A stretch of 58,654 nucleotides of DNA, counting the filler, from Basidiobolus ranarum (taxonomy: Eukaryota), in NCBI GenBank assembly GCA_040143965.1. It is 7 parts of 7 records of this genome, joined end to end, with 100 filler letters (N's around TTAATTAATTAA, not from the genome) between each part and the next. Parts side by side here need not be neighbours in the genome. Positions count along the whole stretch, not along the records: positions 1 to 8,321 come from JASJQH010007860.1; 6 more parts are not named here. One strand, 5' to 3'. This document shows positions 1-58,654 of this stretch, piece by piece (the first letter of the stretch is position 1; every line of letters begins with the position of its first letter). The position numbers were made by a program, and so were the translations under genes. Below the pieces are notes generated by a model. It had not been told where the DNA came from, searched no databases, and saw only the letters and a list, made by a program, of their open reading frames with translations.

Positions 1-279
1 ACACTATGTGTGGGATGACATGATTGGTTAGGTTTCATGGAATGTTCCAAAGAACATGACTTCCATATAAGGTAATCTGGATGAACTGACACCAGATTGC
101 CAAGAAGGGATGGCACAGTAGATTTGATGTCATAATCTAATAATAGAAGAGTTCCATATGCAGTGGATCAGTATGCCGAGATCAGAATCATGACAAGTAA
201 AGATTCAGAACTTAATCAAACTTATATATAATCTAATAGATTTATGTAGAAATATCAATTATTTCAATCATGAAACTAT

Positions 280-1710
280 TCAAATATGGCATAAGAGATT
301 TGGCCATATTGGATTTGATTATTTGAGCAATATGATCAACAATTGCCTAATTTCTGGAATTCAAATTAACCCCTGACCAAAACAGAAATTTGTGAGGGTT
401 GCATATATCAAAAACTAGCCAGGCAACTGTTCAAGAGCTCTGGTTTAATCAAATCTGTCAAAAATTTGGATCTAATTCATTCAGATTTATGTGGACCTAT
501 GCTAAATTTTTCTATAGGTGGAAAAAGATATTTAATCACATTTATTGATGATTATTCATGATACACTTAGGTCTACTTTATGGAAAGAAAAGAAGAAGCT
601 CTCTCTACCTTTAGAGATCTTAAAACACCTGTGGAGATTGAAACTGGAACTAAAATCAAGAAAATACATACTGATAATGGTGGAGAATAAACTTCTACAC
701 TATTTAAGCACTTTTGCAAAGTTCATGGAATTAAGCAAGAAGCTACTGCCCCCTATTCACCTCAACAAAATGGAGTTGCTGAAAGAGCTAACAGGACTAT
801 AATAGAAATGGCAGAATCTATAATAAATGCATAAAATTTTTCTCATAACTTTTGGGCAGAATCAGTTGCTACAGCTGTATAACTGAGGAATATTAGTTTG
901 ACTAGAAGTCTGTCTAACTCTACACCATATCAAGCTTGATTTGAAGTTAAACCTGATGCAAAACATTTGAGAATCTTTGGATGCATTGCTTATGTCAAAA
1001 TTGTGACCAAAAATTGGTCTCAATTTGATCCAAAAAGTTAGAAATGTATATTTCTGGGTTATTGTACTCAAACTAAGGCCTACAGACTCTATGATACCAA
1101 AATTTCATAGTAAATCAAGTCCAGGGATGTTATGGTTAACCAAAATGAAGATGTTTCACCCAAAATGACCTCACATGATGATGAAAATCAATTTTCTCCT
1201 GATTGAATCATTCAAATTGATTGAAACCAAAACAATGAGGAAAATAGCATTCCTGTGGATCCTTCTGTTGAAATTAGCATTGCCTGAATACCTATATAGT
1301 CATATATAGCTTAGTACTTAGTTATCTTATAATTCACTAGTATAGCAGTTTCACTAGAAGTCTATCTAACTCTACATAATATCAAGCTTGGTTTGGAGTT
1401 AAACCTGATGTAAAACATTTGAGGATCTTTGGATGCACTGCTTATATCAAAATTATGACCAAAAATTAGTCTAAATTTGATCCAAAAAGTAAGAAATGCC
1501 TATTTCTGGGTTATTGTACTCAAACTGAGGACTATAGACTCTATGGTACCAAAATTTCATAGTTAATCAAGTCCAGGGATGTTTTGTTCAATGAAAATGA
1601 AAAAATTGCACCCAAAATGACCTCAGATGATGATGAAAATCAATTTTCTCTTGATCCAATCATTCAAATTGATGCTAACCAAAACAATGAAGAAAGTAGT
1701 ATTCCTGTAA
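280..1710 (+). mobile_element. Degenerate Ty1/copia pol fragment (GAG-pre-integrase and integrase) with internal duplication
   Basis: Motifs IWHKRFGHIG (~284), LDLIHSDLCGP (~466), PQQNGVAERANRT (~760), KHLRIFGCIAY (~961) and FDPKS*KCIFLGY (~1024), with many stops and frameshifts. Segment ~901-1258 is repeated at ~1353-1708. Confidence 0.92.
1266..1340 (+). mobile_element. 5' fragment of copia LTR (same family as the contig 3 LTRs)
   Basis: TGTTGAAATTAGCATTGCCTGAATACCTATATAGTCATATATAGCTTAGTACTTAG closely matches the LTR start at 23928. Confidence 0.85.
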
Positions 1711-2357
1711 ATGAGCATGTTGATAGTCTTGCTATGTTTTAACTATGTTCTGCACTAACTTGAGTTGTATAATCTATGCAGGCACTACCCAAACAACAAA
1801 TGTATCTAATAATCATAATTTTAATTTGAAATAATTATGTGGCCAGATTGTATGGCTTCCTATTACATTTCAGTTTTTGTCAAGTAGGAGTGGGAAGAAC
1901 AGCAGTTACTAAATGGAAATTTAACTTATGTAGAGCTTATTTTGAGTATTTGTATCTGACATAGTACAGATGAGTTGGAAACTCAGATATATCACTTTTC
2001 AACAGCTTTTGGAATGGTCAAACTACTGAATATTTCACATTCAAAGGGCTTGTTATTGAAAACTCATGAATGTTTATAGTCGAATACTGCTGTATGTTCA
2101 CAGTGTCTGTTGTAAGACTGTTTGAATACACGCTTATATCATTCCCAAAAAGAAGTAGAATTATTAGGCATTGGGAAACTATTGATAGCTACTACAAAGA
2201 GTATCAAATCAAGTATCAAACCTCATACTAATCCATTTTAAATATGATTGTTGTGAACCAGCATTTAATGTTGAATGGCTCATGCAATTACTACATATAC
2301 GCATCTGTCTATTTTATCTACTATTCATACGGCCTGATAGTATGAACTCCTACTTTT

Positions 2358-2578
2358 CCTATTGTAATCCATATTACCAGGGTTAGGGTTAGGACTTCCA
2401 TATTACCAACTGACAACCTATATTGGTAATCCATATTATAAATCAACATCCTCTATTAGTGAGGTGCATTATCCATTAACCTCTGATATTAGTAACCTAC
2501 ATTATAAATCCACATCCTATACTAGTAATGCTCATTACGAATCAATATTCTATATTAGTAGTCCTCATTACTAATTGT
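2358..2578. repeat. Imperfect 33-bp minisatellite containing a short TTAGGG tract
   Basis: Consecutive units such as CCTATATTGGTAATCCATATTATAAATCAACAT / CCTCTATTAGTGAGGTGCATTATCCATTAACCT / CTGATATTAGTAACCTACATTATAAATCCACAT. AGGGTTAGGGTTAGG lies at 2379-2393. Confidence 0.7.
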
Positions 2579-3109
2579 TCGTCTCTAAATAGAAGGAGAC
2601 AGCAGCTTGCTCGATGTGCTGGTCAACGACGACTCTCTTATGGGCGACCGCCAGATTAAGGAAAAGCCATGAGAAGATTAAGACAAAGTAATCGTACTCA
2701 AATGCTTAACTCTTATTTGGAAAAATTAGAAATATCAGTTTCCGATTAATAAAATTATACTTTTAGATGGTTAGTGTTCGGTGCGACTGCTTCTGTATAC
2801 CGAAATCCAAGTTTGGATAAAAGTGGCTTTGAACCCAAATGGAGACCGATGCTTATTTTATTTTAGTAAACTACTCCTAAACCTTATTCCACGGGTTCCA
2901 TTTATATCTTACTAATGAGGTAATTGCTTCCTTTCTATATACCGATCTTTCCAAACATGGCTGGTAAACCCTGCTTTATACATTATGGGTTACGGCTAGC
3001 TGCAGATAAAATAATAATAATCAGCCGTGCACTTTCTATTAAAATAAGCCTGTTGACATTATTTTCCACCAGAAACTATTGCATCGTAAAACTCAAGAAA
3101 GAAAGAAAT

Positions 3110-5113
3110 ATGAGATATATAATTATTGGAGGTGTAGCCGGTGGAGCCACAGCAGCCGCCCGATTGAGAAGAGCAGATGAGATGGCTGAGATCATTTTGT
3201 TGGAGAAGGGTCCCCATATCTCTTATGCCAACTGTGGTTTACCATATTATATAGGCGGTGTCATTGCCGAACGTGGAAAGTTGCTGCTGCAGACTCCAGA
3301 ATCATTCGGCAAGCGTTTCCGTATTGACGTAAGGATAGAGAACGAAGTAATTGCCATTCATCCGGAGAATAAAAACCTGACTATCCGTAAGGCAAGTGGA
3401 GAGGAGTACAAAGAGACCTACGACAAACTTCTGTTGTCTCCAGGAGCCAATCCTGTGAAGCCACCATTGGAGGGTATCAATACAGAAGGCATTTTTACGC
3501 TACGTAATGTGGAAGATACCGACCATATCAAAGCCTATATTACTGAGAAGCAAGTGAAGCGCGCCGTTGTCGTGGGTGCAGGATTTATCGGACTGGAAAT
3601 GGCGGAGAACCTGCATCATGCCGGTGTGGCTGTTTCCGTAGTTGAGATGGGCAACCAGGTCATGGCTCCTATCGATTTTTCTATGGCAGCATACATTCAT
3701 CAACACTTAACACAAAAAGGCGTATCTCTATATCTGGAAGAAGGCGTCACCCACTTTCAGCGCACAGACAGTAGTATCACTGTTTTCCTGAAAAGTGGCA
3801 AGACTATTCCTGCCGATATGGTATTACTCTCTATTGGCGTGCGTCCAGCAACGGCACTGGCGCAACAAGCAGGCTTGAAGTTGGGAGAGACAGGTGGCAT
3901 CTGGGTAGATGAACACTTGGAAACCTCCCAAAAGGATATCTATGCAGTGGGTGATGCCATTGAATATCCTCATCCGTTGACCGGGAAACCATGGCTCAAC
4001 TATCTTGCGAATCCAGCTAATCGCCAAGGTCGTATCGTAGCCGATAACATGGTGTTTGGCAATACCGTCTCTTATGAAGGAGCTATCGGTACTTCCATTG
4101 CCAAAGTATTCGACATGACTGTAGCCTCTACGGGACTTGCAGCCAAGCGTTTGAAGCAATGGGACATGAAATATCGGAGTTCGGTAACTCACTCCTCTTC
4201 CCATGCTGGGTATTATCCGGATGCTTTACCTTTGACTCTGAAACTGACCTTTCACCCAGAGACCGGTAAGCTTTACGGTGCGCAATGTGTGGGCTACGAA
4301 GGTGTGGATAAGCGTATCGACCAGATAGCCGGACTTATTAAACATGGCGGGACCGTATACGACCTGATAGAAACGGAGCACACCTATGCTCCTCCTTTCT
4401 CATCTGCCAAAGATCCTATAGCCATTGGCGGCTATGTGGCTTCAAATATCATCAGCGGTGCCATGCCGGCTATTTCCTGGCGCGAACTCGTTGAAGAGAA
4501 AGACCAGGTGGTGATGTTCGATACCCGTACTGTCGGGGAATTTTCATTCGGTTCCATTCCGGGTGCCATCAATATCCCTGTGGATGAAATACGCGAACAT
4601 CTTGCTGAAATTCCGACGGATAAGCCTGTTATCCTATTCTGTGCCGTAGGACTGCGCGGCTATCTGGCTCAGCGCATTTTGATGGGACGCGGCTATCGTA
4701 ATGTACGCAATCTAATAGGCGGCTATAAGACCTATTCTACCAGTATAGCTCCAGTTCCGAAGCCCTCGACTGAGGTTATTTCACAGACATCAGCCTCTTC
4801 TTCGCAACCGGCCGCTACTTCCACAGAAGCGACTTCGGCTACCCCGAAGAAAGAGGTGTTGAAGATAAATGTCTGCGGACTGCAATGTCCCGGACCTGTT
4901 ATGCAGGTGAAGAAAGCGATGGATAGCATTGCTGCCGGTGAACGTGTGGAAATCGTAGCAACCGATGCAGGTATTGCCCGTGACGTTTCTGGCTGGTGTG
5001 ACGCTACGGGCAACAAACTGATTGAAAAGCATGAAGATAAAGGACGTTACACAGTGGTTCTTGAAAAAGGCGATTCTGTCACAAATTGTCCTTCCACTCC
5101 CACATTGAATTAG
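3110..5113 (+). CDS. cdr: Bacterial-type CoA-disulfide reductase / rhodanese / TusA(SirA) fusion, 667 aa (alternative upstream in-frame ATG at 2957)
   Basis: FAD motif IIGGVAGGATAA, redox Cys in SYANCGLPYY, NAD(P)H motif VVGAGFIGLE, IYAVGD, C-terminal YAPPFSS, rhodanese loop FCAVGLRG and TusA motif CGLQCPGP. Intronless and visibly more GC-rich than its flanks. Confidence 0.93.
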   Translation: MRYIIIGGVAGGATAAARLRRADEMAEIILLEKGPHISYANCGLPYYIGGVIAERGKLLLQTPESFGKRFRIDVRIENEVIAIHPENKNLTIRKASGEEYKETYDKLLLSPGANPVKPPLEGINTEGIFTLRNVEDTDHIKAYITEKQVKRAVVVGAGFIGLEMAENLHHAGVAVSVVEMGNQVMAPIDFSMAAYIHQHLTQKGVSLYLEEGVTHFQRTDSSITVFLKSGKTIPADMVLLSIGVRPATALAQQAGLKLGETGGIWVDEHLETSQKDIYAVGDAIEYPHPLTGKPWLNYLANPANRQGRIVADNMVFGNTVSYEGAIGTSIAKVFDMTVASTGLAAKRLKQWDMKYRSSVTHSSSHAGYYPDALPLTLKLTFHPETGKLYGAQCVGYEGVDKRIDQIAGLIKHGGTVYDLIETEHTYAPPFSSAKDPIAIGGYVASNIISGAMPAISWRELVEEKDQVVMFDTRTVGEFSFGSIPGAINIPVDEIREHLAEIPTDKPVILFCAVGLRGYLAQRILMGRGYRNVRNLIGGYKTYSTSIAPVPKPSTEVISQTSASSSQPAATSTEATSATPKKEVLKINVCGLQCPGPVMQVKKAMDSIAAGERVEIVATDAGIARDVSGWCDATGNKLIEKHEDKGRYTVVLEKGDSVTNCPSTPTLN

Positions 5114-5819
5114 ATGTACTTTGTTTTTTTCTTTATATACCCAAGTAAGGTTTATCACAAGAGGACAAAATAATTTTGAGAAGAAAATCACTATACACAA
5201 AATTTAACTGATTTAAAAAATAAATTTATACTCATTTTATTATGGCTTTTCAATTTAATATGCACATATAGAATACTATACTTTATTTACATTCCGAAGA
5301 ACTATGTGTTTTGTCTTGTACATATTATATTTCTAAATGCTTGTTTCACTAAACTGGAATTTTTCCTGTAACGCAGTTAGATATCATAGACTTATCCTAA
5401 CAAAACATTGAATCTTCCTGTAATACGGCCGAACAGTATGCAATATTTTTGTAGTGTGGTTCACAGGCAAGGAATTACCCTGTAACGCATCTAGAAAACT
5501 TGCAATTGCTCTTGAGCCCAGTCAAAAATTATGCAATTATCTGATAGTAGGATTTATCATGTGCATATTGAGACAAAACTAAGAATAATAAAAGAAACCA
5601 ATTCATGGTTCCAAACGGTATATCGATGAGCTTTCTCAGCAGTCAATGATTTTATCCAGTATTGTGTAGTCTCTCTCAGTCGGTTGACGAGAAAAGCGTA
5701 TTGATCAACCTATATTTCCAAGTAGGGAGTTATAATAGTCTTTTTATCCGTACACATGAATCAAACGCTGGCAAATATATGAGTGTTGAAATCAGCCAAT
5801 CGGCCACTATCTTACCTGC

Positions 5820-5869
5820 GTAGTATTCATGGGTAGTATTCATGGGTAGTATTTATGGGTAGTATTCAT
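5820..5869. repeat. 13-bp tandem repeat (GTAGTATTCATGG), ~4 copies
   Basis: gtagtattcatgg gtagtattcatgg gtagtatttatgg gtagtattcat. Confidence 0.85.
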
Positions 5870-6334
5870 ATTGCTTGAAGTAGAGAGCATTACCGAATGA
5901 TAGGAGTCAAGTTAACTGCCAAACTAGAATTATGACAATACTAGGCTATTCCATCAAACTAATATCTATTTACTAACTTATCTCCACATCCGTATCAAGC
6001 ACTTTCTGGATTAAACTGCAATACCCGTCAAATACTACGCAACAGGGGATACTTTTCTTACATCTACCATCATCCTAAACGCACACTTTAAGAGCCAACA
6101 AACTTCTAAATATATATGAATCAAGCTTGGTACACTGCCACAATGGCATATTAACGTGATGTTCACTCACCGTCAATACATTGTTTAGTATATAAATAAA
6201 ATTCACAGATTAATAATTCAACTACAGGTAATAAAAGTAACTATCCTTTATCAATTTTCATTCAAATTACTTACACTGGAATTTTGGTAATAAAAGTGAC
6301 CTTTGAAGCGTAACGTTCATGTACCAATTTCAAT

Positions 6335-6973
6335 ATGCAACTCGCCATCGCCTTGTTAGTTTCATCCACTGCTTTGATTTTAGTAATAGATGCAACACCT
6401 GTCAATTACTTTACCCCTGGAGCCAACGCACTCGCGACTACTCGCTATAGTGATAAGTCGTGTGAGCAGCACTTGGGGCCTTGTGAGCAAGGATCACAAA
6501 CGCGACAAGCTCCTTTATTTTTCGCAACTGAAAATTCTCAAACTCCAGTATTGAAGCAAGTATTCACTACTATCACCAGAAAACACGATAACCTCAATGC
6601 AGCTGAAGCTAAACGCAAGAAAAATATCAGTATTAAGTATTAAACTGGCCCCAGTGTTGAAATTGAAGGGGAGTTTACTAAATCGGCATCTGCAAAGCAA
6701 AGTGAATCAGATACTCCATTCGATTCGGGATATATCCCGAGTACACAGGAACTCTCCAATATACAAATGGAGTCAGAACAAAATAGACAGTTTGAAAACC
6801 CTACCGGAGATTACCAGTCAATAGAAACGACTGGCGGCCCAACTCAAAGTCAGCCCATTTTAATGGCAACCTATATTCAACCAGCAATTCGCCAACACCA
6901 ACGGTACAAGAAATACAGAAAATTCCGCCATAACTATCTCAAGCTCAGATATACCAGTGGCAAGAGATATTAA
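6335..6973 (+). pseudogene. Putative secreted protein interrupted by a single in-frame TAA (6641-6643)
   Basis: Signal-peptide-like start MQLAIALLVSSTALILVIDA. The same frame stays open after the TAA through ORF 6767-6973. TATAAA-like element near 6190. Confidence 0.5.
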
Positions 6974-8321
6974 CCTATAGCATTTACTTCACATCAACTT
7001 CTCTGAACCTTTAACCACATATTGTTAAGAATAAAAATTCCCCAACCAAAAGTGCTTTACCATGGATACAATTTCAATATGCCACATTTATATGAATTTT
7101 GAGTAGCGAACAGTTGAGCTGTGTTAGCGGGGCGTAAGTGTCATAGGAGGCGATATACAGTGCTCATCACGCATCAAGTGTTAATATTTGTTTATATGGT
7201 TTAGATTCAAAAATGAATACTTTCCATGTAGAATTTTTCATTATCAACATATCCTATTTCAAGACCAAACCTCAATCTTGACCAAGCTTCATAATCGTAT
7301 ATTTCCTAAAAAGCCCGCAATCAAGAAAACAAATGTTCAAACGCTTATATCTTACAAACTACACAGTGCAATATTACCAAATTTTAGGATTACAATTTGC
7401 CACTATTTACTTCTTATTAAGAATGACTTTAGCTCCCTGTCGTTTTACTTTTTTCATTTGTCAAATAGCAGATAATTAGTTTAGTTGTCAAAAAATTAAG
7501 ATTTGAATGCCGATAACCTCAAGGTAACATTATTTAGACAATATATGGCTGAATCTAGACCTAACATTATACAGACAATATATTGTTGAATCTATACTTA
7601 GTGTTCAGTTACTGTAGATGAGTTTCTAAGATATGCCGAATTGAAACGAAGCCATCACTAACAAAATTGATACTAAATTGTGGGTATAATTTTTTTATGT
7701 GGAATATAATACTAAGTAATGCGTACATCTCATCTATTACTTTAGTCTAATGAGCATTACTTTCTGGAGACTCTAGCTGAACGTCTTCGTAAGTGATAAT
7801 TGGCAATAGACTATTATTTTCAATAGTTACATTGTAACATCTTAATGGTAATCTAAGGGTTATATAAGTATATTGAAGCCCTTGTTCAAGATCAATCAAG
7901 TGAAGGTCATTGAGGAATCTGACATGGATAAGTGGTCAAAACCTGAGCAATACTAGCGAAAGTGCAAATAAATACAACATCAAGGGAGTATCAGTCTAAT
8001 CAAGCTCACAACGAATGAAGCGATTTAAACCAAAGTCAGACAGCGAATTAAACTTTTGGAAACTAACAATCTCCCTCACTATCATCTGCCGTTGGGGCTT
8101 TAATATGAACTAATTGAGTAAATATATTGAAGGAAATTTACTACCATATGATTATTCTGTTGAGTATTGGTTTATCGAAATTTTCAGTATATAAATTGGA
8201 TAATTGGGAAGAGGAAGGAGGCGGCGCATAGCGCTCACCTCCCACAAACAAAAATTTAACAGTCGAGACACCCCGAAGGATGTTCGCGTTAAGGACCCTG
8301 AGACGCTGTGCAATGCTCAAG

Positions 8322-8421
8322 NNNNNNNNNNNNNNNNNNNNNNNNNNNNNNNNNNNNNNNNNNNNTTAATTAATTAANNNNNNNNNNNNNNNNNNNNNNN
8401 NNNNNNNNNNNNNNNNNNNNN
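8322..8421. other. Artificial contig-joining linker (N44-TTAATTAATTAA-N44)
   Basis: The same 100-nt linker, with stops in all six frames, recurs at 16733-16832, 25139-25238, 33530-33629, 41915-42014 and 50288-50387. The segments it separates fall steadily in length (8321, 8311, 8306, 8291, 8285, 8273, 8267 nt), and genes are cut at the linkers. Confidence 0.98.
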
Positions 8422-8585
8422 AAGCTCTCAGGAACACCAAAAGAGATCTATCAGTCCAATTCAAGATGACCGATTTAGGCGAACTTATGTATTTTTTAGG
8501 TCTGCAGATCCATACAGATATATTGAGCAAATCTATCACTCTGAATCAATCTAAATACATCTCAGACATTCTCAGACGTTACAGA
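8422..8585 (+). mobile_element. Ty1/copia reverse transcriptase (RVT_2) fragment at contig start
   Basis: FKMTDLGELMYFLGLQI...ITLNQSKYISDILRRY is a typical copia RT segment. Confidence 0.85.
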
Positions 8586-9283
8586 CCGACTTTCTTAAAG
8601 TTTGTCTTTCCTGTACATATAAATCACTTGAACCCACTTGTTATTATGCTATATTATAACAGGCATGTCCTCTTCAGCTATTACTGACAACAACACTCGT
8701 ACAACAAGTACCCACTCTGAACAGGAATCGGAGCAAGTACCTGACGATCCGATGGACCTGGATGAAGAAAGTCCTACACCAGTTATACCTGAGTACGCAC
8801 TACGACGAAGAGGTGCAATGTCTATAGTGGACGGGTCCCTGCAAACATTTTTAGCCACTCGAGTATCCAGTGAAAAATAAGAAACTTTACAAAAGACCTT
8901 TTTTCGCTCATACTTATTTGTCTCCTTTCTGTATAGTGTCTTTATAACTTACCAACAACCTTTCGAATTCGTTACCCGTAGATAAAATCTATTTAAACGA
9001 AAGTTCATGTATCCACAATATTGTACCAGGATAACGTTTCTTGTATTCTTTCCCCTGGTAATATATAGTGGATTTTTATGGCGTTTATTTTCTCTTCTTG
9101 TTGGAATCATCCAACAACACTGGGAATATACTCATTCAAGATCGAACTTTTCAACAGGTACTTCTCTCTTCTACTTCGGAGGTCTTTCATAATGAAGCTT
9201 AAAAGAAACTCTCAGTATGGGTTAATGAAAAGCAGGCTTCTATTTATATACAATTGGATATTATCATTACGTGAGCTAAGAAC

Positions 9284-11526
9284 TCAACATAATACAGAAT
9301 TATAGACTTCAATTAATTCAGTCATGATTGGATGTTCAGTGTGAACAGTTAAATCCGATCGGGCTTCATACCAGAAGTCTAGAATGATAGAACAGGTGGA
9401 CATATCACATATAGCCTTTCGTTTTGGATGGATCCCATATGTGTCGAACTAAAGTAATAAATATGAATTGGAGAGGATTGTAAAGTTACTTTATAAAGCA
9501 ACATACCAACTTGGTCATTATATCCAACCGATTAGTGTCGCTTGCTATCTTCAAGATTTGCTCGATTGTAACGAAGTTGCGGCCATTTGTATTCAGTGAT
9601 CTCTCCAAATTAACAACTAGGCCATCAATTGAGAACTTGTCTAGTGGTAAATGACCTGAACAGTGTACATGTTAAAAGATGAATAATACTCAATATATAG
9701 CTAAAATGAAATTACTCCTTATAAACTCGGCGAAATTGTGGGTTGTCAAATTTTTCAAGTCATCCATCGGTTGATCTGAAGGATGCCCAAGCCATGAACA
9801 GAAAGTCAGTGGTCCTTCAAGCTATAGTATGGTAAAGAGGTTTAGTATCGGCGATGGATATCGAGTATATGAAGTATTGATCCCTACCATACACAATGAA
9901 GGATATTGTTCTATATTCATTATCCAAGAATATGGTTTCTCGCGCCAACACAAAGGTGTTAAAGAAAGTAACCAAACGCAATGAGCTTGTGAAATTGGCG
10001 ATTCTGGCATTTCGATACTTAAGATTTGATCGCGAAGATTAAGAAAATGTTCATAGCAACGAGGGTCTCTAGGTGGCCGACAAAGAATTCCAACTAACTG
10101 AGCTAAATATTCTGGATAATACTTTTTTGGTGAAATATTTAGTATATGCAACGGACAAAATAGATGAACAACTGTAACATACTCTTGGTAACTGATCAGT
10201 CAAAGAATCTTCAAAAAGGCACTGGTTCCATCCAACGAAAGCTCGAACCACACGCCAATCCGATGTTTCTTGAACTAATTTTACTAAAAATTCAAAAGCC
10301 TTTGTGCCCATGCCCGGGTTGTCAAGAATCACTTTATATATTAGCGAATTCTTGATAATATCTCGTTTGTCGCATGGGTTGAGGTAGCGGCCGAAAAGAA
10401 TGGCGTCAAGGACGCTCATGATCTAAATTAAGAAAGATATTAAAGGTAACAGCTTAGCAATCATGAGTTGTTGGCATAATTTGTACCTCATGTTCGAGAA
10501 CCAAAGACGAAAATAGACAGAGGCTACATGATTATCGGCAATTAATAAAGGGTCGCTTTTTAGAAACCTATTGCAACATCCATACCTCTTTCTCGTGCTC
10601 AAGTCCAGTCCATCATATACAAATTGATTTACAATTACGATTTCATGGATTAAAGCCTCCATTAAATCCTCATCGGGTACAATTGATGGGCTATCTGTCT
10701 CTTTGACATCACTTCGTGGAATTCCAATACATAAATTTAAAACTTTTTCCACAAGACGGACGGAATGAGAACTTGTGCAAAGGCGTATACAATCAATGCA
10801 TAGAACCGAAAGTAGTTCTGACTATATTTAGTACAAAATTCGTAAGATACTTGGTAGTAGCAAACCTAATTCAATTGTACTGACATACCGGAAATTGAGG
10901 AAATATCTTTAATGTGTCGTCAATAAATGATATCAATGTATTTATCGATTCGCAAACAAATAATTCGTCAATTTCGAAGGAAGAAAGCTCACAATCCTGA
11001 GCTATAGGTAGTGATTCTGCTATGCTTGAATTGTGAGGTTTTAATAAATCCCGAATCTTGTCCATACACCAGGAATTGGAGCTACATAAATGAAACTTTA
11101 AGCTGAGAGGTTCAGAGTAATATACGCCGATAAAAATTACCTTAGGTTCAAGTCAGCGTCTGCGCTTGTCGATCTTTCCTCACAATTATATTTACTTACT
11201 AAACAAGATATGACCAATCGACAAATTTCCGGGTGGATGATTAAAGATTGAACTCGACAAAGTGAAGCAGCAGTTTTTAGAGGATCATTTGTATTTTTTA
11301 CATGTGATTCAATCCGTTTTTGTTCTGCGTAATACTACTACCAAATGTGAAATTAAGTAAATTTATTTGCGGAAAATAGGTATAATGCTGAAGATACCTT
11401 GTCTAAATCTTTAAAGGCACTTGAAACTAGACTACGTTTCTTCTGATACTCTGATAGGGATTTGTTTGTGAAGTCTGGCGCACACTTCCATTTGCTGATT
11501 TCTTGTTCTATCTCGACCCAATTCAT
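9284..11526 (-). CDS. 10-exon gene, 560 aa, putative Fanconi anemia group C (FANCC)-like protein
   Basis: Hand-spliced exons: 11526-11398, 11334-11141, 11081-10889, 10821-10586, 10523-10487, 10422-10183, 10121-9888, 9821-9716, 9655-9507, 9448-9284. All introns are GT-AG and phase-compatible; total 1683 nt. Blocks match human FANCC collinearly (see findings). The gene model is well supported; the family assignment is by eye. Confidence 0.75.
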
Positions 11527-11960
11527 GAAGGTTTTGAATAAGGCTATATGCACCTCAACTCCGCCTCATCGATTATTATGGAGAAAATGTGGATGTAACT
11601 GATATATAGGGTAATTAGAAAATTGGATTAAATTGTCCAAGCAGAAATCAATTGTTTTGAAATTCAAGTTCGTGTTAATCATTACAACTCTACATATGAC
11701 TATGATACTTTGATTTAAAATATATATTGCTCAACCTGATGGAGTAAATCAAATTTAAAGACAAGACCAGTGTTTCCAAATATGTCATGCTATAATGAGA
11801 TTTCGAGATTTATGTCCTTGTATACATGCTGCAGAGGAACTGTGATAAATCAAATTCTCGTTAACGATAACTAAGCCACTACAGTATCTATAAAAACTCC
11901 GAATAATCCCATCAACTTCGATGATATCCAGCATTTCTGTGCAAAGCATAGCCCCTATTC

Positions 11961-12606
11961 GTGGGTTTCCGCACATACCAGAGCAAGATATTCATGAATC
12001 AATCGTCTTTCCAAATAATACCCACCTTCAGCCATCCTTCCATCAAAGCATTGGAATATGCATGCGCAGTTCAATTTCCCAATAAAGCAGAACTCCGGCA
12101 AATCCTGACTGATAGTGGACGTACAAACGAGTTTTACCATTCCATTTTACAGACTCAAGATAATCTAAATGAGCTGACTGAGGAGTACAAGAAAGAGTAT
12201 CTCCAAGGAATCGGATCGGTACTCGAGAACTGGGTGATTTGCACTTCCTCATGTTTTGAAAGCTCATAAAATGGCTCTCCATAGATTCCACTCGTCACAA
12301 TCCTCTTATCTTCTACCTAGTGATGAACATGTTATCTTAGCCATATTCAATCAACAGAATTTATCTCCACTATCAATTCGCAATTGTCCACATGGTCGCG
12401 GACGTCTTCTTGCTTGGATTAAAATTACGTATGAGCTAGAGCATGCAGTGGTGCGTAATAAAATCCTTGGAAACCGTAGTGTACGTAAGAATCGCAAGCC
12501 AAACGGAAAAATTAAGTCAAGCAGTATTACCCTCCGTTGGTTTCTCAGTAACTCTTCAAATTATAAAGAGAACTACTTTGCTACGAAGTCTTGCCCAAGT
12601 ACCTGA
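11961..12606 (+). pseudogene. Possible disrupted coding remnant divergent from the FANCC-like gene
   Basis: Two overlapping protein-like ORFs (11961-12269 and 12256-12606). I could not find a phase-compatible splice joining them, and I recognise no motif. Confidence 0.25.
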
Positions 12607-13208
12607 TTCTTGGAACAGTACCAGACAACATACAAAAGGAACAGGAATGTCGGAAAGCCTATATTCACGCCACCAGGCTGAAGCTTATTAAGCGAGAATA
12701 AAAAAAGTCCATCAGAACATGGTCATTGGTTACTTTTATCGACAGCTATAGCTTAATAAAGATCAAGTGAATTTAATATTAAACAAGCCATTAAGATTTT
12801 GTTCCCTGAATGCCTAAAAGGTCAGATATAGTTACACAATATCAGGCTTGACTGCAACTAAACACATCCAGCGCGGGAACAATTGTGTTAGAATTGATGG
12901 CTGCTACTGCCACCATTCCACTAAGGTTTTATTGTCGTCATATAATCTGACCATAATGCCTAACAATTAATTCATGCATGCAAGTAACTCCTAAAAGGCC
13001 CATTTTTTGGATATAATGGCTTCATAATATTTGTTCGGAAGCAGTAGTCAAGAATAGAACTGCTGAGTATAAGATAAATAGTGGATGTCGATCCACCAAG
13101 TTACCTTCTCAAGATATAACTCGTGAGTAGTTGAAAATATTCACCCTTGGATAGCTAAAATGATTGTTTAGAGATACCTCTTACTTCACACACAGATATT
13201 TCTTTCTA

Positions 13209-13958
13209 ATGTACGCAAACACCACGAACCATGCTAGGACATACAATCATGACGAACATCACAAGAGTCGGTCAGCAAGTCTACGTACAGAGATGACATC
13301 AGTAATCGGCGAGGATTGGCAACGACACTCTACTGCACCGACGACTCCACCAAAAGCACATAGGGGTCGCAAACCCATTCCAGATTTTCATGGGGGAATG
13401 CCTCAGGCAGGTTTATCTATAAATTACGATGAGACAGGATTTGGACCAGGCACAGTGGAGTATGAACTTGCAGCTGATTATTTAAGACAATCCATGGGGA
13501 CTGTCAATCGATGGACAGACTATAATCAGTATCAATCAAGAACGATTAACTCTAATCGGTCCATGTCTACACCATCCATCATGGTCGCTCCACCCACCCG
13601 CTCCAACTCACATTCCTCATATTCCCAACATCAAACTGTCAAAAAGAAGGGCAAAGAAAGAGAGACTTTTAATGGCTCTGGAATCTATGCGACATCTATA
13701 CAACAACAATTCCTATCCAGCTCTATTCCGATTGAGGATATCGACATAGAGCCACAGCAATTTATTGTTCCCGTAGGTGCTTTATTTTTCTTATTTGGTT
13801 TCTTAATTATGCCCCTGTGGTGGTTTGGTTCCTGCTATCCAAGATTCCCCAGCTCCAAGAGCGAGTACCGATGGAGATGCTACAATCGCATGATGTCTGT
13901 CGTCTCAGTGATTATTTTATTTTCCAGCTTGGCCTTTGCTACATGGGCGCTAAGTTAA
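13209..13958 (+). CDS. Hypothetical membrane protein (disordered N-terminus, two C-terminal TM segments)
   Basis: Long intronless ORF. The C-terminus ALFFLFGFLIMPLWWFGSCYP...WRCYNRMMSVVSVIILFSSLAFA resembles a fungal two-helix tail. Confidence 0.75.
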   Translation: MYANTTNHARTYNHDEHHKSRSASLRTEMTSVIGEDWQRHSTAPTTPPKAHRGRKPIPDFHGGMPQAGLSINYDETGFGPGTVEYELAADYLRQSMGTVNRWTDYNQYQSRTINSNRSMSTPSIMVAPPTRSNSHSSYSQHQTVKKKGKERETFNGSGIYATSIQQQFLSSSIPIEDIDIEPQQFIVPVGALFFLFGFLIMPLWWFGSCYPRFPSSKSEYRWRCYNRMMSVVSVIILFSSLAFATWALS

Positions 13959-14543
13959 AAGTGAATTATTGATACCAAGACATTACGAAGACTTTGAACA
14001 TGAAAAGAATCTTTTAGCTATTTAACTGATTATTGGCTGGCCAGAGTTACAACAGTTCTACACAATACGATACCACCTCAACCTACAAACACTGCATGAA
14101 TAAATTTTTACTAGATAGGCAGAATACTCCAAATGGTTTAACTGATTAGAAATATCGTTACAATGAGTGAATGGCAGCACAAGAGTAGTCACAATACATA
14201 CATACATATGACTCGAGAACCATTGTATGTAATTCTAAATGAAAGTACAGATATAGATACGCCTTTTGGATGTATGGTGAGAAGAGGATTTATTAATTAC
14301 ATGCAAGGGCCAGACTACACCATATTAAAATGTTACCAAGTATCTCTTCGACATATCCCGTAAAGTGGAACGAGGACAGATCGACTAATACTATGTGGAA
14401 GGATACGATCAAACGCTTTGTTGAAAAGACACAATAAACATATGTTTATGTAAGAAAATATAAAAATGCCGTGAAGGAATAAAACATGTACAGATTTAAA
14501 TATAGCGCTTCCGTTGAACCGCCGGAAATAACTCGGTTGAAAA

Positions 14544-15903
14544 TCATCTAGATCTATGCTTCTTCACGGATGATTGGCATTCTTTACAGTACCATGCGCC
14601 CTTTGGCGGTGCTTTGAGATCCACACATTGGTAGTGGAACCATTCGATTTCGCACTGGTACAGAAATATTGAAATGAATAAAGATATACGATGCCATGTC
14701 TAAGTAATTATTTTACCTCAGTGTTATCACAAGCAATCATTTCTCCAAAAGAAACTTGATTGCAATAGCAATAAGTAGGCTCATTCGGATCGATCGGAGA
14801 TTCTTGGACATTTACACTATAGGAAGTTAAATCTGTTCTAGCCTAATCTCTGAAAGCAAATATCATTCAAATAATACTTACGTTCTCTTAACTTTATCTT
14901 TGTGTACTCCATCCCGCTCTCTTCTGTGATGACGTTGCTCTCTAAATCCGTTATGATTATGAGGCTTTGAAGGTTTGTCTCGAGGCTTTTCTGTATGAAC
15001 GGATTCAACGTTCGATTCTGGTGTTCCGGAATTCTCTTTACGGTTACGTCTCCCTGTTGATAACACAAAATCAAAAAAGTAAATATCGAGTCAAAAGAAT
15101 GTGGGATGACTTTAAAGCAACGATGAGTCAGTCATAAACATGATTCAAAAGAATTACATGTTGGGGTGACCGAGTCATATGAAGCACTTTTGTTGCGAAA
15201 AGAAACGTAAAGGTTAAAAGGATTCCTTTCATTTGGAGTAATTCCTACCATTTCTTCTTTCACTACGGCTAACCTTCTTTTTACCAGAGGAATTTTCATC
15301 ACCGCTACTAGTTTGATTTGTAGGAAGCTCGTCTACTTGCAAAATAGCTTGAGTGTCTCCGTTATTCAGTTCATTTTCTTCACTATCCAAAATCCCTTTC
15401 CAATCTTTATCAAGTCTCTGAACATGTTTCTGAACCTAACAAGAAAGTAGATCAATGATTTTGTTGGCGCTAACTAACAGTGTAGTGATAATGAATTATT
15501 TACAGTGTCGAAAAGAGTATCAGCTAGCTGAACTCGCTCTGCCTCATGTATTAGGGTATGCTTAGCGTAGGCGTGTATCCTTTTCATGGCTTGACTTCGT
15601 TCCTTACAATTACCCAACGCAGAGACATTAATAAAAGAAGTGACTTCTCCGTCTAAATTAGCAATGAAATCTAGACAAAGAAACGCGGATATGTAAAGTT
15701 AGAAGCTGGTGATAGGCAAAACAGTTCAACAAACCAACATACTCTGTGAAACTGCCTCGATTTCTTTGAAAGAGGTATGAAATCGTTGAAGTTCTGAGGG
15801 CAAAGAATCAAGAGCTATTCAGATTATGATAGTTAGCAACTACTGAGTTAATATAAGATACTCTCTCAGACTTACTATCGTAATAATCACTAATATATTC
15901 CAT
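14544..15903 (-). CDS. ING (inhibitor of growth) family PHD-finger chromatin protein, multi-exon
   Basis: N-terminal [28 protein letters not shown] and [23 protein letters not shown] finger [51 protein letters not shown]. Confidence 0.93.
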
Positions 15904-16536
15904 AACGCTAGATAACAACCGTCAATCACCAAACACTCTATTGAGTAAAAGCTTTGTAGTAATAAAGTAGAGATACTGTAATATCAAGACAGTCTTCAGT
16001 AAAACTAACCATTGCTGATCATAAGTCCAAAATATGCCACTACTTTATCTTAAACTAGTAACCCCATGTCGAAAAATATTTAGTGACACAAGATCCAGGT
16101 TCTATTTCTGGTCGCTATGGGAGCTCTAAATCCACAATATCGCACTTAGAAATACGAAAGGTGTTTAAACCAGTAAACAAATTCACCTGAGTTTTGAATA
16201 AACCTTCGGATATTAGTTGAAACTAGATGTAACGCGTTTATGCAATGTGTTTATTCTAAATTTACAATCTGAATTTGACTTGATATGGCTAGCTAATCAA
16301 ATCAGGAATTACCGTCAGAAATTTCCTAAATTGGAAGAAGTAGCTATAACCAGTTACACCCTAATGACATATTCCTAGATTTCGACCATAGCCCACGACC
16401 AGGAGATCGGGAAAGGAAATCTACATCATAATATTTTGTTGGCGCACGTTTGTATTAACTTATGACTCAATATTGGGCACAGATATCATGAAAATGAGGA
16501 GTATCAATTTATTCGTTTAAACGGATTTGTACAAGT

Positions 16537-16732
16537 TTATTGAGCTTCTACAGGTTGCTCGACAGATTCAGTGGCCTCTTGAGCAACAGGAGCTTCAGCT
16601 TTTTTGGCGAAATCCTCAGAAATGGGCTCAGTGACGGCTCTCTCTTCCTTGGGTTCCATAATGGTAATCATATCAGGAAGAGGGTTCTTGGGGCCAATCT
16701 TGCCGGAAGGATCCCAATCCAACATGATCTTG
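16537..16732 (-). CDS. RPS3: 40S ribosomal protein S3 (uS3), 3' end only (truncated by contig edge)
   Basis: [30 protein letters not shown] matches the eukaryotic uS3 C-terminus. Confidence 0.92.
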
Positions 16733-16832
16733 NNNNNNNNNNNNNNNNNNNNNNNNNNNNNNNNNNNNNNNNNNNNTTAATTAATTAANNNNNNNNNNNN
16801 NNNNNNNNNNNNNNNNNNNNNNNNNNNNNNNN

Positions 16833-17760
16833 ATAGTCATATATAGCTTAGTACTTAGTTATCTTATAATTCACAAAGATATTATCCATTATTCTCAGTT
16901 GGAATTTACTTAGGATATTTTTACCAACCTAGAAGTTCTCAGATATACAGATTTTTTAAACTTGTGCTAGAAGCCCCAAACTTTGCACACATGTTCCTGG
17001 GATCTTTCTTAACACTTTCTACAAGTTAGTTTGCTTACATCTTGACAAAACTATAAATCTGCGAACTTCTAGGTTGGTAAAAATATTCTAAGTAAATTCC
17101 AATTGTGAATAATGGATAATAGCTTAGTGAAATACAAGATAACTAAGTACTAAGCTATATATGACTATATAGGTGTTTAGGCAATGCTAATCTCAACATC
17201 AACAAGTCCAGTCTGTATGATCCACCAGGCATGGACATACAGAAATGCTGAAGTATTTTGGGAGTTGTCAGAAGCAATTTGGAGAACTAGAAGAATTGGT
17301 GGTTTTCACTTATAGATTTATTGAGTAGAAATTTAACATTTATACTATTGTCAAGGAGCATATAAGCCAACATGTAGAAAATGTAAAGAAGATTTCAGAA
17401 ACATGTGTGCAAAACCTAGGGCTTATAGATTAAGTTAAAAAATGTATATATCTTTGAACTTTGGAGTAAACTTCAATTAAGGATAGTAGGTGATATCTAA
17501 GTGAGATATGGAATAACTAATTACAGAGTCATATATGACTAAATCAATGTTTAGGCTATGCTAATTTCAACAAACTGGCTATTCCCAAGTGTGCTTTTTC
17601 AGGTTGTTCATATGCTTGGCCTTTACTACACTGGGGAAAGCACTTGGAAGATATACTCTATAAAACACTACAAAGTGCTGTCTGTGTTGAAATTGGCATT
17701 GACTAAACACCTATATCCTATATTTCACTAAGATATAACTTAATATTCCCAATTGTAAAG
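16833..17760. mobile_element. Cluster of copia LTR copies in both orientations
   Basis: Plus copy 16833-~17060; minus copy ~17063-17198 (ends CTAATCTCAACA); minus copy 17246-17572; plus fragment from TGTTGAAATTGG at 17685. Confidence 0.88.
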
Positions 17761-19122
17761 ATTATAAGTGTTATATTGTCTTTACGTTAATACTCTGTAA
17801 TAGAAGCAGTTCTACGAAAGATTACTTCCATTAATCTAGCAGGAGTAAAGAAAATAAGAGGCGTTATGACTGATTAGTTAGAACGGTTGATATACACATC
17901 ATGAAGTAGCACTTTCAATATATCTGAGTGAGAATTTGCTCAGTAAGTAAAGTCGGTTAATACCAAATATCAACTTACTAGTCATAACATATTATTTGTT
18001 ATGTAATACACAATATCTGAATATACAGCTCTTCACAGTTGAGTCAGCGTTGCCTTAGTTGAGCTAGCATACATAGAATTCTGAGAGCATGACAGACTTG
18101 ACTAAAATGACAATTTGAGGTGCTCTCTATTGGCGGCTCCCCGATGTATCATAACTTCAGCATTTACCCATGTATTCGGCTATTTAGCTGGTTTGTTGTA
18201 GGCCAAGCAAATTAGATTAGCAAGGATAGGTTGTAAAATTAGTTAATACATGGACAAGCCAATTATAAACACATGACTAACACTGTGAATCAGAGAAACA
18301 AGGCTATTTTTACGACCTTTGTATCTTATTCATAGCAATCGTACGTTGGCGAGTAGTTAAAGTAGGTAATTGGACTGAAAATACAACAGAAGCGAATAGG
18401 GCAAGAAGAAAGGTGGGCTCTGTTTGGCCCTTTAGAGGAAACGATGTCTCACGCTAACCCAAAAAGCAGTGAGCATTTGTGCATATACGAAGGATTAATT
18501 CGAGCGTGGATATATGCTGATTTGTTTCTTCACACCAGTGCGGTATATTGGAATTGGGTATTAAATGGGGTATTTTAGGGGTAATGTCTACGATCTGCGC
18601 TAATACGCGATACCTTAAATCAATAAAAGGGTTCACTTTCCTCTTTTATCATCTAGTTAGAACCGTGTCCTTATTTTTAACTCTGGCCCATTTTTAGATC
18701 AACTCATTGAACATTGATAGCTTACCAGTATGGCGCATTCTGGCTCGGTTTTGAGAAGCATTTAAATTAACGATTTCATTTGAAATTTCATAAATACTTA
18801 ACTAATACACTATTGGTCGAATCCGAGATTTGATCACCTTGGAAACCTGGAACCGAGTGGAATGAAAGCTAACTAAGTGACAGGGGATTATCTTGATAAA
18901 TTTTGACTTGATCATCGGTTCATGATGAATGTGATGAGCCCTTACTTTCGTAGCATTCTGCAGACAATCAATTGAAAATTCTTTATAAGGACTCCATCAC
19001 CCATCAAATATTGCCATCAACAAAGCAATCGTCTTATTTGTATTTGATTCCTTTATTCAGTATATCCGCCTTGTGAACATCATTTTTATATTTACTACTA
19101 CTTAGAAGCTTTCTTTCGTGAT

Positions 19123-20295
19123 ATGTCAGTCCACGGTTTTCTAAACATAACAGACGACGTTATGGCTGAACTCAGTAACTCGTTGTTCACTGGTTTTGAA
19201 TCTGAAGTGTCATCTTCAGGCTCTTCTGGTCCTGCCACTCCCATCCTCCACAACGAAGAAGGGTTCAATAGTTCGGACGAGTCTACTGAGTCAGAGTCCA
19301 ATGCACCTGATGTCATTGTACTACCTAACGGAGAGCGTCTCATTGAACCCAGATATACCTATGCTTCTCTTATCGCTCAGTCTATTATGTCAACGTCGGA
19401 CCAAAAAATGCTTCTGCAAGATATTTACGCTTTCATTACCGAAAACTATCGTTACTACCAATTTGCAACCAAGCAATGGCAAAATAGCATTCGCCACAAC
19501 CTCTCTCTACACAAAGCCTTTCAAAAGGTTCCCAGACAAAAGGGTACACCAGGAAAAGGAAATTACTGGACTATCGTCCCGGAATATCAAAAGTTTTACT
19601 TGAACAACGAGCTCTCTATTCCAAAAGGGTATGAGATGAAGAAGACCAGCGATAAGAGTGGTGCCCGCTACAAGAAAAACAAGACCAGAGCAAGAGCTAG
19701 AACTCAACCTTATATTAAACCGGAAGAAAATTGCGAAATTCCCATTGGTGGTATTCCCTCCAGAGTTAAGGCAGTGCGTCCTTCTGAAAGTTCTACCAAA
19801 ACCCGCTCACTTTTACCAAACTTTGAAAACTTCGATTTGAACATTCTATCGGAGCAAATCACTAAATTTGCCACTGGCCAAGTCACACCTACACCTGCTA
19901 GACTATCTTCTATGACACCAATTTTACCTGCTTGCCCCGTTGCTACCAAATATATGAGTGCGCATAACTTTATGGTTGACTATACCGTATATAGGTTAGC
20001 GAAAGACTTTCTCAAGCTTCCTGAGGACCCTACACTTGATGAACTTCACGCATTAAGCGAAATTGTTCAACAATCAATGAACCTACCTCAAGAAACCGCA
20101 GATTTTGATCTTGACGCTGACATCGAAATACCAGCGGTTCTCAAAAACGATGTCATGCTCGGGTATGGAGCTTGTGAAACAACAGTTTCCCCATCTACGG
20201 GAGTTGCCTGTTTCGATGAAACGCCAATAGAATTCTCTCTTGACATGGCGGAGTTCATCAACCTTGAGGCATGTTCCGAGTTGAATGAATATTAG
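19123..20295 (+). CDS. Forkhead (FOX) domain transcription factor, intronless, 390 aa
   Basis: PRYTYASLIAQSI...LQDIYAFITENYRYY...WQNSIRHNLSLHKAFQKVPR...GKGNYWTI. Confidence 0.96.
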   Translation: MSVHGFLNITDDVMAELSNSLFTGFESEVSSSGSSGPATPILHNEEGFNSSDESTESESNAPDVIVLPNGERLIEPRYTYASLIAQSIMSTSDQKMLLQDIYAFITENYRYYQFATKQWQNSIRHNLSLHKAFQKVPRQKGTPGKGNYWTIVPEYQKFYLNNELSIPKGYEMKKTSDKSGARYKKNKTRARARTQPYIKPEENCEIPIGGIPSRVKAVRPSESSTKTRSLLPNFENFDLNILSEQITKFATGQVTPTPARLSSMTPILPACPVATKYMSAHNFMVDYTVYRLAKDFLKLPEDPTLDELHALSEIVQQSMNLPQETADFDLDADIEIPAVLKNDVMLGYGACETTVSPSTGVACFDETPIEFSLDMAEFINLEACSELNEY

Positions 20296-21019
20296 ATTGA
20301 AGTTCAATTCTTGTCCTACCGCAGATGTATCATAGTTGTCCTTGATGTGTTCGAACACAAATATTCCATCCGTATAGCAAATTGATCTTTGCTCGTGCTT
20401 ACATGGCTTGCCAATTGAGCTCAGTAAGCAATGTACATAAGCTTCCATTTAGTATCCACATTTTTTTGTAATAGTAGTTAGTGTAGATTTATCACACCAA
20501 GTGATATCTTCGAAATCCCATGATTTTATTTATACTCGTATCAGTATTTGCGTATATTTATCAATAAATAAGCAGCTACTTCAAGAGAAATACATCTTTC
20601 TAATCCGATCATTGTAATTCTATCGTAATTGCCCATCATGAGCTAAAATGGAAACTGATACGAAATATGGGCATCTAGCCTCATCTCATTCATCTACTAA
20701 TAGGTGTTCTTTGTGCGAAGCTTGAATTCGTTGCCGGATCTATGAAAGAAATTACCACAGACAGTCAAGAATCAATTGCAATTTTTTATAGGAATTGATA
20801 CACACACCATCTACGTATACTAGAGACCATTCAAGAAAGTGTTAGGCAAAATGCCTACAGCATAATAATAAGCACTTAACGCATTTAAACTATTATGGCA
20901 TATGAGTACAATGGCTGTAGCATTCACATGTTTCATACCAATCTTTTAAGAAATCAAGTATTATGTGTGCAGTGACCAATCAAGATGGGAATGATAAACA
21001 TAAAAGGATATTCGACCAA

Positions 21020-22510
21020 TCAATGGTGGTCGCTGATTTAATCTTGGAGTCGTCATAGTTTTTATAAGGCCATTTTTAATATCTTCAATGTTACGGATGC
21101 ACAAGCGCTTCTCAGTCGTGGTTATCTTCAGCAATAAAAATGGGATTTTTAAACAATATACGGTTATTAATTAGAGGACTATTTGTCAATACGCATCTTG
21201 AACTATAGGTATTGGTTCATGTCTATGTAGGTCGACAAATTCAGAAATTTTAATATTACTATGCATCTTGTACCACTCCAACCTGTTTTCTTCTACAAAA
21301 CTCGAGGAGGCTTTGTTTTGAAAACTTCAACGATATCTCTTGCTTAAATCTTAGAATTATAAACAAAGGAATGTGTAGAGTAAAGACTCCATTGATGGGG
21401 AACTGACAGTAATCAAGTTGTTTTAAGCAACAGCCATAAACATGGTTTATTTCAACTATGTGATCCAATAGTAAGTTATTATTAGGATCGAAAGCGTTGT
21501 TTTGTTGATCGTTTCTAAAGGTAACAGAAAGATCTGGCGTTACTCGGTATAACGCGTCAATACGCGAGAGTGACTTTGTTATATTGTTTACACAACAAAC
21601 CATACTAATTCGTACTATGATAATAGGTATCTTGTAAACAACAAATAAGTATTTAAATTTCCTCCCGGTCTCAGTGCAATTAATGTACTGACTCTTTGTT
21701 CTACTCCTAACTCCATCGGACTTTGTCTTTAAATCCCAGTCCGTCATTGTTTCATAACACATTACTACCATTCAGTATCTCTTGTACTCTTGTTTTGCTT
21801 GCCAGAGTTTCCTTGTTTTTTTAAATGGTTGCCATTACTATCGATTTTTTGAGCAAAGTAAACCTTTAATGGTTCCGGTCTACATGGATTTTTCAGTGGT
21901 ACCGTAGGAACCTGAACCATGACCCTTGAGTAAATATGAAAGGACCCCTTGAACTCTGATGTTATTGTAAACATTTGAGGAGGTTTTGATTCGACGTTGC
22001 TTCCCCATATCAAAGCCCAGTGTTTACCTTTTTTTATGACCCACCCTTTATCAGCCAATCCTCAAGCGGTAATTCGACAATGTAAACAATACACTTTTGG
22101 GATCACTTGTATTTCATTGTTGAACATGTTTACCCCATCGTACATATCATATTCCCCTGGAAAATAACCCATGCAGGATGTTTTCATCATCCTCACCATT
22201 TGACCAATCGGGGGGAGTTCCGTCTATTTTCAGTGGAAACGGTCGAAAATTAATGAAGTTTTTTGTTTACCATTTAAATGGTCTAAACCAATCACCGATG
22301 ATAATACCCTTCTAGTAAGTGACGCCATTTGTTGTGTGGCAAGTTCATACTAGGGTATGATATTTTCAAGTTGAGGAACCCAGTGGGAAATATTAGCCCA
22401 GGCACATCGAGTGGATTTGGGTGAATCTCTTCATTTAACTGGATCAGGATTCTAGATATCGGATGAAGGGCCAATTGATGACCATATCATATAATCTCGC
22501 ATTCTTTGAT
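21020..22510 (-). pseudogene. Decayed coding-like region, possibly transposon-derived
   Basis: A chain of abutting minus-strand ORFs (22292-22474, 21765-22058, 21259-21771) broken by frameshifts and stops. No family recognised. Confidence 0.3.
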
Positions 22511-23006
22511 CCCCTGCTCAATTAATATCAGCGATGGTGATAATAAGTATTTTATTTTAGTGTGGTTGAGTCGAGCCAGATTTTATTTGGTGAATTCCCT
22601 TGGTATCTTTAAACTACCACGCTGCTATTAATACCGATCTTACCTCGTCTCTTTACTACCGTAAATTGGATGAAACATACCCATCAATATCTTGAGGTGG
22701 CATAACCTAAGGAAAATCCATTTTTCTGTATTTATGCGGGGCTCTTCTCACAAGCGCATCATAATTTCCACACCAATAGCGCAATAGTATTATCACTGGT
22801 AATTCCAAGGTGAAATAGATTTTTTTTTAAATATTTACACTGCTAAAGTGGAATTACACAAAAAGTCGCAGGTGATACAACTCCTTTGCTAAAATCTCAC
22901 TAAGATATTCCTCTTATATGAAGATTACTTATGTGATGGATTTAAACTGCATTTTATCGTTCAGTCTTGCTATTAGGGGGCTGGGAAAAGAACATGGGTG
23001 CACCGT

Positions 23007-23259
23007 TTGGGGTTTCTAGCACAAGTTTGAAAAATCCATATATCTGAGAACATATAGGTTGATAAAAATATTCTAAGTATACTCTAATTGATATCTTAGT
23101 GAAGTATGGAATGATTAAATACTAAGCTATATATGACTATATAGGTGTTTAGATAATGCTCAATTCAACACTCTCCCTCAATGAAATAGTCATATTAACT
23201 AATCCCATAAAAAGTCTATATTTCTCCCACTTATTCCTAGCTAATAGCTTGATTAATAT
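23007..23259 (-). mobile_element. Copia RNase H tail, polypurine tract and 3' LTR (minus strand)
   Basis: The minus strand reads ILIKLLARNKWEKYRLFMGLV (copia RNase H end), then TTGAGGGAGAG (PPT, 23171-23181) directly before TGTTGAATTGAGCATT (LTR start at 23170). Confidence 0.8.
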
Positions 23260-23607
23260 TATTGAAATTGGCATTGTCCAAACACCTATATACTCATATA
23301 TAGCTTAGTATTTAATTATCCTATATTGAACTAAGATATCTCCTATTATTCCCAATCGGAATTTACTTAGAATATTTTTACCAGCTTAGAAGTTCTCAGA
23401 TATATAGATTTTTCAGACTTGTGCTAGAAGCCTCAAACTTTGCACACATGTTCCTGGGACCTTCCTTAACACATTCTACTTGTTAGATTGCTTATGTCTT
23501 GAAAAAACTATAAATGTCTATTGAATACTCAATAAGCCAACAAGTGAAAACCACCAATATCTCTATTTCTCAAAACCACTTCCAACAGGCTTCCATAGTA
23601 CTTTAGT
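23260..23607 (+). mobile_element. Copia LTR copy abutting the RNase H remnant
   Basis: Near full-length match to the LTR at 23928-24247. Confidence 0.85.
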
Positions 23608-23927
23608 CCTTTTGACATGATTAGAAGATATTTTTTAATTATATCACTTGTGCTTGAATGACTGGTTAAGCAAACATTGGAGCTTTCAGTAACTATTGAA
23701 ACAAGAGCAGGCATTTGTTATTCTTGAAAGTTTCTCTTTTTCCATTTTGAATATTACTTGACACTTTATTAAAGTGAGCTGTGCCTCTCCCTTTATTCTT
23801 TTCATGATCTCAAAACTCTTAGGAATATTATAAGTAATTACCACAATCACTGCACCACCTTTTATTTGTATGAACCATAAGTAAAGCATATTATTAATCT
23901 CTATGAATATAGATATCAACAGCATAT

Positions 23928-24419
23928 TGTTGAAATTAACATTGCCTAAACACCTATATAGTCATATATAGCTTAGTACTTAGTTATCTTATAATTCACT
24001 AAGATATTATCCATTATTCTCATGAGGAATTTACTTAGAAGTTCTCAGATATATAGATTTTTCAAAGAAGCCCCAAACCTTGCACACATGTTCCTGGGAC
24101 CTTCCTTAACACATTTTACATGTTGGTTTGTTTACATCTTGACAAAACTATAATTGTCAACTTTGTACTCAATAAATAAACAAGTGAAAACCACCAATTC
24201 CTCTAATTCTCCAAACCACTTCCAACAGGCTCCCAAATACTTTAACAGTTTATGAGCCCCAAGCTTGTACTCTCTGTAATGTCTACTTCTCAAATTTATG
24301 GAACTTTTCCCTGTTCTAAAGAATTGGATGGAATGAATTATCAAGTTTGGAAAATTAATATGAAAATGCTGCTGTTAGAAAAAGGACTTTGGGACATTGT
24401 TGTAACACATATTGTGTGA
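23928..24419 (+). mobile_element. Copia 5' LTR (23928-24247), PBS (24248-24259) and gag N-terminus (24279-24419)
   Basis: LTR runs TGTTGAAATT...TACTTTAACA and is followed at once by GTTTATGAGCCC. Then MSTSQIYGTFPCSKELDGMNYQVWKINMKMLLLEKGLWDIV, the copia gag LxGxNYxxW...M...L...LWDIV motif. Confidence 0.9.
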
Positions 24420-25032
24420 AGCAGTGTTTACAATGCCTATGGTATAGTAAAAGTTTGGCCAAAATACAATTCCCAGAAAAAAACTAGCAATGCCCTATAT
24501 GAAAGTCTGCATGGGTAATGAAGAAAATCTCCTGGCTAATGATTGTTTTGTAGCTTATGATATCAAACATATTATTCTCATTGGTCTACTCCAAAGTATC
24601 ATATATATCTCAAGTAGATTATCATATGCTTTTAGCCACATGTCCCTCTTATGTTAAATACATATGTTAGATATTTGATCTATATTTAATAACTCAGTTA
24701 CTCTTAGTTATGTTGCATAGATGAGAAACAAGAAGGCCTGGTATCTTCAGCCTCTATATTCCAAATAGGATCAACTCTATATCTGTTTAATTAGTCTGAC
24801 TTATTACCCTCTCTTATCTATTATATCTTACTACACAAACTTCTGATTATCTTTAGAAATTGTCCTAGAGTTAGCAAAGTTGAGCTTAGGATTTCAATGA
24901 AGTTCAAATCAATCTCAAAATAGCCCACTTTATCTTCACAGATGTTCTGATTAAAAACCTATTATCAGTTTTTGTACTTCCACCAAAACATTTTTGATAT
25001 AGGCATAGCCTAAGCATCTAAATAGTCATATT

Positions 25033-25138
25033 TGTTAAAGTATTTGGGAGCCTGTTGGAAGTGGTTTGGAGAATTAGAGGAATTGGTGGTTTTCACTTAT
25101 TGATTTATTGAGTAGAAAGTTGACATTTATAGTTTTGT
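25033..25138 (-). mobile_element. 3' part of copia LTR at contig end
   Basis: TGTTAAAGTATTTGGGAGCCTGTTGGAAGTGG is the reverse complement of the LTR end at ~24216-24247. Confidence 0.88.
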
Positions 25139-25238
25139 NNNNNNNNNNNNNNNNNNNNNNNNNNNNNNNNNNNNNNNNNNNNTTAATTAATTAANNNNNN
25201 NNNNNNNNNNNNNNNNNNNNNNNNNNNNNNNNNNNNNN

Positions 25239-26338
25239 TCATGTTATAATATACGTGATTAGGCGTGCGTTACAAGTTAAAATACGCGTGGAATGGCTGT
25301 ACTTAAACAGAAGCCACAGTATTTTGACTTGGACTAGAGCGTGGGGCATTCTGTTCAAATATAGAGTGTGAGACACATATGTATAGCTCGATGTATGTTC
25401 GGAATCAAAATTTACGTAGTTGGTACGGCTTTCATTTTCTGATAGAGAAAGAGCTAGAGCAATTTGCAACTCCTCTTCCTCTTTGAGTTTCTCCAATTCA
25501 GACTAGAAATAAGGATGTTAGGGTTGTTTGTAGGATGAAGAAGCATAATGCAACGGGAAAACGAACTTCGGTAGGCTTTTTGGGTGCTTCTGGTGTAGGA
25601 AATTGGTAATCTAAAATGCAGATGAATCACTTAGTAAAAGTGGGTATTCTTCACGAAGAAAAAAAGTAAAACTTTACTTTGTGCTCTTAATTGCGAATAA
25701 GTTTCTTGCATTAAATTAAGGGAAGTATCATTACGAAACTCGAAATTCCAAAGCTGGATGAGTTCAAGGATTCTTTTTTTCACAAGTTCGTGAACATTCT
25801 GTCAGAAAATGATGCTTAAGTATGAAACTCGAGATCTCTATTAAAACTAAAAGAATAGATATACGAACACGATCGTTAAGCATACGAACGAGATGAGTAG
25901 TGAAGGCTCTAGAAGAAACTTCTCGATGAACTTCTATACCGCAATTTTTGACTAATGCTTCTGTAAGCTATATAAAAATTGAAGTTACTAAGAGCATTAT
26001 AGTTAAGTCAGTTTGTCAGCTTACCGATAGTGCATAAAGGAGCACATTAGCGTTACGGTGAGTTAATCTTTTGGAAACTGCTGCAATACAATCTCTGCCT
26101 CTAAAATGATATATTTAAGTGATATCAATATAAGTTGGAACAAAACATTAAATAGAACCTTACCCATCGGTAGTTCTATTGACTCTATCACAAACAGCCA
26201 GAATAAGTTCCCAGTTGTCAGAAGTTAGATTTTCACTAGTAGCGTTAGCTAAAGGAAAGTAAGCATGATATAATCTCAAGTTTTATGTTCACTCTACTCA
26301 CTAACTACTTCATCGAAAGGATTTGCGCCCTTAAACAT
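25239..26338 (-). CDS. HSE1: ESCRT-0 subunit Hse1/STAM (VHS + UIM), 3' truncated, multi-exon
   Basis: VHS domain MFKGANPFDEVV|ANATSENLTSDNWELILAVCDRVN...KRLTHRNANVLLYALS|LTEALVKNCG. It is followed by the UIM KEEEELQIALALSLSE with no FYVE domain in between. Confidence 0.88.
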
Positions 26339-27343
26339 TCCAATTAATTTTAAAAAGGTCTTAAACTTTGTGAGTAGTAAAGTGAGGTGAAGAGGTAACA
26401 GTAACAGATAAAAGTCAAGGAAATCTGCTTGATATTTACTTCAAATCCATCAATTAATAATACCGCAGGTAGATTTACACAACTTCCAAACTATTCTTGG
26501 CATTCACAGTTCAGGTAAGCATATTGCAAAAGTTGAATGATTAAAATGTGGATGATCTCACCCACACTTCGAAATATAACATACTGGGTTTAAAAATTCT
26601 ATTTATGCGAGATCCAGATGGTTAGTGGAAGCGGAGTTTGATACAGAATGAATGTAAGGCGCGTGTTCAAAAACCACGACTAGCCAGCTTGTACATAAGA
26701 GGTCACCAGAGTTGGAAAACCTTTGTTCTTTGAGGGAGCGCCCTGGTGGTGGATTATACGAACAAATTGAAGAGCCTGAATGAATTGTCGGGATTCCAGC
26801 TTCTGCATAATGCAACGGAGAATCCGAATCCATCTGGTGCAACACTCTTCCAAGCATAAACTGAAACGTACTAGTCCTCAGATACAAGTAATCTTGAAAC
26901 ACGATGCGACCTACGTAAGGGGCCCAATATCTAATTATTCCTTCCAATATCCTGCTTCATATTCTCTGATTCCGAGAAAACTATGATCCAACGCAAATTG
27001 GGTGGTTATTTGAATGGCTTCGATACTTTTATTTTAGTAGTTATCTGCACTTGGAGCTACAATCCATTTAAATTGTCCGTACCGCCACTTTTTCAACGAA
27101 TTCTATGCTAATACAAACTCTACGGTCCAATCATAGAATAATTTGGACAACAGAGGAAATTGCTGACAATTTCACAACCAATCACTGTCATCATATAGGT
27201 GTAGTTATGCCCAATTTGTTTATTAGGTTTCCGTTTGGAAATTGATACTTGTTTCTCTTTGCCTCCTTAGCCTTCCATACATCTCATCTCACTCAGTTCT
27301 TATTCTCAGATTCCACCGGCAAGTTTAACCTTTTACAAGAAAA

Positions 27344-27691
27344 ATGAGTGGATATTCTATATTGATAGTTGCTGCAGTTATCGCTGTCCTTTGCATAGCA
27401 GCTTATTTTTTGAGTCCCAAGGGTCCTGATCAAACGTGAGTGTACTTTTTCAGCCTGAAGCAACTGTCTTTTCTTTTTCCTAACTACTTTGAATTATATA
27501 GTCTTTACCGTACAAGCATCATCTTAGCACTTATTTGCATGTATCTTATGTAAGCTCTCTTATATGCCCTCGAAATCACTGCATCGATACTAATTTTTTT
27601 AAATAGGTGGGCAATCACTTACATGGCGCAATTGAACCCGTTGATTGCTCCCAGACGCTCTGATTTAAAACCTCACACTGAAGGTCATTAA
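27344..27691 (+). CDS. VMA9: V-type ATPase V0 subunit e (3 exons)
   Basis: MSGYSILIVAAVIAVLCIAAYFLSPKGPDQT|LYRTSIILALICMYLM|WAITYMAQLNPLIAPRRSDLKPHTEGH*. Confidence 0.93.
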
Positions 27692-29953
27692 AGAATACTA
27701 TTTTCAGATACATCCTTAAATATATCTTTGTTATTGAATGGATGAAGAACTTCGTCTTCCATACCTTGGGTTATTTACCATAATATCGTTATGGTACCCG
27801 TTTTCTTTATCAGATAAAAACTTACGTAATAGTGCAATCTATTACCTTAGTTCTCGCCATCTACGAATAAACTGTTACATTGTCTTAATTGTCTTGAGCT
27901 TCGAGTAATGATAGACGTGTTTAGTAAGTCAAACCAAGTAGATATATTCGGTTTCTTTCGCAGTTTAGAGCACAATTGGGATCCAAAATTTTGACTTCTC
28001 AGTGAATATCGAGACTGAAGTATTTAACTTTGGTACTTTGAGACTAGTGCTAGAATAAAATGGGATTTATTAAGCCAACATTCAGCAGAATTGGTAACGA
28101 GGTATGTTTCATTTGCGTCTTATTCTTGTCAAGGCATATGTAGGCGGTCCTTAGTTATTGGAAATACGCGACCTTACATTGTTTGTATAGTATTTTGAGT
28201 TCATGTATCCAACAGAGTTGCTTGAACTCCAAGCTGAAGTTTATGTGTAGTGTCAAACGCTATTAAGCTAGTGTTATTAAATCAAGTTTATCTCATATTT
28301 TGTTATTATTTGCCAAAAGACTATCTCGTTGCTTACACAAAAGCCAAAAAAGCGGAGTTCAAATTGGCAGTGATTTGGGCTCTGTAAACAACACATTTGG
28401 GACTGAAATCAGGACTAACGGATTGGAGACTTTTAACTATCTCTATAATCAGTGCTCTAATTCACATCTTGTTCGGAGTAACTCTCGCCCGTGCACGGAG
28501 AATACCTCAGGAGATAATCGTCTATATTGAAGAATAGTTGACCAGTACTCAATTGGTCAAAGAAAGCTGGTAGTCTTCATTATCATGCTAAACTCGACCT
28601 TCTCCTCAGATATATCTCGAGATACCTCTCTCGGAATGTGTACGAACCCGTAGGATTTTCGGATTTCTGAAACCTACGTTTATCAGATATGTTGCGTTGC
28701 GAAGATTCCGATGTAAATTCAGTTTGTTGATTCGGTTTCGAAGGTTCGACTCTTGTTATATGAGAATTCATTTCCCAGTCTGCATATTGCAGAAGTCAAA
28801 GTTTCCACGCCTTGATTGAGATACTATTGTCGAGGCCATGGCTACCCACCCTTGAGTTTTTCAGGGCATCCGTTTCAGATAACCGAGTTTGAGCTAAATT
28901 AGCAGGAATCGCACATTAAAATAATGCGTAACATAAAGTTTGCGGGCTCTGTGTAATCGTTTGTACCGGAGATATCTTTTTGGGAGAGTTTAGAACATTG
29001 TCACTCTCATAGCCTGCAGAAATTTACTCTTAAGCAGGCTTCACTTGAACGCAATAGCTTATTCCCATCATAATGCTGATTGAAATTGAGATCTGAGTAA
29101 AATAGATTACAAACGTGAGGATTACATGTCCATTACATCGCATTCTGTGTTGTGCTGGCACCGTGGGCGATTGCCACTTGCTTTATGGATTGGGTTGCTT
29201 CTTCCTGTGGCATTAATGAGAATTGCTAGTTTGGATCCAAATTTGAAATCTTCAATGGATCAAACTAATACAACATTATTATTGATGTCCGAAAGGCCGT
29301 TTCGATATTTGGGTTATGACTGTTTGCTTTGACGACTGCAGATCTCTGTCATACTCCAGTCTCAAGAGTTTGAAGTGAATAATCATAGGTTTATAAGGAA
29401 CAAGTATAGCTGGATCAAGTTCCTATACATCATAGCAACCTGATCCCCACAAGCACATGATAATAGCCACTAAGTCCTGTGCTGGATATCAGCATAAAAC
29501 ACGGCTATGTTGAAGGCAACTAGAATCACTAGGTCATGAAATCCAAATGGTGTACTATGCACTCCTACATCTGAATTATAAATGAGCGATTTACATAGAG
29601 TTCGTGCTCCAGTCATCTGATCATCCGTTTGTTTGTTACATATGATCCGCACAACAGATGCCAACATGGAGTACCTACACTGTACGTCAGGGCTAAAAAG
29701 GTATTGTACACAGAAGGACAGAAGTTTCGAGATATGCCATCAAGGGGCTTGTTTGAGAAAAAGTTTCGATTCCTCAGCACTGATTTTTATATTAAATCAA
29801 TTCCCATCGCCCAAATCTCTTGTAGTAAGTTTAAACTTTGTTGTTTGTCGCTCTCTAGTAACCGTGAAGTTCTTCACAACCTTTTAACCCTCTTTAAACT
29901 TAAACATTAACAGTACAAACAACACTGCTTATCCTTACTTGGGTTCTTGCAAA

Positions 29954-31321
29954 ATGAAAGGACATGTATTTTTCGTGGTGATGTGTTGGTGTTTTCTGGC
30001 GATAAACCCGCTTTTCCAAGCCTTTGGATGTGAACAAATTACGCAACGTCGAGAAATCCATGAATTGTCGGATCTGGAAAGACAAAATCTCATCAACGCT
30101 TTGAAAGAACTAAAAGAGTCCGGGGAGTACGATAGATTAACCCAAGTTCATGTTTTAGCTTTCAAAAATGTCCATGGAAAGCCTTCCTTTTTCCCATGGC
30201 ATAGAAAATCGCTAAGAGAATTCGAGTTGGCTTTACAGCAAATAGATCCATCACTCTCTCTTCCGTATTGGGTAAGCGATTTCAAATTAAAAACTGTGAT
30301 TGTTGTGGTATTTACACACTATTGGTACATCTTTTATAGGATTGGACTTTGGACTCACAAGCACCAGAGACCAGTAAAGTGTTTGAATGGTTTGGGGGAA
30401 ATGGCAGCTCTGATGATAACTGTGTGGGAGATTTTCCGTTACCTTCTTGGGAAACAGTCTCTCCTAATGAAAGCTGTCTCAGAAGACAGTTTACTTTGGA
30501 TGGGAGTAAAATTCCACCATTTTATCCTCCCGAAATTATTGAGGAAGCTATATCTGATTCTGAGAGTTTTGAGGAATTGCGTCACGTAATTGAAATGGGT
30601 CCGCATGGCAGCGTACATATTGGAATCAATGGACATATGAGTCAATATAACAGTCCTAATGAGTAGGTGATCAACATTTCTCCTTCAAAGACAAATCTAG
30701 GCTAATTTCCTTCTTCAAAGTCCATTGTTTTGGCTTCATCATGCCTTTATAGATAAGATTTGGGCCGATTGGCAAAACAGGCACGGCGATCTAGTTGAAC
30801 ATTATGCAAGTGATGAACACTCCATTCAAGACACCTTGCCGCAGTTCAGTACTCGAGTAGAGGAAGTATTAAGCGTGTCAAGTTTATGCTACGAATACGT
30901 CAATACTCAGTCCGCATCAGATTCCAATAACGAAACTCCACAGACACGAATGTTTCTTAATCGCTTTTCAGAGCAATTAAAAAGGATATGGAAGAGTACA
31001 CAAGCATTTCCGAAAGATTTCATTCATCCCCCTGATTATTCGAAAATTTATGGAGGGCCAAATGCTAATGACCGAACGGAAGTCAAATTGTTAAGATATC
31101 CATTGGGACTGCCCACAGAATATGTGGATATGATGGGATGGAACTTAACTCTTGTACGAAAATACGAGTCCAAGTTTGCCAGGATTATTTCAGAGATTAA
31201 TCGAACCTCAGAATATCTCTCTCCAGCGGCCTTAGTAAGACGTGATATCAGACAACGAATGAAGAATATCTGGGCCAAAGTAAGACCTTGGAACAATAAA
31301 CCAAGATCCCAAAATCGATGA
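29954..31321 (+). CDS. Secreted tyrosinase-family di-copper protein (exons 29954-30271, 30340-30662, 30721-31321)
   Basis: Signal peptide; RREIHELS; CuA site HVLAFKNVHGKPSFFPWHR; PYWDW across intron 1; CuB site HGSVH and SPND|PLFWLHHAFIDKIW. Confidence 0.95.
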
Positions 31322-32798
31322 ATATCCCGATGACTTTAAGCATCTACAGGCTCACCCTTCACAATTGTGCTTAATAGATTTTGCACCTCTATAAATAGCT
31401 AAAATATCACCAAACCCACCACCAACTTCTGAAATACAACACTAACTACGAAGTACATGTTAGTGGTATTAACCCTCCAGGCTCTCCTAAAATTATGTCC
31501 CCAGGCTAACTAGTAATAAAAATCACAAATACAACTCGATACATTTCCAACATTCTGTATCTCAAAACTCAGCATCTCTAAATTCGACCAGTAGCTTAAA
31601 ATCGATGGCTCGGTGATTAAAACCCATCCTTTCATCGGTGCATGTTGAGGTAAAACCATGGTTTCATTAGAATTAGGTTTGTGTCTAAGCCATCGGAAGA
31701 CAACACCAAATTAACCCTCATCTTGTTAGTCTATCAAGGGCCAAGGTGCTACATTTACTTTTGACCAATACAGATGATAATTAAAAGAATGATCTACGAT
31801 TGGTCTAACATTGGTATTAACTATGTTGCCATTAATACCAGTCATTGCCAAGACCCATCGCAGTGATACTATAAATCTTCTCATACTAAAGCAGTCCAAA
31901 GAACGGGGCTCAACCTGCACCATCTCTACTAAGGCCGGCAGGTAAAACATAACTGAACTCATCGCGGTATCACCAGGTATTGATGACAGAGACGAATGTT
32001 ATGCCAGTTGGATTATAAACTGTGAATACGCTAGCTCCTACCCAGATCTAGTAAAAATTGCATGAAGATTATCTTGGCAATTACTATGATTCAAAAAATA
32101 GAACACCCAAGTGGTGACCATTAAGAGATAGTCTCATTATCACATGTCAGTCATCTCATCATGGAGAGTGGATACTAAATTTGTATTCTCGAATGTATCA
32201 CGAATAATGTCGTTAAATCAAAACACCTCCGTATTGAGATGGCTGGTCCAATACTTCAAGTTTGGCATTGAAAATTGAGGAAACACGCTCGTTACAATTT
32301 TTCATATATAAATCACTTATATCTATCAGTATAAGTATTGATCTCACGTTTGGCCAATAATAAATCAACACAAGGAGGTACGTAATTTGGACGAGACGTC
32401 TTAATATATATGTTGCCTCACACGTAACTGAAGCTTCCAGCTTACAATCTCATTCGTTCAGAGCGTATGATTGGCCAAGTATTTACCAATCTTATTGCGT
32501 GTGTTTATCCAGTACATGCCCATATTGTAACAGGGCTATAATATCATAAATGTGTTACCAGAGGGTGGCATTTGCAACGTGGTTAATTTTAGTTAGATAT
32601 GCGCCCTAAATAGACCAATTTTGTTCTCTATATAGTACTTTCCCCATTAGTAGATGAAGCCAATCAAAGGTCAAAATACATCATTGTTCCTCCACTGGTT
32701 GGTTAGCACCGCAGTATATAAGATATGCTTTTGATAGAAAGTGGAGAGTGTTAAGCTCTTCAGAAGTAAAACCTCTGTCTATTCTTGATACTTCAAAC

Positions 32799-33529
<731 letters not shown>

Positions 33530-34268
33530 NNNNNNNNNNNNNNNNNNNNNNNNNNNNNNNNNNNNNNNNNNNNTTAATTAATTAANNNNNNNNNNNNNNN
33601 NNNNNNNNNNNNNNNNNNNNNNNNNNNNNATGGCTGAATTCAGCTGATTGCTGTGATGAAAGTTGAGGATAGATGGGGTCAAGAAAGACTTACCAACACT
33701 TTACCTGTTATGAAAGAGTAAGCTGGCGATGTACACTTACAGTGCCAAGGATGGATCCAAAACAAATGGCCATTGTAGGAATACAGTGTTATCGTGAAAC
33801 ATGTTTGGTTGGTCAATGTTAACAAATCATGTCAGTTAAGTTTATTTGATCTTTGGATTGTTGTAAATATCCTAGCCACCATCGCTTATGCCCCTACAGC
33901 CTCATACAAATATGTGGTTCCCTGTGTTCTAGTTAAGCCATTTTTGTATCCATAGTTACACGAGTATTTGCTAGGATCCAAAGACTTGACAGTAACGAAT
34001 ACCCATGGTTTTGGTAGGGAATACACTAATTGACTTGTAAATCTCACACTTTTTTGTAATTAATTCAGTATTCGTAATTACCTATAGCCGAGCACTGACA
34101 AATATAGCCTGGATTACCCCTGAATACGAGCTAAATAAAATACCCAAGTGTCTTGATTTGTTAGTTTAGCAATCGCGTCTTCTTTCAGTTTGCAATCTTC
34201 AAGGTAAAAACTCTTCCACACCATTGCATATATACCCTTCATATTTATCTAACTGTGTGGTGAAATAG

Positions 34269-35657
34269 ATGTCGGCTAAAGAGGATCCTTCACGCCCCAC
34301 AGTGGCCCGGGCGCCGTATCCTGCGGAAGGTGCTGGTAACCAAACCTTTTCTAACATCTACTTGATAGCCGCTGTTCTTGGTATTCCATTCTCCATTATG
34401 TACGTCCTTGGATTGGGCATTTGGGGCTACGTCTTCTTGACCGCTATTCTTGCCTTACCAATTCTTGGCGGCTCACTCTGCTTTAGCTCTCACATCTCTG
34501 CACCATGGAAAAATACTGTAAAGTTACCTAATCGTAACATCGAAGAATATCTTGATATCAAAAGTCCCAACCTTGCTCAATACAAGGGTAAGAATAAGAT
34601 CCCAATGGAAACGTTCTTCGAGAATTATATCATTGGAAATATCGACCTCAAGGGAGATGCTTTGGAGATTTTCGAGCAACGTTATGATTGGGCCTCCTTC
34701 ACATTGCAAGCAGGACAAGTTAAATTCTTTCTTTTCCAATGGATTCCTGAATTAATCTGGCACTCCAAAAGCCAAGATGAAGATCAAGTTAGAGACCACT
34801 ATGACCGCGGTAATGACTTCTATGAATCTTTCCTTGGCCCTACTATGATCTATACATCCGGTATTATTAACGAGCCCAACAGCAGAGAGACTTTGGAACA
34901 ACTTCAAGAGAACAAAATGAGGTTGGTCTGTGAAAAGGTACAAATGAAGAAAGGAGATCGTCACTTGGACATTGGTTGCGGTTGGGGAACTTTGACTGCA
35001 TTTGCATCCAAAAACTATGGTAGTGATTCCACTGGTGTCACCCTTGCTAAGAATCAGACTCAATTCGGAAGTAAACGCTGTGAGGAATATGGAGTTTCCG
35101 AAACCGCCCGCATCAAGTGTATGGATTATCGTGACATCCCTCGTGACCAGAAATTCAGCAAGATCACTTGCCTTGAGATGGCTGAACATGTTGGCATTCG
35201 TCGTTTCCAAGAATTCTTGTTGGAGGTTAAGGACATTCTTGAAGATGATGGTATATTCTTTATGCAAATTGCCGGACTTCGCGCCACTTGGCAGTATGAG
35301 GATTTCATCTGGGGATTATTCATGGCGAAGTATGTATTCCCAGGAGCTGACGCGTCCTGCCCCTTGTACTGGGTTATACGCCAATTGGAAATGGCTGGAT
35401 TTGAGATTAAGAATGTTGATACTATTGGCGTACACTACTCGGCTACCATCGAACGCTGGTATGACAACTGGTTGAACAGCAGAGAGAGAATTACCTCGAA
35501 ATATGGTGAGCGCTGGTTCCGCTTGTGGGAAATTTTCCTTGCTTGGTCAACAATCATTTCTCGCCAAGGAAGTGCCACTTGTTTCCAAATCACTGCTCAT
35601 AAGAATCTTAATGGATTTGATCGTACGAAACTTCTTACCAGGAAGTTGGCCGCATAA
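34269..35657 (+). CDS. Sphingolipid C9-methyltransferase (CMAS/cyclopropane synthase family), 462 aa
   Basis: N-terminal TM hairpin with GAGNQTFSN, QDEDQVRDHYDRGNDFY, SAM motif LDIGCGWGTL, ITCLEMAEHVG and YVFPGADAS. Confidence 0.93.
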   Translation: MSAKEDPSRPTVARAPYPAEGAGNQTFSNIYLIAAVLGIPFSIMYVLGLGIWGYVFLTAILALPILGGSLCFSSHISAPWKNTVKLPNRNIEEYLDIKSPNLAQYKGKNKIPMETFFENYIIGNIDLKGDALEIFEQRYDWASFTLQAGQVKFFLFQWIPELIWHSKSQDEDQVRDHYDRGNDFYESFLGPTMIYTSGIINEPNSRETLEQLQENKMRLVCEKVQMKKGDRHLDIGCGWGTLTAFASKNYGSDSTGVTLAKNQTQFGSKRCEEYGVSETARIKCMDYRDIPRDQKFSKITCLEMAEHVGIRRFQEFLLEVKDILEDDGIFFMQIAGLRATWQYEDFIWGLFMAKYVFPGADASCPLYWVIRQLEMAGFEIKNVDTIGVHYSATIERWYDNWLNSRERITSKYGERWFRLWEIFLAWSTIISRQGSATCFQITAHKNLNGFDRTKLLTRKLAA

Positions 35658-37047
35658 GCTAAAAGGATTTCAAATTTTTTAATATATTAAGTATTCTAAA
35701 GTCCAAAGTTGACTTCTTCGTGGGGGGTTTCTTTCTCCAAAATTGTTTTAAAGATGCATATATCTCGGTCTACGTAATTTCGAGTAAAGCTACTTCGATA
35801 GTACTTCGCAGAACTCTATTTGTAGTAATTATATTCTTCAACGCTTATAAATGAAAATCTAAAAATATCCATGCTGAATCCATTATTAAGTAATATTACG
35901 GAATGTGTACACATTACCCAACGGTACTCTTTGTCTAGTTCCTTTTATTTTAATCTTCGACCTAAATCAGTGAGTAGGTTCCTTTATTTATTGCTTCTTA
36001 TCTTCTGAGTATTTGTTCTATAACAACCAAATAGTTGGCATGTGCACCACAATATATGGGCTAGCTTTGAAGCATATCTTTAGGCATGAACACTGTCTTA
36101 TCACGGAGTTCATTTATACTAGTTGAATATTCAAGAATTGGGTTCCATTTTTTAATACTGGAATAGGTCAGCCTGGTATGAGTTGAATTGAAATTACCAA
36201 TCGAGTTTGTACTGTCCAGTATCCTGTTGGCATCCAAATAAATAAATTTCCTAGTCATCATCACTATGCACCGCGTGCTTGCTGTATTGATGTGAATATT
36301 TTTCATTGATCAATATTCTTTGGCTTCGTTAACTCCTTTTCAAAAGATCAAAAATACATTTAGTCAGAATTGTCGCTACAGGTTTTCTGATTTAGTTGAA
36401 ATATGTATGCAGGGGTCTCTATAAAAGCATTTGGTCACCTTTGGTTCTAAACTTCCATTTTCGGTGACCTTAGGGATGGCCCATACATTTATACACATAC
36501 GGCTATGTGAAGTTTCAACAACGAAGTTTCATAATTGCCCTCATAATCATCATCTCACTATTACTTGCTTAGTCAAGGAAAGCAAGGATCTTTGAAAATC
36601 ACATGAATTTCAATCTTTTAAGCTGACCAACTTGAATCGAAGCTGCTTGAATAAACCTAGGTTTACATACTCCATTTATACATTCATGTGAAAGGAGGGG
36701 TTAGATCACATGATGATTATGGAAGTGAACATGGGAAAATTATTTTCAAGGAATTGATTGGAATGTCGAGGTGAAGTGACTGCGTTTGTTTAGGACAAAG
36801 GTCTAAATTGGAGGCACACATGATAACCCCCAATTAAGTCCAAGTGATACGTGACTTCAATTTAAGTAGAAGAATGAGAATGAACATTTATTTCGAAGGA
36901 TTTATATACGATCACTGTTTACCAAACCCCCTAAGTATTCATCTTTGGTTCTCTAGTTAAGCCATTTTCCCCCTTCCATCGGATTAAACCTACACCACTC
37001 TTCGCTAGCTTTAAAAGTTGGATTTTTCTCGAGATTGAAGTATCTTC

Positions 37048-39240
37048 ATGTCTAAAGTAGTACCCACATTCGCAAACCAAAGCACACTTCCAAAGCTTCC
37101 AGTCCCGGATTTGAAGCAAACTGCGGAGAGATACCTTCGCTCTTTGGAACCTTTCCTGTCAACTGAGGAACTCGAGTACAGTAAAGCACAAGTCTCAGAT
37201 TTTATTAAATCTGGTGGACTTGGAGAAATACTACAAGAACGTTTAGTCACTCATGCAAAGTCTTGTAAAACTTCCTGGATTGAAGATTGGTGGATACGTA
37301 AAGCTTATTTGGAGTGGAGAGCACCCCTTTTAATTAATAGTAATTGGTTTCTACAATTTACCGATGATATAAACCAAGGAAAACTTCCAAAGGAAAATGG
37401 TCAAGGGGGCTTCACTAATACTCAAGTAAAGAGAGCCGCCCATATTGTTAATAAATTCATCGACTATAAAGAATTAATCGACAGGTAACCCTCTAAATCA
37501 AGAAATTCTCATTGGCTGTTCTTATTCTAAGAATCTCTTTTTTATAGTCAACGTTTACCCGCTGAATCCACTCGAATGGGAAATTTATGTATGAACCAGT
37601 ATCGCTGCATGTTCGGTGTGAACCGTATCCCTAAGCGCGGGTGTGATGAGGTTGTTTACCATCATTCGGAACATCCACAACACATTATACTCCTACTTAA
37701 GGATCAGATCTATGAAGTTAATGTCTTTGGTCCATCCGGGAAGCGCGTTACAGACGGGGATATCGAAAAGTAAGATATAAAAGCGGCAATCATGTGGACC
37801 GATGTCTAACAAGCTCCATTTAGAAAACTCTGGGAAGCCATCGAGGATGTGAAACGATCTGAATCACAGCCTGGTGTTTGTATCTTAACATCTGATGACC
37901 GAGATAATTGGGCCGATGTAGGATTGGTTTTGACTCGACTTACTCATCATCTTCACTTTACTAATTCATTACTTAAAGGCTCGTGAACAATTGCTTTCAA
38001 TTGACCCTATGAACCAAGCTTCGTTGGAGCGTATACAGAGTGCGTTGTTTGCTGTTTGTCTGGATGACCGCAAAGTTAGTAGTGATCTCAACCGTGCCCA
38101 CAGGAATACATTCACTGGTATGGACGGCCATAATCGTTGGTTTGATACTTGTCTGAGCATTGTTTTGGACTCTAATGGTAACGGAGGAGTAAACGGAGAG
38201 GTGGGATACAAATAATATTCGTGCCACCAAATGATGTCATTTCATTAATATATGTCCTTTTGTAGCACTCACCATGTGATGCACTCATTCCATCACTAGT
38301 AATCGAATATGCACTACAAGAAGGACTAGACCCTAATTCGACCACTTCTGGGACTCCTATAGAGAAACCGAGAAAGTTGAAGTTCAAGTCAGATCAGAAA
38401 CTGGATGGAATGATTCACGATGCCCATGTCCGTGCTCAAAAACTAATTGAAGAGAGCATGAGCACCATCCTACAGTACAAAGACTATGGCACTGAGTTTA
38501 TTAAGCAATATGGTTTGTTCAGGCTGTAATTGTCATTTTGATGGGAGGTTCCAACTAATATGTGTGTCTAGGTAAAGTCAGCCCGGATGCGTATGTCCAG
38601 ATGGCTATGCAAATAGCTTTCTATAGAGTCCACAATGATGTAGCGTCTACTTACGAAACCGCCAGTACCCGTATGTTTCTTCATGGAAGAACTGAAACCA
38701 TTCGTGTAATGACGAAAGAGGCCAAAGAATTAGTTTTGACAATGAACAATTCAAATGCCAGTGTAAGTGTTTTCTCGAATAATCACATTCAGAGTGATTA
38801 TCAATAATTTCTTTCATCACTTTTAGGCTCAGGAGAAATACCAAATGCTTCAAGTTGCCAGTCGCCGCCATATACAAAATCTCAAAGAGTCATCAATGGG
38901 ACAAGGTGTAGACCGGCACCTGTTTGGACTCCGTATGGTTATGAAATCTGGCGAGAGTCACCCCATTTTTGCTGATCCAGCATTTAGTAAATCTTCAAGA
39001 TGGCAGTTGAGTACGAGCTCATTATCGGAATCTATAAAGCTTTCTGCAACTGGCTTTGGTGCAGTAGACCCTGAAGGGTATGGAATTAACTATTTACCTG
39101 GAAAGCAATCCATAAGATTTGGAATAGAAACCAAGAAAACCTCCTCTTCTTCTCTCGAGAGGTTCTCACGGGAATTGAACAAAGTCCTAAGTGAACTAGG
39201 TGAAATATGCCAGACTGTTGCGCCCAAGAATAAGTTATAG
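37048..39240 (+). CDS. Carnitine O-acetyltransferase, multi-exon, PTS1-like C-terminus (NKL)
   Basis: TFANQSTLPKLPVPDLKQT, LCMNQY, NRWFD, GE|HSPCDA (catalytic His), SPDAYVQMAMQIA, TYETASTRMFLHGRTETIR, GQGVDRHLFGL and LSTS. Confidence 0.95.
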
Positions 39241-40407
39241 TCATATGTCCCAGTTGAGGATTGCAGTTGTAACAAAATTCAATAAATATTGATTAATCAT
39301 AGTCCTTGCTGCGCTACAAATCTTGTCCAATTCATTATATAACACGAAACCGGTTAATAATATAAGGGAAGTAGTATTGCTTCTGGCTCTTAACTTATGG
39401 CTCTAGTACTATATTTGCTGCTTCTTATTTCAAAAATTACCTCTGAAAATTCAAATCCTACCCCAAGTAAAATGGAAGAACGGAAACTTAATGTTGTACC
39501 ATTCAATAACGCAGTCGTCGATAAACTGCAAGAATAATTTCCATCATATAGTTAGTCATTAACTTTCCGTTTTCCACTTTGTTACTCAGCAACACATTCC
39601 TACTTCTTAATGGTCACGAGGGGGGTCTGTCCTACATGAAAGATGATGAATTCTCTTAGATCGAATCGGCTTCATTTCAGGCTGTAGACATCGGGCTTGC
39701 GGATACGAGATGTAACTGAATCTACTTTTAGAGTGGAAACTATGGTTCGACTCTTGCAATAGTCTTTCTCTTGGCAAGCGTCTTATTACGAACAGCCATC
39801 AACTCTACCGAGCCTCTGATGATCTCTATTCGGTCAATAGTTACAGGGACCCAGGAACAAAGTAAGCTTGTAGCTCGTAAAGTATTATAGTAGGTCTCAG
39901 ATTGAATCTTTGGGACTGATCATTAGAATCCAATTTCCCATTACATATGTGCACTATTAATAGGTATCAGACACATACATGAGGCTGACTAAAACGTTGC
40001 AAATATACATCACCCTTTATGTTTTATAAGGAATTATTTGAAATCACCCAAAATAATCGGAAATCGATCTCTTCAATCCATACTCTATGTACTTAACGTT
40101 AGAAACAAATCCAACATACTCGTTATGCAACACAATTGGAAATTAACTGCATAAATGTGATCAGTTGCACAACATTTATCCCCTTTCAGTCTAGACAAAA
40201 AAGGTATAGTGAGTAGTGTTCTTTGGTTATTTTAACTTGTCTCTTAGAATAACATCTGTTCATTCTATGTGGCTGCTAATAAGTTGGAAGTACAAGGTTG
40301 TCCACTCATATGATAGAATCTCCATAAGCATACAAGCCGATGTGCTGAATTCAAAAGCTATAAAGGTTTCCCTTCCTGACCAATTTCAAGTATCAATCTA
40401 GCTCATC

Positions 40408-41676
40408 ATGCATTTCTCCAAGGCATCTCTTATTCTGTTGGCGATCTTCTTCCAGGCTAACGGCTCCCAAGCTCGCGTTTCCACAGATAACACATGTGGT
40501 GTCATTAAAGGGCAAACCGTAACCTGTCCTTCAGGACAATGCTGCTCAACTTATGGCTGGTAGGATCAATACTGAAGAAATCGAGCAAAGTTATGAGGTT
40601 TTCTAACTATTCTATGACATTTTTTAGGTGTGGAGTTACAATTGATCACTGTGAGACCAATTGCTCTTCTCAATGCAAGAAAGTTACCACCAAACTGGTC
40701 ACTACGGCTGCATCAACTACTTCTAAATCTACTGCTACTTCAAAGCCTACTACATCCAATAGTCCAACCAAGTCACCTGTCTCCACCAGCTCAGCTACCG
40801 TCCCTAATGGCCCCATTCAAACAGTAACTTCTACTGATTGGAGCTGTGGTACAAAAGGGAATATATTTACTCAGTGTCCACCTGGCTACTGTTGCTCTGA
40901 GTTTGGATATTGCGGCAATACTGCTGAATTCTGTAAGAACACTACTCCAGTTCAACAGCCGCTTGGTAAAGTTGCACCAGGACAGGTAGTGACAACTTGT
41001 GCCAAGACTGGGACATTTGCTGTTACATTCGATGATGGACCAAGTCAATACACTGGAACCCTTCTTGATACTCTGAAAGCCAAGAATGTCAAGGTCACTT
41101 TCTTTGTGATTGGATCGAGTAAGTAATTTAATAAGGCACATCATCCATACTGAATCCAAGTACTAAATTTTCCCGTGCTTTATTAAAGCTCTAGAGCAGA
41201 CACAAAACCGAAACTTTTTGAAACGTGCGTATGACGAAGGACATCATATTGCCTCCCATACCTACACCCATATCAGCCTTAGCAACTCCACCGAGGCAGT
41301 TATTCGTTCGGAAATGACCAAGACTTCTGATGCTATCTTCAAAGTGATCGGTAAACGTCCTCAATTTATGAGACCTCCCTATGGTGAGTATAACGCAATG
41401 GCTCTTGGCGTCATGAAGGACATGGGCTACAAAGTGATAATTTGGAATGTTGATACCCTCGATTGGCAGACTCAAAATTCCCAAAGCACCCTCAAAGTCT
41501 ATACCAATACACTTGCCAGTGCCAACTCGAAGACAGGCACCTTTATCTCCCTCCAACATGATATTCAACCCACCACTGTTCAAGTGGCTTCTCAGATTTT
41601 GGATTCTGTTCTTAAAGCCGGATTCAAGATTACCACTGTCCCTGACTGTTTAGGTGATACCGGATTATATTTCTAA
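40408..41676 (+). CDS. Secreted chitin deacetylase (CE4) with two CBM18/hevein domains and a Ser/Thr linker
   Basis: Signal peptide. Hevein repeats CPSGQCCSTYGW|CG and CPPGYCCSEFGYCG. CE4 motifs TFDDGP, HTYTH, RPPYG, DTLDW and LQHD. Confidence 0.95.
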
Positions 41677-42014
41677 TCTCAGAATAGCTCCTATTTAGGC
41701 AAGGCACGCATCTATAGTATTAATTTAAGTTATTTAATCATCCATGCAAGGCAATCATCATTCAATAAAGCCTTTCATAATAATTCATGTGAGTTCTGGT
41801 GAAAGCCCTGAATAACTGATAATGTCTATTGCCTCTGCACTATGGTGAATAGAGATCCGATAAAGCGTGGATTGTTGCTACCATCCCTTCAAACATAGGT
41901 GGCAACTAAAACATNNNNNNNNNNNNNNNNNNNNNNNNNNNNNNNNNNNNNNNNNNNNTTAATTAATTAANNNNNNNNNNNNNNNNNNNNNNNNNNNNNN
42001 NNNNNNNNNNNNNN

Positions 42015-45000
42015 TTATGATTTTCTCTCGAGGAAACCCGGTCTGCTGGATTTTTTCAATGTGACCTTGAATTTCTTTGAGATTGTTAGGGAAACTAAGC
42101 TTTAGCGGATCCGGATCATTGTACGCGTAATGCGGCATAAAAGAAAGATAGTCAACTATAAAAAAGAAAAAGATCAGTTCAGTTCAGTTATGATAAGGGA
42201 TGTGTATACTGATGGCAACTAGAAATGTCGACTTTCTATTTCTTTACTCTACGATACAGACTCTTCATCAACAGTTAGTTTTACATACCATTATCCGGTA
42301 GAAGACCTGCTTGACTAGGGATCGTACGCCAAAAGGAAGCTGTCGTGGCAGCTGACAGAGTCCAATTAACTCCTGATTGAGAATTGAATGAAGTCCGAAT
42401 ACTCTGTAGAAAAGTGATGAACTTATCAGTGTTTGTTTGGCTGGCATATTCCACATCCAATCCGTCGAATTTGTGCTTATGCATCATTGCTACCACAGAA
42501 CTTAGAAAGGTTTTTTGGGCGGCTGCGGAATGTACAACTTTGATAAAGTTCGCGGAGTCTTCATAGTATGCCCAACCACCAACTAAGAAGGAATAAAGCG
42601 ATTCAGTCAAATGGAGAAAGCAGAGGTAAAGAGGAGTTGATATACCTGAAAGTATCACTTTTAAATTCGGATTTTGGGTCTTCAATTGCTGTAACTTAAG
42701 AATTACACTGAGCGCGTTTTCATCGGGTAATTGAACAGAGCCATCAGTTTTCACAACCGCATACCCCGTATGCAGATGTGTCCACATGGAAGCTTTGATT
42801 GCCTCAACTGGGTACTTGTAACATTCACCAATAGGTGCCCTAAGTATACAAAGTTGTTGAGCAGTAATTCAAATGTGAAAGTTGTTAGGAAATTTCTAGA
42901 ACCATGTAAGATAATATCCAACACTGAATTTTCCCTGATCACAGAAGTCTCTTCCTACATCAATGTTTGGCACGGTCTTCAGGAAAAGTGACTTGTGGTC
43001 ATCAGTTGAAAGAGCATTCACTCCTTTAAGCGGGTCCTTTGAGTAGTCAAGAGTTTCAGAGTTAGTCCAGTTCACAAGGAGTGTATCTGCATTCGATGTC
43101 AAATGTTGATATCTAATGCCATGGGTAGAAAGTCTATCCCATCCCATCTGGAATATATTATCTGGAAAACTCGTTGTTCTATAATATGGCTCATAATCTT
43201 TGTATGAGCCTCCTTCAGCTAGCTGCTTTGTCATGATATTATGAAAATAAATGTTCTGTATTGAAAAGGAATATAGTTGGCATGGGTTAGCTGATAGAAT
43301 TGCTGTGAGCTCAAAATCAACGCTGCTCACCTGAGGGCCTGTGGCACCAGACCACTTCGAGGCTTTCTCGCCAGCACCCCACCATATAGGATACCAAGCT
43401 CCTTCTTCAGTATCGCCGCCTTCACCTCCACAATTGGCAGTACAGCGACCAGGAGCATGTCCAGCAGGGACTACAATTTTGTTAAGCTCAATCAAGTTAT
43501 ATCCTTCCCAGCCGCCATGAAGATTAAAATCGCAATCCATATCGTTTAAAATGGCAACGTTTCGAGAAGCTGTCCATTGAAATGTGAAATGACGAAGATT
43601 ACGGAGCGTATTATTTGAGTAGATACTGTCCCAGACTCTACTCCCTCTTAGATAGCCATTCCCTCCTTTTCCCTTGTTCCACGCTCCCTCTAGAAAATTG
43701 TTCTGAATTTGAATATTCTTCGCTACCTCGGTGACGATAGGATGGGAACCAGTCATGAATGTGCGAACATTACGAACCCAGCTGTTAGCGGCCCATTTGA
43801 ACACAATCCCGTGCATAGCATCAGCAGGAGAAAGATTACCATAATTATGAGTGGCACTCGAAGCATCTTGACCTGGAAGTGCCTGTGAGAGATAGAAATT
43901 CTCCAATCCAACACTTTCTACCATAGAAAGAGGCAATGCCTTAGTAAATGACACAGAATCATCCATGGCCTCTGATCCATCGGCAATACTGCTGGTATAG
44001 ACATCAAACTCGAGATCTCTATCCACTGTTACACTAAACTTATCAACACCAACAATTTTGAAAACATCCTGGAACATATATTGATTCTGGTAATATGCGG
44101 TAGTAGTCACTCCCCATTGGACGTAGTTGTTCTTCGAAGCGGGTACTCCAAGCCAAAGGTAACGACCAGGTTGATATTCGGTGATATCCACGTCTATATT
44201 CAATTGAATAGTACGCCCGCCTTTGAATCCTGCCTTTTGCAATGTTTGATCTACTAGAAAACCGCGATAAATTGCATTTTGTCGAGGACCATTTCCGGAG
44301 CCATCAGTTTTCCAATGAAAATTAACACTTCCTTCGAATAAATCTTTTCGATTGGCCGGAGCCGCGAGATGAGCTGCTTCAAATTTGAAGGCTACATCTC
44401 GCTTTTGAACTCGAAACGCCCCACGACCAGGCCAGATCCAGCCCCCTGTGGCTTTAACAGTACTTCTTTTGTTTCTGTGCTCAAACTTCATATTTTCCAA
44501 ATCCCATCGACTACCATCAGACGTTAAGGTGTCATAGCGAGTGTTCTCATCTGGAGTAAGTATGATCTTGGTAGATCCAGGTGAGTTTGGGTCATTACCC
44601 TTCCCCCGAATGATCAAGAAACTTGCATCCAAGTAAATCTGAGATGATAAATTAATTGTTCCTACAGGAGAATGTGTATATAGTTAATATATAAACCAAT
44701 AAAGAGGGGCGTAAAGTGCTGAAATGACTATACCAGATGGCAATTCAATCAAAGCAAAATTACTGTCCCCTCCGATATGAATGCTTTTGATATGATCAAT
44801 AGCTCCTTGAAGGCCATGTGTGTCGTCTACACCGTCATTTGGGATTACTTGAAATCTGCTCATCAGTTCTTCAGCTGTAATGCGATATCTGACCTTTGAA
44901 TCATCTGGTAATTCAGAGCGCCCTTCCAAATAGCCAGCTCTAGACCAATTTGGCAGTCCATAAATTTGTGATCGGCGATTGTCGTTGGTTAGCGTAACTA

Positions 45001-45125
45001 GTAATTGAAGACTTAATATTTGCGAGAAAGCACTACTAATCGTTTGAATACTTACCCTGCGCCAGGATGGTATTGACCAGCACCATGGTCAGTGCCAAGC
45101 GAAAATCTAAACCAGAAATTAGCAT
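42015..45125 (-). CDS. Secreted pectin-lyase-fold beta-helix protein fused to a degenerate GH18 chitinase-like domain (3' truncated)
   Basis: Exons 45125-45056 (start uncertain), 44997-44734, 44661-43331, 43255-42903, 42839-~42646, ~42582-~42288 and ~42157-42015 splice in phase. Hydrophobic leader LALTMVLVNTILAQ; LPNWSRAGY; PNDGVDDTHGLQGAID. Then the GH18-like part: VGYYLTW, THLHTGYA, NPNLKVILSVGGW, FDGLDVEY, GFPREKII. Confidence 0.82.
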
Positions 45126-45472
45126 TGGAAATTGGGCATAAACCAGCAGACCGTTCGTTGAAGATTGATAAAGGGAATCAAGGCATTATATACCACTTCA
45201 GATTTCACATCTTGCTCATCGGTAGAACCAACCAAATGTTACTCCACGGAAGTACAGTACTTTGTATAGATATGTTACACGAAGTGAAATGCTGTTTGCT
45301 TATTATTTTTCATTAAAATCATGAAAAAAGCCTATCAATATTGTGCTTTTAAAATGGTCCAATCTTACAGGTAGATAGCTCCCACCTCTGTATCGTATCC
45401 CTCGTCTGTACACATACAACTTATACTTTAGGTGACTATTTTTTACTCATTTATTAATAATCTTCATTTTTC

Positions 45473-46285
45473 TCAAGAATAAACGGCATCCTTCCCATCC
45501 AGAAGATAGAGAGCATTGTACACACTGTCAAATTGAGCTTGAAAGAGCAAAAAATTCCTTTGATACTTGCTCTGATCATCTAAAATTTCCTTTCCTAGTC
45601 CATCTTTATCAGGAAGATTTTTAAGAATCTTCACGGAATCCTTTGCCAACTCCGACCATATATGGGCCTTCTGGGCAATTATCTCATTGTACATTTTATT
45701 TAAGAGCTCTATGGTGTTCTTTTGCTCGCCTCCTTTACGAATGACTTTCTCCTTGAGCTGATGAGTCAACCGTAAGACGGTTCGTTGATGTTTGACCAAA
45801 AGATGGTGATAGTGCTCGAGCTCTATTTGATATTCCGCAATCTTCTTAAGTCCCACCTTAGAATAAGCACGAAGCATAGGGTTATATTGAGAGGTAAATT
45901 TGGCTTTAAGAGCGGTATAGGACTCCCGGTCAGTTTCAATAGTCTCTCCCAGTTCCTTATCAATTGGATTTAATTTGGTTACATTTTCCTCGGCAGCATA
46001 CCACTTTCCTTCGTGTTCTCTTATAGTTTTATCTATATCTTTGAGTTTGGCCAATCCTTCAGGTTCAGGGGCAGTGATGAAAAGTTTGGCACTTAATTTG
46101 TTCAATTCACTCATTTTGGAGGCCAAAATAGTGTTAAGCTTTTGATACTTCAGCTTATAATCAGCAACGGCTTCCTTGGGAGTGATAGTGAAAGCAGCAT
46201 CAGAAAGCGGAAACCATTGAACGGACACAAGAGAAATGATCAAAAGCCAGAATAAGGAACTTTTGGATATCATTAGAGATACCAT
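45473..46285 (-). CDS. Secreted, predicted all-alpha/coiled-coil protein of unknown function, 270 aa
   Basis: Intronless ORF with a signal peptide (SLFWLLIISLVSVQWFPLSDA). The body is K/E/L-rich with a heptad-like pattern and has no Cys. Confidence 0.8.
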   Translation of the reverse strand: MVSLMISKSSLFWLLIISLVSVQWFPLSDAAFTITPKEAVADYKLKYQKLNTILASKMSELNKLSAKLFITAPEPEGLAKLKDIDKTIREHEGKWYAAEENVTKLNPIDKELGETIETDRESYTALKAKFTSQYNPMLRAYSKVGLKKIAEYQIELEHYHHLLVKHQRTVLRLTHQLKEKVIRKGGEQKNTIELLNKMYNEIIAQKAHIWSELAKDSVKILKNLPDKDGLGKEILDDQSKYQRNFLLFQAQFDSVYNALYLLDGKDAVYS

Positions 46286-46605
46286 AAACTCTTTGAGAGT
46301 GATTAAATAAAGAAAGATTGGAATTACTTAAGGCTAGCCTCTACCTCCTTACAACATTATATATCGAATCATAGTTGATTCCAATAATACTTGTGCAATA
46401 TTAACTATCAACATTGCTCCGGGACCTAAGTATAGAGATTTAATGACCAAAAAGAAAGTATACAGATCATCTAATGTAACCTTTACTTGTTGTAACCATG
46501 TACAAAGAATATTCTTTAATCCGAAGAACAATCAATTGTGAATAGAATATTCGTTGGTACCAGAGAACAGTCCGACCTGCAAAGTACATAATTTAACACA
46601 TTTAT

Positions 46606-46700
46606 GCTTGCTCAAGTAACACCACAGTCAATCTTGTTCTAATAACACAAAGCTTCAGATTGCTCAAGTCACACCAAGTTTAAGCTTGCTCAAGTAACAC
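46606..46700. repeat. Four imperfect copies of GCTTGCTCAAGTAACAC at a 26-bp period
   Basis: Copies start at ~46606, ~46632 (degenerate), ~46658 and ~46684, about 320-410 nt upstream of the ATG at 46285. Confidence 0.65.
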
Positions 46701-47114
46701 AAAAAGCAGAGAAAAGGAAACTGTTCAATCTGATGAATTCCACACCATCTACACTTGGGAATCTTTTGATTATTTCGATAACAGTTTAAGTGATTAATAG
46801 CCGAAAGAATAGAGAAACTTTCTTAACGGTTCAAAAAAGCAATGCAAAGCTATATTGGCTCTTATAGTAGATCTGAAATATATCGGACCAACTCTAACTC
46901 TACTATAGTTATGATTATGAAACACTACTAACAAATAGGCTATAGCCATGTATCCTAGTAGAGCAAACTAACACCTTACATAATATGATATTTCATTCAT
47001 GGTTTATAAGATGCAAAGAATACTTTGGTGATATTTATTTACTTTGAGCTAAATGAATTCATTTCGACTACTAGTATATATCATAGAAACATAATGGATA
47101 TAGAAGTATCATAT

Positions 47115-48413
47115 CTACTCTTCAGAGTCATCACTTAAAGGAAAATCTCCAAGAGTTTTCCGCTTTTTGTAAATTCGAGATGACTCCATTTCTTCTACTG
47201 AGGAATCTAACGAAATCGGTAGGTGAGGAACATAGAGAACGGAAGGGTTTGTTTTGAACACATCGTAATCTTCATCTTGCTCTCCATCACTGCTCTCATC
47301 TGCCGGTGGCTCATCCAAACATTCATCACCTCCGAGGAATCTACGAAACTTGGGATTTGGTCCGGTCGATGACATGAAATCCCAAGGAGCTATCCCGAAT
47401 CGCTTTGCTACTTGAGCGATCCGTAACAAGTAATCGGTACAACTGAAGTAACTCCAAAGTGGAGTAGAAAAGTCGAAAAAACTCTCAGTAGGATCCAGAT
47501 AATAAATAGCGCCAAAGTCTGATTCATTAGGATCGGTGAGCTCCATAGCAAGATAGCTAGATAAATCACTACCATCTTGCCAGCTCATAAGGTTCATTAG
47601 GTCTCGACCAGCCTCTGCCTCATGACTCCAAAAGCGAGCCTGAAAAAAACGATTATCGTTGATATCCATCAGTGTTCCCGGCAACTCTTGGTAATCTCCA
47701 CTGTCTAGGAGTTGCATTAGCGCCAGAGTACTTTCACATGTATCCTTTGACACTGGTCCTAGAAATAAGTAGTTAGGAGCTCCTGAGTTAGCAGTAACTT
47801 CTAGAGAGGGATGCCACCAAAATCGATTCACATGATTCACTAGAAAATATACATAATCCACTGGGAGTATCACGTCCAACCTCTCCTCTAATTCTATTAT
47901 CTCCATAATAGTTGGGTTCCTGAAATCAGGGTTCTCTTGTAAGACTTCGGTATCACTGGTGAGAATAGTATGAACTGCTGAATCCAGTCTACTCCGTATT
48001 CTATAAAGCATTTGTGCTAGACCTTTCACATGATTAAATAGGGTCAAGCTCGGAAGGCAACTCCCTCGTGGTGATTCTGGTATCAAATTTCGTACCCCAC
48101 CGGGAACTGCTAAGCGTAGTGGTAAACCTGGTTGATTCCACTCCTGTTCGGGGTCCAAGTTACTAACTATGTACGTACTTGACGATACTCCCGGAAGATA
48201 ATTCCCAATGGCTGTTTTCCAAATGCGGGCAGAGTAACGTTGAAAAAGTTTTCGTAAATGTTGACAGGTTACTTCCATTGCATTGAGTTCCGGAATATCC
48301 AAATGTTGAAAAATCAAAACGCAAAGGTCCCCAGAAAGGCATTCGAGAGGAAAGTATTCTCCAGGATTTAAAGAAGATATATCGTCATTTTCTTTTACAC
48401 CTTCATCCTTCAT
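47115..48413 (-). CDS. F-box protein with SMI1/KNR4-like domain and acidic tail, ~432 aa
   Basis: F-box LECLSGDLCVLIFQHLDIPELNAMEVTCQHLR; SMI1/KNR4-like PTIMEIIELEERLDVILPVDYVYFL and FGAIYY. First ATG is at 48413. Confidence 0.8.
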   Translation of the reverse strand: MKDEGVKENDDISSLNPGEYFPLECLSGDLCVLIFQHLDIPELNAMEVTCQHLRKLFQRYSARIWKTAIGNYLPGVSSSTYIVSNLDPEQEWNQPGLPLRLAVPGGVRNLIPESPRGSCLPSLTLFNHVKGLAQMLYRIRSRLDSAVHTILTSDTEVLQENPDFRNPTIMEIIELEERLDVILPVDYVYFLVNHVNRFWWHPSLEVTANSGAPNYLFLGPVSKDTCESTLALMQLLDSGDYQELPGTLMDINDNRFFQARFWSHEAEAGRDLMNLMSWQDGSDLSSYLAMELTDPNESDFGAIYYLDPTESFFDFSTPLWSYFSCTDYLLRIAQVAKRFGIAPWDFMSSTGPNPKFRRFLGGDECLDEPPADESSDGEQDEDYDVFKTNPSVLYVPHLPISLDSSVEEMESSRIYKKRKTLGDFPLSDDSEE

Positions 48414-49980
48414 TTTCAATTTTTTTTGAAGGGTTTTGTTATTTCTGTCGGAATTAATTAGAGGTTGGCAATTGACCAATGTGTTAATACACGTAGTGAG
48501 AATATGGTTAATAAAGATTGCACTGAAGCACAGTTTGGTTATAACTCTAAATATAAAAGAAGAGTGAGTATTAAAAGCTTGCAAAGATGAGTTCACAAAG
48601 CCTTACGTTGTAAAGAAATTCTACTGTATTCACCTGAATTTTGTAGGTTAATGAAACAAAAGCCGAAAAGGCAACCTCTGCTACTGAAATATACATATTA
48701 GTTCGAATAGGTCCGGGCTTAGAACTTAGAATTCAAATACTAAATCAATACTAGTAGTCGCACACACAACAGGAACAATCAATATTAAGAGGAGCTCTGA
48801 TTAGAATAGCTGTAAAGATCGATGACTTCACACGCTTATTCAGTAAGGTACAGGTAAAAACTGATAATTAGTTTTAATTGGGTTCAGATAAAGAAGTTGA
48901 TCTTGTTGAATTCCTGCAACTGCCATTCATGGTCGAGTTCCTTTCTGTTGGTATAGTTTAGCAAGTTGGGATATTTTGTTGCTGAATTAATTATTTGTAT
49001 TAATTTAAATAGTATAATGTGATTTTTTGGAATGAATCGAAAAATGCCCTTGAATGATGCAGCTATTATTACAAGTGTTTTTGTACGAGCTGGAAGTGTT
49101 TAGGATAGCTAAAAGTAATATGTGATTTTTACTTAATGTTTATTGAATTGAATAAGTATCGCTACTTCTGTTGGAGATGATGAAAATCATCAGCAGGATT
49201 GTGTTGAAAGAATACTAAGGAAGTTGGAGGAAACGTTTGAAGCAGTTGAGACAATTCTAAAAGCTTGATGTTTTCTCAAGATTTCTGAGTTACAGGGCTA
49301 TACATTTTGATAGAAAAATGAATTGCCTATCTCTAAACGTTCTGATTAAAGATTACCTGTTGCTAATTAATATCTATAAACTGTCCGAACTTGAACCAAG
49401 TCTAGATATGTCAGTAAACTACAGAGTGAACAAATAATAGGTAATGTGAGAGTGCATTGTTTAAACACGCTGAGACTTACCTACATTTCTCACTATTCAT
49501 TGCCGCAACACTGTACCTGCAACATCATTTGTCAAATTTCTCCTCTTCGTCCTTGCATGAAGTTGATTTAAGTTCGATTTATTTACAAATTTATTTACAA
49601 CCATGTGGTATGAACAGTTCAAACTAGTGAGAACCCAAAAGATCAACTTGGGAATGCATCCCATTGATTTTATAATTATATATATATATTAATTCCTCTC
49701 ATTTTAGATTTAAACACTGTAGAAAGTGTACACTTACACGAAATTTCAATTAACTGATGATTACGAGGAATTTTTCTCCGATCAAATAACATACATTGGA
49801 AACAAGGTACATTTGTTCCACAGATTGATTCATCTGTCATATTACTGCCTACCCCTTGGTTAACTCCCGAGATCAACAAAAAACCTACTTGAGTAGGAAT
49901 TCCCCCCAAACAGTATAAATAGCCATTCTGACTATTAAGTTGAATCATATCACAAACATTTCTGTCTTTTTAATACAATA

Positions 49981-50287
49981 ATGAAATTTACCTCTGCTAA
50001 AATTATCTTCACTGCTTCTACTTTAATCATGGCTAACGCTGCGGTATGGGAGCGCGCATATAATACCAAGGACTATTCTGGTACTGGTGAAGGAAAAAGT
50101 GTCTCATACGGCGGTAGCGGGTCTGGTGGTAATTATGGAGGCAATGGAAGCGGTGAAGGCGGTAAATATGACGGTGATGGTAGTGGATCAAGTGGTGATT
50201 ACGGTGGCAAAGGAAGTGGTGAAGGTGACAAATATGGTGGTGGCAGCGGTGAAGGCAGCAAATATGGTGGTGGTGGCGGCGGAGCAG
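49981..50287 (+). CDS. Secreted Gly/Ser/Tyr-rich repeat protein (3' truncated)
   Basis: Signal peptide MKFTSAKIIFTASTLIMANA, followed by ~10-11-aa repeats YGGxGSGEGxK. TATAAA at ~49914. Confidence 0.85.
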
Positions 50288-50387
50288 NNNNNNNNNNNNN
50301 NNNNNNNNNNNNNNNNNNNNNNNNNNNNNNNTTAATTAATTAANNNNNNNNNNNNNNNNNNNNNNNNNNNNNNNNNNNNNNNNNNNN

Positions 50388-51051
50388 CGCAAAGGGCCAG
50401 GTTCTTGGTGTATCCAAGAGTGACAAGGGGGTGACAGTTGCTTACGGATTGAAGAGTGCAAATGTGGTCAAAGCTGACCTTGAGTCCTCCAACGGGGTAA
50501 TTCACATCATTGATCAAGTTCTTTTGCCTCCTGTGAAGCCTAGTCAGACAGCCACCAGTGCAAACCTGACAGCACTCGTTGATGCCTTAACCAAAGCAAG
50601 CCTTGCTCAGACAGTGGACGAATTGAAGGGGGCCACTATCTTTGCACCCACAAATGATGCCTTCACCAAGGCCAATGCTGGTTCACTGAACACCACCGCA
50701 CTGGCTGACATCCTCAAGTATCACGTGGTCACTCCCAGTGTCAAGTACTCTTCAGATCTCAAAGATGGTGACAAGCTGACCACGGTCCAAGGTGGTGTAT
50801 TGAATGTCAAGATTACTGATGGAAGTGTCACGATCAATGGAGTCAAGGTGGTTGTTGCCAATGTATTGACTAGCAATGGAGTGGTCCACGTTGTGGAAGG
50901 AGTCTTAATTCCTGGTCAACAAGCAGACACCACCAGCCCTGCCAATGGAGCCAAACCTACTACTAACTCAGCGAACTCTGTCTCTACTTTCGATGCTCAT
51001 GTAAGTAGTATTTCTATGGTTCTAATTACAATGTGGTGTCTATGTTTATAA
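50388..51051 (+). CDS. Fasciclin (FAS1) domain protein, 5' truncated, GPI-anchor-like C-terminus
   Basis: SNGVIHIIDQVLLP, TIFAPTNDAF, ILKYHVV and SNGVVHVVEGVLIP; hydrophobic tail. Confidence 0.93.
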
Positions 51052-51557
51052 GTAGTTGTGATACCTGTGCAACCAGGGCCACAATGTATTTCAATTACCC
51101 TCAATTTTACAATGATTGAAATCATTCTGTTAGGTCTTTAGTTAGTTAATCCATGTATTTCTGAGTCCATATCTTTTACATACTTTTAAATGTACTATAA
51201 AATGAAGAGAATTTTTTCACTGCATCTGAATTCCCAAGCTTTTGAGAGAGAGAATTACCTCATCTTCACCGTCTATTTGTATATGGTCTATATATTATAA
51301 TCATATCACCTACGTTTCCGGTTTTTTGTTATATAGGCATTGTGAGTAAAACAGGTTTATTAACAGAATATTTATGATGAATATAGATCTGTATCTAACA
51401 CCTTGCCCCATGATTTGAGAAATTTGAGAAACAGCAAAAATCATTGTATTATATTCACACGTTTTGAATCTTACAGTAGTTTCTTCTCAAGATGGGGTAC
51501 AGCTCAAAAATATCGTTATTGAGAGAGTATTCAAACTTGACCAACCTTTAGCTCAAC

Positions 51558-52631
51558 ATGAAGTGTTGTTATTTCCTTTATAGTACCCTATTTATCCTCA
51601 GATATAGTCAAGCTCAAAGTATCCAGAGAAACATTGTTGAAACTGTCTCTACTTATGAGAACCTCAAAACCCTCTCATCGCTGTTAGCAAATTCGACTTC
51701 TGAGGAAATTAAGAATATTTTAATAGGCAAAGAGCAATATACATTATTCGCTCCAGAAGATCTCGCTTTCTCATCTGTTAACTTAGGCTCCTTGGATCCA
51801 ACATCCTTAGGAAACATTCTCAAATACCATATTGTCCCAGGGATAGTTAAAACAGCTGATCTTAAAAATACACAACTGCTACCTACACTTCTCAATGACC
51901 TAACTCTAGTCAATTTGCCTAATGGCAAGTCGCAAGTATTACCTGTTCACCAGGCGATGGAGAAAATGAAGATTGGAAATGCTAGCATTGTAACGACAGG
52001 TGTTGAAGCTTCGAACGGAATCGTTCATATTATCGATACAGTATTGCCGGTACCTGATAAACCCAGCCAACTCATTTCAACTTCGTCTACTCGTACCTTC
52101 TCCGACCTGTTAATCAAAACCAACCTTGCCGGAGTGATAGATTCGCTTAAAGGTGTTACGATATTTGTACCAGTTGAAGAAGCTTTCAATTCTTTCAACC
52201 CTAACAACCTTAATGAAACTGCACTCTCAGATACCTTAAAATTTCACATTGTTTCGCCTGCTGTAGTATATTCCACTGAATTTAACAAAACTCAAAGGCT
52301 GGTGACTCTTCAAAGTAAACAGCTGAATTTCAAGACTGAAAATGGTACATCTTTTGTAAATGGAGTTAAAATTATTACGTCAGATGTAGTAGCAAGCAAT
52401 GGAGTGTTTCATTTAATCGCTGAAGTATTATCACCAATTCTTGACTACAATAGCACTGTACCCCTCAACTCTCCTCAGAACTCAGCCAAGCCAAATGATC
52501 CTTCTGCAACTACAACTGGTTCACCTAATCGGCCAACCCTCGAACTACAAAATGTAGCTACGACCCTTGTTTCTTTCCCATGCAATAGCTTAATGTTGGT
52601 TGTATTTTTTGTTTATTCCACATTCTTTTAA
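51558..52631 (+). CDS. Secreted two-domain fasciclin (FAS1) protein, GPI-anchor-like C-terminus, 357 aa
   Basis: Signal peptide; TLFAPEDLAF, ILKYHIV, SNGIVHIIDTVL, TIFVPVEEAF and SNGVFHLIAEVL. Confidence 0.94.
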   Translation: MKCCYFLYSTLFILRYSQAQSIQRNIVETVSTYENLKTLSSLLANSTSEEIKNILIGKEQYTLFAPEDLAFSSVNLGSLDPTSLGNILKYHIVPGIVKTADLKNTQLLPTLLNDLTLVNLPNGKSQVLPVHQAMEKMKIGNASIVTTGVEASNGIVHIIDTVLPVPDKPSQLISTSSTRTFSDLLIKTNLAGVIDSLKGVTIFVPVEEAFNSFNPNNLNETALSDTLKFHIVSPAVVYSTEFNKTQRLVTLQSKQLNFKTENGTSFVNGVKIITSDVVASNGVFHLIAEVLSPILDYNSTVPLNSPQNSAKPNDPSATTTGSPNRPTLELQNVATTLVSFPCNSLMLVVFFVYSTFF

Positions 52632-53047
52632 AAGACCGTTATTTCTCTTTTAGCATGTAGTTTTGTCGCTTCTTATTTACAACAAACAATTCATTTATTA
52701 TTTATGAAGGTGAAGTTGGTGATTTTGCGAACGTTCGTTATCGTTTCCATTGCATCGTTAGCAAGGGTAACTGTCTATTACTCATATTACTGCCATTTTC
52801 GACATTCAAATGATCCTGGAATATCTGTACAGCGGTTATATAACCAATTGGGGATAATTTACCACCAATAGAATCATAGTTTACATTACAAAATTTCCAT
52901 TTTTAATTCATCGAGGTGACAAGGATAAAAGTACATTCAGAGTGAAAGTTACGTGAAAAGAAGAATCAAAAGATAGAAGCAAATTTACATGAGAAATAAT
53001 GTGGCGTGTCGACTAGGGTATTAATTAAAGTGGGATTAATCCAGATT

Positions 53048-53827
53048 TTAAACAAGCGGAGTAGTAATTGGAGGATTATTGACTCGACTGGTGGTGTCTG
53101 ACCATTGCTCAGTAGCAGAGTTCAGTATTGGGGAAGTTGTAAGCAAAGAAGCTATAGTGATTCGAGATCTTCCAGTACTTGTGTATGGTTGTTCAATGGT
53201 CAAGTGATATGTTTTCCGTCTATTATACTTACTTTTGCTCTCTTCCTCTGTTTCGTCTTCCTCAACGTTGGAGATATCACGCTTGGCCACATGCAAAATG
53301 CTAACATCAGCATGTATTTTACTCTTCAATTGGGTCAAAGCAACTAGCTTATCTCCATATCTCTGAAGGACCTCCGGTTTGACAAGAAGATCGAATCCGC
53401 ATAGAAACAAGAACTCCAACTCCAATTGATTCAACTCAGCTAGGGGCAGTCCACCAATCTTAGCATACTGAGAATTTGGGTAGAATACATCGGAGGAAAA
53501 TTTGGTAGAAACAGCCAAACTTGCGATTAACAGACGATGAATGTTCAACGAGTTGATTATGAATTTACTATCTCGTTTGGCAGATAGCTCAGTAATCCGG
53601 TCGAAATAGACCAATACTCCCAGTAAGGCTTCATTATCAAATGGAGCGAATTTGAAGATGCGATGTAGATATGCTTGAATAGTGATGTTAGGCACTGCTC
53701 TCGAATGGAACCACGTTACGTTTTTACTGGGTATCTTGTCATTGGCTTTAATGATCGATTCTAAAAGCCTAGTAACCAATATTACCGTCTTAGCCACCGG
53801 ATACTTTCCTAAATCTAAGCTAGTCAT
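53048..53827 (-). CDS. Pho80/Pcl-type (cyclin U/P) cyclin
   Basis: FHSRAVPNITIQAYLHRI, LVYFDRI, INSLNIHRLLIA, KFSSDVFYPNSQYAKIGGL and ELNQLELEFL. Confidence 0.94.
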   Translation of the reverse strand: MTSLDLGKYPVAKTVILVTRLLESIIKANDKIPSKNVTWFHSRAVPNITIQAYLHRIFKFAPFDNEALLGVLVYFDRITELSAKRDSKFIINSLNIHRLLIASLAVSTKFSSDVFYPNSQYAKIGGLPLAELNQLELEFLFLCGFDLLVKPEVLQRYGDKLVALTQLKSKIHADVSILHVAKRDISNVEEDETEEESKSKYNRRKTYHLTIEQPYTSTGRSRITIASLLTTSPILNSATEQWSDTTSRVNNPPITTPLV

Positions 53828-56800
53828 ATAAACTGATTTCACAGGGAAAATAAGATGCTTTTAATCAACGAAAGCCCACGACAGGATGCAAAGACAAAGG
53901 AAGAGGAAGATAGTGAGGGAAGGAGGATGCGTACTATAATGTAATAAAAAAACCTGACATAAAGAGCCTCTTTGGAGTACAACACACATTTTATATGGCT
54001 TAGGACCAGGTTTGGGACTTATCCATATCTGCCGCGTTGAAATCGAATATCTCAAGCTGTTGGCTGCAACAAGATTTAAAGATTTGTTAAGATCAATGAA
54101 CAGAAAGATTCTGGATGTAGGAAACCGAATGGGTATTTATTCAAGTGCTAGAGTATGCGGAAAATAAGCGAATTGAATATTATCGCATAGTGGATATGGA
54201 TATGAGTATGAGTATGGGTGTAGATATGGAGCCAAGAAAGAATTTTCCTGCTACTTGATCATTCCATTCTCAGAAAAGCATCCCATTTGAGAATACGATG
54301 TTTAAGCAGCGGCTGATAGGCGGAGAGAGATTTAAGGTAAACTGAAAAGTTTCAGGTTGGTTTAATCACCCCTGCGGTAAAACATTTGGAAATGTATTGC
54401 CAGACAATTGAGATCCATAGAAAAAAATCACCATGCGAGCACATGAAGAAATTCCAACCCCGATCGGACCCATACCAGACACTGAAGACCCCCCAAACTA
54501 TAGGAACTCAACATGGCTACATCATGGAGGGCAATTTGGACAATATGGCGATGATGCCAAAAGAGTATTTTTCGCTTTCTTCGCTAATAAGCTTAATGCG
54601 CTTCACCCAGAAAAGAAAACTCTAATAAAAAAGGACAGACGGGACGGGGGCTAGGAAATATGGGTGCAGCCAATCCCCTCAAGCTAATGATCGTGTTAAT
54701 AGCAATTTAGCCACACAGCATATCTGGGTGACCTGATTAATTGGGCAAAGTGGGAGTTGATTCAACCCCATTCATTTGTGCACCGCGCCCCTCGCCCGAA
54801 ATGGAAACACCAGTGTGCCTTCAAAAGGAAACTAGGTGATGGATTTAATTTCCAAACTCGACGACACCCAATCACCAGCATTGAGCTTCCGTCTCCCGCT
54901 TTGCACTCGAAGTGCGTATCGGTTGGAACACTTGCGCACATTGGTGCTCGATGGAAGCCATACTCTGGCTCAGCCAATATCGCTCTGCATGTGTGGAGTT
55001 TAGTATATTGGGAGCTGAATGTGCCTCATCGTGGCCCTTCGATCCTGGACGTTTGAGAGTTTCGGAGCTATATGGTCGAGTGTCACAATCCGTCACAGAT
55101 CTGTTAGGCGCACTCAACACCGACAATGAAAATCGCATTGCCTCCCTTATCACATATTGCTACTAGGGCTAAGTTACACGCACAAGGTGTGGATTCAGAG
55201 ATCGGCCTATTCAAGCCAAGTCACCACTGAATCATTTATCTAGGATACAGCAGAACCCTGCCAGAGCATCTGAAAGCATGGTCATTATTCGCTAACTAAC
55301 CTTTTTTGCATTTGACGATCGACCGATGATCCTTATATCATTTGAGAGTGTACGGCAAGGTGCCTCTTCGAATCTAGGCTGAACTTCTTATTAGCCTCAC
55401 GCGAATGCATTGGCTGCTGGAGCTTCATGCGAACATGAACAGTCGTAGCCCAGAAAGTGATCCCGTGTTGTTCAATATACTGCTCATACATACTTTTATT
55501 GGATTAACAGCAAGCATGCACCATTGTCGATTGTTTTCCAAGTCCGGTCATTTTTGGGTATCCAACGTCCTATTAGCTTTAGTACTTGATTCGTGTATAG
55601 GTGACGTTGTGTGAATCAAAAACGAGGCTCTCATTATTGCTGACTTTTGGACTCAGCATTAAACACTTGGGCTGGGTATAGAAGTTCTAGAGCCTGCTAC
55701 CATGTTTATCCTGTAGCTCACTAGCAACTAGCAAATCAAACACCAGTAGTAAAATCTAGGCTTGATTTGAGATTGGGATGTTTCTCAACCAGGAGACGGA
55801 TGGAACACGTGTATATTTATGACAGCTTTTAGAGAACTCTCTGGAATGTAAAAAATCTAGGATGCGCTGTGTAGGATATTCAATATTATGTTCTGTCGTT
55901 GTTGGATATTACAACTTCATGAACTCATAGCGCTGTTAGTGCTTGCAAAGTCAAAATGAATCACTGTCTCGAAGCGAATAGCCATATTGTATGGATCGTT
56001 ATTGACACTCCCAGTACAATGCCAATTTAATGATACTCTAAGCGAACTGGAGGTCCTCAGCTTCTCTAAGCTATGTATCTGTTACTAGTTCACTCTACAT
56101 TCCATCATTACTGCTTTCACCAACATTTCTAGTGGCATTGAGATTTGTATTTACCTGAGAAATCCTAATAGTGAGCAATAACAACGAGATGATGAGTATG
56201 TTGGGATAATTGAGAATTGCAACAATAATCCACTACGGCAGCAACTTGATACCAATTATCACACATGTTCCTCTAAAACAAATTTTTTAAGAAGTCAAGG
56301 TGTGACTTCGTGAATGCTGCAAAAAATATTACCTCTTTAAGGATTGATTTAATTAGTTTGACGATATGACATACTCATTAAAGTGCTTCTACCAATTGAG
56401 AAATGAGAAGTACCAAAATGGTCCATTTTTCTTGCTCTGGATAGCAGACTTTGGGGTAGATCATTAAGGGAATACCATAACAAGGTCAATATTATTCTAT
56501 ATATTGCTGCTCAGTATTTGTGATGGCACTATGTGGTTGGTACAGTGGAGAAAATAGAATGCAACATTCAAACATTCATATATCATGTTCAGCGTCTATT
56601 TCCAAAGTCGAATTTATAACATCTGTTTTTGATAAATCCCCGGAATGTTCGGAAAAGGTTGAATCTTCAAACTGGCCCAAAATTTCCCAAACATCTTTCG
56701 CAGCCTTATTAGCATACACGAATACTAAGCGAATGTGATATTTTGTATTAGAGCTGATTTTTAACTCGGTAAAACAACAGGTACAAATCCTTTATTTCTT

Positions 56801-57376
56801 AAATTATAGCTTACTGTTCTGCAGTATTTGAGATGAATTGGGAGTGTAAGAAATAAGGCTTCAATATTAACTTGAAGGTGAACAAATATGGCTATTTAGA
56901 CATCAGAATCAAGCACCTAAATATTCAGTAGATAAACATATCTTGTATATATGTACTGAATATTATGTGAGTCAAAATTGCAACATGTATTTTGGATATA
57001 TCACAGATATTAAGAAAATTTTTCAATAAGATAAGCAGTCCAACTCACATGTTTCTGCTAGATGTCTATTATGCTTTCAATTCTTCCCAAATGCTTACAA
57101 CAACAGTGTGATATATTTAAATCTCAAAGCTTTAGGATTTTTACAGAATACTTTCTATCTCATGTGTTCTCATGCTAATGTATATAACAATTGATACACA
57201 GGCTGACATAGACTGCGTGCAACCCAAATTTTGCTCATCCACACAAAATGATGGTTAACTACTCTCTGATGATGACTTGGTTAGATTTTCAATAAAGTTT
57301 ATTAAACCTAAGATGTGAAGATATATGTATGCATGAAACTTTTCAAACCCTTCAAGCCCACCACAACCTCAATGCA

Positions 57377-58005
57377 TCAACTAATTGGCTGGGATCCCCG
57401 TTTGGTAGTAGTTTCATTGACTTTGCCATCTTCTGCACCCCATTCCATCTTTGGCTCCATACCAGCTTTTGATTTTTGGTTGGTCAATCTTTGAAGAGCT
57501 ACCTCAAATTTGGGCTTCACGCTTGCCTTGGTCATATATACAATTTCGTTTGGCCCTTCTATTAAGAAGCGATCAGAATGCGTGTCTTCTATTTCCTTCA
57601 GACTGTAGCGGATTGCTTCGACTATAAAAATTCGGAAGGGTTTAGAAGAGTAATCGGGTGAATCAGACAAGTTGATTGTATTTACCAGTCACTTCGTAGC
57701 CTACAGCGGTATCTCCTTGCTTCGAAACCTCGCTAGGTTGGCGAATAGAAAGTTTGAAACTTTGCTAGAATGATAGTTAGATAATGAAAATTCCCAATTC
57801 ACCTCATAATCATACTTACCTCTGGAGATTTAGACTCTAGAAATTGGCTCATTTCATCTACGCTGTAAGATTTGTGATCATGCTCTCGAACAATGGTTGA
57901 TCCTGAAAAACGTGAAATCTGGGTTCTGCCTAGTATCCGTAAACGACATGTTTGCTGTGGCTTGAGTAGCATGCAGATTGGTGTCAGATATGTACGGAGG
58001 GACAT
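57377..58005 (-). CDS. Hypothetical 3-exon protein (~170 aa) with mitochondrial presequence-like N-terminus
   Basis: MSLRTYLTPICMLLKPQQTCRLRILGRTQISRFS is Arg-rich with no acidic residues. Introns gtaagt..tag and gtaaat..tag splice in phase (SPE|QSFKL...YEVT|VEAIRY). Confidence 0.7.
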
Positions 58006-58654
58006 GTTGAAGGGTGGTGACAAATATTGGTTGGAGAGGAAGGAGGCCGCTCTGTGATTTATATCTATTTGGGAGGCGATCTTGGTACCTTGTTGAAGAG
58101 TGATATTTCGAGACCAAACGATTGAGAATCACAGAATAGTGAATCGCAATGGGACATTGGTATCAAAAAATAGAGTGAGCTCCTGTAAATGCGACGTCAT
58201 TATACGTCAGCTATTCCTCAACTATCCATACAATGGCATATATTGACATGACGTCACGCAGGGCGTCACTTCATGCTGTGAGATCAGACTTAGCACCGTC
58301 ACTCCCTTTGAAAAACATTTAAGAATGAGTAGAAGGCGGTCTGAGGGCTGCAATCACTGCGAATGGAATGGCAGATACGATTGAGCCGTCAACATCGAAT
58401 ACGATAGATATTCCTGTTGCGTTAAATCCTCTGGTGCTGACTCTGTAGAGTGCACATTCGGTTTAGCTGATCCAAGGAGCTGTTGGTATTTATACAAGGG
58501 ACTGGGTTGTCAGTGGATCAATTCCTGTTATGGTAGTCAAATGGTTAGTCTCTCATCAATGTGATAGGTCATCTCACTCCTAGTTAAAAGCCGTGCAGCA
58601 TAAGTTTCATCATCCATTCGATTACTACTAGTAAAGGTACTAAACCTAAAGGAG

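Follow-up and report, generated by a model that had tools for sequence, protein, structure and literature searches.

An intact, bacterial-looking gene on a fungal contig raises the question of whether it was truly transferred or only assembled there, whether its host still keeps it, and what its product would do. Such a gene, encoding a CoA-disulfide reductase (CoADR)-like flavoprotein fused to rhodanese and TusA domains, lies in a 58,654-nt stretch of the Basidiobolus ranarum assembly GCA_040143965.1 (hereafter the window), within its first part (positions 1-8321, JASJQH010007860.1). Bacterial transfers into Basidiobolus are already known and this gene adds a further case. Tabima et al. (2020, PMC7466969) reported a bacterial appearance for 2-5% of Basidiobolus gene models, with donors that include CFB/Bacteroidetes and candidates that are mostly intronless and similar in composition to host genes. 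The main text of that paper has 0 occurrences each of 'rhodanese', 'disulfide' and 'sulfur', and the gene is unmentioned there. The phenomenon is the same in our case, with relics of a donor neighbour gene and of the donor promoter preserved as well. Gene transfers claimed for eukaryotes often meet the objection of contamination; relics beside a constrained ORF offer an internal control for integration, age and selection.

Genomic setting of the gene

The ORF and a copia remnant stand in one unbroken sequence, with 0 N runs in positions 1-8321. The N runs of the window come as paired 44-N blocks at intervals of about 8.4 kb, an arrangement that resembles masking. As the first-pass annotation had stated, copia remnants accompany the gene: a gag-pre-integrase remnant and an RVT_2 domain lie on the same strand as the ORF, the latter below the Pfam cut-off (Table 1). 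A reverse-transcriptase signal was absent from the 10 ORFs (at least 30 aa, + strand) scanned between 7185 and 8321. The remnants on the two sides of the gene may or may not be one element split by insertion. Target-site duplications and flanking repeats were looked for around the segment and none was found.

Elsewhere the window carries genes for forkhead, tyrosinase, chitin deacetylase, GH18, fasciclin and PHO80-type cyclin proteins. Its sphingolipid C9-methyltransferase is 87% identical to that of B. meristosporus, the runner-up being Mortierella at 67%. From this native domain set and the C9-methyltransferase, the DNA around the reductase gene is fungal and of the Basidiobolus lineage, which bears out the setting proposed earlier. 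The linkage of the gene to native host genes is seen at the level of the assembled sequence.

Measured in 200-nt windows, the GC content was 0.34-0.385 at 2900-3199, 0.445-0.535 in the gene and 0.235-0.24 at 5100-5399. The sharp composition change that had been noted at the gene boundaries is therefore real as a GC step, but much of it is the contrast between coding and AT-rich non-coding DNA, because the gene (GC 0.484, GC3 0.46) is a mild outlier against the long ORFs of the host (GC 0.38-0.44, GC3 0.33-0.46). The CpG observed/expected ratio of the gene, about 0.90-0.91, exceeds that of the left flank (0.27), the right flank (0.75) and the window outside these stretches (0.70), and lies below the 0.99-1.20 of the Bacteroides counterparts. 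Amelioration towards the host composition was considered and set aside, its signal being weak and inconsistent: GC-to-AT changes at 62/186 sites versus AT-to-GC changes at 26/134 with 3 bacterial references, and 7/56 versus 7/37 with 7 agreeing references.

Table 1. Features of the reductase locus (positions along the window)
Feature	Position	Strand	Evidence or remark
Copia-type gag-pre-integrase remnant	194..376	+	Pfam PF13976, E 8e-10
33-nt tandem repeat, about 4.5 copies	2402..2566	.	Final copy stops 24 nt short of 2590
Relic A of Bacteroides RpoD-type sigma-70 gene	2590..2651	+	blastn 90% over 61 nt to donor-type locus L043, E 7e-14
Relic B of same sigma-70 gene	2649..2754	+	blastn 85% over 108 nt, E 8e-24
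Relic of Bacteroides intergenic promoter/operator region and 5' leader	2942..3109	+	Alignment; low-stringency blastn
Donor inverted-repeat relic, TTTCC-ACC-AGAAA	3063..3075	+	Donor TTTCC-NNN-GGAAA, one mismatch
Intronless intact ORF, 667 aa and stop: CoADR-like flavoprotein, rhodanese, TusA	3110..5113	+	Pfam, blastn, PDB match
FAD/NAD(P)H-binding and dimerisation domains, aa 2-432	3113..4405	+	Pfam; alignment to 3icr, 3nta
Rhodanese domain, aa 463-543, active-site Cys511	4496..4738	+	Pfam; alignment to 3icr, 3nta
TusA domain, aa 585-653, Cys593 in CPGP	4862..5068	+	Pfam; TusA structures
3' limit of bacterial homology, TusA-DsrE linker, TAG stop 5111-5113	5097..5113	+	Alignment; nothing similar beyond
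Copia RVT_2 domain	8424-8687	+	Pfam E 2e-6, below Pfam cut-off

Open reading frame and catalytic motifs

The open frame spans 2924-5113 and contains, at 3110, the ATG that matches the bacterial start; the intronless 2-kb ORF of the first-pass annotation thus stands. Pfam identified Pyr_redox_2 (aa 2-285, E 1e-63), Pyr_redox (E 2e-16), Pyr_redox_dim (aa 331-432, E 9e-14), Rhodanese (E 4e-15) and TusA (E 2e-19), and no DsrE family in the ORF. Both GxGxxG motifs are present, GGVAGG at aa 7-12 for FAD and GAGFIG at aa 156-161 for NAD(P)H, and align with those of 3icr and 3nta.

All three cysteine motifs, which had been reported as intact, were located. SYANC (aa 38-42, nt 3221-3235) holds the redox Cys42 (codon 3233-3235) and aligns with SFANC in 3icr and 3nta. 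FCAVGLRG (aa 510-517, nt 4637-4660) holds Cys511 (codon 4640-4642; loop C-A-V-G-L-R), which aligns with the rhodanese cysteine of 3icr (CQLGMRG) and 3nta (CQVGLRG). CPGP (aa 593-596, nt 4886-4897) begins with Cys593 (codon 4886-4888), in a domain that matches the TusA structures 1dcj and 3lvj at E 5e-10.

Relics of the donor chromosome

The bacterial span had been taken to start at 3030. This was too far downstream: the footprint begins at about 2590, and two sigma-70 relics at 2590-2754 had been missed. Relic A corresponds to nt 787-847 of L043, inside a sigma-70 gene (L043 149-1084) with Sigma70 regions 1.2, 2, 3 and 4 (Pfam). Relic B represents the last ~80 nt of the same gene and ~30 nt of the spacer downstream (L043 1007-1114). 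Between the relics about 160 nt are lost, and a 1-nt deletion in relic B shifts the frame, so the sigma-70 copy in the window is dead. The distance from the end of relic B to the reductase ATG is 355 nt in the window versus 1845-2619 nt in donors; about 1.7 kb with two genes was lost there. The sigma-70 relic matches 31 of the 80 loci compared, each of those 31 falling in the Bacteroidaceae tree group. This synteny supports the donor assignment independently of the trees. The donor C11 peptidase gene, 135-aa gene, MarR gene and DsrE-like part gave chance-level tblastn matches in the window (E at least 0.56). One chance-level match, at 2771-2839 (E 1.4), is collinear with the donor order and was left uncounted.

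Homology to the intergenic region of the donor is clear from about 3040 and weak from 2942. Low-stringency blastn aligned 2942-3080 with L043 2793-2947 (63% identity, E 3e-5), and the main blastn alignment begins at 3079, 31 nt ahead of the ATG, next to a 26-nt deletion in the leader at about 3078/3079. The suggestion of a bacterial leader is borne out, since about 3040-3109 aligns with Bacteroides intergenic DNA that includes a conserved inverted repeat. The exact repeat with its 3-nt spacer was matched in 63 of 80 loci. Upstream sequence of at least 150 nt is available for 71 loci; in 51 of these the exact repeat falls within the last 200 nt before the ATG, most commonly at a distance of 71 nt. 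In B. fragilis, the MarR-type repressor BmoR is described as binding an inverted repeat in the promoter of the reductase orthologue (PMC6158253), and TTTCC-NNN-GGAAA is a candidate BmoR operator. The leader had also been said to resemble a decayed -7 box. Its TTG half is left, but the remainder, between the inverted repeat and the TTG, went with the 26-nt deletion.

At the 3' side the protein stops inside the TusA-DsrE linker, a truncation that had been recognized before. The further C-terminal DsrE-like domain of the Bacteroides form was found in 118 of the 120 best homologues listed. It is missing from the B. meristosporus protein and from one other, which is cut short where its 2039-nt contig ends; all complete bacterial homologues among the 120 listed have this fourth domain. 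The stop positions of the two fungal proteins differ, that of B. meristosporus lying 6 residues further towards the N-terminus within the linker. L043 has a MarR gene downstream at 5506-5862, and no relic of a MarR gene is present in the window. Across the whole window, neither the DsrE-like portion nor the MarR protein of the donor gave a convincing tblastn match; the best (E 1.5) lies elsewhere.

Donor lineage and the sister gene

Near-identity to a living bacterium, which the first-pass annotation had named as evidence against a transfer, was looked for among representatives of 185,579 species and not found. The top DNA match was Bacteroides sp. GD17, with 80.2% identity over 3079-5074 (blastn). 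For the protein, the best match was 86% along its whole length, or 91% along a part of it, and full-length identity to the Bacteroides source family spans 82-87%. The independent assembly of B. meristosporus CBS 931.73 encodes, on a contig of 195,544 nt, a protein with the same three domains (643 aa, 88.9% identity, 569/640, without DsrE); related fungi had been proposed as a place to look. Both trees place the gene within Bacteroides, as had been expected. In the 83-row tree SH-aLRT is 99 for the pair formed by the window and B. meristosporus proteins, 94 for the Bacteroides group of 24 rows that encloses it and 100 for the Bacteroidaceae group of 47 rows around both. In the 38-row tree the values are 100/99 for the fungal pair, 97/95 for the Bacteroides subclade and 100/100 for the Bacteroidaceae clade. 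A Bacteroides donor is thus supported by sequence comparison.

Among residues unseen in 45 bacteria, 5 are common to both fungi, 14 occur in the window only and 20 in B. meristosporus only; the common fungal stem is therefore short. The B. meristosporus orthologue of the C9-methyltransferase is on a 40,488-nt contig, and no clear orthologue of the window forkhead gene was found (B. ranarum, 50% identity over 53% of the query; B. meristosporus, 63% over 33%). Because this synteny comparison is uninformative, a single insertion is argued from the tree and from the DsrE loss common to both fungi.

Selection versus decay

The frame had been described as kept open, and several lines of evidence agree with this. 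Among nucleotide columns that never vary in 31 Bacteroides loci, 7/109 in the relic versus 4/694 in the coding sequence are altered in the window (p 1.5e-4), so the relic is altered about 11 times more often. The relic/promoter region has at least 4 deletions, compared to 0 frame-breaking changes in the 2-kb coding sequence. Of the columns of 45 bacterial homologues, 13/347 invariant and 58/293 variable ones differ between the two fungal proteins (Fisher p 6e-11). When neutral decay was simulated at K = 0.064, 0.4-1.3% of runs ended with a stop-free frame; at K = 0.11 at most 0.05% did. These results argue that the open frame has been kept through purifying selection and not by chance.

Constraint is uneven along the protein. 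In the catalytic core 3 of 267 invariant columns are altered in either fungus. In TusA 9/39 bacterially invariant columns are altered in a fungal copy versus 6/308 elsewhere, and 15/69 TusA residues differ between the two fungi. TusA is the fastest-changing and least constrained domain in the fungal copies. The dN/dS against Bacteroides is 0.045-0.069, with dS saturated at 1.2-2.4, so that it says little of the fungal branch alone. A rough dN/dS for the fungal branch, with the neutral rate taken from 7/109 sites only, comes to 0.1-0.2 across the protein and about 0.6 within TusA.

History of the locus and its alternatives

The locus is probably a genuine, selected Bacteroides transfer, with an intact ORF among decayed neighbours, which would encode a persulfide reductase of the CoADR-rhodanese type. 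A core segment of the Bacteroides chromosome, ~4.3 kb or more in length, would have entered the nuclear genome of the common ancestor with B. meristosporus. In donor order it would have carried a sigma-70 gene, genes for a small hypothetical protein and a C11 peptidase, the promoter, and the part of a B. fragilis BF638R_0572-type gene that encodes its first three domains. All but the reductase frame would have decayed later: the sigma-70 gene to a pair of fragments, one of them frameshifted, both middle genes to nothing, the promoter by its 26-nt deletion, with the DsrE-like domain and bmoR absent. If this is true, the locus is a rare one with legible donor neighbours (a sigma-70 gene and a repressor's operator), which would let one gauge, against a selected gene, how large the integrated fragment was and how much neutral time has passed since the transfer.

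A Bacteroides contaminant contig, or chimeric reads, fused to fungal sequence would suit an intronless gene with bacterial-like CpG (0.91 vs 0.99-1.20 in Bacteroides) from a fungus that lives alongside gut bacteria. Such an artefact is scarcely credible: the sigma-70 fragments, the ~1.7-kb loss, the 26-nt deletion and the absence of DsrE and bmoR were unseen in 80 loci, the top DNA identity in the species search was 80.2%, a sister three-domain protein exists in a separate B. meristosporus assembly, and the unbroken sequence reaches the copia remnant. Two separate transfers, one into each fungal lineage from closely related Bacteroides outside the sampled set, seem very improbable. They would agree with the short shared stem (5 residues versus 14 and 20), the stops at different positions (6 residues apart), the C9-methyltransferase and forkhead comparisons that gave no synteny signal, and the many bacterial genes reportedly taken up by Basidiobolus (PMC7466969). 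Against them, the fungal pair is monophyletic (100/99), DsrE is missing in both fungi, and the 88.9% identity of the transferred proteins is close to the 87% of the native gene, as expected of joint vertical descent. It is also improbable that the transfer was real but the gene is a dead, young relic, not yet broken and without function in the fungus. The damaged donor promoter, the TusA change near the rough neutral expectation (15/69 residues) and the low, imprecise estimate of neutral divergence (7/109) point that way. They are outweighed by the ~11-fold excess of changes in the neighbouring relic, its at least 4 deletions against none that breaks the coding frame, the avoidance of bacterially invariant columns (p 6e-11), the 3/267 altered columns of the core, and a frame open in two lineages when simulated survival is at most 1.3% for one. 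A single transfer under selection is the reading we follow below.

Predicted function

The closest structures are B. anthracis CoADR-RHD (3icr, aligned over aa 3-546, E 1.4e-174), S. loihica Npsr (3nta, E 6e-158) and E. faecalis CoAPR (8a56, E 5e-150). They share with the fungal ORF the FAD/NAD(P)H motifs, the redox cysteine and the rhodanese cysteine. These CoADR-rhodanese enzymes are the best guide to the mechanism of the protein, although they end after the rhodanese domain and the fungal ORF adds a ~40-residue low-complexity linker and TusA, its activity being predicted. The NCBIfam equivalogs of CoA-disulfide reductase, TIGR03385, NF010037 and NF007123, scored 489.1, 366.5 and 360.9 bits against cut-offs of 578.8, 394 and 458. 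Because these scores are below the cut-offs, the ORF would be filed as a relative of CoA-disulfide reductases and not as a plain member.

CoAPR is described as specific for CoA persulfide, with the rhodanese cysteine needed for persulfide turnover (PMC9405070). AfNpsr is described as having no CoA disulfide reduction at all, a preference said to be consistent with S. loihica Npsr (PMC7969121). The fungal protein is most likely an NADH-dependent CoA-persulfide/polysulfide reductase. By homology with Npsr and CoAPR, FAD would be reduced by NADH, and the reduced flavin would reduce a Cys42-S-S-CoA mixed disulfide. Sulfane sulfur would be taken up at the rhodanese Cys511, ferried to Cys42 on the bound CoA arm and released as H2S. 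The net effect would be an O2-independent clearance of CoA persulfide and polysulfide, useful amid sulfide-producing gut bacteria.

A functional protein with another activity, whether a plain CoA-disulfide reductase buffering CoA thiol, an O2-scavenging NADH oxidase, or a TusA sulfur donor for cofactor or tRNA thiolation, is rather unlikely, yet it has evidence of its own. The top NCBIfam matches are CoA-disulfide reductase models, NADH oxidases and peroxidases are among the family members, AfNpsr shows background NADH oxidase activity (PMC7969121), deletion of bmoR affects the thiol/disulfide balance on oxygen exposure (PMC6158253), and the CPGP cysteine of TusA is kept in both fungi. On the other hand, every CoA-disulfide reductase equivalog score is below its cut-off, the closest characterised rhodanese-fused enzymes favour persulfides and polysulfide (PMC9405070, PMC7969121), the rhodanese cysteine is conserved, and TusA is the domain under least constraint. 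We therefore keep the persulfide/polysulfide reductase as the preferred assignment.

The direct source family is that of Bacteroides BF638R_0572, which has CoADR-like, rhodanese and TusA domains in the same order as the fungal ORF. The B. fragilis orthologue is described as repressed by BmoR and tied to the thiol/disulfide balance (PMC6158253). In the donor arrangement BF638R_0572 forms an operon with downstream bmoR and has an inverted repeat in its promoter, whereas the fungal locus retains, of these two, the one-mismatch repeat relic alone; the gene has neither the DsrE-like domain nor bmoR nor a working bacterial promoter, and its host is eukaryotic.

The usual mitochondrial route for reactive sulfur requires oxygen. 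If the function is as proposed, CoA-based persulfide clearance, otherwise known from bacteria and archaea, would operate in a fungus of sulfide-rich vertebrate guts, which suggests a route for Basidiobolus to handle reactive sulfur where the oxygen-requiring pathway is limited. A gut benefit from a sulfane-sulfur/thiol redox function, as the first-pass annotation proposed, would then be plausible. It is possible, and we put it forward tentatively, that this is the first eukaryotic CoA-persulfide/polysulfide reductase, acquired straight from core chromosomal DNA of Bacteroides and giving O2-independent, reductive sulfur clearance from the CoA pool, cut down to a minimal functional unit by loss of the DsrE entry domain and with TusA freed from constraint or being re-purposed. 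Without its DsrE partner and drifting, TusA may be dispensable, and the two fungal copies provide a natural experiment on the fate of a sulfur-relay domain once that partner is lost.

Bacteroides ancestry of the reading frame

The open frame spans positions 2924-5113, and the ATG that matches the bacterial start codon, at 3110, yields a protein of 667 aa. Each of the three cysteine motifs that the first-pass annotation had described as intact was found in the translated ORF (see table). A protein search scored 8000 candidates, and the best 120 of these 8000 were examined; they share 82-91% identity with the window protein. In 118 of the 120 a DsrE-family domain follows TusA, and these proteins are about 811-830 aa long, in agreement with the earlier statement that the Bacteroides/Parabacteroides form carries a further C-terminal DsrE-like domain. 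The other two are a Basidiobolus meristosporus protein of 643 aa (86% identity by BLASTP), which is encoded on a 195,544-nt contig and carries a generic name in its NCBI entry, and a protein left incomplete because its 2039-nt contig ends. In P0002, the 961-aa database protein with the highest score, about 135 residues are duplicated internally and the frame runs on through the upstream leader; these oddities probably stem from faulty assembly or gene calling in that entry.

Relatives numbered 389 in a scan that covered bacteria and archaea with one genome for each species. Eighty loci were kept, and all of them belong to Bacteroidales. The highest DNA identity was 80.2%, between window positions 3079-5074 and Bacteroides sp. 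GD17. Five fragmentary loci (L022, L036, L039, L045 and L064) were left out of the 83-row tree, in which the window protein and the B. meristosporus protein were joined with an SH-aLRT value of 99, within a 24-row Bacteroides group (94) and a 47-row Bacteroidaceae group (100). A 38-row tree rooted on Odoribacter, Alistipes, Tannerella and a Marinifilaceae bacterium supported the fungal pair (100/99), the Bacteroides group (97/95) and the Bacteroidaceae group (100/100). The nesting within Bacteroidales that had been expected was recovered in both trees. The gene is very probably a genuine Bacteroides transfer into the Basidiobolus lineage.

Features of the transferred segment and of the transposon remnants in the window
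Feature	Position	Remarks
Copia-type gag-pre-integrase remnant	194-376	
Sigma-70 relic, piece 1	2590-2651	90% identity to Bacteroides RpoD-type sigma-70 gene
Sigma-70 relic, piece 2	2649-2754	85% identity to sigma-70 gene
Inverted-repeat relic TTTCC-ACC-AGAAA	3063-3075	followed by 26-nt deletion
Pyr_redox_2	aa 2-285	Pfam, E 1e-63
SYANC	aa 38-42	cysteine motif
Pyr_redox_dim	aa 331-432	Pfam
Rhodanese	aa 463-543	Pfam
FCAVGLRG	aa 510-517	cysteine motif
TusA	aa 585-653	Pfam
CPGP	aa 593-596	cysteine motif
Reverse-transcriptase remnant	8424-8687	

Remnants of the donor chromosome

The bacterial leader proposed upstream of the ORF was borne out: the Bacteroides intergenic region aligns with window positions ~3040-3109, with weaker homology from 2942. 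The aligned promoter region includes the donor inverted repeat TTTCC-NNN-GGAAA; among the 71 loci with enough upstream sequence, 51 carry an exact copy no more than 200 nt ahead of the ATG. The first-pass span took in the ORF but began at 3030, and so missed the donor relics farther upstream. These include two pieces of a sigma-70 gene, which correspond to its terminal portion plus some 30 nt of what follows; about 160 nt are absent between the pieces, and the frame is broken by a 1-nt deletion. The sigma-70 relic was matched by 31 of the 80 loci, all 31 of which fall in the tree-defined Bacteroidaceae clade. From the end of the sigma gene to the reductase the distance is 1845-2619 nt in these 31 loci and 355 nt in the window. 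In the Bacteroides sp. GD17 locus (L043), a small hypothetical gene and a C11 peptidase gene lie between the two.

On the 3' side, homology stops at ~5097-5110, in the linker preceding the DsrE-like domain, and a TAG stop follows at 5111-5113, which agrees with the earlier remark that the ORF ends shortly after TusA. Nothing similar to the DsrE-like part or to the downstream MarR gene was found anywhere in the window. Judged from the sequence, at least ~4.3 kb of collinear Bacteroides core chromosome appears to have been integrated, and the three-domain reading frame would be its sole intact survivor.

Translation from the in-frame ATG at 2957 would lengthen the N-terminus by 51 residues read from the promoter relic (2957-3109). 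This putative extension abounds in Ile, Leu, Lys and Arg, with no more than two acidic residues, and if translated it might act, for example, as a targeting peptide. The B. meristosporus gene model begins at the Met corresponding to the bacterial start, without the extension. In L043, several small ORFs of unknown function lie downstream of the MarR-type repressor gene bmoR (5990-7840 of that locus, minus strand).

Fungal surroundings and base composition

Because there is no N run within 1-8321, the transferred gene is contiguous with eukaryotic repeat DNA in the assembled sequence. The N runs of the window come as six pairs of 44-N blocks at the joins of its parts, 12 bases lying between the blocks of a pair, and recur about every 8.4 kb (8322-8421, 16733-16832, 25139-25238, 33530-33629, 41915-42014 and 50288-50387). 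Elsewhere the window encodes ordinary fungal proteins, namely a forkhead factor, tyrosinase pieces, a chitin-binding chitin deacetylase, a GH18 piece, two fasciclin proteins and a PHO80-type cyclin. The sharp composition change noted in the first-pass annotation is present as a step in GC and CpG: GC rises at the gene start from ~0.34-0.385 to 0.445-0.535 and is 0.235-0.24 directly past the stop, while CpG observed/expected stands at 0.90 within the gene, against 0.27 for the left flank and 0.70-0.75 for the rest. The contrast with the host's own long ORFs is only modest (GC 0.484 and GC3 0.46 in the gene vs 0.38-0.44 and 0.33-0.46 in the host). By itself, composition would be no proof that the transferred gene is foreign. 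The left flank (1-3109), which holds the copia remnant, has a GpC observed/expected of 1.01; its CpG deficit is consistent with methylation-driven loss in an old transposon, the bacterial segment being unaffected.

To the right of the transferred segment, a 109-codon ORF lies at 6314-6643 on the plus strand. Its Met-initiated part opens with a hydrophobic, signal-peptide-like stretch, and it has no Pfam match. It may encode a small secreted protein and be the nearest candidate native gene on that side.

Selection on the reading frame and probable relaxation of TusA

The suggestion that the frame was kept open was weighed against survival by chance. When random decay was simulated at the rate of the relic, the frame stayed stop-free in 0.4-1.3% of runs, and at K = 0.11 in at most 0.05%. 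The ~500 nt of relic and promoter hold at least four deletions, in contrast to the frame. At nucleotide columns invariant in the 31 Bacteroides loci, the window deviates in 7 of 109 within the sigma relic vs 4 of 694 within the coding region (p 1.5e-4). The two fungal proteins are 88.9% identical to each other (569/640 columns), and they differ at 13 of the 347 columns invariant in 45 bacterial homologues vs 58 of the 293 variable ones (Fisher p 6e-11). We conclude that the transferred gene is retained under selection. The dN/dS was 0.045-0.069 between the window gene and Bacteroides, and pairs of Bacteroides gave 0.025-0.054; with dS saturated (1.2-2.4), the comparison to Bacteroides says little on the fungal branch alone. 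Five residues never seen in bacteria are common to both fungal proteins and 14 are found in the window protein only; with a neutral rate of 0.06-0.15, these give a rough and imprecise dN/dS of ~0.1-0.2 for the fungal branch.

Constraint is uneven across the domains. Of the columns invariant in bacteria, the fungi have changed 3/267 in the flavoprotein core, 3/41 in rhodanese and 9/39 in TusA (TusA vs the rest, odds ratio 15, p 3.5e-6). Differences between the two fungal proteins follow the same pattern (28/445, 15/103 and 15/69, respectively). Among bacteria, TusA and the core are equally conserved, and the CPGP cysteine of TusA is kept in both fungi. The simplest reading is that TusA was freed from constraint by loss of its DsrE-like partner.

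Proposed function

Residues 3-546 align with the solved structures of B. anthracis CoADR-RHD (3icr, E 1.4e-174), S. loihica Npsr (3nta, E 6e-158) and E. faecalis CoA-persulfide reductase (CoAPR; 8a56, E 5e-150), with both the redox and the rhodanese cysteines in register. The window protein scores under the cut-offs of the NCBIfam models for plain CoA-disulfide reductase. The glutamate in VVEMG aligns with the same residue of 3icr and 3nta; a glutamate at this place would favour NADH, and on this ground we propose that the window protein would prefer NADH.

CoAPR converts CoA persulfide to CoA and H2S, which requires both cysteines, and its bound CoA swings like an arm from one active site to a second, ~27 Å away; an enzyme that uses CoA is inhibited by CoA persulfide (PMC9405070). 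In Archaeoglobus, Npsr acts on persulfides and polysulfide but leaves CoA disulfide unreduced, with NADH as the preferred reductant (PMC7969121). The B. fragilis orthologue BF638R_0572 is repressed by BmoR via an inverted repeat in its promoter, and bmoR deletion alters the thiol/disulfide balance (PMC6158253). That orthologue has four domains, whereas the window protein has three and lacks the DsrE-like one. On the strength of the sequence matches to these structures, the chemistry of CoAPR and Npsr and the BF638R_0572 data, we propose a CoA-persulfide/polysulfide reductase as the likeliest product, at about even odds; the proposed activity would be NADH-dependent. Its ecological role, we infer, would be to clear reactive sulfur without oxygen in a sulfide-rich gut.

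Relation to known transfers and a second candidate

Tabima et al. 2020 reported 2-5% of Basidiobolus gene models as bacterial-looking, with CFB/Bacteroidetes among the sources; their candidates are mostly intronless, and composition is no distinguishing mark (PMC7466969). The main text of that paper does not contain 'rhodanese', 'disulfide' or 'sulfur', and Ciach et al. 2024 name Basidiobolus just in passing (PMC11291939). In the literature searched, Basidiobolus and rhodanese were nowhere found together, nor were CoA disulfide reductase, fungi and horizontal gene transfer. Bacterial transfer into Basidiobolus is therefore already known as a kind of event, whereas the present gene, its donor relics and the domain-specific relaxation appear undescribed in that literature. 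The main value of the locus lies in its readable donor context and its domain loss.

Directly upstream of the GH18 piece (42281-42787, minus strand), an intronless 578-aa ORF lies on the same strand at 42896-44632. Pfam gave it no match up to E 0.01. Protein-language-model features likened it to bacterial DUF4955/pectate-lyase-like beta-helix proteins (score 0.96), and the clusters resembling it are 100% bacterial, with Bacteroidota the commonest phylum. By this modelled likeness, it may be a second bacterial-derived gene in the window.
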